A DNA stretch of 64,000 bases from Anolis carolinensis (Eukaryota): contig NC_085842.1 in the NCBI RefSeq assembly GCF_035594765.1, positions 148,007,036 through 148,071,035 on the forward strand, written 5' to 3'. The position numbers and the translations under genes were made by a program. Below, piece after piece: positions 1 to 64,000 of this stretch (within the stretch, counting starts at the first letter, position 1; each line of letters starts with the position of its first letter). Under the pieces are notes generated by a model. That model had not been told where the DNA came from. It was given only the letters and a program-made list of their open reading frames with translations, and did no database searches.

Positions 1-1045
1 TTATGCCACCAAAATATAATTTGAGGGTCTGAAGGTGATTATGAATTTTTGAGGGCACAACATTTGCCCTCCCGTGACAATAAAAAGGCTGCATCTTGCA
101 GATCTTGCAGTGTGCCAGTGCAGATCAGTGCAGGTCTTCTCTTTCCCAAGATAACCCTTTCATACTCCTCAGGCTGTCCTTTTGATGACTCTCCCCAAAG
201 TTAGTGTGTTTGATTATGGGCTCGGTTGCCTCTCCTGGAAGCTTCGGATTCATCTTTTAAATAGATTGCGAAGCAGACAGTGATGAGGGCTGCACTATTC
301 AATCATTTTAAAGGAAATGAAGATTATCAACTACATGGATATGTTTTGGGCATTTATGGCAGTCCATGCAATCTCTGCAGTCCAAGGGGTATAAAATTGT
401 CTCCTGGGCTCACCCCAGTTGTCCAGCCCTGATTCAGAGTGCTAGACCTCACCATCCATTTTATTCACCAGCTTTCTTTCCTGTGGCAATTTCTTCATCC
501 AACTAATCTTCAGTCATTTCATGTTTTAATCAGTTTTATCATGGGTAAAATGTAACCATTGTTTGATGTCTTATCACTGCTTGTTCTGATTCTTGATTAG
601 CTTTACCCATTCTTTATTTTTAAATTTTTATTCTAACAAATTTCTAACCGTGTTGTGGTTACTAGCTGCCTGTGTTATTATATGTAGGAAAAGACAGGAC
701 ATAAATCAGTGGATTCTCCTCCTTCACCATCACCATCATCATCATAATAGCTGCCAATACATGATCTTACTGAGAAATGTTGCGTTTTTGTGAAAAGGAT
801 GGCAGGTTAAAACAACTTGGTGGTGGTGTGAAGGAGCAACAGAAGTATAGGGGAACAGAAATGGGGGAGATTGGGGCTCCAACTCAACAAATTGATACGG
901 ATAGTTAAGGAAAGTGCTGTAAAAATCCAAAATCTTCAAAATGCTTCACATTCATTTTTCAGTCATTTTTACATCAATCCAAGTAGGTCAGTATTCAGTG
1001 TGGGTAATTGGGGTGGAAGTGGGAAGGAGAGAAGCACTAAACCCT

Positions 1046-1075
1046 AGAGAGAAAGAGAGAGAGAGAGAGAGAGAG
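1046..1075. repeat. (GA)n microsatellite
   Basis: Direct GA dinucleotide run. Confidence 0.9.
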
Positions 1076-1284
1076 TTACTTGTTTAAAGGATTCTGGGTA
1101 TATTCATGATAGAAACAAAACAAGAATTAGAGGGAATAAGAATTTTAATGGGCACATGAATAGAAAACCTTTGGCACCCTATCAGGTTTGGCCAACATTT
1201 CCCATCATCCTTAGCCAGTATAGCCAATGATAAGGAATTATGGATATTCAGAGTTCTACACAATTTTACCCTGAATGTTCAGTT

Positions 1285-1451
1285 ATTATTATTGTCCTGG
1301 TTTTAATTCTGTTGATGTGATTTTATTATTTTACGTAGTTATAATGTTTTTAATTGATTGTTCTGTGTTTTAATTTGTGTTGTTGGGCTTGTCCCCATGT
1401 GAGCCGCCCCGAGTCCATTCGGGGAGATGGAGGCGAGATACAAAAATAAAG

Positions 1452-1489
<38 letters not shown>

Positions 1490-1509
1490 ATTATTATTAT
1501 TATTATTAT
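1285..1509 (+). mobile_element. L2 LINE 3' end with (GTT)n(ATT)n tail
   Basis: T-rich 3'UTR, then GTGAGCCGCCCCGAGTCC...GGGGAGATGGAGGCG...AATAAA and a trinucleotide tail, typical of squamate L2 3' ends. Confidence 0.8.
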
Positions 1510-1618
1510 ATTGTAGTCAAAAGCATCTGATAGCCACTTGTTCCCAGACTTAATGGAACTCACTAGCAACCTCATCACTTTGCCTTTTTCTCCCTGTTCT
1601 AGAACGCCAATGCAGCCA

Positions 1619-1896
1619 GCATCCCATCACATGATGCACAGCTACTTCTGCTGAAGTGTTCTTCAATGGGGAACTCTGAACATGGGACACTACCCATGTT
1701 CAGATTAAAAATGCTGGGGACAGAGTGGGAGCAAGCCAGAAAGATATGCTTTCCAGTGTGTGATGGGCAAAGAAGGTGATGTGGACGATGCGGGACACTG
1801 GGCAACGAATTTGCCCCGCTACCCCACAATTTGCCCTGCTGCCTTACAGATTCCCCTGCTGTTCTCTGCATCAAGGACCTCCATGTGATGAGGCCC
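1619..1896. mobile_element. Degenerate Harbinger-like MITE
   Basis: Ends CATCACATG / CATGTGATGAGGCC; perfect internal 12-bp hairpin TCTGAACATGGG-n6-CCCATGTTCAGA (1675-1704). Confidence 0.4.
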
Positions 1897-4800
1897 TGAC
1901 CTTAGACTCATCCTAACCTCCTATTTTCCTCACTGGGATTTTCCATCGAGTGCCAATGTGGAGAATCATAGTAACAATTACACTACCTTGAGATCCCTCT
2001 ACCCCTGGAAAATTAGGGTATGATTGTAGCAATAAACAAATAAAGGGAACAGTGATTTCTTGACTAATACTTTGAACTAATAGTGTAGGATTGTTAACAA
2101 AGATTTCTACAAATGTTTTTAATATTTTAAATTCCATAGATGCTCAGAATCTACAGGACTTTGCTGATGAAGAATTCTGTCTTTTAGTGTTAATTTTCAG
2201 TTGCCTTTTTCCTTTCAGCTATGGCGAGAGCTATTTTTGTCCCGATCCCATTGCATTAAACCTGCAACAAGGCAAAATCTTTTGCCTTAGGGATGATGAG
2301 CTGTGATTAACAAAAAGGATACATCAGTACAAGTGCCATTGTTTTCACTTCCAGAATCAGGCTGCCTGTAATCTCATAATACTTCTCTAAGCAGAGCAGT
2401 CAGGGCAAAATATTGTAGACTATTGTTCCTCCACTCCAAACTGGAACCAAATTAGATTCAGGATGGAAAATGAAAAATTACATACTGGCTTTTCTTAGGA
2501 GTCTCTTATGCAAATACCAACCTAAACTGACCTGGCTCAGTCACCTGTCAGCCTGACTCATTCATAGTGGTCAGGCTGTTATAAAAAGTTGCAACAATGC
2601 TGGCTGGTTCTAGAGTCTTAAGCCATCCACCGAGCATTGCTGCCATCAGCCTTGCTGCCTATGTTGACTGTCCTCAAAAGCTTTCACCAAGTATCTGCCA
2701 GTTCATCTGTTTCCATATCTGGTAGCTGGAGTTCTCCCCTGACCAGAAACCCAACAAGCAGTGCACTAGGCAGCAACTGGGTATAGAAACAGTCAAACTC
2801 AGGTCATGCTGATGGAATGGCAGCAATATATGTGTGTGTGTCAGCATGCATGTACCTCAACTATGTACAGCATACAGTATGTTTGTGTATGCATATTCAT
2901 GTAACAAATTAAATATGCTTTAGATATTTGATTCTTTGGCCACAATGAAAACATTTTCTTTGATGATCATGTGGGTTCTTTTGATCTCTAGTCTGTGACT
3001 ATGATCTGCTATGCCTGTGTTTCAAGTTTCTACTGAATGACCTCCAGGGCAGTCCCTTCCACCTCAGTGTTTTTCACTGGAAAATGGACAAAAAAAATTC
3101 TAATCTACAATTGTAAATATCACCATGCTACATATGTGTATTTTCCATATAGAAGATGTGTGTGTTCTGCCATTGGATTCTTATGGTTTTCGGGGACAGA
3201 CAAAGTCCCCCATTCAAAAAAGGAAGGGAGGAATTATTTCCCTCCATACACTCCTGAAGGCATTCAAAAGTGGCAGGTTTTGCATAAAGCAGGTTATAGT
3301 GGCCTCCAAAGACGCCTCTGCCCCAAAAGCTAAAACAGTAATGTATGTCCAAATTTTGAAAGTCTTTATCCATGCAGGGTGGCTGAAGTTGTGAACAAAA
3401 AAGTAATCTAAACTTATCATCCTACTTTAGATGGACAAAGTTTTTTTCCACCACTGTACCGAAGAATACTGCCTCCATCTCTTCCAAATGCTTTCCCACA
3501 ATCAGAGCTTAGAAAAGTAATCATTTTGACTACACTTCAAAAAGCTGCAGTCAAGTTAACATTCCATGAGTTGTTGATTCCAAGAGTAGTAGTCCAAGGG
3601 CAGGTCCTTGTGTCCATTCACTTGTGCAAGGGGCTGTAACACAAATGCTTTGACAGTGTCATTCCTCAGACCTAGAGTCATTTGGGATTTCATTGCATAG
3701 CAAAAGTCTTTGTTTGCAAAGAGGGTTGTCATATGTGCCATTGCTAAGTAGTGATGATTCCATGTTACTACTTTCCTCTGTCTGCATTCAGTTAGATCAT
3801 ACTTCCACAAAAAAAGTACAAGCTCTTCCATTACTCCAATAAGATTTCATGTACATGTCCTATCCATTTCCTACAATTTTATCTATTAACAGCTGGTTGG
3901 TCTGGATCAAAAAAAGCCCTGGGCAACCATTAAACTCATTCTGGTTGTCCTAGAAGTGGCCATCCCTGTAAAATTCTTCCCCAATCCCATTGGTTCTGTT
4001 TGCCTTTGAAATACATCACTTGTAAACAAGACTATATTTCTGTCAAGTTATTCTGTGAGTGTTTCATCAACCATTTTCCAAAGCAGTGCTATTATTGTGC
4101 ACATATCTTGGTTAAGGTCATACATATTCAATGTGTCTGTATGCACTCAGCATGGAATGTACAGCAGATATTGACAGCTTTCAAACCTCGGCTTCTTACT
4201 AGACCTTGCTTTTATGCTTACAGCACACCAGAGGCTTAGGTTAAGGCCAGACAAACGGCTGAATTACTCTAGCCCAGTCTTTTGAACTGCTGTTTCATTT
4301 CCCCCTCTTCTTTTCTAAAAAGAAGTTGCCAATCCTTTGAATCTATAAATGAGGGAGAGAGGAGGGCAGGGAGGGAAGGAGGGAGAATGCACATGCATGC
4401 CCACACTCACAAACACATGAAATGAGGCTGGTGCTGCTTTCAGTTCCCAGTATATAAAATTTCTCCCTCCCAACAAATCTTGTTCTAGCTAGTCCTTCCC
4501 AGCATTTTCCAGATTCTGCCAGAATCCAACATTTATGATATAACGAATGTTGTATATGTATGTAATGTATTTTAAGTGCAGATTCCATTTCATTGACACA
4601 CAATTTTATTTTACTTTATTTTTAGCACAGTATATCCAGTTCAGATTTTAATGGCTAGCCTTACATCTATGGAAGGTGTATTACTCCCACACCCTGGAAC
4701 ACATGAGTTGAACTAAGGCCCACAATATTATCAATGGATTTGTAGGACAGAGGATTAGTTAACTTGCCCTCTTTTGCTTGCTGGTGGAATAGATTATCTT

Positions 4801-5921
4801 AACCTAAGATGAGAACCAGTGCATCCTCCTTTCTCAGGCAACTCTATCCTGGCCTTGCCCCTTTCTGTCAAGCAACCTCAACATTGTGTTGTTGAGGTTC
4901 CCATTGGCATCCTTAAATGTAGCCATCTGTAACTTCCATCCTATGGTGTTTTGAGGGTTGTAAAATGCCAAAGTACTTAGAATTCTTTAATCCATTCTGC
5001 TACGTCCTGCTCTCTGTGCCCTCCTAATGGCAGAGAGGGATTGGATTCCTCAGATGGCTGAGCTCAAGTCCAGCCCTAGAAATTAGGCAGATCATAGCAT
5101 GTGACAGATGACCTTCCACAAAGACTTTTATCTTCATCTAGGCTCTGTCTGTGACCTTAATACCATACAGGTACAGAGCAAAGATGTTAGCTAGCAAACC
5201 AGTTACATGGTCCAATGGGATTTTGCAGGCCACAAGCTAAGCAATAATTTAAAATCATTCTTAGCCCTGATCCTTCATTGCCAAAACAATTTTCAACCCC
5301 AAATGAAAAAGTATGCTCCTATAAGCCTCCATTTTCAAAATGATGTGACCATGTGGCAATGTTTGAGAGGGGTGTAGAAATAGATAGGTACTGTTTATCT
5401 GGAAGGCTTGAAAATAGGATGATGCAATCCCTGGACCCTCTATGTCTGCATGATCCTGTGTAATCCAATAATGTAATTTCCAGATGTATTTATTAGATAC
5501 ACAGTAATTCATGCATGCTATCATCATTTTGTGACTATATTGCCCAAAGTTTTGTTATTATTGGTTAATCTGCCCTTCTGCTTTATTTCTGACATCCTTG
5601 AATAAATAGACACCGCCAACTCCTATGACCTCTGTGTTTTTTTTAATTGGTGAGCATGGATGCAAGTAATCATTCGTTTTACCCAGAGATAATGGGTACT
5701 CCCTAAGATGTTCACTTTAATGTTTCTATAAATTGGAAATGACTTGAAGGCAAATACTAACAATGGTGAATGTGCTAATAATGCTGCAGTTCGGGCTGGG
5801 CTGGCCATACAAAAAACAAGAGGAAGTGGTGTTGTCTCTGTCTTTTTCAGCTGTCTTGTTGAAGCTGACTGTGCATAGGACTTGAAGGGTTAAATATAGG
5901 ACATTCAGGCCCTCTACTCAC

Positions 5922-6060
5922 ATTCTTCTAGAGAGCTGCAACAGGGACATTGATTGCTTCGTACATCTCATCAGGCTCAGATAGGTAGAAATCAATGGGG
6001 TTAGGTCAGCAGTAAAGGCAGCCAAGATTTGGACGCCTGCCTTTGCTGTCTGGGAAGGAT
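5922..6060 (-). other. Weak candidate exon
   Basis: Minus-strand donor AAT|GTGAGT (intron starts 5921); one frame open up to it (MRCTKQSMSLLQLSRR); no recognised homology. Confidence 0.15.
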
Positions 6061-7283
6061 CTATTGAAAAACGTTTCCCTAACTCTTCTAGCCTCCCCCT
6101 CCCTTCTCCAGTCCCACTCTGAAACTTTTCCATCTACAGTTTGCTCTCTATGGATATTCCTGTGGGAGAAAAATAGTCCTTTTCTTTGAAGAGTGGATTG
6201 TGGGGTTATTTTTGACATCTTGCCTACCTCTCGGACTGGAAAACATTGGCAGTTGCTCATGGCAGACAATGTAAGAAATCCAGCTCTTTATTACTGCATT
6301 GGCTAAAATGTACCCAGTATAGTATTGCTGAATTCAGCACCTAATACTCAAGAAAGACCCTCAGGGTCTCCAATTTTCACTTCTTTCTGCTTTTAAAAAA
6401 ATCATAGCAATACTATATTTGCTCTCTCTTATATTCCCACCTTTTATCAGAGTTTTCAAAGAGATCCCTTGTGTTTTCTAGTTGAATTACGCCCAGAAAT
6501 CTTCAGAACTGTATCTAATACTCCAATAAGACCACCTATTTTCCCACTCTCCCACTTTTTTTCACCTCAGAAATTTTATAAGCAGTATATTAGAGAGCTT
6601 GTTGATATTTCCTCACCTCAGAAATGTTAGCAGCAATATCTTTTTGCTTTCTCTTTTTTGTCTTTCCTTAGAAGCAATGGCTCAGAATCTTTCATTTCAT
6701 ATGAAATATTTCCTGATGAATTCTGAGGAAGCTCCTCAGAGTCCCAGTTTGGAATTTTGGTTTGATTTCTGTCAAATTTCAAAATATCTATCAAAATACC
6801 CCAATGAGTTAGCGCACTCCCCTCTTATTTTCTTTAATTTTCAGTAACATTTTAACCTATCTGAAGTTTGGAAATATAGCACTGACGTTAGAACAATAAC
6901 CTACCACCCTTGGTCAAAACTTGACGTGCCTCAGCACCTTTAGGTGTCTAGCATGATGTCCCAATATGACTACCACAGACATACACTTTTATTATTGCAA
7001 GCATTTTATATCTTCTTTTTCTTCCCTGTCTTCCCCTATACTTTCATGGTAAAGCAGAAGCAAAGAAAGGGCCCCATATACTTTTAACCAGAGAGGGGGG
7101 TTTTTTTATACAGGTGGAAGTATTATTGTTTTGATGGAGGTTGAATTCATTGCTTTGCAAACATCTCCCATGTTGTATGGGAAGAAATGAATGGTTTAAT
7201 ATGACTGGGGTGGTTGACATATAATAATGAAGCTGAAGGAGTGGCTTGCAACAACACTGTAACATAGTCTAATGTTATTATTA

Positions 7284-7505
7284 CAGTTGGTCCTCCACAT
7301 TTGGAGTATAACTTTTATGTATTTGATTAATGCATTCTCTTTAGGAATCTCTCAGTCTTCCAGTGTGGCTCTGTGGTCATCTTCTGCTGGAGGTGGATCA
7401 CAGATAGAATCATGCTGGAGAACTTAGAGACTCTATCATGTTGCAAAAACAAACATGTTTTTTTAAAAAAATTGCAATTGATTTGTGAAATTGGAGGGTC
7501 TGTTG
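7284..7505. mobile_element. Tc1/mariner (Tigger/pogo-type) MITE
   Basis: TA|CAGTTGGTCCTCCA...TGGAGGGTCTGTTG|TA: imperfect TIRs with TA TSD. Confidence 0.6.
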
Positions 7506-7849
7506 TATTCTGATATGGGAAGGGGTGGTTGCCTTATAATTTAAGGCATTCCTACCCCATAAGAATTGTGCTCAAACTCATGTGGTGAAATTTTTAATCA
7601 TGGGCTTAGTCATCTCTAGTAAGCAGCCTTTACACATATTTCATCAAAATTGTGAGAAACATATTCAGCACAAATAAAGTACACTACAAAAGGCTCGTTA
7701 GAATTCTTCAAAGTCCACCAAACTTAATTCTTGAGTAAATTGGGACTCTGGCTAAGATGCTTTGCTTTCCAGACCTTCAGTGAAGTGACCTCTATTCTGG
7801 GCACAGCTGGACATCAACCAATACAGAGGTGGACAAAGACATGACAAAC

Positions 7850-8033
7850 TTATTAATGCTGACATGACTTTAAGTGCCATGGCATTCTAGGATTTGTAGT
7901 TTGGTGAGATAGCAGCACTCACTGGCAGAGGAAGCTCAAGACCTTGTAAAACTACAACTCCCCTGATTCCATAACATTAAACCATGGTGGTTAAAATGTT
8001 ATACCCCATTAATTCTACAGTATATATGCACTC
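7850..8033. mobile_element. Palindromic non-autonomous DNA transposon (Harbinger-like), common squamate family
   Basis: Inverted arms GCCATGG..GATTTGTAGTTT / AAACTACAACTCC..CCATGG; related copies at 52418-52630 and about 57290-57420. Confidence 0.6.
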
Positions 8034-9853
8034 TTAGAGATTGCAATGAAAAATACTGTAAGAGAGAGAGCAAGTGAATCAGCCTTTGTAATGTCGAGTT
8101 CTTCCCAGTTCCTCCAATATGCAAGGTTGTGCAAGAGACTATCTCAGTCAAAATAATATCTATGAGAGAAAAGAAACCATTCTTCTATCATTGTTTAGCT
8201 TCTTTCCTCCTTACAGAAGAATGGTTTCTTTTCTCTCTTAGATATTCTTTTGGCTGATATTGTCTTTTTTGTACAACCTTGCATATCACATAAATTGTGA
8301 AGCTTGTACACAACTACATTTTTTCTTCTCCATCTCCTGCCAGTCTAGATTATGGAATGCCAGATTAGGTCTGTTCAACCTATTAGTTGGGTCACATAGG
8401 CCCAAGGCAAAGTTACTTTTTTACTATAATGTCTTGAAACCCCAGCCAGTATGGGAAGTAGAATTCTGAGAGCTGTATTTCAAAAAGTGACCTTTTCAGC
8501 CTCTTGGACACATCATATTTTTTTCAGCAGTGGGTAAACTGGATCATGTAAATGAAGAATTGACCTTACTGGTGATTTGTTTCACTTGGACAGAACATAC
8601 TGTAGATAGGTCTGGCTGAGCTGGCTTGAATCTGGTCAATCTCTTGATGCAAAACTGTCTAGAACTATAGGTTAACTTGAGCTATGGGTGGGCTGGAGGA
8701 CACTGACCAAGGTTAGCAGGGACCATACAGGATGGAAGCAGGCCAAGGCAACTATCAGAAGGAATGCTGCAGATGATATGATGAAAGACTCTAGGGCAGG
8801 CTGTTGGGCATTGTTGCCCGTGCCTGCTCTAGGGAGGCTTAGACTGTATTGAACGCTAGGATAAGGGTATCACTTATTAGAAATAAGTGGTGAAACCACT
8901 CATCCTGAAGCGCATATGCTCTTGTAGTCACAAATAGAGTTTTAATACTTCCTAAAAGTGAACTTGTTTCTGGGAATGGAACTCAAATAGTCAAATTCTT
9001 CATTCCATCATTTACAGTGGACCAGATCACAGTTCCAATTGTCCAGCTAGCCCAGTTCCCTGGGAGGTCCTGACAACTGATATTTAGAAGGACCTTTGGC
9101 TACCTGCATGTGCCCTTGCAAGCTATGCAGGCACCCACTCAGCTATTTCCAGATCCATTGTGAAAAGCTAGTAATATGAGCGCACGCACAGTCGTACAAA
9201 AGCCCATTATCCGGCTGAACTGAATTATATTTGCTAGCAGCAGGGGGAAGAACAGAGAGCTTTCTCTGTGTCTCTTTAATGCTTCTAAACAATGCAATCT
9301 GCTGCTGGCACTACTGTGTTCCTTTCCCTTGAATGCAAAGAGAGAAAGATCCTCAAGATGGTAATTTATTTGAGAAGCCGCTGGAGTGGGTTTAAACAAA
9401 GAGGCAACTTCGGAGAAAAGAGAAAGAAATCAGTGGAGGCTTTTGAAAAAGGGAAGGAACAGATTTCTAGTAATAAAACTCCTCTGCCTTCCCATTGGAT
9501 TTTTTTTTGTTTCTTTTTCTGAATGCACATTAAAAATGTCTGTTGTGGCAGCAGTCAGGTCCCAATCTACAGGGACAGAACTTGTTGTTTTTGTTTTCAA
9601 CTACCACTCCCAAAATCCTCCAGGAAGCAAGGCCACTGGCCATACAGGCTGGGGGATTGTGGAAAGGGTAACTCCAAAAAAGAAATGTTTTTAATGAGTG
9701 CACTGGGTCCTAAATTATCAGACATCTGATCAGTTAACTCAGTATTGTCACTACTGTCTAGACTAATTGGCAGTTAGCTGATAATTGGTTTTCTCTGATC
9801 CACAGTTTAAGCCAGAAGCCTTTCCCACCTGTGTACCCGGATACAATTGATAT

Positions 9854-9907
9854 TTTATTTACAGTATTTACAGTATTTATATTCCGCCCTTCTCACCCCG
9901 AAGGGGA
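9854..9907 (-). mobile_element. L2 / Anolis SINE2-type 3' tail
   Basis: TATTTACAGTATTTATATTCCGCCCTTCTCACCCCGAAGGGGA is the reverse of an L2-type tail. Confidence 0.7.
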
Positions 9908-10297
9908 TATTGAGAAACTGGACCCCAAATTATGAATTATATAAATGTAAAAATAATACGGCATGTGCCCTTGTCCTGTAGTAATTTCTCTCATGAATTG
10001 TCTTTTGAATGTTGCCTAACACGGCTGGTCCTCAGGCAACAATCCCTCCAGTTTCCATAATCCTCTTACAATGAACTGGGAGATGTGAAGGGAGCACAGA
10101 ATGAACTTACGTCAGTGCTCCTAGGTCCAGTTCCTGGTTTTCTCCTGATATAATCAGGGTCATCTGTGGGAACAGTCCTTCTCCTACACCCCAAGCCAGC
10201 CTCATCTGTTCAGCACCCATTGAAATGGTCATAATCTTCAAGCACCTATTGCATACTTTGGATTACCTCTATCATTTCCACCAAAACCAAACCATTA

Positions 10298-10435
10298 AGT
10301 TATTTATTTATTTATTTATTTATTTCCGATATTTCTACCCCGCCCTTCTCCCCGAGGGGACTCAGGGTGGCTTATACAACAGGCAGGATCACTACCAGTA
10401 TATCATAATACAATAAAATAATAAAACAGTTAAAA
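10298..10435 (-). mobile_element. L2 3' end
   Basis: (TTTA)n tail then CCCCGCCCTTCTCCCCGAGGGGACTCAGGGTGGCTTA. Confidence 0.75.
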
Positions 10436-10922
10436 TGAGTCCATTGTCCAATGCCACACCTCATTCCTTCCTGACAACATGCCTCTCAGAAGCGGATTGA
10501 TAAACAAACTGCTTCAATGGCAGTTTATTACATTTCCCACCACCATGAAGAGTCAAGCATTGATGTCATTGTACAGAGTCCTGAGCCAATCAGGACACAG
10601 ATCTTAGCCGGACAGTTTCTAAGCCAATAAGGAGCAAGCACAGGTTTATTGAATAGCTGTCAAATGAAATAGAAATGCTCTGTATTTGCAATTGTGGTAT
10701 GTTAGTACTTTGGAGCACTTTAGTACTTTTCTCCATTTATATCCTCTTTGACCCTTAAATCCTCTGATTTTGCCTTCTATCTGCATGTGTCTGAGTCAGT
10801 CTTCTGAGAAGCTAAACATGCTGGGCCCCTGAACCCACTGTGCTTTTGAAAGCTGAAATTTACAACACAGTTCCTGACATCTCCTTCTGTAAGCTAGATG
10901 TGTGCTCTACTATGAAACTATA

Positions 10923-12381
10923 TGTTGCACCCCAGCTGTGGGACACCTTTTCACCCAGACACCATGCAGGGATGAGATAATCCACTAAGTAAAGTTTATT
11001 AAGAAAAAAATATAAAAGATAAGAAGAAGCACACTAAAAAAGAACCATCCAAATTCCAAAGGACAAATCCAGAAACTTCAAAGTTGTTGTGTATAGATGA
11101 CAATCAATTTCATGAATCAAATCACAGGAATTCAAAAACTTGGAACTGCACTTTGAGTCAATACAGTGAAGCATGGCAAAATCCATACACTTTATCAGTT
11201 ATATACAGAACTTGAAAATGAAACAGAGAATCAACCAGATCAAAAATCATAAAGACTTGAACAGGAATTGAAATCCAGGAATTTGAAACTTGAACAAGCA
11301 AACATGAACAAGACCCAATAATCAGAAACTTGAACACCTTGAAGCAAAGCCATAAAACTTAAGAGTTGTTCCCACTTGAAATGCAACGTTGTTCTCACAA
11401 AGAGCAGTCTGCTTAAAGTCGACTTAAAAGCCAAAATTCCCTCTCATGACATCACTTCTCATACAGCTGGTTCTTTGCTGCTTATCTTGAAGCCTCTGAG
11501 AAAAATATGTCTGTCTCTCTTTCACACTCTCACGATGCAATTGCAGCTGTTCTGACCTAGGGAAAAACTCACACTCCCCCACATTCCTCTCAGGAGAAAA
11601 CTCTGGCAGAATCTCATGGGAACAGATTTTGCTTTATCTAACATTCTGAGAACTTCCAGGAGATTTACTAACACATCTCTCCATGCCACTTCCATTCCTC
11701 AAAACCCTCCTAAGACCCCTCAAAATCCCCTTCCTCATCCTCTGAAGCAGGGGTCCCCAAACTGCAGCCCGTGGGCCATATGCGGCCCATCAAAGCCATT
11801 TATCCGGCCCCTGCGGTGGCTGCTCCTGCCTCCGCTGAGGAAGGTGCGTGCGGTACAAAGGAGAAGGAGGGAAAGGCGTGTGCCTTTCCCTCCTCCCTCA
11901 TCCCATGCGCACCTTCCAACTGCTGCCGAGGAAGGCGCGCATGGGGTGAGGGAGGAGCCTCCTCACTCACACCACATGTGCCTTTCCCACCTCCTTCCTC
12001 GCCCAGTGCGCACCTTTCAAAACTTTGCTTGTGTTTATAATGGTATTTTAATTATTATTTAATTAATAATTATTAAGGGGTGCTTTGCTAGTGCTTTTGG
12101 TGCACAAAGGCAGAAGGGGGTTGGACTCAATGGCCCAAGGGGTCTCTTCCAACCGTCTTTATTATTTTTATTATGATTATGATATTATTAACATTGAGGC
12201 TGTATTTGTTCCCATTTTAAAAAAATTCAAAATAAGGTATGTTCAGTGTGCATAGGAATTTGTTCATAGTTTTTTTAAAAAAAACTATAGTCCGGTCTTC
12301 CAACAGTCTGAGGGACCGTGATTTGGCCCCCTGTTTAAAAAGTTTGGAGACGCCTGCTCTGAAGCATCAGATTCTTCAACA
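10923..12381 (-). mobile_element. Gypsy-type solo LTR, interrupted by a hAT MITE
   Basis: TGTTG...CAACA termini; perfect 5-bp TSD CTATA (10918-22, 12382-86); minus-strand AATAAA near the left end; similar to the LTR at 58329. Confidence 0.85.
11748..12356 (+). mobile_element. Non-autonomous hAT transposon, OC1/OposCharlie1-like
   Basis: TIRs CAGGGGTCCCCAAACT / AGTTTGGAGACGCCTG; perfect 8-bp TSD CTCTGAAG; subterminal TAGTCCGG..CCAAC.GTCTGAGGGAC..GGCCCCCTGTTTAAAAAGTTTG. Confidence 0.85.
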
Positions 12382-12714
12382 CTATAATCTGCTCCTAGGA
12401 TTGCCAGTTCAGGGTTGTCATAGGCCTTGAAATTTCCAGAACAAAACCTGAGATATAGAGATAGCCTCTGGTGATGTTAGGATTATGCATTAAATACCAA
12501 TCGCACTTCCTTAAGCTTGTCATTCAAATGCACAGAATGGCTACATATTTTCCTGATCGGAAATTAAGGTGATAGGATTTTTTTTAGATCAAGGTGAATT
12601 AGGGGATTGTTCTCACTTACATAGTGAGACAAGATAAGGAAAAATTAATCTAGGGTCTAATTCCATTCAAGGCATGAGATCCTATTTGATAATGTAATCA
12701 GCACTTAGTTAGAC

Positions 12715-12832
12715 TAGGTGCTGTGGGCTATATTTCAGAGGAAGGAACTGGCAAAACCAGCTCCTAAGATTCCTTGTCTTAAAAAACCTATGCAAAATTC
12801 AAGAGGTCACTACAGGCAACTTGAAGGCATGT
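12715..12832 (+). mobile_element. Old squamate SINE fragment with RTE-type tail
   Basis: CAGAGGAAGGAACTGGCAAAACC...CCTATG.AAATTCA..GGTCAC...ACTTGAAGGCA; similar pieces at about 47990-48155 and 48690-48832. Confidence 0.5.
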
Positions 12833-12842
12833 TACCTTATCC

Positions 12843-13011
12843 TGGATCCACTTTAAATCCAGTTTCTGCCTCCTACAGAATTCTGGGGCTTGGAGTTTAG
12901 GGAGGGGGCTCAGCCAGAGAGGCCCTGGGCCTTACTAAACTACAAACCCCAGAATTCTGCCGGTAGCAGAAACTGGATTTAAAGTGGATCCATACTCTGG
13001 CGTGATGAGGC
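12843..13011. mobile_element. Fold-back MITE (Harbinger-like)
   Basis: 58-bp inverted arms at 12843-12900 and 12935-12992 (TGGATCCACTTTAAATCCAGTTTCTGC...); ends GTGATGAGGC. Confidence 0.7.
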
Positions 13012-14733
13012 TGAGAGAGGGGGGGGGGCGGTGTGAGGGAGAGGGAGAGGGAGAGAGAGATCAGCTGCTAGTCAAATGATGGATGCAGTGCTGAGCACAA
13101 CAGAAGGTAATTCCTGAATCTACAACAATTAGGAGGAAATTAAGAATTAAAAGCAAATATATAATTCCTTTGGAGAATACCTTTCTTTTTGCCTTGAGCT
13201 GGATGCCCCAAAATGGTAGAATATGTACCTTCATCCACTCCCTGAAAGTGACCCATGAAAAATGAAAATCTGGCAACCTTACCCACTTCTCCAGGAATTG
13301 GCATCAATGGGCACCTGTCAATGGCAAGCAATTGAGCAATATAGCAGTGTGGTTTGGGAACCACCCTGTACACCCCTCCCCACACATATCTTGCTCAAGG
13401 GTCTGGAAAAATTAACCATGTGAAATACTGTGAACGAAAAGCACAAAAGAAGTACCTTATCTTTTCTCAATGAATTTATTATGCTAGCTAAAGGCCATGA
13501 AACATATGTTAATATATAAAGTATATAAAAAATACACAACGTTATTGCAGACAATAGCAAGAAGTTAACTTCCAAAAAAATCAAAGATTAAATATGAATA
13601 ACATATTCTGAGCAGCTATTGCTGATACTTAATGCATTGTTTCACAACGTCATCAGGTTGTGTCCCCCGGCACCGTGAAATCAGCAGGCGCCATCTCTGG
13701 GTCTCTAGTTTCTTCCTGAAATTCCCCAAAATTGTGACCTTTGGCTAAACCAGGCAGCACAAATATCCCAGGAAGTATTGACATTTTCCAGTTCTTTTTT
13801 GTTTTAATTTTTCCTGCATATTTATGGCTTTGCATCCAAACTCTTTCTTGAAATATCCCAGTTTTCCACTCACACACATACTTTGTATTCTTCCTCCTCT
13901 TCTTCCAACTCATCATGTGCTATGTCTTGACTTACTCCAATTTCTACTGAGCCCTTTTAAAATATTATTCAGGAGTTATAGTCAAAAAGTATGAAACATA
14001 CTTTAACAATATTACACCACTTCAGTATGGAAGTCAGATTCTTTTATAGATAGCAATCCTGTTTCACTTGCTTGATCTCTGTTGAATATAATGTCCTGGG
14101 AACAACTGCTATGTTTCTTGGTGGCTATCTTAACTAGTTCTGATATCATAGCCAGCCATAGAGAGATACATTTCATTTAGGGAAACACTGGTTTAATTTA
14201 AGTTGACATGGGGAGTGGAAATAAAAGTCCTTGATAAGGCTGGGGATTCCCTGGAAATAATTCAGAATGGGGAAAACCTGAAGTTACAATTTATTTATTT
14301 TTTAAGACAGGAAAAAAACTAAGTTTATTCTTTCTTTTTTTCCAATTCACACGGGCCCCTTATTTCCACAATATGCTGCTATATGTGTCAATGGCACGAG
14401 TGAGTACAGGTTGCTGTTATTGACTACCATTTAAATGACTTTGATTGATGGCAACTCTATGAATGAGACACCTACAAGTCACCCTGTCGACTGCAGCCCT
14501 GAAGACTATCCGCCTGGAATATGCCCTTCCCATTTTTACGACTGCACTATCTGCACTATCCTTTTCTCACTCCCTGCCCCAGCTGTTTAATAAAGAATTC
14601 TGTAGGCAGTGTCTGCTTATCTTGCCTGTTTGCCCTAATATGATATGCTAGACACAAGGGCCCATGTACACTGCCATATAATGCAGTTTCAAACTTCATT
14701 ATATGAACTTACATTGACCATATTGCAGTGTAC

Positions 14734-15120
14734 TGTATAACTAGGACCATGGTTAAAAGGATCCATGCCTGGTGAGCGTATGCTATACAGGACAGAGAAA
14801 CCAACTAACCAGATTAAAGACAAGTCACAGATGTTTATTCAATTTGGCCACAAAGGATGCAAGTACAGCAATTTGTTTCAAAATGTACTAGTGTAAACAT
14901 ACAGAGAAATACAAAACATCTTATACAGTTCTGACAGCTAATCAAACTTCTGCTCCCTCCCCTCATTGGTCAGAAAAGTAGCAGGCTAGGATCCATGCTA
15001 GGATTGGCTGGTAGGGAAAAAGCTAACCAAGGCCAGGTAAATACAGTTTGGTTTATAAAGATGGAAAGATCCTGAGTCTCTATGATTGTCCTGCTCCTGC
15101 CACTTAATGATGACTTTCAC

Positions 15121-15121
<1 letters not shown>
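14734..15121 (-). mobile_element. Solo LTR, copy A
   Basis: TGTA...CACA; minus-strand CCAAT, TATAA and AATAAA in LTR order; clearly homologous to 16270-16510. Confidence 0.55.
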
Positions 15122-15181
<60 letters not shown>

Positions 15182-15240
15182 GTTTATTTATATCCCGCCT
15201 CCATCTCCCCCGAAGGGGACTCGGGGCGGCTCACAGCAAA
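15121..15240 (-). mobile_element. L2 3' end with (TAA)n tail
   Basis: About 20 TAA units then TTTATTTATATCCCGCCTCCATCTCCCCCGAAGGGGACTCGGGGCGGCTCACA. Confidence 0.8.
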
Positions 15241-15892
15241 ATACACACTGAAATGCCATGCATCTGTATCACTCCAGTGTTCCCCCTATAAAAGCCTTTT
15301 TACCAGTATTTTAATTACCTGGTTTAGAGTACATATATTCAGGATGCAACCATAAATTATCTGAGAGTAACCTTTTTTGTCAGTTGCATGCAAATTTAAA
15401 GATTAACCAATATACTGTTGCCACGTAAACTTGTGTTTTAATATTGTTGTTATTTTATCAGACTGTGCAGACTAGACTGAAAACCCATGTGAGACCCACT
15501 TCAATTATTCATCAAGCTTGAACAATGGAACAGGTAGACATGCCATCAGATGGCATGTCATAGTCCCTTTGCTAAGGGGAACTGAATAACAATTCGATGT
15601 GACCTGGGCTAATGGGTTCTTCTTTGCTCCAAGGGAGGGAATCTTTGCAGCATAGATGGGAGATATGCATCTTTGAGGTGTGGGGGTGGGCAACTCCCTG
15701 TATATTATTTAAGGAAACAGCAAGTTTTTAAAAACCCTACAGTACTGTCCCCTAGAAGACATTTTGCTCATTTTTGCTCCCATTGATTTAAACCCAAAAA
15801 GCCCTTTATTTAGCCAGGAAATTATTCAGCTTAAGTTCAACATTTTGTTTACTTTCTTGTTATACATAGGCAAAACCCCACCCATGCCAAGA

Positions 15893-16675
15893 TGTAGTGA
15901 TTTAGCTAGAACCACAGATAAAGAGGAGCTTCCAGTGGCTCAGTGTGTTAAAGCACTGAGTTGCTGAACTTGCAGACCAAAAGGTCCCAGGTTCAAATCC
16001 GGGGAGCGGAGTGAGCGCCCGCTGTTAGCTCCAGCTTCTGCCAACCTAGCAGTTCGAAAACATGCCAATGTGAGTAGATCAATAGGTACCGCTCCGGCGG
16101 GAAGGTAACGGCACTCCATGCAGTCATGCTGGCCACATGACCTTGGAGGTGTCTACGGACAACGTCAGCTCTTCGGCTTAGAAATGGAGATGAGCACCAA
16201 CCCCCAGAGTCGGACACGACTGGACTTAACATCAGGGGAAACCTTTACCTTTTACCTTTACAGATAAAGAGTCCGTGCCCGGTGAGTGTTTGGTAAGCCA
16301 GATAGACTAGGACAGAAAAACACACTCATCAGGTTGAAGACAAACCACAGAGGTTTAATGCGATTCAGCCAAAAAGGATGCAAGTACAAGCAATTTGCTT
16401 CAAAACGTACTAGCATAAATATACAGAGAAATGCATAACATCTTACACAGTTCTGACAGCCATTCAAACCTCCCGCTCCCTCCCCAGATTGGCTAAGAAA
16501 AGGACTGGCCAAGATCTGCACCAGGATTGGCTGGGGATTCCATTGACATCATCGCCTGTAGGCGGGGGTTCCCAGGGTAGGAGAAATAGCAACTGGGGAT
16601 TGGTTTATGAAGGGAGCCAATCAGCTGCAATTATGCCATCTGGGAGGGCACAGTCCATGAGGAAACAATAGCACA
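15893..16675 (-). mobile_element. Solo LTR, copy B, interrupted by a Sauria SINE
   Basis: TGTAG...GCACA; shares AAAGGATGCAAGTACA..CAATTTG.TTCAAAA.GTACTAG...CAGTTCTGACAGC with copy A; no clear TSD. Confidence 0.55.
15925..16259 (+). mobile_element. Full-length Sauria SINE (tRNA-derived)
   Basis: A box GTGGCTCAGTGTG, B box GGTTCAAATCC, BovB-like tail GAGTCGGACACGACT, ACCTTT repeats; 11-bp TSD ACAGATAAAGA. Confidence 0.95.
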
Positions 16676-17243
16676 GATATGCTGGTGAGGTTTTGATCAG
16701 CTCAGATGTCCAGTTCAATGCAAAACAAAGATATGGAGCTCAGAAGATGAAGGTGCAAAATTCAAGAGACAAAGGTGCTGATCTTAGGTAGTCAAGGACT
16801 TAGCTGTCCATATAGAAATTTAATGAATGCACGCATTCTAAGCCCTCTCTTCTGAGGGGAGCAGCAGATTCTCATCCTCAGATAAAATGCACAAACATCT
16901 TGAGCTTATCTGACTGGCAAAGAAGATCACCTATCCTTGGATACACACAATGAATCTGATGATTATCTGGTTTGGGAAAGAGCTAGAGGGATTTGCTCAA
17001 CTTTCCTATTCCCAGGAGATTATCTAAACAGGGTCACAGAGGGGTGGATGTCTCTAGGTTACATTTTGATATATTTTAAAGAATCAGTTCATATACACTT
17101 GACATAAGAAAAAGATACAGTATAAAGTTTTAAAGATACAAGTTACACAGAAATCATCAAATAGATAAAATTTATTAAAGGGTTAAACACAATATAGTTC
17201 ATGGGGTACAGCTGCTGCTATCTCTGTTCCTGATCTTCTAAAG

Positions 17244-17570
17244 CTGTGGTTCCTAAACTTATTTGGCCTACAGCCCCCTTTCCAGAAAAAATATTACTCA
17301 GCGCCCCCTGGAAATTATTTTTTAAAATTTTAATAGAAAGATATATGTATTAATGTTTCTACCTTTTTCATAAAATATAGTAAAGAAAGGTGTAAATTAG
17401 AAACATTGAAGTTTGAAATTATGAAACTATTTTTTGAACTCAGAATAGAAAGGTAATACAGAAAATTTACAGTTATTCATTGCCCCCAAATGCACCTGTG
17501 GCCATCACCGCCCCCCTGGATCGCTGCAGCGCCCAGCAGGGGGCGGTAGCGCCCACTTTGGGAATCACTT
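17244..17570. mobile_element. Non-autonomous hAT transposon
   Basis: TIRs C(T)GTGGTTCCTAAACT / ACTTTGGGAATCACT; perfect 8-bp TSD TTCTAAAG. Confidence 0.85.
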
Positions 17571-18242
17571 TTCTAAAGCTTAGGACTTGTGCAACTCCAG
17601 ATCCACAAAGTTTTTTAATAAAAAGGAAAAAAAACATATTTATTTGTAGTCTCTTAATGAGCTATAAATCTTTCCCAAGGGGGAGGGTGGAGGTGTTACT
17701 GTGGCTCGATGACAAAGAGACCAAAAAACATGACAAAATTGACCTGTCACCTTTGCTTTCAATAAAAACAAAGCAAAACCTTGGAAAAAGTGAAATAAAA
17801 AGGACAAAGAGTATGATGGAGAGAATGCTGACCTTCCAGACCTTGGAAATTGTCCATTGCTTTACAGCTTTGCCAGTGTCATTGACAAAGAAATCGTGAA
17901 AAGATGCATTTTAAAATAAGGAATGATTTGCATTTCAGCCAGCATTCTCCCTTCGTCAACATGCCAACAGGCTTTAAGGGAACAAAAGAATGACTCATGG
18001 AGACTAAAATATAAATAATAGGGTCAAGTTAAGGTTAGTCTAATATATCTCCTGCCGACGTCCAGCCTTGTGCTCTCTACCAACTGTAACATGTTACAGT
18101 TCTATATTTCTCCTTTGTCACAGGAATCCTATTCAGCCATCCCATCAGTTTGTTTCATTGTCACCCATGCCTGGGCTTGTCCAAGGGCAGCCTTTATAAA
18201 TGGTTTGAAAATTGCACTTCACCCAAAATAAAATCATAAAAT

Positions 18243-18390
18243 TGCTAAGTGGGACAAGTTGGTTTGGTAATATTACACCTGTCGTTTCCCAACTACACTG
18301 ACTTCCAGTTAATTTCTGAGCCTAATTTCAAGTACAATATTGGTGTTAATCTTTCAGGTTCTGAATGACTTGGGATCAGGCCACCTGAAA
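18243..18390 (+). mobile_element. Decayed L2 ORF2 fragment
   Basis: Degenerate ITPV..QLH*LPV motif matching TTPLLKQLHWLPI of the L2 at 60212-60886. Confidence 0.55.
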
Positions 18391-18431
18391 AAAAGAGCAT
18401 GGGAAGCGATTTTTAGGCAGAGTAACTGACA

Positions 18432-18490
18432 TTCCTTGGCTATATCATGAGTCACTAGAAAAGACAATAATGCTTGGTAAGGTAGAAGGT
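18432..18490 (+). mobile_element. RTE/BovB-like LINE 3' region, left part
   Basis: Encodes HESLEKTIMLGKVEG, continued by SRKRGR..RW at 20810. Confidence 0.75.
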
Positions 18491-19848
18491 GGTGAAATAG
18501 AACAATTTGAACCAGCCACGGAGAGTGAGATCTGGGCCATGGATAGCAAAACCCATGTGCGTATACCGGGTTCCATTAAGTGGATATTGGCATCAACAAC
18601 GGGCCACCTGTGGATTCGTGCTCCTGTTGAGATGAAGAAGCTAACCCAATGTTCCTCAATCAGGATATTTCACCAAGTCGAAAAAGAAGCCACTGAGATA
18701 ATTTTATTTCGATCCAACTGAAAAGGATGACAGCTCACAATCATCAGATAAACGAAGCTGAGATGTTTTGTACAGGCAAAGATAGACATTTTATACACTC
18801 AGATCCTTTGTATTTCCATCTCATGCCCCAGCTGGAGCCAGCTTTGCTGTGATTGGCAGAGCTGGGCTGACATCATGGCCAGGTGGGAGGAATTTCCCTA
18901 GGAAGCTGGACTGCGTAGCCCGCCAGCCAATCAGAAAGCGATCCCTTCCCTTCCAGTGCAGATTTCTGCTGTCCAATGACTGACAGGGGGCAGGCTGACC
19001 AGTTGGACAAAGGAAATGTAAAGGGTTCTGAAAGGATTACCGTGATGAACAAAGAGGGCCATCAGGTCCCATGCGTTCTATTGTGATGATAAATGGTTCT
19101 AACCCCTTCATCACATTTACTAAATTCCACAAAATGCTACTCTCAAAATCCGGGAAGCCACTGTTCTCATCACAGTTTGGCTTCAAGTGTAGGACAAAGC
19201 ATTCTTTGCATATTTTAAGCATGGGGCCAGCATTCTTTTCATGAGGTGGTGGGGAACTGGATTTTTGGTAATGATCTGGATGTATGGCCAGTTCTCTAAT
19301 GTGATGGCATTTGTTGCTCCCAGGCTTAAAATGAAAGGTTTCCCCAACTTGTGGAAGGGGAAATTGTGGGAGAAGCCAAAAGTACCCTTGTTAGGGAAAG
19401 CATTAGCTTTTGCTCAGAGTTTTTACATTGCCAGAACAATTTCTTTAATAAAAAAAAACAACCTTTCCCTTCCCTTCCATGATATGTCTGTGCCGTGTGT
19501 TGCATGGGAAAGCCAGGAGAGAAGGATGATGATGATGATTATGCCATGTCTCCATACTGTGCAGTCCTGGGAGTCATAGTTTTCCAAGGTCCATACCTTT
19601 CTCTTGGTACATTTACAATAGGGAATGAATGCTTTTGGACCCCACTTTAAATACCATAGATCCATACTATGTGGTCCTGGGAGTTATTTATTTATTTGCC
19701 CCATTTATACCCTGCCTTTTTTCACCCCAAAGGGGACTCAAGGCAGCTATAATTTCCCAAGTTATAGTTATAGTTTCCCAAGGTCCATACCCTTCTCTGG
19801 ATGCATCTGCACTGGAGAAGAAATGCAGTCAGGGCCCATTTTAAATGC

Positions 19849-19900
<52 letters not shown>

Positions 19901-20808
19901 ATGCCATGTCTCCATGCTGTGTAGTTCCGGGACACATAGTTTTCCCAGGGAAACTGGGAAAAGGGAAGTGTCATTGTGGGAAGACAGGGCACAACCTCCC
20001 AGTATTAAGGCAGTCGTGCCTGGTCATCAGTGTTTCCATTATGTCCAAGTGACTGTACAAAGGGTGGGCATCCCTGCGAATGGATCCTGTCATCCTCTAC
20101 ACAGTCGAAGAATAGAGATAGATTGGCTCCATAGATGATGGGTGCTTGAGTCCTTAGTGTTTAGATCATGCCCAGGAAAACCGCTGGAGAGAGTTTCTGG
20201 GTCATGAGGGGCTGGCGAAAGGTCTTGATCAGTGGTGAGTTCACCAAAAGATGTTGTATACAAGGATATAAAATATAACATATTAAACAGGAACACAATG
20301 GGGACCTGTGGATACCATGGGCTCCTAGCTGAGGGAACCGGGGTGTCCACGGGGCTGGGGGTTTGTAAGGGATTAATTGTGGTGTGGGATGTGGCATGAG
20401 GGAGGAAGGGAAGATGGGAGCCCCACTCTGAGGGCCATAGGGGCCATGGGGCCATGTAGCCACTAATTCTGGCTGTGAGAGATGAAAGTGGAAGAGAAAG
20501 ACTCAGAAGGCAAAGAAGATGCAGATACAGAGGGTAACACACTATGGTGCCTGTTTATTGAGGGGTAATATTGTAATAAATTAGTCAAATTGAGAAATAC
20601 TGTATTGTAACTAAAAGTATCCTGCACACCAATAGCTGCTGCTGGACTCCTCCGTATTCCCGATCATTCACACAATTGACCTTTGTGAGTTAAAAGGGTT
20701 CTCACCTGCCACAGCTTGTCCCCACTGCGGCTCCAGCAAGGAAATTTATTATAATTTTGACATCATCCTACTGATGATGTTGAGCACTGATGATGTGCTC
20801 GACACCAT
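18491..20808 (-). mobile_element. 2.3-kb ERV/LTR-like insertion inside the RTE element
   Basis: Minus strand: CCAAT (18852-56), TATAAAA (18789-95), AATAAA (18703-08), end ...TATTTCA (18493); breakpoints uncertain by a few nt. Confidence 0.6.
19849..19900. repeat. (GTT)n microsatellite
   Basis: Direct repeat; source of the poly-V/L/C/T ORF artefacts. Confidence 0.95.
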
Positions 20809-20980
20809 CAGTAGGAAAAGAGGAAGACACTATTCCAGATGGATGGAATCAATCAAAGAACTGTAGCCTTGAATTTGCAAGATCTGAGCAGGCTGTTGAT
20901 GATAGGATGACTTAGTAGTCTCTGATTCCTAGGGTCACCATAAGTCCAAGTCTACTTGACAGCAGTTAACAACACCAGCA
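20809..20980 (+). mobile_element. RTE/BovB-like LINE 3' end, right part
   Basis: SRKRGRHYSRWMESIKE then AGGGTCACCATAAGTC...ACTTGACAGCAGTTAACAACA tail. Confidence 0.8.
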
Positions 20981-21417
20981 ACTATACAGTAATACCTTGA
21001 CATATGAGTTTAATTTGTTTCTGTTACCAAGCTCATCAGTTTGCTTGTATGTCAAATTAAATTTCCCTATTGAAATGCTATTAATCCTTTCCAGCCGCCC
21101 CGCCCCCCAAAAAAAACCCCCAAATAGCTCTTAAGCAGTTAGACTGGAAACTAAACTGTCTTGTCGAAGGCTTTCATTGCCGGAATCATTGGGTTGCTGT
21201 GAGATTTCCAGGCTGTATGGCTGTGTTATAGAAGCATTCTCTCCTGACGTTCCACTCACAAAATGCAGCATTGCCCAAACACGAATCAAGGAACATGAAA
21301 CGGACTGCAGACTAACTCAACCAGAGAACTCAGACATAGCAGAGCACTTGATGAACCAACCTGGACACAGTATATTATTTGAGAACACAGAAATGCTCAA
21401 CCACTCTTAACAACCAC

Positions 21418-21463
<46 letters not shown>

Positions 21464-21764
21464 TATTTATACCCTGCCACCATCTCCCCAATGGGGACTC
21501 GGGGCGGCTTACATGGGGCCATGCCCAGGACAATACAATATAGCAAATTATAAAAAACAACATATCATAATACAATTAAACAATACAATAAATAATCATA
21601 TACAGTACAACAAAAGTCAAAGAAGCAATATAACAGGGTGGGCCGCATGAACACTCAGTTAAAACTTGGGGTGAGAAAGAGATAAGAATAAAAACCACAG
21701 GGAACAGGGACATAAGATAGGAAAACAGTCTAGAGGATAGATGTTGGGGGGAGTAACAAAAGAA
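21418..21764 (-). mobile_element. L2 3' end inserted in the Penelope element
   Basis: (AAT)n tail then CTTTATTTATACCCTGCCACCATCTCCCC..GGGGACTCGGGGCGGCTTACA; Penelope frame resumes at about 21777. Confidence 0.8.
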
Positions 21765-22127
21765 GTCAGACTACAATGTCAGACTACACAGAGAAGCCAC
21801 TGAAATCCACAAGCAAGTGGACAATTTCAACAGAAGGGAGGAAACCATAAACATGAATAAAATCTGGTTGCCAGTAAATAAAGACCAACACTCAGAAAAC
21901 AGGGGATTTCGAGACAGGAAACAATCAGGGCCAGCTAACACCTCCTAACAATGGATTCCCCCAGACAGGAAGTAGCCAGGCTTTGATGCCACAAGGATAT
22001 TGAATGCTAATCAAGGTGGCCAATTGCAACATTCACACTTGCCTCCAACAGACAAGAGTTTTTTCACACCCTGAATATTCCACAGATATATAAACCCCAC
22101 TTGCCTAGTTTCCAACATACCTCACAG

Positions 22128-22170
22128 CCTCTGAGGATGCCTGCCATAGATGTGAGTGAAACGTCAGGAG
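22128..22170 (+). ncRNA. Minimal type I hammerhead ribozyme in the Penelope pLTR
   Basis: CCT-CTGAGGA-T-stem II (GCCTGC/GTGAGT, decayed)-GAAA-CG-TC-AGG; both core boxes intact; palindromic ACGT stem III. Confidence 0.75.
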
Positions 22171-24804
22171 AGAATGCTTCTGGAACATAACCATACAGTC
22201 AGTAAACCCACAGCAACCCAACTAAATTGTCCTTCATCACTAGAAACAACTTGAGACTACTACAGTGAAGTGCACTGTCTCTTTCTCATGACCTATAGTG
22301 CTCATTTAGCATTGCAGAGCAAACCATATGGCACCCAGACTTCTAAAACACTTTGCCACCAGCCCAGTCTTTGCTGCCTAAGGAAGATGCTTCGTGTTGC
22401 CCAAAAATAGGGCTAGTTATAGTATCCATTTTTGGCAACCTGCAGGATATAACTCTTTTCCCAAAGAATGCAGCAACTTACATTTCTGAAGCATAAGTAA
22501 CTTGCCGGTGGTGTCAACTTTCTGTTTCTGACATGCTACAATGAGGCTTCACAAACAGACTGAAGCAATTCTGTGTGGAGAATGGGAATGCTGGATTAGA
22601 GTCTGAGATAGAGTCACAGTTATCTATGATGCCTCCCTTACATGTCATGGGCACGCACATGCACCACAAGTGTGCAAGTATCACAGCCTAATTCATGGCC
22701 TCATCTAAGAATCTGATGTCCCTCCACCACCTGTCCTACCTTCTATATATGTAGGTTGTGAATGTTGCCATGCTTTATGGCCTGACACAAGAAACAGTGC
22801 AATGAGAGCAGATCTTCTGGGACTCCTGGTGCCATTGTTTCAACAAATGAGCAATGAAGAGTGGGGATGTGGTGGGATGGGTTGGGGAGAGGAGGAAAAA
22901 GTAAAGACTTCTCTGCCTTGCACCACCCTCCCGTTTTCTCTGCACTTGCTTCACTTACAAAGATGTAGAGGCAACAAAAATGGAATCCAATTAGGAGCAC
23001 CTCCTTTGCAGGCACCCTCAGCAATTATCGGTTTAGTAGTGCAAAACGTAGTTTAGTAGCAGCTGAAGCCTGCAGGATTGATTTCTTGTTTTGTTTTAAG
23101 TGTAGTTAATCTAATAGTTAATTTATTTAAATTGATAGGGCAGAACAAGAAGGAACAATTCTATTCCCCCCACCCCCATAGATTTTGATCCAGTGAACTG
23201 AGCTTTAATAGCTGAAGGGGGAATAAAGGGACTCTTAAAATGCCTCAGTAATATCAGCCTTTGTCAGCTTGGCAATTCTCAGAATTCATTACTACCCTTT
23301 TAGTATGGATTTTATGTTACAAGCGGCCTTAATGTGCTAGCCATGTGTATACTGGTATCCGTCTTAGCCATTTACGGAAAATCCTTCCCTACAGAAAAAT
23401 TAAACCACAAAAACCAATCCACAGAAATTATTTGAGAGGCTTCAACCAGCTTCAAGAGGACATCCAGCAAACTTTGGCAGATGGGTGCTCCATTCACAAG
23501 TCCCCTTGCCAAGCCAGCAGGGAAGAGCCTGGCTCAGAGCTTTCCTGCCAGCACACTCTTCAGCCCACCGCCATGCTGTGCTAAGGATAGAATGGGTTTC
23601 TGGTTAATTGGCTTTCATTAAAACTGTTGATGGGGATTTGGAGCTGTTTACATTGGAAGACTGTGTGGAAGCTGTGTTGGATTAATGGTGGTGTGCAAAG
23701 GAATTGGCATTGTACAGAGAGGCATAGCATAGTTGCTAGAGGGCTGTGATTTCACTTGGGCCGTGGGGGATCATCGGCTCTGACTCCCTCTTAAGTGTCG
23801 CTGATCGACTCAGCAGCAAAAGGCTGAAGGCCATCCACATACACCTTCACAGCTGACAGAGGGAAAGACACAGAAAACCTTTGGTAGGGAACATACATTT
23901 CTGCATACATTTGAGTGTCTGGTTGGAAGGGGCTACTGCTGGGTGTATTTGCTGCTCAGAACCGTAATGCTGTCACCAGGGGGGAAAGGAAGAGGAAAGG
24001 TGAAGGGATTATATACCTATTCAAAGTCAGGAGTTTGAACTCTCGAGCATTGGGGTTCCCCAACTAAAGATCTATTCTGCCAGTTTCATAGACAATTCTG
24101 CCAGCACCTCAGTCTTACTCACCTCCCACTGAAATCTGTGAGTTGTCACAGTCTTTAAAAGAAAAAGAAACAAGAAACATGGAACACATACAGAGAGCTG
24201 GGATGAACTATACCAAAACTTTAATCAATGAGCAGTTGCCTTGAGTTTCAGCCAGCTGTCTAGTAAGTACGGACTGAGAGAGACTATTAACTGCGTATCC
24301 CAGCAAGCTGTAAACTGATATTTGACGCTCCCTTTTCCCACTGAGTCTGCACTCTATTCATCTTGGAACTACAGTGATATGCAGTGATCAGGACACCAGG
24401 TCAGATCTTTAGAGTTTTTGTTTCTTCCTCTGTCCTCAAATATTTGTAGTTTTATCTGATGAAGCATTTTGGGGAACTCAAAAGCTTCTGCCATTTTCCC
24501 CTAAAAGATGCAAGATTTATACAATCTGAACTTTAAATAATGTTTTAATCCTTCTTGCTTTGATTTTGTTTAAAACTTCAGAAAACCCTGGCAGAGATGC
24601 AGCATCACGCTAGCAAATATTCATGGAATTAATACTATTAAACAAAACAAATTATTTATTACCTGTCAATGAAAGTTTTTAAAACAAAAGCTGTTCAGCA
24701 GCCTCACACCACTTTTCCTCTACTTTTCCACCACTTTCCCTCCTTTTTCTATGTCTAGCTGGATGCTTTTTAGAAGTATCAGCACTGGGAGGATTTCAAA
24801 CATA

Positions 24805-25938
24805 CAGCAGTATATGTGAAAAAGACCTTAGAGTCCTTGTGGACAACAAGTTAAACATTATCCAACAATGTGATGTGGCAGCTAAAAAACCAATGGGATT
24901 TTGGCCTGCATAAATAGGAGTATAGGGTCTAGATCCAGGGAAGTCATGCTACACCTCTATTTTGCCTTGGTCAGACCACACCTTGAATACTGTCCAATTC
25001 TGGGAATCACCATTGAAGGGTGATGTTGACATGCTGGAATGTGTCCAGAGGAGGGTGACTAAAATGATCAAGGGCCTGGAGAACAAGCCCTATGAGGAGC
25101 GGCTTAAAGAACTAGACAGGTTTAGCCTGCAAAAGAGAAGGCTGAGAGGAGACATGATAGCCATGGATAAATATGTGAGGGGAAGTCATAGGGAGGAGGG
25201 AGCAAGCTTGTTTTCTACCGCCTTGAAGACTAGGTCGTGGAACAACGGCTTTAAACTACAAGAAACTACGTGACAGTGGCAGCTCGGATAGTATACGCTA
25301 GATATTGGAAAACCTCAGAGTTACCTCCCTTAGCAGAACTGGAACAATATATTATAGAGTTGCTGATGATGGACAAAATAACAATGCACTTAAAAGGAGA
25401 ACCTTTAGAGAACTTTGTTAATGAATGGCAACCAATGATCCAACATTTCAACGTAAAATTAATCTAAAAATGTACATAGAGGAAGCTAATAGACTGAAGG
25501 CAAGGAGGAAACAGATATAAATTTGGAACTTATAATATTTTTATATGTACTATACAAATAGTAGCCTGTGACCCCTTACTGAAAATATATTGTCTGAGAA
25601 ATGATTATGAAAGACTAATAGATGAAAGTATTGCATTATATGCAACAAACACTTGCAATGTATGCATATTTGAATGAATGAAAATAAATAAACATTACAT
25701 ATATAAACTACAGGACAGGAGATTCTACCTGAACATTAGGAAGAACTTCCTAACTGAGACAGCTGCTCAGCAGTGGAACTCTCTGCATCGGAGTGTGGTG
25801 GAGGCTCCTTCTTTGGAGGCTTTTAAGCAGAGGCTGTATGGTGCTTTGAATGCGATTTTCCTACTTCTTGGCAGGGGGTTGGATTGGATAGCCCATGAGG
25901 TCTCTTCCACCTCTATGATTCTATGACTCTATGATTAT
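24805..25938 (+). mobile_element. CR1 LINE 3' part, interrupted by L1
   Basis: LECVQRRVTKMIKGLENKPYEERLKEL..FSLQKRRLRGDMI...RRFYLNIRKNFLT; (TTCTATGA)n-type tail. Confidence 0.95.
25264..25703 (+). mobile_element. L1 3' fragment (ORF2 C-terminus and 3'UTR) inserted in CR1
   Basis: AARIVYARYWK...W motif of non-mammalian L1 ORF2; AATAAA; duplicated TAAACTACA(A/G)GA at both ends. Confidence 0.75.
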
Positions 25939-26104
25939 GATAGGGCTGGGGGGAAAAGACATTCTGTGTGGAGTTGCAGCAACATTGTCTACATTAAACA
26001 TTGCAATGACACCTAAAATGAGAAAGAATGCTTTACCTGACCTGGTTATTTCATTTCATGTATGTAGTTAGGAATGAAAAGTATATGGAGTCATGGTGAA
26101 GTTG

Positions 26105-27480
26105 GTGTGCTGTGTGGTTTCTGGGCTGTAGGCCATGTTTTAGGAGTATTTTCTCCTGGCATTTCATCTGCATCTGTGACTGGCATCTTCAGAGGATATG
26201 ACAGTAATAAAGCAAGTGGAGTATATATAATGTCCTGGGTGAGAGAAAGAACCAATGTCTCTTAACCAAGTGTGAAGGGTGCAGTTAAAAAGCCTGATTT
26301 GCAAATGTTTGAGTGGGTAATCCATTCATTAGTATGTGAGTAACTGAGGGCACATCCAGACAGCACCAAATATAAGTGCCCTCTTGCATTTTTTCCTGGG
26401 GTGTCCAAATAACACTTCAAGTAAAAACGAATTCATTCAGGACAAAGCAGGACAACCATGTGTCATACGATTTCCAGTACCCATCCACACTGCTCTCTCG
26501 GGTTTCTTGGGCTCCAGGAGCCCAAGAAACCCAAGACATCCAACCCACTCCCAAAACCTACCAGAAAACTCTTCTTAAAAGAAAATAACTTACCTGACTG
26601 CCATTATCGTGTTGTCGGAGCTCTTCTGGCATGTAGAAATTATACACCAGAAGATGTGGGGGGGGGGGATCACTCTTGCCCCCCTTCTCCTGACGTGTCA
26701 GGAGAGCTCCATGTCAGGAGAGCTCCAGCAGCACGATAATGGCGGCCAGATAAGTTATTTTCTTTTTTAAAGACTTCTTGGGGGGAGGGGGGGTTGTTTT
26801 GTGTCTGGCTGCCCTGCCGGAAGGTCCAGCAGGGCATCTGGATACTCCCCCTCCCCCCAGGAAAGCATGGATGTTGGGGGGGGGGGAGGTGTGTGGACTT
26901 CAAACCAGGCCCAATCAGGTTTAAGAAACCCAGTTGTTCTCAGGTTAAAGCCCTGTGTGGAACCGCCCTGAGAAGATTGCATAGTCAATAGTGGGGGCAT
27001 ATGCCTGGAAGTAGCCAGGCCTTTGTTCCTTTGGAATGTTTATTGCCTGGAGGCATCAAAGGATGGATAGGGTTCACTAGCCCTTGATTGCTTACTGTCA
27101 GGGACATCCTGTGTCTGGGTGGTGTTCATTAGTTACTATCTTGATTCTGGTGTTTCTCAATAATGGTAGCCAGATTTTGTCTATTTTCATGGTTTCTTCC
27201 TTTCTGTTGAAGTTGTTCATGTGCTTGTCGATTACAAGAGCTTCTCTGTGTAGTCTGACAAAGTAGTTATCAGAGTCCAGAATTTCTCTGTTTTCAAATA
27301 ATATTCTGTGCTTAGCTTGGTTTATCATGTGTCCTGCTATTACTGATTTTTCTGGCTGAAGGTAGTTTGCAGTGCCTTTCATGTTCCTAGATTCGTGTTT
27401 GGGCACTGCATTTGGTGGTTCCCTATGTAGACTTGTCCACAGCTGCATGGCGGACACAGCTACATGGTGGATAGACTCTC
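26105..27480 (-). mobile_element. Older Penelope-like element (GIY-YIG and pLTR)
   Basis: PCSCGQVYIG-like motif near 27420-27450; QPEKSVIAGHMINQAKHRILFEN...FNRKEETMKIDKIWLP; degenerate hammerhead at 26153-26195. Confidence 0.85.
26348..26968 (+). mobile_element. Non-autonomous PIF/Harbinger element inserted in Penelope
   Basis: TGA|GGGCACATCCAGAC...GTGTGGAACCGCCC|TGA (3-bp TSD); internal inverted repeats. Confidence 0.75.
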
Positions 27481-27840
27481 CATAACCCTCTCCATCCCAA
27501 AGAGCCTCCCCAGCCCTCCCTCACCACACAACAAAGAGTGAGGTTATACTTCTCAAATATATGGTAGAAATGGCAGAGCAATACATGAGTCAGATCACTT
27601 TAAAGGCAAATGCAACTGTCATATCTACCATGTGAATTGTTGTTATTTTGTGGGGATCTTCTAATGGCACCACTTCCATTTATATATTGATGGCCACTAA
27701 CTTGGCTTATGGCATGCCTATCCCCACCTACTAGATCCCAGTTCAGATAGAACACTGAAAACCAGACTCCCAGGCTCATCTTCTCAAAACACAACTCAGT
27801 CCAGATCTAGCGGAGATGGGAGAATTTCTCTAGTGCATGT

Positions 27841-28290
27841 GGAGCATCTGGTTAGTAGCCAGCTGCAATAAGTCACTACTGACAGAGGGGTCATGAGTTC
27901 AAAGCCAGCCCGCTGTTGAGCTATGCAGCTCAAAAGATGGTTTCATCTGTTGAGTAGTAAATTTAGGTACTGCTTTATGTGGGGAGGCTAATTTAACTAA
28001 TTTACACCATAAACCCTTTCAGCAGCGTGCAGAAGAATGAGGAAGTACTCCATCAAGGACTCGGTATCACAAGTGGACAGTGAAGCAGCAGCTCCCCTTG
28101 CGGCTAGAATTGAGCATACCTTCATGAAGCCAGAAGCTGGAAAATATTACATTGTCTCTGTGTCTGTCTATATATGTTGTATGTCTAATGGCATTGAATG
28201 TTTTCCATATATATCTGCACTGTTATTTGCCCTGAGTCCTCTTTGTCGTGAGAAGGGTGGAATATAAATACTGTAAATAAATAAATAAAT
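27841..28290 (+). mobile_element. Anolis SINE2-type SINE (L2-tailed)
   Basis: tRNA-like head with B box GAGTTCAAAGCC; central TTTAGGTAC.GCTT core; L2 tail CCCTGAGTCC...GAGAAGGGTGGAATATAAATACTG(TAAA)n. Confidence 0.75.
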
Positions 28291-28872
28291 AGCTGTCAGT
28301 CCCAGCTGCCCCCAGCATCTCTCCACTAAAGGCATCTTATCAGTATCACAAAAAACCAGGGCTTTAGCAGTCCCCTGTTTCCTTCAGAACTTGTAGTCCT
28401 GCCCTCAGTAGACACAAGGACAGTTCGGCAAGGTAATTTGCCCATTGAGAGCTAAAAAATCACAGTCCTGTCTAGGTAATTTATCTTGGGTTTTAGATAG
28501 ATGCTGAGGAACACTCTTGCCCTTCTGCTAACAAATCTCCACTCCCAAAGCTCTTTGCTTGTCATGGGGGAGGAGAGCATGTCCTGCAATCATCTCCTCT
28601 ATTTTATACAGAAAAGAGGCTCTGCTAAACAACATTTTTATTGTGCATATGTCCTGACTTATTCAAAGAATTGTACAGGGAATCCTGAGCCCATGTCATC
28701 ATCTTCTATCTGTAACCTCCCATGTTTTCCCGCTGGTTCTTCCATCTCTTTTATTACTACCAAAATCCATTTAGGGGGGAGTTTTTTAAAAAGAAAGAAA
28801 AGCAAGCAAACAGGACAGGCTGTACAATATCCTTTGACAGGTAGCACTGGGAGCTTGCTGTCTTGGACTCAC

Positions 28873-29600
28873 CCTCAGGAATCCTGCCCTACTTTTCCCT
28901 GCCATATTCATAAGAAGGCAAATACCTCTTATTACGAACCACCGATTAACCAAACAGTTCTCCAGAGAGGGAAACATCCTGCACGTCAGAAATGATGTGA
29001 TGAAACGAGCCAGGTTGGTCTCATAGCATTTTCATGGATAAGTACAGGTGCATTTCACCAATCCAGAAAATCAAAGTAGTCAGGTATGGAATTGAAATTA
29101 CTGTTAAAAAAAGAAATCTTGAAACTTTGATCCTATTGGATGTAGACTCTTTGTATGAGCTGGATAGAAAATAGAATTGCTGATCCCAAATTCTTTGATG
29201 CATTCTGCAGTGAGAGGTCATGCTGGCTAAGACTGAATATCTTCCAACCCCTCCTCCCTGTTGTTGCCCTTTTCATAGGCACTTGCAGGTGTGTTGGCTC
29301 CAGCAGGCCCAGAGGATTCATTGTTTATGGAAAGGTTTTCATTTTGCCAGGTATCTTCTGTAGGCAGCAACACATCTGTGCCTCTATGAGTCACACCATG
29401 CTGGAAGCGAAAAAGGATATCCTGATGTGCTTGAAAGAGGGCCTGACTGGCGCAGGTTAGGCAGCAGTGCTGCGATTCTCTGTGGATGCCTACGCTATAA
29501 CCTTGCAGGCAGAAGTGTTCTGCTTGAGGGCTGCAGAGCAAGAGAGAAAGAGAGAGAGAGGTGAAGACCGTGCGTGAGAAGAGTGAAGAGGGCTCTTTTA
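28873..29600 (-). other. Candidate first or alternative exon of an unidentified minus-strand gene
   Basis: Strong donor AGG|GTGAGT (intron starts 28872); ATG 28977 open to the donor in phase 0 (MFPSLENCLVNRWFVIRGICLLMNMAGKSRAGFLR); upstream GATAAAAG (29595-602), CCAAT (29620-24) and pyrimidine tract plus CAG (29531); TE-free. Confidence 0.3.
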
Positions 29601-29967
29601 TCCGGGAGGTCAAAGAAAGCCAATAACTTTGCTGAGAGAGGGCATGGCACAAACACATAAGCAATGCCGTGATGCTCCCCAGGAAAATGCTGGAAAAAGT
29701 TGCCCATTTTCCCTGCTGGGAACATGATGCCTGATGCATGCAGATGTGCAGAAGCTGATGGAACTGAAGGCACACAGACAAAGGCTATTCAGGCATGTTA
29801 AAGTTATTTATGATATCTCTGTGTGTTCTGTAACCAAAATGTGTGAGTCCACATGTATGGAAAGAGAAGAGGGAGGAATTGGAAGAGGAAAAAGATCATC
29901 ACCCCAGGAGATAAGGAAGGAAGGGCAGGAACAGTTCCACTGTAGGGGCCTATGTTTGCCAATCTAA

Positions 29968-30494
29968 GGCTGGTTCCATACAAGCCTTTAATCAGCACCC
30001 AATCAAGTTTAAGAAACTTGATAAGGCACAAGTTAGAGTACATATACCTCCCCCAAAACCCACACTTTGGGGGGGGGGGTGTCTAGATGCCCTGTCGGAC
30101 CTTCCAGCAGGTCACCCAGACACGAAAGAAAAACCTGCAAAAAAGAGCTAAAAATGACACGCCAGGAGAACTCCAGCACCACTTTAATTGCGGCCAGATA
30201 AGTAATTTTTACTTTTTAGCCCTTGGGGGTGGGGAGTGGGGGATGATGTTTTGGGTTTTCTGGGCTCCAGGAGCCCAGAAATCCCAAGACAGCTGTGTGG
30301 CTTGGCCCCGGAAATCGCACAATGCAATCCCCGAGCCCAATGCACATAGGGCCTATACCTGGAAAAACCTGGGTCTCTGCAGGTGGCAAATTCATTTGGG
30401 ACAAAGCAAGTTTTTCCTGCTTTTTCCTGAATTAATTTGCTTTTACCTGAGATGTCGTGAGCTTGCATGTTTTGGGCGCTGTGTGGATGCATCC
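29968..30494 (-). mobile_element. Non-autonomous Harbinger element, same family as 26348, inverted
   Basis: Start GGCTGGTTCCATAC resembles the reverse complement of the 26968 end; shared TGGGCTCCAGGAGCCCA palindrome; TAA/TCA flanks. Confidence 0.7.
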
Positions 30495-30687
30495 TCAGTG
30501 AACGCTTCCATGTTACAGGATTGAATCAAAGTAGAAGAAGATTTCTAGTGGTGAGATACAGTGGCTATCAGAGCAATGAGGACTGCATCTTTGTGGTGTT
30601 TGGCATTAAGGAAAGCTATTCGGATGGATTCTAGGAGTGGGTGTCTTTGGGATAAGGGTTGGGGCACAGGGAAGGAGATATTTTATA

Positions 30688-30760
30688 GTTGTTAGTTGCC
30701 TTCAAGTTTATTTCAACTTATTGTGACCCGATGAATGAGAGGCCCTCAAGTCAAGAGGCC
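30688..30760 (-). mobile_element. RTE-type 3' tail
   Basis: GTTGTTAGTTGCC.TCAAGT...ACTTAT.GTGACCC.ATGAATGAGA. Confidence 0.6.
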
Positions 30761-32495
30761 TGTCCAGCATTGACAACCATGTATAGAAATAGAGAATACA
30801 ATAGCATGGACCATCCCAACTTCATTATTAGGTGCTTTGTGTAGCTCTTTTGTCTAGTTCTTTCAGGGGCAATGTTAATTTATTTCTGAAGGACAGTCCT
30901 AACTCATTAAAAAATACAAAGTATTAGAAATATTGTCTGTTAGTCTATCTGTCCCCCTTTTATTTTTGAGTTTTAAACTGTCCTGTGCCTGTGACAAAAC
31001 AAAGGAAGCAAGTAGAGGTGCCAGAATAAAACCTGGAGACGGCTTCTGCACCTTTACTGAGTGTTGAAGAGGATATTTCAGCAGGTGTTGCTTGTCACCT
31101 GCTTATGTGACAAAGAATAACTGCTAAAATTTCCACTTCCTCACAATCATTCAGGTTACAGGAGACTCTTCTAGTTTTCACTCTGGTAGGCCATGAAACA
31201 CAAGTTGTTCCTTTCCAACTAATTTTCAGGACAAAACTACATTAGTCAATATGTTTGGTTCCTCCAGCCCAGCATAGTGCTTTAAAGTAAAAGCATAAAG
31301 ATATTTTTGCATTTTATTTTCCCTAAGCACAAGGAAGAGGGAAGGGCGGTGTGTCGCCTTCTTCTGAAGTATAGCATAGTCATGCAGAGAGCCAAATGAC
31401 ATGAGTTGATAATAGGCTTTATCCCCAAGAAACCACTCAGTGGCAATGTACTGCACACAGCAAGTATCAATTTGTGATTGACCAGGGCATATATAGAAGT
31501 TAAAAAGGGGCCTTGTGTCTACTGAGGAGGAAGGAGAAGGGGGCATCTTTTAAATGGATTTGTTCTTTTCACCCATTGTTCCTTTCACAACAATGCAATT
31601 GGGGGTTCCCTATAGCGCACAGGAGCCATGGCTTCTGTTCCTTTTGTGATGGAAGAGAAAGGGGAATTGTGGCAGGTCTACTTTGTCATGAAGGGCTCAG
31701 AAAAGCTACTCCTGTCAACATTTCAGCTTCTGCGCTACTGTTAAAAGCAAAGAGCCTCTGCCTGCCTTAGTATCTGGTTTCCTTTCCAGCCACTATTCTC
31801 TCCAGGTGAACAGAGTCTAACACTAGAATACAATGCAATAGCTTTGATGCAGTTCACTAGAGAAATGCAATGTCTTACCAGCCTTTTAAAAATATTTATT
31901 ATCCAATAATTTTAGATTTGCATAAACAAACAAACAAATATGTATCCATATTCCCCATGCTATGAAGAGCCAAAGGCCCATCATTGGCTCATCCATTTTT
32001 AAAAATAACAACTCAATAGTAGCCATGAATAGTAAGTGGACTTCGGGGTTTTTTTTTCATACTGCACAATTCTAACACTATTATTTCACATTAACTGCCA
32101 TGACTTTATCCCTTTTAATTCCTGGCATTTGTTGTTTTGCCAGAGACATCAGATGAAGAGCCTGTCAAAGAATCCTAAATATCCCACCAAACTACCACAG
32201 GGGCCTAAACTGGAACCACTGTACTAAGTATTCCTAAACTGCACTGTTTTCCCAATGGCAACTACCCCCCCCCCAAAAAAAAAACTGTTGTTTGCCCATG
32301 GAGGATAATACATACCGTATGTACTGTACCAAGTGGATACATATGCACATTCCACGAAAAGGTAAAGAATGGGGAGGACAGAAAAGGAAAGATTTTGATT
32401 ATGAAACAGCATGGGAAAAATTTCACCCTTTTTTTCTAGTGACACAATCCTAATTGGAATTATCATAGTACTCACATCATACTCTGAGAAACTAA

Positions 32496-32728
32496 GACCC
32501 CTTCCACACAGCTAAACAAAATCCCACACAATTTGCTTTGAACTGGAATATATGGCAGTGTGGACTCAGATAGCCCAGTTCAAAGCAGATATTGTGGGAT
32601 TTCCTGCCTTGATTATTCTGTGATATATGGCTATGTGGAAAGGCCCTGGGTTATCTGACTTCACTCTGCCGTATAATCTAGTTCAAAGCAGATAATGTGA
32701 GATTTTATATAGCTGTGTGGAAGGGGCC
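32496..32728. mobile_element. Harbinger MITE, long-palindrome variant
   Basis: TAA|GACCCCTTCCACACAGCT...AGCTGTGTGGAAGGGGCC|TAA; about 83-bp inverted arms. Confidence 0.85.
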
Positions 32729-33659
32729 TAAGTCCTCCTGCTTTCACCTAGTCTAAAACCTTAGACATGTATACGAAATCTTTTTCAAGCTTCTAAAATG
32801 CATTATATGAAAAAGCAGGCTGTGGGAAAATATGTAAGTCTTGGAAAATGATGCATTCACTGAAATGTGGAAAGACCTTTCCACCTTCTCTATCTGTGCT
32901 GATGTTTTCAAGTTTATGCCCAGGTGGTACATGAGTTTTTTGAGAAAAAAAGTCACAATTCAGATAATGGATCTGGCCAGTGCAAGGAAATATTGTAAAA
33001 TTTAGGTTACATATCTGTATATGTAGCTAGTGATAGTATCCCATAGTCTCAGCGTTTTGGAACATAGATATTACATCATTGGCCCATGAATACATAACTG
33101 ATACTTTTACATTTTTAGTTCTGATGATCTCATCCCTTATAGTAAAAAGGTTAAATTTTCTTCCTTCTAATGGTGACTATATTTATACAGGCTAGAAGAT
33201 GGAATTCCAGACAAAGCTCTCCTTTGTTACAGGGAACACATGGGACTTTGTAACTGTAGAGAAATTCACATACTACGACTCAGAATTTCCACTGGGAAGT
33301 CTAAAGAAAATAAATTCCTGCTATGCTGACTTCTAGTTATAGAATTCACTTTCAGCCATTCAACCCCAAAATTACAAAACCACCTTCTCTGCCTGCAAAA
33401 TGCTGAGCAACATTTATACATTTCTGTTCAAATCATTGCCTCTTATTTCTATGAGTATTAATGAAAGCACTTCTTTGAAATGGAATGTTAACACTGTCTT
33501 GAGGGGAGTCTTTAGGTCCTCTTTGTATTTTGTTGTTGTTACTGTTTTGTATTAATTCTTTGAAACAAAATAATGAAAATTTCAAGAGAGAAAAAGGATG
33601 CAGGGAACAAAAATATTTTCCACTCCATCAGATTACAAAGAAGTTGAATAGACAAGTTT

Positions 33660-34529
33660 TGTCAGACCTCTGTCAGCTGGGCACCAAGAACCATACACGG
33701 AGGCCAGTCTCTATCTAATATCTTTATTAAGGAAATATAGAAAAGCAATAAAAACAAGCGAAGAATATAGTTCAGAAGCAGACCTTTCAAATGAGGTCAA
33801 ATATAGTCCAAAAATGTAATGTCCAATAAATGATATTAGAGTTCAAAGTTTTAATCCACTTGACCGAAACACACACTTTTGCCAAGCAATAGTGTGGGGA
33901 AATGTCAGAGTCTTAGAAGTCCAATGGAGCTTGACAACAAGGCTGGAAATAAACTTGGTTCTTGACTAGGTCCGTGACTAGAAACAAGGCAAAACGTGAA
34001 GCGTGGAACAGGGTCCATGGTTAAACAGCAAGGCAAGGCAGCGCTTGGATTCTTGATCCGGGAGGCAAGGAACTGGGGTTACGAAGTCCACACACGATCT
34101 TACTCCTCAAGCCGATCTGTTGACTCCGCAAAGAATCTCTCGCACCAAACACCTATATTGGGTCTCGTTTTCCCGCCAACAAATCTCTTTCCCTAGAGAA
34201 CGAGAAGCGAAACCCAACTCTGTCCAGATGCATGACTCCTTAGAATTTCCCAAGGGAAGCAGGCCTAATCAGCCTGTTGTTTGGCAGCGATCCGTAAACT
34301 CCTCCGATTTGCTTCTCTGACTCCTCTGTCTCTAGAGTAAGATTCCTTCCTGGGAAACGGAGGGGAGTAATGCCCAAGGCCTGTTTTACTGAATTCTTGA
34401 GGGCAAACATCAACATCCGGCAGGTGAAGGGACTCCGGCTCTTGTTGAACCGGCGAAAACCCCATGTTTTCATCTTCATCTGCCACGATAGTACTAGGAA
34501 CAGGACTACAAGGCCCATGAGGCATCACA
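33660..34529 (-). mobile_element. Young Gypsy-type solo LTR (870 bp)
   Basis: TGTCA...TCACA; perfect 5-bp TSD AGTTT; CpGs retained; minus-strand TATA-like element near 34153 and AATAAA near 33725. Confidence 0.9.
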
Positions 34530-34571
34530 AGTTTGCACTAATAGGGAAAGAGCCTGCCTATGTGTTGTATC

Positions 34572-35310
34572 TGTTGTAGTTCAGCCCCTGATTGTGCCTG
34601 CACCTGATGTCACTGAGGAAATGGATCTGGGATTTTGGGGCCTGTGAGCCAGCAGGAGATTTTAAGTGCTGAAACTGAGCCATGTCTGTTTTCAGTAGCT
34701 AGTGAAGGCCACATTCCAGATGTTGTTGAAAAGCCTTTTGCTAGGGAAGCAAGGTCAGAGGCTGAGATGAGCTCAGAGGATGAAATTCCAGGGGGACAGG
34801 ATAATGAGCAGATAGATAGGAGACTTAGTTTTCATGAACGCAGAGCTGCTCAGCACTTGTTAGCCAAAAAGCCATTATCAGGTTCCCAGGGAAGACAGCA
34901 TGATTTCATGTCTATATTAGAGAGATCAGAGGGATTTTTCAGCAGTAAGGTCAATGTTGGAGTTTGAGAAGCAACATCCATGGTCAAGTCTTAGTTAGCC
35001 TTCTAAGGAATTTCTAGTGTCATGTTTCATGCTTTCAAGTTTCATGTTTTCAAGTTTAAGTTATTATTCCTGGATTTCTGTATTGGATTTTTATGCTGCC
35101 TTTGATATATCCTATGCTGGATTTCTTGTCTTAGATTTTGAAACAACTCTTGAATCTTATGGACTTTTTAAATACATGTAGACTTTGACATTTTTACTAT
35201 TTTTGCTGAACTGCTTTTTATACAATCTTAAATAAACTGCTTTGCTGTTTTAACTTGGACTGGAGTGTGGTGGATAAGTACAGAGGTATTTTCTGCCCTG
35301 GAGGAAAACA
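34572..35310 (+). mobile_element. Gypsy-type solo LTR (739 bp)
   Basis: TGTTG...AAACA; TSD GTATC/GCATC; AATAAA near 35231. Confidence 0.85.
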
Positions 35311-35561
35311 GCATCCATTTACCAGAAGATGACCTCTCTATGTAATGACAGAAGAGGAGATATGGCTTATGCCAACATGGTCTAAAGCAGCTTGCATCAA
35401 TCAGGTAAATACATTCAGTCTACTACTCCCATCTTCCCTAGACTGGATGTGCATTGTGGTAGTCTGATTATTATTTGCCCGAGTTGGGAAAGACTAGGTC
35501 AAATCTTCAGGAAATATTTCTATATAGTATTTCCTTAACGTTAACACCTCACAATATCAGC

Positions 35562-35705
35562 CAGGTAGATAGACTCAATCAATGAAGCCATGGCTCTCAG
35601 GTTGCAAGAACTGAGCAGGATATCTTGGAGGGTTTTCACTCATAGGATCACTGTAAGTTGCATCCAGCTTGATTGCACACAACCACCACTACCATCACAA
35701 CAACA
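35562..35705 (+). mobile_element. RTE/BovB-like 3' end
   Basis: GGTAGATAGACTCAATC.ATGAAGCCA...GCAAGA.CTGAGCAGG; homologous to 20840-20970. Confidence 0.7.
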
Positions 35706-36134
35706 AAATGACAGAGAACTGCCTCCAGTATTCAGTATAGCAGTTACTAGTGATCTGCAGGCAAGGTGAAGTTCTTACCACTTTCCCCTTCCTTGCTTTT
35801 GTACATATATGATAGGACCAACTAAGGGGTTACATAAGCAACTCTGTGTCAACAATCTTTTCATTTTTAAAGCTGGATGGAGCACATGGACCCCACCCAT
35901 AAATACACTCATCTAATGGCTGGAAGGGGGTTTGTTTTTGATAAGATTGCAAATAGAAAGGGGAAGAAAGGGTTAGCCTTTTTCATATTGTGATCTTAGC
36001 AAAATGGCCCCACACTACCAATCAAACTTTTCTCAAGCTTAAATTGCTATGAGGCGAGTAGAGGAATTTACATTTGCATATGCCCATGTGTGCATGTGTG
36101 TGTGTCTTACATTTCAAAATGCACAGAATATGGG

Positions 36135-36344
36135 GGTTTTATGTGGATTTTATATGAATAATAATTTGAATTGCGTGTGATTTGAATTGATGTTTTAATG
36201 TTGATGTTGTAATTGTTTTGGATTTTAATGTGTTGTTTAATTATCAATATGTATATGTGTGGCATCGAATCACTACTTTTGTAAGGCCGCTCTGAGTCCC
36301 CTTCAGGGTGAGAAGGGTGTGGACAAGTGTGGTAAATAAATAAA
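36135..36344 (+). mobile_element. L2 3' end
   Basis: T-rich UTR then GTAAGGCCGCTCTGAGTCCCCTTCAGGGTGAGAAGGG...(TAAA)n. Confidence 0.8.
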
Positions 36345-37007
36345 TCTCTCGGCATGTACATGGATTATCATGTAAAACTGAAAAAGATTCTTTCTTTCTG
36401 TCCCTCTCTTTTTTGCAGTTTTGCCAGAAATAATCCCCCCCTCCAGAAATCAGATGTGAGGTCATTTATTTTTGCCATGGCCACATCCACCATTGACACG
36501 AGGGGTTGTAGAAAAAATGTGATTTACCATTTGCTGGGACTGGGAAACCTTGGATCCTCCAGACATTTTGGCTTGTAACTTCCACCAGCCTCACACAGGT
36601 CTTTTCACATTCTGCCCCAAAAGTTACTTTTTCATGTTCTGTCCCAAAGGCTGGAGAAAGGCCTCTGCCACTACCCCAAATCCACTGCTTACTTATTGTA
36701 AATTCTGCCAAAACAATTCTTTGGCTCACTGCTTTTCCAGATCATGAGGCATTGTGGGGTGATCTGTCTATTCTGTCAGATACTTTACACACTTCCCATG
36801 ACTGCAATGCTTGTCCTCCTTCACATGGGCAGCTGTCTCCCTGTCTACTCGGGCATTCCCAGTGCGGAGTACATACTCCTTCCCAGCATTTTCCCTGCTT
36901 TTCAGCTCCATCAAGGGACCACATTCTTGATCACATTTCCCTCTCACGTCCTCTTGCTATGTCTCTCTAACTCCCCAGAAGGGGACTTTAATAAAAAAGT
37001 AAATCAC

Positions 37008-37550
37008 TGTTATTCTGTACCCAGAGGTAAAGGCTCCTGTTCCATTCTGATGAGGACCTTTTCTCTTCCCTCAAAGTCATCCGGTCTGCTTGAACCAGAG
37101 TGCAGAAGGCGAGTGTCCTCCAGTCATGGCAGCCCTGCCTGGGGAAGGCACGGATCAGGGAGAGCCAGGGAAAGATCAACAGGTGGACCATGGGGGGGGG
37201 GGGGGGGCAGGAGGAACAGGCCACACAGAAGTCAGCAGCAGATCTGAGCACAATGCAAATTTCTTGCCCAGGCTTCTGAACAAGAAATAATACAAGGATA
37301 ATACAATGATACTTTATTTATTCACAAGACAGCTGAACCTACACAGAGCCTGAAAGGTGTCCAATGTCTAGAAAGCAAACCAAGGCAAAGGGGACGTGTA
37401 AATGGGAGACCAGAAGCTGTGTCTCAGGAATGGTGTTCTAAGTATTATTTCAACTCTGGTACAGATTTGTATTATAAAGAATCAACTTACTAGTTTCACT
37501 TCTCTATCAGGGATTAGTTTCCTTCCCTTTTTCTTTGTATTGTGAAGAAA
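37008..37550 (+). mobile_element. Possible old LTR remnant
   Basis: Starts TGTTA; acidic/Gly-rich coding-like tract ending PRLLNKK like the other LTRs; no TSD found, right end uncertain. Confidence 0.25.
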
Positions 37551-39249
37551 CAAGTCTTTGCACAACTTTATGATCAGTAGCCTCATTTTGCCTGATGAAG
37601 AGATAAAAGAACCCTGAGAGTATGCATCATTGTTTGATTTTGATTAAGATGAATTTGAGGATTTTTCCATAATGGCTATTTCTCATGTTGCAGAAAAATC
37701 AAACCTCCATAATCTTTTATGTACTTAAGACTGCTCAAAATGAAGTAAATATCCCTTTCAGGGGACATGGATACCAAAAGCTCCTGAGAACATATAAACC
37801 ATGTATTTTCAGATATAGCATTACCTCCCTCCACCATTTCCATGGGCCCAGTGCCCACAGTTTAATTTACCCACTTAAGACAAAATATGGCTTCTAGGCA
37901 TTTTCTAGATGTTCCAATGCTTCTTGGACCAGAAGCCCTTAATTTTAATAGGATTTGCTGTTTTCTGTGGTTTTGCATATCCACGTGAAGTCCTATGGAT
38001 ATGTGGGTTGTACTATAGCTGATTGTTCTTTGCATGTCCAGAAAAGACGTGGGAAGTTCATGCATGAAATACTCAAATGCAGCCTTCTACTACATGTGGA
38101 AGAGCCTTAGGCCAGGCAGATGTATCAGCAATTATTGGGTTTTTTTTAGGTTTGCAAAATATGTACGTATTTTGATTCTTTGCATTGATGTTCTGTGCAG
38201 AGATCAGTAGCTTTCCAGTTTAGTTCTCTCGCACAGTTTAGTTTTCTCTCATGCTCTTTTACACACCCCAAATGGGATTGCGAGTCGACTGCAATTTGCA
38301 AGTTTTAGAAGTTTTGTTTTATTCCATGAAATACCCAAAACTTAGGACAGGAAGTTGGACATATACCCATAGCCCTCAGCATGTGATCTTCACCAACGGT
38401 GGAGGAACATGACCTCCTCATAAGCCTAGAAGTGTGTTGTTGCCACGCTCTCCCTGTTCTTGTCAGACAAACAGATCCAACATCACTGCTCTCCTCCCTT
38501 CCTCTTCCTTAGCTCTAATTTCTGGATGAGGGTCAAAATACTTCCAACTGCAGCTCATGTTTTCTTCTTCTTCTACTGCAAATGATTCTTGTGGCTCCAA
38601 TTCCTCTCCTCCATCCCTGCTGGCACTTTTCCTCCATGACTGACAGACTGAAAGCTTTACTTAACAGGATGGGGCTGCTGCGCCAGATATCTGAGGAAAG
38701 CTGCCCTGGGATTTAACGTCTGATGCAAGCAATCCCAGGATGCCTGCTCCCAGCTCTGCTTGGGGAAGCACTTTGCAGCTTTGATTACTGTATGTGATAA
38801 GTGGGGCATTAGAAGTGCAACCTGTTGCCTAGTTCTCAAGGTAATTAATTTCATCTGTATTGAACAGATGCCATAATTTCAGGGTTATGGATTAAGGAAA
38901 GAATAGGTGAGAGCATCCTTGTTGGCTTGGAGATTAATTAATTTCATCGGGCAAAATAGCTCTCACACTCTTTCTTTAGCAGGGTGGTTTGGTTTGGAAG
39001 TTTTTAATCTAACTGTAGTGTGTTGTGGCTGATCCATCTCTCCTGTGGGGATTATCATTGTAAGCCTCTTCAGTTTCATATTCACTGCCAGGGAGGTAAC
39101 AGGGCCCCAATTTCACTGTTAGGAAAAGGCAGTGGCTGGGGTCAGACTTCCAAAGGTCCCTGATTTCCATTTCAGGGAGAAAAGTAAGGCTTGAGAATCA
39201 ACAGCAGAAAGCTTGGGAATCAAGGTGATTCATGGATGACAATGAATTG

Positions 39250-39375
39250 AATTTTTGAAACCAAGAGTGGATGGTCATCTGTTGCAATGGCTTTGATTGT
39301 GTATTCCTGCATAGTAGGATGGGGTTAGACTGGATGGTCCTTGGGGTATCTTCCAACTCTATGATTTTATGATTT
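39250..39375 (+). mobile_element. CR1 3' end
   Basis: TGGATGGTCATCTG...GGGGTTAGACTGGATGG...CTTCCAACTCTATGATT. Confidence 0.75.
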
Positions 39376-40082
39376 TGTATATTTTCATTGCTGCAGTCTT
39401 GGCACCTGTTTTATAATAATTGCAGATATATTACACCTCACATCAGCCTTCCACAAAATGATGTCCTTAAGGAATCCTATACCAGAGACTTTTAAGAGTA
39501 ACGTTTTTGAATGACAGCACCTGGAATCACCAAACCAATATCCATGTTGGCAGTTGGAATTATAGGAGTCCCATCCTCCTAACAAAACTCTTTTATTATT
39601 TATTGAGTGGTTCCCAATCCAGCCACTGTGATTGGGAACAATAGGGAATATATTCCAAAGAGAATAACAAGTACTGTAATGAGCCAGTGAAAGCACAATC
39701 TGGCATTCCTTTCAGAGTCCAAGATACTTATCGTACTGCCAACCACAATAAATTTAATAACTGACAATAATAATAATAATTGTCAAACATGAATTACAAT
39801 ATACTTCAAAATGTTTTTAGTGGCTATGACCATGTACTTTTTGCCCCTGTGAAGCCATGAGAAAGAATTTCCCAGTAAAAAGATGTTAATGATCAACTGC
39901 TACTGCCACCATTGTCTGTCTTTTGGATCTCACTGAAATTAGCTATGGGAGTGCAAATGGGAATTTAACCATCAAATAAAAAACATGCTCAGATAAGTGG
40001 TGTAAAATTGGGTTCAGTGTTTAGCTTTCCTTGTAAACATGTGAACATACTTTGTAGTGAGTGCAAGTGCCACTGTCTAGAC

Positions 40083-40083
<1 letters not shown>

Positions 40084-40150
<67 letters not shown>

Positions 40151-40152
40151 TT
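40084..40152. repeat. (CTTT)n microsatellite
   Basis: Direct repeat. Confidence 0.95.
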
Positions 40153-43100
40153 GAAATGGTTCTGCCTTCCTTGTACATCCCTAAGTACCTTAGCATACCA
40201 GGCTGTAAAACATGGATCAGGAGGCTTCATAACAATCATTCCTTCAACTCCCAGTTAAACCATCATGTTTTACCAAGAGATTTTCTGAATGTAGATCATG
40301 CCTCCAACTTATAGGCCCCAACCTGTATCCTTCAGCCAGATGACACAGAGCTTTTACCTTTTGCCTTTGGCGCAGACTTCTCAGTGAGCCCTGTTATATA
40401 TTTGCAATACCTACCTAAAGAAAGGACTAGCACACACACATCCCACACACGGTCTCCGGTGCCGTCCATCCAAATTCCTTTTGACTTGAGACTCACTTTT
40501 AATCTCTTAGGGAGGGACCCTACACACACACACACACATATGCACATGCACTCTGTGCCATGTTGATATTCATGAGCTAGGCATTTTATTTAATGTGTCT
40601 CACGATGGAGGATCAAAGATACAGAGCGGCACCTAATTAATTATTTTCCCCCCTTCTTCTGTAACATCCCCTCAGTGGGCCTTCCAGCCCTGGAATCTAA
40701 AAGGGTTCCGCTTCTGCACCGACTCTGCATAATGAGATGGAATTTGGACTCCAGCAAATTTGTTCAGTTTTATGGAGTATTATGTGAAAAATGCTGTGAA
40801 ATTAAGTTCTGGCTCCGCTATCATGCCACGGCCATCAGGGCTGCTTTTATGTGTGGCGCTGAGACGGAAAGATGGGAGAAAGGCTCCTCGTTGTATTAAT
40901 GTGGTGAACAGAGAGGAGGAGGAGCTGTGACACAGTGCCTGGAGCAGGGAGTGGGGAAGTAATGAAGGCAACCATGGGGAGAGAGAAATAGCAGCATAAG
41001 TGGGCCAGTGGCCCGGTGTGGCAACAGCCATCAGGAAAAATACAGGCTAGTTGTCTCCCTGTGAATGAGAGCACAGTGCAACAGTTATGGCAACACTAGT
41101 TCCTATAGTGGGTGGTCATAGAAAATGTAACCCATCTGGAAAGCAGGGTGTTTTAAGAGCTCAAAGAATGTTGAAAAGGAGCATGTTTCATTTAAGTCCT
41201 GTAGAGGAGGTGATACCATTTTAGCTGGAAATTAACTTGTATGGAATTGTGGGATTTACAGTTTCATGAGGTACTTAGACTGTTCTACTGGAGTGCTCCA
41301 GTGCTGTATTGGGGAAATAAGTAGACTAAGATTCCAAATAAGGGAATTCAAAATATCTGAAAAGCGTCAAATCCCGGGTTACATGCTGATAACAAAGTGC
41401 TATAATTATAATGTGGATGCATTCATATTGGGAAAGTAGTAAGAGGACACAATCAATTTCTAATCAAGCTGTTCAAGGTAGAGCCTCTGCAGACTAGTTT
41501 GCCTGAGAAGGACAAAATTACCTTCCATGGATGAGGTAGAGACATGGTCATTTAGCAGTGGGGAGTTTTTATGGTTTGTCACTGCTTTCAAAATCCACCG
41601 GTAATCAAGCATCCATTTCAACATATTACCAGGAGATACGGTGCATCCACCTTTCTGGGATTCTAATTCTCCATCTTTGAACTACCATATTTTGGATTCC
41701 TTCGTTCATTTACATCTTCGGGTGGGTTTCTTTATGCATGCATATGACACCATAGATTATGTCATCTTTAGATTCCATGACCTATAAGTCTCCCTCATGA
41801 TATTGCCAGAATTCACAATAATAATTGCAGTATTTGAGAGAGAAGCTAAAAACTGCAGAGCACTTTCGAAGCATCTACCAACCCAGTAATGCCACACTGC
41901 AAAGGGCATTGGGAGTTTTAGCAAATATCCCCATCATCTGAGAACACAACTGTGCATTAATAGAATCCTGAATTATGCTGACCTGAATTTGAGTTTAAGA
42001 GCAATTCAGTGGCAATCTTAATTTAAACCTGTCTCTTCTATGTTCTAGCATTTTTTCGCCCACATAAATCTGGTTACCAGGCACGGCTGCTTTTTTTATT
42101 ATTAAAGAGAGGTTTTCCTTTCCCTTTCCAGACAGCTGGCACATGGCTGTGAGGCATTGGGTGCTCTGCCTCTTGTTTTGTACAGAACTTGATCCAGCTT
42201 TTCCCAACCTGTGGTTTTTCTGGTTTATTGGACCACCAGCACTCTCAGGCTGACTACTCTCCATGGAGTATGGCCGCTGGAATCAAAGACACTCAGAGCA
42301 CGGCCTGTCTTAGAGAAGGACAATTTAAGCAGCATTCGCTGCTGTCCCATGTGACTCTTTCCTCCTTCATATCAAAACTTGTACTCTAGTACTTGTACTC
42401 TGCGTCTGCAACATGCCTAACCCATCCAAAGTAATCATTTTGATGAGCCTCCCCATCCTTCCCATATTTCTTTAAAATCTTCACCCCCTACATTCTCTGC
42501 TGCCATTACAGAAAGGAATGGAGCCATGGCTCTCAGCCTCTCCCTCATCCTCACCTTCATCCCATATTTTTGTCAAGATCAGAAGAGCCAGCCCCAAAAT
42601 ATGCCACTGTTTTGGTGGGAGTTTTGTTGTGATTTCTTATTTCCGACTGGCACGTTTATGCTATTCTTTAACATAAACACAGACACTCCTTTTCCCCCAT
42701 CTCCATCCATCTTATCCTCAATGCTTCTTCCTTCATTTCCTCGGCAGTTTGGTGACCCACTTCTTATATGCCATCCATTAATCCATGATAGGGTTGCGGT
42801 TCCATCCCAAGCCCTACAAACGTCTTAAAGATCTCTGGAACAAAAGCCTAGCCCCAAGCTAGTGATTTTGTTGGAAGGCCCATAGTTCAACCTCTCCTCG
42901 ATGGCTACATATGTGATGTCAGTTTTGCTTCCCCCTGCCTTCCCCCTCTCTTGGCTGGCAGAGCTTGTGCGTTGTCCCGCTGAACACACTCCACATCAAA
43001 AATCAGAAAGGAATGAATCCAGGCAGCATGCATAGAAAAGCAGGGTGCTATATCCGCCTCTCCATCTTGCCACCCTTCAATCGCAGCAGCTCATTATCCT

Positions 43101-43634
43101 GTGGAAGATACCTGGCGGATGGTGCAGGCTTCCTGCTCCTCTTGGCCCCTCATTTGCCCAGCTGTACTCCAGCGTTTCAGATCACATAGCCGCCAGAAGC
43201 TTGCATGGAAGTGAAAGGAACCAAAAGAACTTTTTCAAATAAGAGCCCTCACACCCGGCCTTCCCCCTTTTCTCTCCCTGCTGTGATGTATGTGGTTTTT
43301 TGTGCCTGACAGGGCCAGGATCCGCTAGGGACCTGCACTGATTAATCGCACCTTTCAGTTTGCGGTGAAACATCTTCACTTTCTCTGGCTTAAAGAAGCC
43401 TGACACGTTCAATTGTGGCCCTGGCTCCTCAGTGCCAGTCTGTCTGTGGAGGGGGGGATGGTGGCTGCCCACTGAGCATCCCAGCCATCTAATGAGAGTG
43501 GCGCCCGCATTAGCACTGCCAGAGGCTGTCTGATGTAGCAACCGCTGGGAACAAGCAGGCCTGCGCTGAGGAAATTCAAACAGACACACTTTCTAATTTC
43601 CATGACAACTGTAATAGGGTATTTGCTGGGCTCC

Positions 43635-43636
<2 letters not shown>

Positions 43637-43720
<84 letters not shown>
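43637..43720. repeat. (GA)42 microsatellite
   Basis: 84-bp pure GA run. Confidence 0.95.
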
Positions 43721-43723
<3 letters not shown>

Positions 43724-44009
43724 CCAGGGGAGAAAGTGTGGAGGAATGTGATCCTTTCCCAAAGAACGAGTCTTTCCCAAAGCTGAGGGCACGGGAGGCA
43801 GGGGAGGCAGGAATAATTATGTGGAGGGAAAAAAACCATGTATATGTTTGCAAATATTTTGGATTCAGGTTAATGTGATTCCCTGCAATGGTGAAGAATC
43901 ATCCTGGAATTGACTTGTATTGTATGTACACCATCATCCACTCATTCACATCTCAAAACTTAATGGCAGATAAGTGTCAAGCTAACAATTTATAAGCCAT
44001 TCTGAGAGC

Positions 44010-44283
44010 TGGGTTGCTGTGAGTTTTCCCAGGCTGTATGGCTATGTTCCAGAAGCATTTTCTCCTGATGTTTTGCCTACATCTATAGCAGGCATCCTCA
44101 GAGCTTGTGAGGTCTGCTGGAAACTAAGCAAGTGGGGTTTATATATCTGTGGAATGTCCAGGATCGGAGAAAGAACTCTTATCTATTTGAGGCAAGTGGG
44201 AATGTTGCCATTGGGCAGCTTGATTAGCATTAAATGGCCTTGCAGCATCAAAGCCTGGTTCTTCCTGCCTGAAGGAATCCTCT
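44010..44283 (-). mobile_element. Penelope pLTR fragment with degenerate hammerhead
   Basis: Reverse complement of 21950-22220; core at 44062-44103 has GAAA changed to AAAA. Confidence 0.85.
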
Positions 44284-44501
44284 GAGAGCCTTTGTAGTTG
44301 AAGAGTGGAGTATAAATCCTCTAAATAAATAAATAACAAGTCAGGAAACCCTGTGATAGGTTTATCCCAAGTCTGGATTGATTCAATAGCACACAGGGGG
44401 AAACCTTTACCTTTACCTTCAACAGAAAAGAAGGAAGCAACCATAGGACTGGCATTTTGCTTTTCTTCAAAGATCTGTGTAAACAACCACTTTTCTTCTC
44501 A

Positions 44502-44650
44502 GGGCCCTTCCACACAGCCATATAACCGAGAATACCAAGGCTGAAAATCCCACAATATCTGCTTTGAAATGGGTTCTCTGAGTCCACACTGCCATATATT
44601 CCAGTTCAAAGCAGATAATGTGAGATTTTATTCAGCTGTATGGAAAAGCC
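44502..44650. mobile_element. Harbinger MITE (about 150 bp)
   Basis: GGGCCCTTCCACACAGC...GCTGTATGGAAAAGCC; same family as 32496. Confidence 0.85.
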
Positions 44651-44739
44651 ATAGTGAAACATGAAATGGTCACTATGGAGTCTGGTACTGGAGCACTACC
44701 TGTTTCCCTATGAGCCTGTCTGAGTTCTTAACCTCAGAG

Positions 44740-44990
44740 CAGGGCCATAGCCAGAAAAAAATGGGGGAAGGGGGGGTTGAAACTTTTTTTTAGCGAATCA
44801 TGAAGAGTAGTTCCATAATGCAAAATAATTTAGAAATCAGGCTCCATCATAAACTTCGGTGGACATTCATGGGGATTTGATTAAGCAGTTACAATTCATG
44901 AGTAAACCAGGTTTTTTTAAAAAAAACTGAAAAATTGGGGGGGGGGTTGAACCCTTAACCACCACCACCACCCCCTTGGCTACAGCCCTG
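44740..44990. mobile_element. Non-autonomous hAT element
   Basis: TIRs CAGGGCCATAGCCA / TGGCTACAGCCCTG; perfect 8-bp TSD CCTCAGAG. Confidence 0.85.
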
Positions 44991-45195
44991 CCTCAGAGGG
45001 CTTTCATTAGGAACTCTTTCTCCATGATGTGTTGAGGTATCCATCCACCAGTCTGCTCACATTGTAATCACGCAAAACCCTGCATTGTTAATATTTAAGC
45101 AACAGTATTCCCAAACCTTTTAAAGTATTTGCTTTGGCCTTTGAACTAATGCTTGGCTGGTTTCCGCTTCCCTGTTGCTTTGACATATTTATGTG

Positions 45196-45340
45196 CTATT
45201 TATTTATTTATTTATTATCCTAACTTTTCCCTAATATGGGAAAAAAGACAATTTCCAAAAATTAAGACAGATGCAGCTAAAATATTTTCATCATACAAGA
45301 GTTAAAAATGTAATTAAATTATCAATAAAATTAAAAGCAT
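45196..45340 (-). mobile_element. Old L2 3' end
   Basis: (TTTA)n followed by an A-rich reversed UTR. Confidence 0.45.
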
Positions 45341-47754
45341 TTAAAAGACCAACAATAATGAGGTGATAGCCCAGTGGATGAATGTGGTCCTGGGCCATCT
45401 AGATAACAACACATTCCTAACCAGCCAGGCCGCTCCATTTAAGCTGCTGGCTGTCACTGGGCCCTCTGCTGATGTCAAAATGGGAGGCTGCATGACCAGC
45501 AAGAAGGGAAGGAAAACCAGCCCTGAATTCAGCATGTAAGTGCTGAATCTGGGTTTGTTCTGTGGGAAAATTTAAACTGAACTAACTGATCAGTGAAGGC
45601 CCTCTCCCATGTTTCACCAGTTATAATTATGGAGAGACAGAGAAAAGGGTCTCCCAGAAGATCTCAAGATAGAGGAATGTTTATATAAATAGATGCAGTT
45701 CTGATGCCTGTGCCTGAAATATACAGGCTTTTGTATGCCTTTACCAGCATTTTAAATTATAACTGTTTTCAAAATAGGCTAAAGTCCCCATGAAGACACA
45801 TGTAATTTTACTAAACAAATACATAAGATATTCAGTTTGATGTTGGGATTGTTGTCGGAAATTTCAGGTCCTCCCGGCATGCTAAAGCTCTGAATTGATT
45901 CAATAAGACATGCACAAGTTGAAGGCAGGAACAGAAATTGATGAATTCAGCAATGGGCAGAGCAGACACTGGGGAATAGCAATTCCTAAATCCAGAATTG
46001 ACACACATTTGGGGACATGAAAAACAGCACAGACTGGTGAAGTTCTAGGAACCGCAATCCCATTGGTTTAAAACTACATTTGTACATTCATTTCTAGTTT
46101 ATGATTGGTGCGTAGAGTAAAATAAATTGTCATTGGTTACACTTGAAGTTGTCTGATGTCTGTTTGTGTCAGAAGGGAAATGATGTATAGTATGCACCCT
46201 GTACCTGAGGGACCAGTACGGACAATTTTACCTATCCATATTCAACAAAATATGTCGTTTCTAGGAATTTTCTAGGCCCTCCAGCTGATTCTACAGTATA
46301 CTTCTGCAAGAAAATATCATGGCGTCAGCCTGGATGAACTACAAATCCCTAGAGGATACCTCCCTAGGAATTTCCTAAGTACTCCGGGGTGACTCCATTG
46401 TAACTTCTAGCAGAAGTTATTCATTTCAATGGCATTTGCTATTATCTACATATCCCCCCACCCTTATCTACATATTCCCTGTTGAAATGTGAGTGTGTGT
46501 GTGTGTGTATTTGATGGGGGAATGGTTTCACCCTGTTTGGGCAGTGGCTGTGCCCACTCTTGAATGTGATCCTTACATCTTAGCCCAAGGTTGATAGCTC
46601 TCCAACCTGATCAATATGTTAAAGTGCAAACTCTTTGAAACACCCAGGTATGTTTCCAAGCATCCATGAAAAGGGCAGTTTATTGCTATTTTACAACTGG
46701 AAACCTAGACTCAGAATGTGTGGGAGAGAAGAAGGTTTAGGACCCACACAGAGGAAGCATGACTGATCTGGATTTAATATCCTGAAAAAGTCTTACAGTC
46801 AAACATTGAAGTACTTTATCTGTAGCACTTTATGAGATAAATGTCCTCGATTTGCCCTTTGTTTCTAAGTAAATTGCCCACTATCCATTATTATGAACCA
46901 CCCAGGTTGTCTAACTTTAAACTACCTGAATTGACCCTTGTTTCCGATCCTCTGTATGGAGTACCAGAAAGAACAATTATGGGCATTATTTCCTGTTTCC
47001 CTCCTATCTGTCCTTAACGCATAGAAGATCATTTAGAACAAATGATGCATAGAAGGAGGAGGAAAGTTACAGAGAAGCTAAACCCCAGCCCAGCTCCTCC
47101 TGAATACCCTGTCATTAAGAAAAATGATGCTGGCAAGAGAGAAATCCACTGGGGTTGCTTGGCTGGCAATTCACTAAGCTCCAGTGGCCAATGAGTGTTT
47201 ATCAATAATTTCAGGACCTGCCAGTCAGGGACGTTGCATCCAGTTTTTTATTTTTACATTCTTAAAGCAGAGAAAATGCTGGTAGTCTCTCCCGCTGCCC
47301 CCATCCAACCCAAACAAGGATTGTGAACAGGCTTGGAAGAGGGAAAATAGAGACTACAAGAAGAAAACACCATTTAGATTTTTCTCTTTATTACTAGGAT
47401 AAGAATCTTCTCATCACAATGATATTATGTCGACTTGGATATAGACCAGTGAGTTTTTGGTCATTGCAGTTCCTGTGGCCATCAGGCCTCTAACTCACAG
47501 GGCAAAAGAAAAAGCCACAGGAAACTATCTTAAATTAAGTCGATCTATTAGTCCATCTAACTCTATGCCAGTGCTACTCAAAGTGGTAGTCCATGGACCA
47601 GTGCCAAATGTATGCCATTGTCTGCCAATTTCCTCATGTTTCTAGGAAATAATGGTTTTAGCAATGGGCACAAATATTATGCCAGTCCTTGGCACATTGG
47701 GAGAAAGGCCTGGCATTCCTCCACAACTGACAGTTAAGAGGCACTGCTCTGTAC

Positions 47755-47850
47755 CATAGATGGGAAACATGTGGCCCTCCAGATGTTGTTGGACTCCAAC
47801 TCCCATCAGCTCCAAACAGCATGGACCATCAACATGGAGAGGGTTACATC
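47755..47850. mobile_element. Short palindromic hAT-type MITE (multi-copy)
   Basis: GTGGCCCTCCAGATGTTGTTGGACT.CAACTCCCA; related copies near 1170-1260, 50228-50325, 50957-51065, 53770-53882, 56620-56760 and 59685-59777. Confidence 0.65.
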
Positions 47851-50800
47851 TCTCCTCCACCCCACCCTTCTATATCAACTGATAGTTTTCCAAGGTTTCA
47901 GACAGGGCCATTTCCAACCACAGATCCCTAGTGTTCACAGCTTGTAGTGTATTCATTTCTTCTCTGGAATTGGGTTGGTTTCTGTTGGCAGCTCAGTAAG
48001 GATCCTTTGCTTCAGCTGGAGTTAGGTTGTTTTATTGCCCTGGTAAATTATAGGCTTTCAGAGGGTAGAAATAACAAAACTACCTTGAATTTTTCCTTGC
48101 CTAAGAAAAACTATCAAATTTATGGGGTCATCATAAGTCAAAAGGCAACACACACACAAATGCTTCAGGGGTTTACACTGGTTAAGTGAAGTAAGATGCC
48201 AACCAGCTACAGAGTGGCAATGAGAACATCAGTTCCAAGAAGGAAGCAGGGAAGCAAAGATACTTGAACCAGAAACAACCAATAACAACTTTTATTTGTT
48301 GGATCTGGGCACAAAGTAATTTGCCACGTGCCTCCAAGAAGTCATGGATTTTAGTTTGCTTGGATATGGAAGATAATCCTAAAATAATTAGGAAGTGGGC
48401 AGCCTTGTTTTCTACACTTATGAGGGTAAGAATGTTCTCTTTGGTGCTTGCATCTCACAGCACACACATGAATAATCTCAGGCCCTCCCAAAATGAGTGT
48501 GATCCTTCAGGCTCCTCAGCTGGACCTAGTGGAATGTGACCATTGTTCTAGTTGAGAAGCAAAGTTCTACTCTCAAATTTTGGGTAATTGGAAAAGTGTG
48601 GAAAGGGTTCTCCTGGGAAGCTGGACATGTTGGAGTCGAATGATAGAGACCAGGGTATGAATCCCTACTTAGCCTTAGAAACCAACCAGCTGACATTAGG
48701 CAAGTCACACTCCCAACTTTAAAAGAAGGCAAAGGCAAGCCCCCCTCTGAATAAATTTAGCTAAGAAAACTCAATGATAAGTTTGCCTTAGGGTCACCAT
48801 AATTGTTGAAAGGACTTGAAGGCACATAACAATAAGAGCCTGCCAAGACTTTCCATCTAAGATGCAGGCAGACCCAAACACACTCAAATGGGGCAACAAG
48901 AGACTCCCAGAAGATCCCCAAGGAGTTGGGGTGGGGGGTGGGGGGGGGTAGGGGAGAGAGGCTCAGAAGAAAAATGGCCAGCTCAGGTGGCACTCATAAC
49001 ATACACACACAAACACACATGTACAGGTTGTGCTTCACAGCGACTGCCCTACATACTTCCTTTGAAACTAGGGAGAGGTGCATGTTGATTGGGAGCTAGT
49101 GAAAGCTCTGTAAGTTCTACCAGACATCTCAACATCTGATCCCCTTTTCTGTGGCAGCATTCCCCCAAACTGACCACCCCCCAGAAGTGTTGAACTACAA
49201 CATCTACCACCCCAAGCTGTGGCCAATCAGCATATATGAATGGCAACAAGCTCATAGAGGCTGGGCTTTTAGGCATCTTTTTATGTCATTTCTGGTCTTT
49301 GGTTTATGATCTAGTGGAGGATTCAGTTTTGTTCAGTTGCTAGAAAGCATGGCTGTGAGACTTCCAGACCATTCTAGGTTTTGTATGTGTGGCAAGGCAT
49401 ATTGCACCCAGTGCTATACCAACTGACTCATTCCCAGATGAAATTCAAAGTGTCATCCATGATCTCCACAAGCACAAACTACTCAAGACCAGATCATCTG
49501 GGTGAGGGTCTGCTTTCTTCTCATGTTGTAAATTTTTTGGGCCCAAATCCACAAGAAACAAAATTCCTTAGTATGCCCTGGTCCTTTCTGAGGTGTAGCC
49601 AGCGGGGAGGGGGATTCTCTGAAAGGACATTTCCATTGCAACACCCATAGCACTGAATGGCCTGCTTTGGGACTTTTTTTTTTTTTTGGCCTCGATTGGC
49701 ATCTAGGCAACATCTGATAAATGAAGGGAAAAGTTTGGCTCCACATTGTTCAGATTTTTCCTTGCTGTTGCATCTCATTAAATTGTTTTACGATGATGTG
49801 TGATTGGTTTTATTGGATTGCTTTTATTATTTATGCCGGCTGCCTTGGGCACCTCAGTGGGAAACTGAAACAGAACAACCGGGCCAAGAGCATTCGCTTC
49901 CTGAGAGCAGCAACTGGTGTCCCCGTCCCCTTGTTCCTTCCATGTGAATGTGTAGTATATGGAGAATCAGCCAAGTAACTTTGGCACAGGAGGGAGAAAA
50001 TCCCATAAGCGCCTCTTCCCAGACCTGGCAGGAAGAATGTAACAAAATAAACAAAGAATTAGCTGCCCTTTCATGACATTCAAAATCTGCTGCCTGAGAG
50101 AGTTGCCTTTTTCTGCTTAATGGTAGTAGATATAGGAATTTCCCTGTATACTTTGATACAAACATGAATATTAATACAGTATAAATAAATGAGGTTAGAA
50201 GTTGGTTTTGTTCTAGTAGCATATGGACCAGGCAGGTGTTTTGGACTTAAAAGCCTACTGGCTGTTAGGAATTGTGGGAGTTGAAATCTAAAACACTTGG
50301 GGGAGGGGAGTTTGCTCCTGCCTGATATGGACCATGTGCACGGGTTCTTTCAAAATGACCAGGCATTAGCTATCATGAGAAAAATATGTTTGGGTTTGTG
50401 TCTCAGGTGATATAATGTTGTGAGCCAGCTCACAGTGTAAGTTCATATATTTATGTATATCTCTCACTTGCTCAATACAAAAATAAGACAGATTAATGTT
50501 CCACTATCAGCTACCAAAACCTGAACAAAGGGCCATCAAATCTTCACTATCTGTGATACAGCAGCCCAGCTCTTGCAGCAGGAGCGTGGATTTCTGCCTT
50601 CCTGTAACTTTGTTTATCTTTTTAAAAAACTAAAGATGCAAGGAGCCATAAGTTATGGGAAAAATAAAATCTATTTTGAAATTAAATCCACTGAAGCACA
50701 CTTTTGGCTGTTCTATGGCATTCACACAGTGCAGCACAGGAAATGTGAAGTATAGGATGAAAGAAGCAGATCTGTAACATGGTTAGGTTATTGCTTGGCA

Positions 50801-51138
50801 CAATCCAGGTAACTAAAGTAGGAGCAGTGATCAGTCCAACATGATGGGGTCAAGAACAAAGGAACATGCTCACCTCTCATCATTAAGAAGGAGTTGGGGA
50901 TTTCATGAAAACAAAGCCACTTGCTCTGGGAGGAAGTTATTGTGAATCTATTGTAAGGCTGGGGAACTGTGGCCCTCCAGATATTTAGAACTCCAGCTCC
51001 AATCCTCCCTACTCCTTGGACTGGCCAAAGGAGCTGATATATATTAGGGTTCTACAACATTTGTAGCATTTGTCAAAATTGTACTAGCACCTTGGTGAGA
51101 GGTTGCAACTGGGCTTGGAGGTGAGAGGATCTGGAATC

Positions 51139-51454
51139 CAGGTTAAGTATCACTTATTCGAAATGCTTGGGACCAGAAGTGTTCCATATTTTGGAATATT
51201 TGTTTATACACATTGGAGATGGGACACAAATTTAACCACAAAATTCATTTATGCTTCCTATACATGTTTTACACATAGCCTGATGGTAAGTTATACATAA
51301 TATTTTGAAAATGTTTGTGCATAAGACAAAATGTATGTGCATGTGTGTGTGTGTGTAGGGAGAGAGAGTCATCAAAAAGCAAAAGTGTCACTATCTCACT
51401 ACCCATGTGGACAATTTTGGATTTTGGAATTCCAAGCAAGGGATTCCCAAACTG
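51139..51454 (+). mobile_element. Tigger4/MER46-like non-autonomous pogo element
   Basis: CAGGTT.AGTATC.CTTAT.CGAAATGCTTGGGACCAGAAGTGTT...CACAAAATTCATTTATG...CACATAGCCTGA.GGTAA...GTGTCACTATCTCA; ends AACTG|TA. Confidence 0.75.
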
Positions 51455-52261
51455 TATTGCCCTTCTCCTTCACTTGTAATGTTTCCTGAGTGGCCTTTGA
51501 GCAGGACTTCCTGGCCTCCTGCCCCCTTCTGCAGTGAAAGCATGGCTATGATCTCCTTCAAGGAAGGGCAGGATACAAGGATCATAAATATTATAAATAG
51601 GAGAGAACCTGTCAAAAATATCCTTCGGAGCTGCAAGGCAACGGGAAGGGATTGAGAACAGCGCTGCTGCTGCTGAGTCAGGGCCTCCCTGTTTGCCCGG
51701 GCATAACCTTGAGTGGGAGATACCCCTCGGCTGGCTGAGCACGGAGCCTGAGAGGTGCCAGTGCTTTTGCTGAGATTCAATACCTAGATTCACAGCCGAA
51801 TGTGGAAGAAAACCCAATGAAAAGAAAGCTGGGTGGGAGAACGCTGTGTGCTGGATTGGCGCTTAGTAGGGATGTTTGGCACCCGGTTCATTTCAAGGCC
51901 AGATCTCTGCAACGTTACTTTTTTTAAAAAGCTGTACTTTCTAGAACACACCGGCTAGATTGGCAGGGCTAGGGCTTTTTGAAAATTGTTGTCCAAAAAA
52001 GTAACTTTGCCAAGTTTTTTTCAAGGCCATATATATTACATACAGCTTGATACATCTGCTGAAGTCCAGACTTCTGAAAGTCAACAAGCTTCTTATGTAC
52101 TGGGCTATTATTCACAGATGCAAATAGAAGTACACCCACCCCATGACCATGGTCACTTTCTACCCAAATGGTGCATGGATCACAGACTGTCCCCCCTCCC
52201 ACTTTTTAATGCCCAACGGTTGATCATCATCATTTTGCAGGACACTGTGTACCCCCTGAGC

Positions 52262-52417
52262 CCAGCTCCAGCTTCATGTGGGGACATGAGAGAAGCCTCC
52301 CACAAGGATGATAAAAACATCCGGGCATCCCCTGGGCAACATCCTTGCAGATGGCCAATTCTCTCACACCAGAAGTGACTTGCAATTTCTCAAGTCGCTC
52401 CTGACACGGAAAAAAAA
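52262..52417 (+). mobile_element. 5'-truncated SINE with Vingi-type 3' tail
   Basis: GGGGACATGAGAGAAGCCTCCCACAAGGATG...CTCAAGTCGCTCCTGACACG(A)n. Confidence 0.7.
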
Positions 52418-52630
52418 TCTACATTATAGCATTAAGGTGGTTTGACATTACTTTAACTGGCATGGCTCAATGCTATGAAAACCTGACATTTCAGGTTGGT
52501 GATTTGCCAGCACTCTTTGTCAGAGAAGGCTAAAACCTTGTCAAACTACAACTCCCATGATTCCTTAGTTTTAACCCATGGCAGATAAAGTAGTGTAAGA
52601 TTGCATTAATTCAAGAGTTAAACATGGTAC
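52418..52630. mobile_element. Palindromic Harbinger-like MITE
   Basis: ACTTTAACTG.CATGG / CCATGGCAG.TAAAGT arms; same family as 7850. Confidence 0.65.
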
Positions 52631-52842
52631 TCATGACACCCAATTCGGGGCATCCGTGCTTTTTCCAGAGGCCCCTCTGTTTTATCAGTGCTAGGCAAAG
52701 ATCTTGTTATTCTCCCAGGCTTTTTAATCTCTGATAAACTGATTTAATGTTGCTCTCTTACCCTGCTGTTTTATTTGCTGCTTGGTTATTATTTTATTGT
52801 TGCTTTTAGTTTTTATTGCCTCATTGTAAAGCATGCTAGAAA

Positions 52843-52911
52843 TGGGTTTGCCGTGATTTTTTTGGGCTGTATGGCCATGTCCCAGTAGCATTCTTTCCTG
52901 ATGTTTCGCCA
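52843..52911 (-). mobile_element. Short Penelope 3' fragment
   Basis: GGGCTGTATGGCCATGT.CCAG.AGCATTCT.TCCTGATGTTTCGCC; flanked by repeated TAGAAATG. Confidence 0.7.
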
Positions 52912-53251
52912 GTTAGAAATGTTTTACATGCTAGAAATGTTTTACAATGAAGGATGAAATATAAATTTATAAATGGGAAAGAGAAATAGAATATGACCCA
53001 AATGCAGGGCTGGGGGACATTTTTGGACAACAATTAGATAGATGGATAGTCCATCTAACCCTTCTGAAATACATTTTACAGCCTGGTGTGAAGAAGTCCT
53101 AAAACTGCATGCCTTGATCCAACTGTTATGTGTTTTATTGGCTTCAGGTTGTTCAATGTGATGATTGTGTGCAATGGTATCGTAAACTCGGCAGCGAAAC
53201 AAGGAAAGTATATAAACGGTGGGTCTATGGTGCTTGCCCAATATACAGCTC

Positions 53252-53270
53252 TGCAGTGCCACCTGGTGAT
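53252..53270 (-). promoter_or_regulatory. Candidate CTCF site
   Basis: Minus strand ATCACCAGGTGGCACTGCA, one mismatch to CCASYAGRKGGCRS; unique, CpG-retaining context. Confidence 0.5.
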
Positions 53271-54059
53271 CAGACTGCAGTATAGTAGTATAAACAAGTG
53301 AGGAAAGAAACCACGATATGCTTTGGGAGACATCCTTCTAAATTCCAACAAATATCATTTATGGGATGTAGATGCTTCTGTAAGTCACTCCCATGAAAAA
53401 GATTAAACATGAAGGGGATTGGCCCATGGATACTCATGATACAGACACCATTATATAGGAACCCCCTCCTGAATGTTAAGTTGTAACCCGTGATAAGATG
53501 CTGGTGTCCAAATGGCCCAGGCAGGTAGCTCCATTTAAGATGTCATGGCCAGCAACCAGCAATGAGCATGAGATCTCAGCCACATGAGTCCTACCCAGTC
53601 CCAGATGTGGAGCCACAGGGAGACAGGGCACATTGGGTCTAACCACGAGTGGAGACTTCATGCCTCTTAATCCCAAGGCAGTCCCAGACAGCAGGTAGCA
53701 GGCTTCTGAGCTGCCATTGGCTGCTGGTCATCAATGCTTTCCCTCAAGAAACAAATTCCTGTGTGCAAACTTCAGCTCAGGCCTTCTGAATATTATTGGA
53801 CCATTGCAATGGCCAATGATCACAGATTATAGGAGTTTTTTTCCAATAACATCTAGAGAGCCTTAGCTTCTCCCATCCCTGGTGCAATGTTTGGAAAATA
53901 AAGACAAGTCTCCCAACCCAGCAGGGACAACAATTAATCTGTCACCATTTGGAGAGCTAACGTTTCCCCACTCTTGCTTAAACAATCAAGTAAAACTTAC
54001 TTAACAGCAACTTAACTTTTAGTTGCAGATCCTCATTCTTTGAAACTCTTTCCCTATAC

Positions 54060-54393
54060 CAGGGCTTCTTAAACCTTTTCTTAAACCTTTTGCAGCCTCC
54101 TTTCGGCCTGAACTTTTACATGACCCCAGGTATATAGGGATGTTAAATAGTATACAAAATTAGTCATTTACTAATAATAATTCAGCATTTGCAAAACTTG
54201 CTAAGCAGGTTTAATTTGCTTTATGTGGAGTACAACTGACGCATCTTTTATAGATTCCACTATAAACACTGTGCGTTGTTGCTAACAGATTTGTGTTCAT
54301 GGGAGGCATTCAGAAACCTTTCCAGACTGCCAAATTATTGTGACCCCAATATTGAGCCATTTGGAGTCAGGGCCCATCGTTTAAGAAGCAATG
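54060..54393 (+). mobile_element. Non-autonomous hAT (Charlie-type) element
   Basis: TIRs CAGGGCTTCTTAAAC / GTTTAAGAAGCAATG; subterminal GACCCC repeats; TSD decayed. Confidence 0.7.
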
Positions 54394-54999
54394 CTCTCCA
54401 GCACCATTTGAGCCCTATTTTGATACCCAAGTGGTGGCCAAGGAGACCTTACTGACTGTAATTCTGTAGCCAAGTACAAACCCATTTACTGAAATATGGA
54501 GCTGGCAACATTTGTGTATCCTTCTCCACCAACCATATGTTCCATGGGCATAACCACCCTTATGTTACAGAGACATGCATATCTATAACTTTCCGTGAGT
54601 TATTTTTCCATCTGTCTGACCATTGAGTTGTTATTCATTCCACTCTCTATAGGTATTTGAACTTTTGCCTTTATGTGGAGGGTAAAGGTGAAATCCCTTA
54701 TCCAAGCATAAAGATCTTCCTTGATACTTAATCTCTAAACAAGTACAGAGATTATCAGATGCTATTTTGCAGACTAAGAACATCCATAATCAGATACACT
54801 TTTGCAGAGTAAGGCAGAAGATTCCTTTTATAGAGGACATCTCCATGGTTTATTATCAGGATTTCATCTCTCTAGTACCAGTCAGTCCCAATGCAGATGA
54901 AGCCCATGATACTGATAGAGGGGAAATAGCAGGGCGGGGTTGAAAATGAACATGACTAACAGGTTAATGGAGCCATATTCAACATGCCCAATTCTGAGT

Positions 55000-55820
55000 A
55001 TTTTTCTTCCAAAGTTCTGTCCTCCTTGACCTCTTGCTATCTGTTAACAACATCATCATTTACTATGTTTATCAAACATGTAACCCTGACATTGGTTTTG
55101 ACTCTTAGATCTCTTTCCACCTCTACCCCACCTATTTGAACTGTTGTCAGACTCTAGAGACTATTTTCTCCTCTATATAACATTGTGAAAAATCTCCCTA
55201 TACTTTTTATCCCTGTGGTTAAGATTTGAGGTAATGTTTAAGTGGTGTCCCACACAAAATAGTCCTGCATTCCCACTCTGTATCTGATCCAAAATACCCC
55301 AGTAATCTCATTGCTTTCCAAACCTCCGCTGCCCAAACTCCTTGCTATCCCCATGGCTCAGACCGAGTACCGTCTTTCCCAGTATGCATGCTTTATGTGA
55401 TATCCTTCCTCAAGCACTTTCCCTGCTTCCTTTTCCTTTGAAGCTTGTTCTGACCTTGGAAAATTTTATCTATCTTCCATTCTTTTCGGGTCCCTTTCTG
55501 CCTGTGACCTATGCTGCTCAACTCCTTTGCCTCTCTCAGCTGCCCTTTGCCTGCTATCACAATCCCCTTGCTGTCTGCTGCTCATGGTGAGTCCTCCCTG
55601 AGCACCATTGTAGTGAACTTTCTTTCTCATTACTTCCCACCATCTCACCTTTTCTACAAGGTTGTTGGCTTATCCATCCCTATTTCCATTTCATGACATT
55701 TGTCCCTTGCAATATGTATTTTCTCTTCTTCTATTGTCTATTTTGATTGACAATCTCCTTGAACCAGGGGCTCACCTGGTTTTGTTCATTTATGAATTGT
55801 GCCATGCACACTGATGACAT
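55000..55820 (+). mobile_element. Ancient L2 remnant
   Basis: C/T-rich decayed tract ending GATTG..AA.CTCCTTGA..CAGGG...GTGCCATGCACACTGATG, like an old amniote L2 3' end; left boundary approximate. Confidence 0.35.
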
Positions 55821-56269
55821 CGGGGTCCTCATAATCTTGTCGGGACCACCTTCCTTATGGAAATTGATATCCTCACTGTAAAAGACCATGTGGATCCAGA
55901 ATTGGTCTCTATTCTCTACAGTCTAAATGTTGGAAATTAAAATATTCTTGGGGTGCTGAAAGCTAAAACTGTTAGAAATCATCCTCCCTTTTGCAAAGAG
56001 GCAGTCAAATTTTGTCCAGCCTTACTTTGCTTCCCTAAACTGATACTGACTTAAATGGAACAAAGCCATTTCAGAGCACAAAATTATAAAAAGTCTAATA
56101 ATGTTTTTTTTAGTTGCATACATATGAAGAGCCTACACCCCAATTACTCATGAAAAGATTGCATAAAGGTAGTATCTTCATTTGTAGCTCACTACCATAT
56201 TTTGTTTATGAAGAAGTAAAGCAGGGCTAAAGGAGAGGAAGAGGAGTCCAAATAAGAAAATAGTGATAG

Positions 56270-56321
<52 letters not shown>

Positions 56322-56335
56322 CAACAACAACAACA
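56270..56335. repeat. (AAT)n(AAC)n compound microsatellite
   Basis: Direct repeat. Confidence 0.95.
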
Positions 56336-58328
56336 GAGAAGGGGAGAGTATTTATATGACCAATGACACTAGAAAGTTTAGGTACACAGAAAAGGTGTTT
56401 ATGGCCATGCATTTCAGGGGAGAGGGAGAGCAAATGAGAGGCAATTGATTCCTTTTTAAACCCCAGTTGCTCTAACTGCAATAGAGTGAGAGAAGAAAGA
56501 ATTCTGGAAAATTTCAAGGTAAAAACAAATTATACCTTGCACTCTGCTAACGAGTCTGCTAATCATCTGATGCAGGAAGAGGAGCATTTTACATTACTAT
56601 TGCAAGCTCTGCATAGACATGAGGAGCATATAATCTGCCAGATATTCTTAGATTGCTACTCCCATCAATTTTCCTTGTTGGCTATGCTAGCTAGGGCTGA
56701 AGGGAGTTGCAGTCCAACAACAGCTAGAGGGCCACATGCAGTTGCTTACCCTTCCCTCTGTGCTGAAGGCACAGGTGCATAGGTGCATAGATAGCCTTAT
56801 AGTCAATCACTCCTACATAGGGCAGGGACCTTAAGAAAAGCATGCTTTGAAAGAACTGGCCGAGCTCCATTTGTCTGCATTCCCTGTATTTTAGATTTGT
56901 TTCAGCTTTATGCTCATTTTGGCTTTGAAGAAGTCAAAGTGATGAGCGAGTAAAACATTAAAGAGCTTGGAGACTTTTCTCTAAATAAATTGGATCCTTG
57001 TCTTTCAGTACGTAGCAATGGAAGGAGGAGCAAGAGAGCAGTCTGGTCATATGGGAAAAGCCTCTAGTAAAAACACTGCAGATACTTATAAACCACACTG
57101 CACTGTGGTTTCACCCCTTATCCAAGAATAAGAGATCCAACCAACTATCATAGTCTGTATTACCAAGGGAGTTAGGTTATGGCAGCGGTCAGTTTTCTCC
57201 AAGACACTTTTGTGAGCAAGTTGGATTACAGCTCAAAATGCCAGATATTCATCAACTGCACCACTGCTAGTTTAGAAATACTAGGCGATCTTTCACACTG
57301 TACAACTATAGCTATACAATCTCACTTCAATAGCCATGGCTCCTTCCTACAGAATCCTGGGATTCCATGGATTAGCCATGGCAAATCAAGTGGAAACATG
57401 TTGCAAATAACACTGTAGTTCAATCAAAAGGGTTCCAGGGCAATAATCAGAGCTGGGTGTGAATAAGTATCAACTGTAGCTCCAAAGCATAGGTGAAGGG
57501 AAGCAACAGCCTTCCAGATAGTAGATCTGGGGTTCTTTGGTTTTTAGGGTGCCAAAGAAGCAGCTCATAACTAATAGGGTTCGGCTAGGCCTCATTGAAA
57601 TGAACAGAACAGGGCTATGCGCTCATTCATTTTGACGAAACTTGTGAAAGAAACGTTTTTAGTGGAATCATGATCTATATTAATAGAGGCATTGGAGAAA
57701 AAAGGCCACTTGTGTTTTCTTTCTCAGCCACCAAAAGGACTTCAAACCTCCAGATTACAGGTTTTTTCCTTGACGATGAACTTCTTAAATTGTCTTTATT
57801 GTAACTATGGAGGCCAAACAAGCCAAAAGATGCATGTTGGCTAAGGAAGTAATATGCAAATCATAAAGCTTATCATGCAGGTTGCCAACAGATGTTAGCA
57901 CACTACAAGGTATCATCAACATGCTTATGTCAATATGGTATTACGAATCCAGGTTCCATTTAATGCCAATCAGAAGTGATCAAAGAGATAGGTTGCATTC
58001 CTTCTTTCCTTTATTACCTTAATAATTTGATATTTACTTAAGTCGGTGCTTGTTTTGTTTAAGGAATATGATCTGCTTTGCTTGTTCTGGTATACAGGCC
58101 ATAAGGTTCAAGATGCTCTATGCAAAGGGGTAACTCAAAATAAATTCATCTCCCAGGTTCTCTTATTGCCAAAGTTGATAAGAATTACAACTCCCCACTG
58201 GAGGGAAAGAGAGATGCTTTATCAAAATGAGTTAACACTGAACCTTGATTATAGTAGCTCTCTTTTCAACTGAACATTGAAAGATTTATTGGTACAATGT
58301 AAACAACTGAGAAAACAAAGCCTGTGCT

Positions 58329-59080
58329 TGTTGCAGCCCAGCCACCTACTTGATCCCCTTTTCACCCAAACAGAACACAGATGAACAAGAATAGTAAGTT
58401 TATTAAGAAAAGAGTATCTAATATAAAAACAGTTTCAAAATACATCCACAAGCTAAACTTCCAGATGAAAGCAATAACCAACTAAAGGCAAAAGCAAGAA
58501 ACTGTAATCCAAGAGTTCTTGCACTTAAACTAGAATTATATCCAAAAGCTTGAAAGCATGAACATGATCATAATCCAAAGGCTTGATACTTGAACTTGAC
58601 TATAATCCAATGGCTTGAAACTTGAAACAAGATTTGTAATTCAAACCGATGCAGAGTCAAGAATAGAACTCCTAACTCGGAGCTCCAAGACAGGCAACTT
58701 GACACATGAAATCCAATGTTCATCTCCCCACTGAACATTGACTCCAATTCCTTAAGAATACTCCTTCTTGCTCATGACATCACACTTGGGTTCCCTTTGT
58801 TATCTTTCAGTCTCTGGGAACACTGGATTTGTCTCTGTTTCACACTGTCCCTTCTGATCTGTAAACACTAGGTTATCTGTAACCTCCTGTCTCCTCCACA
58901 TTCCTTTCAGAGTCAGTCCCTGGCCAATTCTCATGAGAATCACTGCCTGTTTTCCTGACAACAATCTACCCAAAACATTCCCATTGTCTCAAAAAAACAC
59001 TTTCACTTTCCCCCACAGAAACACCAGGCTCAACCAGAAAATCATTGTCCTCATCCTCAGAGGCTTCACAGGCCTCAACA
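58329..59080 (-). mobile_element. Gypsy-type solo LTR (752 bp)
   Basis: TGTTG...CAACA; perfect 5-bp TSD GTGCT; related to the LTR at 10923; internal CTTGAA repeats. Confidence 0.9.
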
Positions 59081-59333
59081 GTGCTGAAGGATAAGCTAAA
59101 GCACAGATTTAGAGCCAATTGTCCCTTGCGTATTGCACTGCAATTAGGAATGGGGACTGCTGGAATCTAACATCATTTAAGAGTACTGCTGTTTTAGCAT
59201 CTAATAACAGACATAGTTGTTAAGACTTTGCAAACACACACACACACACACACACATCCTTTACCAACTACTGATCAGAATTTAAATTTGATCTGCCTGG
59301 CTTTAAGAATATACGAATACAGTATTAGTATTA

Positions 59334-59415
59334 GAGAATCATAGAGTTGGAAAAAGCCACAGGGCCATCCAGGCCAACTCCATTCTGCCATACTGGAATA
59401 CATAACTAAAGCATT
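59334..59415 (-). mobile_element. CR1 3' end
   Basis: AGAATCATAGAGTTGGAA..G.CCACAGGGCCATCCAG.CCAAC.CC. Confidence 0.75.
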
Positions 59416-59775
59416 GTGTGCCATTTGATGATTCTCTGGCCATCTTATTTATGCTTCCTCTCCTTCCTGTTTAAGCAATTGGTGAAATTTAATGGAACCA
59501 AGTTAGTAAGGAACAGTGTCATTGTTACATACAGAAAATGACTGTTGTCTGGCTGGACAAATGTTCTAGTAATAGGTAAGACAAGAAAAGTAGAAGCTCA
59601 ATGACCATCCTATAAGGTGGATGTATTAACATTTCAAATAAAAGCCCTGTTAAAAGACAGATCTGTATATGGCAGTGGGACTGAGGAGCACACAGACTTC
59701 CAGACAGTATTGGCCTGCAACTCCCATCAGAGAGCATAACTCACAGAGAGGGATGGTGCAATTTCCAGCATCTGG

Positions 59776-60880
59776 AGTAAGTAAGTAAGTAAAACTTTAT
59801 TTATATACCGTCCTCTCTCCCTGAAGGGACTCAGGGCGGTTTACAAGCATAAAAACAGCAACATACATTACATAAGCAGCACAATACACACATTATTAAA
59901 ACAAAATTAAAACCTATACAACTTGTAAAACAGTGAAAACCATAAAAAACAATCACAACAACCAGAAGAACAAGAATAAATAATCAGATGGGTTGACATG
60001 GTCCGTTATTAGGGGATCCTTGTACAGCATGTTTCAGGACCAAGGGTCAGCGGTATACCAGAGAAAATTATTCAAAATCCTGCCGAAACCACCAGGTTTT
60101 CAACTCTTTGCGAAAGAAAGACAGAGTAGGGGCTTGCCTAATCTCCTTCGGCAGGATATTCCAGAGCCGGGGGGCCACTACCGAGAAGGTCCACTCCCTC
60201 GTCCCCACCAGTCACGCTTGGGACGAAGGTGGGAGTGAGAAGAGGGCCTCCTCGGATGATCTCAGGGGCCGCACCAATTCATAGGGGGAGATGCAATCAC
60301 GGAGATAGGCAAGGCCCAAGCCATATAGGGCTTTATAGGTCAAAACCTGAACCTTGAACTGGGCCCGGCAGTTTATCGGCAGCCAGTGGAGCTGCTTTAA
60401 TAGGGGCGTTGTATTCTCCCTATAACCAGCTCCAGTTAGGAACCTGGCTGCTGACCTTTGACCAAGTTGGAGTTTCTGGACCATCTTCAAGGGCAGGCCC
60501 ATGTAGAGGGCAGGCCCATTGCAGTAATCCAATCTGGATGTAACCAAGGCGTGGACCACCGTGGCCAAGTCAGACTTCTCGAGGTATGGTCGCAGCTGGT
60601 GCACAAGTTTCAATTGTGCAAAGGCCCTCCCGGCCACTGCCAACACCTGAGCCTCAAGCATCAGCGATGAGTCCAGGAGGACCCCCAGACTGCGGACCTG
60701 CATTCTCAAGGGGAGTACAACCCCATCGAGCACAGGTTGCCACTCAATACCCTGACTGGTCCCACGACTGACCAGGAGGGCCTCTGTCTTGTCTGGATTA
60801 AGCTTCAACTTGTTAGCCCTCATCCAGTTCATCACAGCTGTCAGGCACTGGTTTAGGGTCTGGGCAGCTTCCTCGGAGAG
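59776..60880 (-). mobile_element. L2 LINE, 5'-truncated (RT C-terminal region and 3'UTR)
   Basis: ORF 60212-60886: WMRANKLKLNPDKTE...SLGVLLDSSL...VHALVTSRLDYCN...LHWLP; (AGTA)n tail. Confidence 0.95.
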
Positions 60881-62836
60881 CCACACTTTGACACTTTCAT
60901 TTAAATAATTCTGATGTGATGTTGTTTTTCAGGTGCAATGGCACTAGGGCAGATCATGATATTTGTTGACTGTCAATATACCATAGTCTTCTTCGTGGAA
61001 TCAGGTATGTGGTGGGTGGAATCAGTGAAAGTCATCTTGATGAGAACAGATATCCCAGGAGACAGGAAATGAGACAGAAGGAAAGGCACAAAGGGGAGTT
61101 TGAAACCTGATTATCTGGGGTACAGAAGAAAGTTCTAGACCTCATCCTTCTTTCACTACCAGAGGAAATGTACATAAAATCCTGTAAAGCTGATACCACT
61201 CATTTTCCTTCCCACAACCGGAAAGATCAGCAAAGCAGACAAGAAACCGAGCAGCTAAAGAAGGAACTCAAAACCCACCGAGCAAGCAAAGAGGGACACA
61301 AGGAAAAGCACCAAGGTCGATCGCATGGAGCCTCTGGGGAGCCACATGACATAATTCCCTTAAAATATTAATCCCCATTTTCACTGCGAGGTGAGTCAGC
61401 AGCAGTGATAAAACCCCAGAGAAGTCGTAAAAAGCAGGAGCAATTGATAAAGCGGAGAGTCAACATAATAAAACTCTGCCACGCTGAAGGTCAGGTCGCA
61501 CCTGTCTCAGTCAGGGCTATGAGCTCGCAGATGGATGGCTTGCCTGCTCCATGGCCCTCAGGGCCACTGAACAGATGTATCTGGGAAGGAGGTGTCACTC
61601 AACAAAACTTCAGTTGAGGGGAATTCAGAACCTGAAAGGTGCCACAGGGACACCCCAGTAAAACCTCTGCACCCCAAAGTTTCTTAAGGGTGACAGAACC
61701 TTTGTGCTGTATGCCTTGATGCAGGTAGAAAGGAACTTATCTCCCATAATAGTCATGCACCTCTTATGTAGGCTGAAAACTGAGTATGAATGATGATACT
61801 CGGAGGATGGGGAAAGGTACACACACCAATAATCAATTATTTGATCCATCCTTGCCAGACGTGTAAACTGACCCTACTGAAAAGCATTGCCTCTCATCAT
61901 GTTGTGGTATTCTACACAACAAAAATCTAGACATTTGAGGTCATCTGCAAGGATATAGATATTCCATCATCAGACTGAGCCATTCTCACATGTATAATTC
62001 AGCACTGGATACTACACACAAGCAGCACATATTCCTAGTACTGCTATCTTCATGATCAGCCAGATTAAAACTTCACAACCAGTAAATGCAACAGCATTGC
62101 TGTGGAGTAAAGGTTTCCAGTAGTTTCAAGTGCATGGGTATGCTCATACCAGCAAATGCATTGGTAGCTGAAGGAGACTCATCTTAAAGGATTCTGGAAA
62201 TACAGTTCAGTAGGCTGCCAGAAACAGCCATACAGTAATGCATTGCCTTGGTTTTTGTAAATAGAAAAACCATTGCAAAGGGTATTTACATGTACTGAGC
62301 TAAAAGATAGTTAATAGCTATCTTTATGGAGGGTGCAGGAGAGGTTGGCATAGCAGGCATGGCAGCCCTTTAATATGAAATGTTAGGGCCAACTTGAGAT
62401 GGAGACACAAGTGGTACCTATATCTGCCAAGTCAAGTTGTATATTATTGTATATTTGCAACATCAAATTAAAAATCCTAAAGTGCTTCTCCCTCTCCCTG
62501 GGAGGAAAGAAACAACAATAACAAACTGAACAACTAGCAATATCCTGCCCTTCCTGACCTCAAATATACTGTCTATGCTTGACACCTCACTTTAATGGTA
62601 GGGTTGTCCCTGGAAGGACATGCTCCTTAACCCTTCTCTGGCTCAGCCCTCCCAGGGACTCCGGTACTCTCTTAAGAAGTATGGGTGGATATTCCTACAG
62701 CTATAAAGGTGGTTTAGAAAGGATTATGCCAGCGGGCTTTTATCCTAAGAATTTCAGAAACTATCTGATGTACTGACCCATACTAAAAAATAGGGTCTCA
62801 GAGGGAATTTGGAAGTTAGTGTTCAAAGGGAGGAGG

Positions 62837-63330
62837 TGTTGTAGCTCAGCAGCAGTCACAGCAGCCAGGGGCTGATGGGTTCACTGATCACTTAGAGTCA
62901 GACAGGATTGTGGTCTTTCCTTGGATTTATTCTGATGCAGGCCCTGGGATTCATTCTCATGCAGGCCAAGAAAGTGAAATTGTTTTAGATAGAGATGCCG
63001 GCAATGGTGCAGGGTCTGAGAATGTAATTACCTTTGACCCTCAAGGCCAAACATAGGAGTTGGAACCATCCTCTCCAGATATAGAGTCTAGCGAAGATGA
63101 ATTGATGAGAAACTCTCATGGAAACACACCTGGTGATACTGACCTAAGCAAGAAGGCACACTTGCAGGTTCGAGCAGATAGCCAACTTAATAGATCAACA
63201 CAGCTTCATGGGAAGCAGAAAATCCAGGGTAGACGTAACAGGGGGCTTCTCATCTACAACACTCATGGGAGAAGCTCTAGGGTTGTGTTTAAACACAGAT
63301 TGAGTGTGGTGCAGTTATGGACATTAGTTT
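62837..63330 (+). mobile_element. Gypsy-type LTR, 3'-truncated
   Basis: Starts TGTTGTAGCTCAGC like the LTR at 34572; long coding-like U3; right end and TSD not found. Confidence 0.6.
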
Positions 63331-64000
63331 TTAAAAGGCTCTTTATACGAGGAACTAATCTACACTGAGCAGTTTAACCTTGTGCAAAATGCTCTGGAAT
63401 AATCTCAGATTTTTCACATTTATATCAAATCTGGAGTCATTATTCAGAAGGCCTAGGGGCACATTCACTCCATTAGTGTGGTACACATCTCACCTCTGTG
63501 ATGCTGTTGGTGCCTCTCCTAAGTGGCCATGGAGTTGCACTCGAGCTCTTGGTCATATGAGCACTTCTGCCAGTATCGAAACAGGCCACCTACACAACCA
63601 GCAAGAAGAAAGGGAGATTGTTTCCCTCCTTGCTGATTGTACAGACAACCCACTCTGGCACTGGCAATGCAATCTTCAATAGCTAGGAGCTCAGACAAAG
63701 CTTAGACATGGGACAGTGCAACATGGGCACAATCCATCCGCTTTCCCTGTGCTGATGAACTCAGGAAAAGAGTGATGATGCTGTGTTCAATCTGAGCAGC
63801 AGATCAGTCTGAAGCGGGCAGTCTCACTATCCAAATAGCTTTGAAGCTATGACATACTCCAGAGTTTCCAGCAAACTCCAAAGTACTTTAAAGTACGTCC
63901 ATTAAAGTATTGTTAGATTTCCAAGCAATGGCTGGGATGGGCAATGGCTGGGGTGATGGATTAAGGCACATGCCTATCCCATGGCTTCTTTTTCTTGATT

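What the first reader, a model, noticed from the sequence alone, without database searches (positions are those of the whole stretch)
34265..34529. Five diverged solo LTRs encode, in the same phase, an acidic peptide ending in an HMGN-like RRSxRL motif
Seen: reading from LTR base 2 (T|GTN), each U3 is coding-like. 34528 minus: VMPHGP...DEDENMGFSPVQQE...ANRRSLRIAAKQQ (87 codons, no stop). 34573 plus: VVVQP...TEEMDLGF, frameshift, GPVSQQE...ERRAAQHLLAKK. 12380 minus: VEESDASEDEEGDF...SQRLQDKQ. 59079 minus: VEACEASEDEDNDF...RQIQCSQRLKDNK. 62838 plus: VVAQQQ...SSEDE...LNRSTQLHGKQK. The older copies have stops or frameshifts. The DNA of several is barely alignable, yet phase, acidic tract and basic motif persist. 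Established: pol can run through the PPT into the 3' LTR in some Gypsy elements; RRSARLSAK is the HMGN core that binds the H2A-H2B acidic patch; some retroviruses tether to nucleosomes by short arginine anchors. Inference: this squamate Gypsy lineage has an LTR-encoded Pol/integrase tail acting as a nucleosome anchor or NLS.
Basis: partly seen in the sequence, partly recalled or inferred. Interest (0 to 1): 0.75.

Follow-up and report, generated by a model that had tools for sequence, protein, structure and literature searches.

The report
Lizard retrotransposon integrase with HMGN-like tail
One of the five repeats is the end-piece of a lizard jumping gene whose predicted integrase protein runs on into that end-piece and finishes with a short motif almost identical to known nucleosome-gripping motifs, so it likely helps hold the integration machinery on chromatin; the other four repeats are not shown to share it.

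Summary
Partly confirmed, and stronger than claimed for one copy. LTR A (34529-33660, minus, perfect 5-bp target duplication) is a solo LTR of an Anolis chromovirus. In 37 of 56 fetched proteins a chromodomain lies exactly 58 residues before A's first peptide, across the junction ...GDS|VM.HGP. So Pol gene models run through the PPT into U3; I could not check this junction on DNA. The 32 complete tails (85-97 aa) diverge to 42% identity, yet 29 keep RRSxRI near the C-terminus. Sixteen read RRSARIA, the same seven residues that start yeast Dot5's proven acidic-patch motif RRSARIAT. The chromodomain keeps the HP1 aromatic cage. Best reading: a bivalent chromatin tether (methyl-H3K9 plus acidic patch); binding is untested. 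For B-E the claim is weaker. B, C and D are solo LTRs; E lacks a target duplication. Their U3 frames look coding, but no link to Pol or to A was found, three need frameshifts to reach the motif, and their motif matches are at chance level. Pol running into the 3' LTR is known from plant CRM elements; an HMGN-like motif on a retrotransposon integrase was not found in print.

The parts
33660..34529 (-). LTR A: 870-bp solo LTR of an Anolis chromovirus (Ty3/Gypsy), TGTGATG...TCTGACA, target duplication AAACT
   Evidence: family assignment
34265..34528 (-). 87-codon U3 frame plus stop; equals the C-terminal tail of Pol/integrase in Anolis gene models
34280..34306 (-). RRSLRIAAK, HMGN/Dot5-like motif, starting 13 residues from the protein end
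   Evidence: motif definitions
34572..35310 (+). LTR B: 739-bp older solo LTR, head to head with A (42 bp apart); frame break near 34627-34637, then 109 stop-free codons 34638-34964; internal partner unknown
10923..12381 (-). LTR C: solo LTR, target duplication TATAG, same family as D; stops and frameshifts in U3
11748..12356 (.). 609-bp DNA-transposon-like insert with 8-bp target duplication (CTTCAGAG) inside LTR C; the label hAT-like is recalled, not tested
58329..59080 (-). LTR D: 752-bp solo LTR, target duplication AGCAC; third-codon-position excess against C
62837..63723 (+). Element E: LTR-like start preceded by a purine run, 176 codons with one internal stop in the base-2 frame; right end tentative, no target duplication

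Best explanation
LTR A is a solo LTR of an Anolis chromovirus whose Pol gene models continue through the polypurine tract into U3, adding an 85-97-residue tail after the chromodomain, and the tail's terminal RRS[A/L]RIAA[K/R] likely grips the H2A-H2B acidic patch as the HMGN, Dsup and Dot5 motifs do. Steps: (1) shown in the window: solo LTR with an open 87-codon frame from base 2; (2) shown in gene models, not on DNA: RT-RH-IN-SH3-chromodomain-tail in one frame; (3) shown: the motif is kept while the linker drifts in sequence and length; (4) inferred: the tail stays on mature integrase; (5) predicted: the chromodomain reads methylated H3K9 and the arginine anchor binds the acidic patch at the end of a flexible acidic linker, so the integration complex is tethered at two points; (6) inferred: solo LTRs carry the frame as a passive leftover. 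B, C/D and E are older LTR families whose U3 probably also coded for a protein tail, but their link to Pol and to this motif is not shown.
For: Tail search found Anolis models with rve, SH3 and Chromo domains before the tail; P0038 holds RT, RNase H, integrase, chromodomain and tail. 37 of 56 proteins have the chromodomain core exactly 58 aa before VM.HGP; the junction is LEEGDS in 33 of 37 and G-rich variants in 4, as a purine-rich PPT would encode (inference). Among 32 complete tails pairwise identity is min 42%, mean 67%, against min 83%, mean 92% for the 150 aa upstream; motif R1, R2 and S3 are kept in 31 of 32 each, R5 and I6 in 32 of 32, position 4 varies A/L. Lengths 85, 87, 92 and 97 each recur; the motif starts 13 aa from the end in 30 of 32. 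Among 8 representatives under 80% identity, 6 of 8 motif positions are invariant against 28 of 87 overall. HMGN2 binds by R23/R26 of RRSAR and Dsup by RRSSR (PMC12487698); Dot5 RRSARIAT needs R6, R7, R10 (PMC13347269). Cage F-W-F aligns with HP1 Y-W-F and is present in 35 of 37. 0 of 78 distant chromovirus loci had such a motif and 1 had a tail of 60 aa or more. C versus D: 26 of 47 mismatches at third positions, p 0.0016.
Against: The PPT-U3 junction was seen only in automatic gene models, which were found by searching with the tail and favour open frames; the same LTR exon is also tacked onto unrelated models (ATP13A, LINE RT), and P0012 leaves the element at the junction. No DNA of full elements, so no dN/dS for family A. 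The motif lies just upstream of likely promoter DNA, so DNA-level constraint could add to its conservation; the first 9 codons (LTR terminus) are as conserved. A short RRSxR word is common: a looser DNA pattern is expected about 4 times per window. All relatives come from one species' annotation. The tail profile gave no hit to B-E; peptide scores between A and B-E were at shuffle level. The C-D segments were partly chosen by peptide likeness, which inflates the third-position excess.
Confidence: 0.55

Rival explanations
1. The tail is real and selected, but its basic end works as a nuclear localisation signal or a general DNA/RNA-binding patch, and the likeness to HMGN/Dot5 is incidental.
For: The last 29 residues of A hold 9 K/R. 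C-terminal NLSs are known for Ty1 integrase (reference titles seen). Short arginine words are common.
Against: Conservation picks out R1, R2, S3, R5, I6 and lets position 4 vary, as among HMGN, Dsup and Dot5; neighbouring basic residues are not conserved; the word is not a K-rich classical NLS (general knowledge).
Confidence: 0.22
2. Pol merely reads on to the first stop in U3; the tail is a tolerated appendix and the conserved positions reflect LTR DNA elements (terminus, promoter boxes).
For: The first 9 codons at the LTR terminus are as conserved as the motif; tails diverge much faster than integrase; no dN/dS could be computed; gene models are biased to open frames.
Against: Four recurrent tail lengths all keep the frame to the same terminal motif; A/L and K/R exchanges within the motif; third-position excess in the C/D family; most distant chromoviruses stop soon after the chromodomain.
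Confidence: 0.13
3. All five LTRs belong to one old squamate Gypsy lineage and all once encoded the same RRSxRL anchor; B-E have decayed beyond recognition.
For: A-D share architecture: AATAAA 69-80 nt from the end, TGGAYT repeats, a TCATG word near base 300; DNA scores of z 4-7 between A-D on 40 shuffles; B, C, D, E are CpG-depleted (o/e 0.04-0.15); the best C-D peptide match sits on the motif-like words; B and E frames have fewer stops than shuffles.
Against: No protein link for B; tail profile misses B-E; motif sites at chance level; termini differ (TGTGA..TGACA versus TGTTG..AACA); the z-scores ignore shared base-composition gradients; E is not shown to be an LTR.
Confidence: 0.3

Closest known systems
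Plant CRM group A centromeric chromoviruses (CR motif; PMC3059260, passages read)
   Same: Pol runs through the PPT into the 3' LTR, and the LTR encodes a conserved putative chromatin-targeting motif at the integrase C-terminus.
   Different: In CRM-A the CR motif replaces the chromodomain and its partner was unidentified in that paper; here a full-cage chromodomain is kept upstream of the PPT and the LTR adds an HMGN-like motif. The CR motif sequence is in a figure I could not see, so the two motifs were not compared.
Beet Bingo chromoviruses (PMC3605345, passages read)
   Same: Chromodomain upstream of the PPT with the ORF extending into the flanking LTR in several families.
   Different: Group II chromodomain, plant; no conserved terminal anchor was described in the passages read.
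HMGN / Dsup / Dot5 nucleosome-binding motif (PMC12487698 parts 1-2 of 5 read; PMC13347269 passages and Discussion read)
   Same: RRSxR[LI] core with all three arginines; RRSARIA identical to Dot5 in 16 of 32 tails.
   Different: Carried by a retrotransposon Pol tail, encoded in an LTR; binding not tested; no other HMGN region.
Chromoviruses with group I chromodomain (MAGGY-type; Gao et al. 2008 known only through citations)
   Same: Domain order RT-RH-IN-SH3-chromodomain; three aromatic cage positions kept.
   Different: 0 of 78 distant chromovirus loci fetched had the motif and 77 had under 60 aa after the chromodomain.
Retroviral chromatin tethers (MLV p12, passages; foamy virus Gag arginine anchor, recalled)
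   Same: A short virus-encoded peptide tethers the integration complex to chromatin.
   Different: Those are Gag-encoded; this one would be on integrase and coded in U3.

Membership tests
Chromovirus (Ty3/Gypsy), family of LTR A | Pol order RT-RNase H-integrase | tested here: met
   P0038 and P0031 Pfam order
Chromovirus (Ty3/Gypsy), family of LTR A | Chromodomain at the integrase C-terminus | tested here: met
   PF00385 E 5e-10 in P0003; HP1 matches
Chromovirus (Ty3/Gypsy), family of LTR A | TG..CA LTR with target-site duplication | tested here: met
   AAACT/AAACT
Chromovirus (Ty3/Gypsy), family of LTR A | Placement in the chromovirus clade by RT tree | not tested
   no tree built
Group I chromodomain | Three aromatic cage residues | tested here: met
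   F-W-F in 35 of 37, aligned to HP1 Y-W-F; first residue is F, not the Y given in PMC3605345
Group I chromodomain | Binds methylated H3K9 | not testable with these tools
   needs a binding assay
HMGN-like acidic-patch motif | R-R-S-x-R core with three arginines | tested here: met
   29 of 32 tails RRSxRI; copy A RRSLRI
HMGN-like acidic-patch motif | Full HMGN consensus RRSARLSA | tested here: not met
   tails read RRS[A/L]RIA[A] or close variants; Dot5 and Dsup also depart from it, so this bars only the name HMGN
HMGN-like acidic-patch motif | Acidic-patch-dependent nucleosome binding | not testable with these tools
   needs wild-type versus acidic-patch-mutant nucleosomes
CRM clade group A | [quoted passage not shown] | tested here: met
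   in gene models only
CRM clade group A | CR motif in place of a chromodomain | tested here: not met
   a true chromodomain is present
B, C/D, E as members of A's lineage | Detectable homology of the U3 peptide or linkage to chromovirus Pol | tested here: inconclusive
   no hits; full elements not available

The most novel reading that the evidence does not exclude
Anole Gypsy elements have evolved, inside their own LTR, an HMGN/Dot5-type arginine anchor that with the chromodomain makes integrase a bivalent nucleosome reader (H3K9me plus acidic patch); LTR-encoded anchors are a recurrent design across several LTR families in this genome and are the functional counterpart of the plant CR motif.
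Probability: 0.35. Interest if true: 0.8.

Novelty: new variant of a known kind. Interest (0 to 1): 0.62.

Why it matters
How vertebrate Gypsy elements hold on to chromatin and choose sites is little studied. A 9-residue motif matching proven acidic-patch binders, behind a full-cage chromodomain, gives a cheap direct test with short peptides. If it binds, it adds a transposon integrase to the few known non-HMGN carriers of this motif (Dsup, Dot5), shows that U3 can double as a fast-evolving targeting module in animals, and suggests what to look for in the plant CR motif. It also explains why this LTR keeps appearing as a false last exon in anole gene models.

Tried and rejected
No whole genome is held, so full elements could not be pulled out. 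Reads laid on A and B did not list a PPT-side loose end at 34529; 1492 loose ends were not shown. No RNA holder listed; this says nothing on expression. Complex prediction of the last 32 tail residues with a stand-in H2A-H2B pair gave 'no answer', score 0.01; PMC12487698 reports that AlphaFold 3 also fails on HMGN2. Viral contigs held no relative. B's 109-codon frame: no longer protein relative, no Atlas hit, no Pfam. E's upstream 2 kb: no retroelement domain in six frames, no partner LTR. The A tail end has no solved-structure match up to E 10. Atlas with chromodomain plus tail gave only chromodomain clusters under 0.9. Earlier-findings look-ups were empty. P0007 (5152 aa, no matched stretch) was dropped as a chance hit before the count of 56. 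Seven other TG..CA candidates with 5-bp duplications were not taken as LTRs; only 20252-21758 was read and it showed no such tail. Frame-keeping indels in B's family (10 of 32 listed pieces lie in 34638-34855, gap totals 0, 3 or 12) probably stand for two events, so they were given little weight. The bacterial promoter scan is not meaningful here.

Full report
Observation. I label the elements A (34529 minus), B (34572 plus), C (12381 minus), D (59080 minus) and E (62837 plus). A scan for TG..CA ends with a 5-bp duplication and an AATAAA near the end recovered A (870 bp, AAACT/AAACT), B (739 bp, GTATC/GCATC), C (1459 bp with insert, TATAG/TATAG) and D (752 bp, AGCAC/AGCAC), along with 7 other candidates that I did not take as LTRs. 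E was not recovered: it has no duplication and no AATAAA, and a purine run lies directly upstream. C carries a 609-bp insert with an 8-bp duplication. By blastn only C and D align (60-65%).

How far it is more than chance. A's 87 codons have no stop (shuffle mean 3.6, p 0.022); B's second frame has 109 codons without a stop (p 0.001); E's frame has 2 stops in 177 codons including the terminal one (0 of 1000); these stretches were picked after seeing them. Acidic residues are enriched in the first 40 codons for A and D, not for B or E. The frame from base 2 reaches the motif-like words unbroken only in A and E. An exact RRSxR[LI] is found once in both strands of the window, in A; the best sites in B to E differ by 2-3 bases and 0.3-3.5 such sites are expected per region. 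A looser DNA pattern is expected about 4 times per window, so one motif alone proves little. A profile of the A-family tails scored only A strongly (E 2e-40; next best 0.025 at an unrelated place) and did not list B-E. Peptide scores were at shuffle level for 9 of 10 pairs; only C-D stood out, on the motif-like words. In C against D, 26 of 47 mismatches fall on third positions (p 0.0016); the largest segment was chosen by peptide likeness, so this is moderate evidence that this U3 once coded.

What A is. A search of longer proteins with A's peptide gave 5 hits, all Anolis carolinensis models. P0003 and P0004 have SH3 and chromodomain (P0003 also the integrase core), then ...GDS followed directly by A's peptide at 74-82% identity. 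A second search and cluster look-up enlarged the set. Of 56 proteins examined (P0007 dropped), 45 matched a chromodomain pattern and 37 had it exactly 58 residues before VM.HGP. The six residues before the junction are LEEGDS in 33 of 37 and glycine-rich variants in 4, as a purine-rich PPT would encode (inference). P0038 holds RT, RNase H, integrase, SH3, chromodomain and tail in one model. This rests on automatic gene models found with the tail as bait; no DNA across the junction could be had. The constant spacing in 37 models makes an intron at this spot unlikely (inference). Against: the same LTR frame also ends unrelated models (4 of 7 ATP13A cluster members, a LINE RT), and P0012 leaves the element at the junction. 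In all four runs laid, A's bins were far deeper than B's, and both far deeper than the flanks; the tool warns that this is no copy number.

The tail. Thirty-two of the 37 tails are complete (85-97 aa; lengths 97, 92, 85, 87 in 11, 9, 6, 4 models). Their pairwise identity is min 42%, mean 67%, against min 83%, mean 92% for the 150 residues upstream. Identity to A averages 0.46 in the middle and 0.89 in the motif, and also 0.89 in the first 9 codons at the LTR terminus. The motif reads RRSARIAAK 12, RRSLRIAAK 9, RRSARIAAR 4, RRSARITAK 2 and five single variants. It starts 13 residues from the end in 30 of 32. Among 8 representatives under 80% identity, 6 of 8 motif positions are invariant against 28 of 87 overall; these are related sequences from one species, not independent trials. 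The chromodomain keeps F-W-F at the HP1 cage positions in 35 of 37. As a comparison, 78 of 80 distant chromovirus loci from metagenomes could be read past the chromodomain: none had R[RK][ST]xR, one had 60 residues or more, two were cut by contig ends, and many were near copies of each other.

How it likely works. Cryo-EM shows HMGN2 (RRSAR) and Dsup (RRSSR) binding the acidic patch by arginine anchors (PMC12487698, parts 1-2 of 5 read). Yeast Dot5 has RRSARIAT, needs its three arginines, and loses binding on acidic-patch mutants (PMC13347269, passages and Discussion read). Sixteen of 32 tails carry RRSARIA, and the position that varies in the tails is the one that differs between HMGN and Dsup. 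I therefore read the integrase C-terminus as a predicted two-point tether: chromodomain on methylated H3K9, then an acidic, proline-rich linker of variable length, then an arginine anchor on H2A-H2B. Shown: LTR, open frame, motif conservation. Shown in gene models only: Pol continuity. Inferred: retention on mature integrase. Predicted and untested: both binding events. Solo LTRs carry the frame passively. Rivals are an NLS or nucleic-acid-binding patch, and neutral read-through with DNA-level constraint; no dN/dS was possible because only proteins were available.

B to E. They probably had coding U3 regions too (stop depletion in B and E, third-position excess in C/D). A-D share the place of AATAAA, TGGAYT repeats and a TCATG word near base 300, and DNA scores of z 4-7 on 40 shuffles that ignore composition gradients. 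Their low CpG content (o/e 0.04-0.15 against 0.57 in A) would erode arginine codons. But B's frame found no protein relative, C, D and E were not searched against the protein collection, their termini differ from A's, and their superfamily is unknown. The five-copy, one-motif claim stays open.

What is known. Pol extending into the 3' LTR is established: in all group A CRM elements, where the LTR encodes the CR motif (PMC3059260, passages), and in beet Bingo elements with the chromodomain upstream of the PPT (PMC3605345, passages). Chromatin tethering by MLV p12 and chromodomain targeting are reviewed in PMC5053271 (passages); Gao et al. 2008 was seen only as a citation, and the foamy-virus Gag anchor is recalled. 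Searches for a retrotransposon integrase with an HMGN-like or acidic-patch motif, or for this anole family, listed nothing that describes it (listings only, except the papers named). The library lacks most subscription journals, Repbase and Dfam; figures and supplements were not seen, so the CR motif sequence and any repeat-database note on this ORF may bear on novelty.

Verdict. A new variant of a known kind: a chromovirus whose LTR-encoded Pol tail ends in a Dot5/HMGN-like motif. Read-through about 0.9, protein-level selection on the motif about 0.8, acidic-patch binding about 0.6 (my estimates). Interest 0.62.

Noticed in passing
P0001, P0060, P0061, P0062, P0005 (ATP13A5-like models), P0002, P0006: Host or LINE gene models end in this LTR's U3 frame; 4 of 7 members of the ATP13A5 cluster end in the same tail, while its two RefSeq members do not. 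Probably annotation artefacts; true exonisation is not excluded.
   Followed up: partly
window 62825-62850: Purine run directly upstream of E reads SKGGG into V in the base-2 frame, like a PPT junction, with a stop five codons earlier; E may be the 3' LTR of a decayed element. B and E share 13 of their first 14 bases and an SSEDE word.
   Followed up: partly
window 34529-34572: LTRs A and B lie head to head only 42 bp apart.
   Followed up: no
window 11748-12356: DNA-transposon-like insert in LTR C with an internal inverted repeat and a SINE-like piece also found at 25840-25942 and 39290-39428.
   Followed up: no
window 60212-60928 minus: 238-codon open frame that looks like a LINE reverse-transcriptase C-terminal part; label from recall.
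   Followed up: no
P0015 (XP_062825005.1): Named calmodulin-lysine N-methyltransferase isoform X1 by its source, but it is wholly a chromovirus integrase with the tail.
   Followed up: partly
L081:1362-2562: A 911-kb viral contig carries adjacent H2A-like and H2B-like genes that appear to keep the acidic-patch residues.
   Followed up: no
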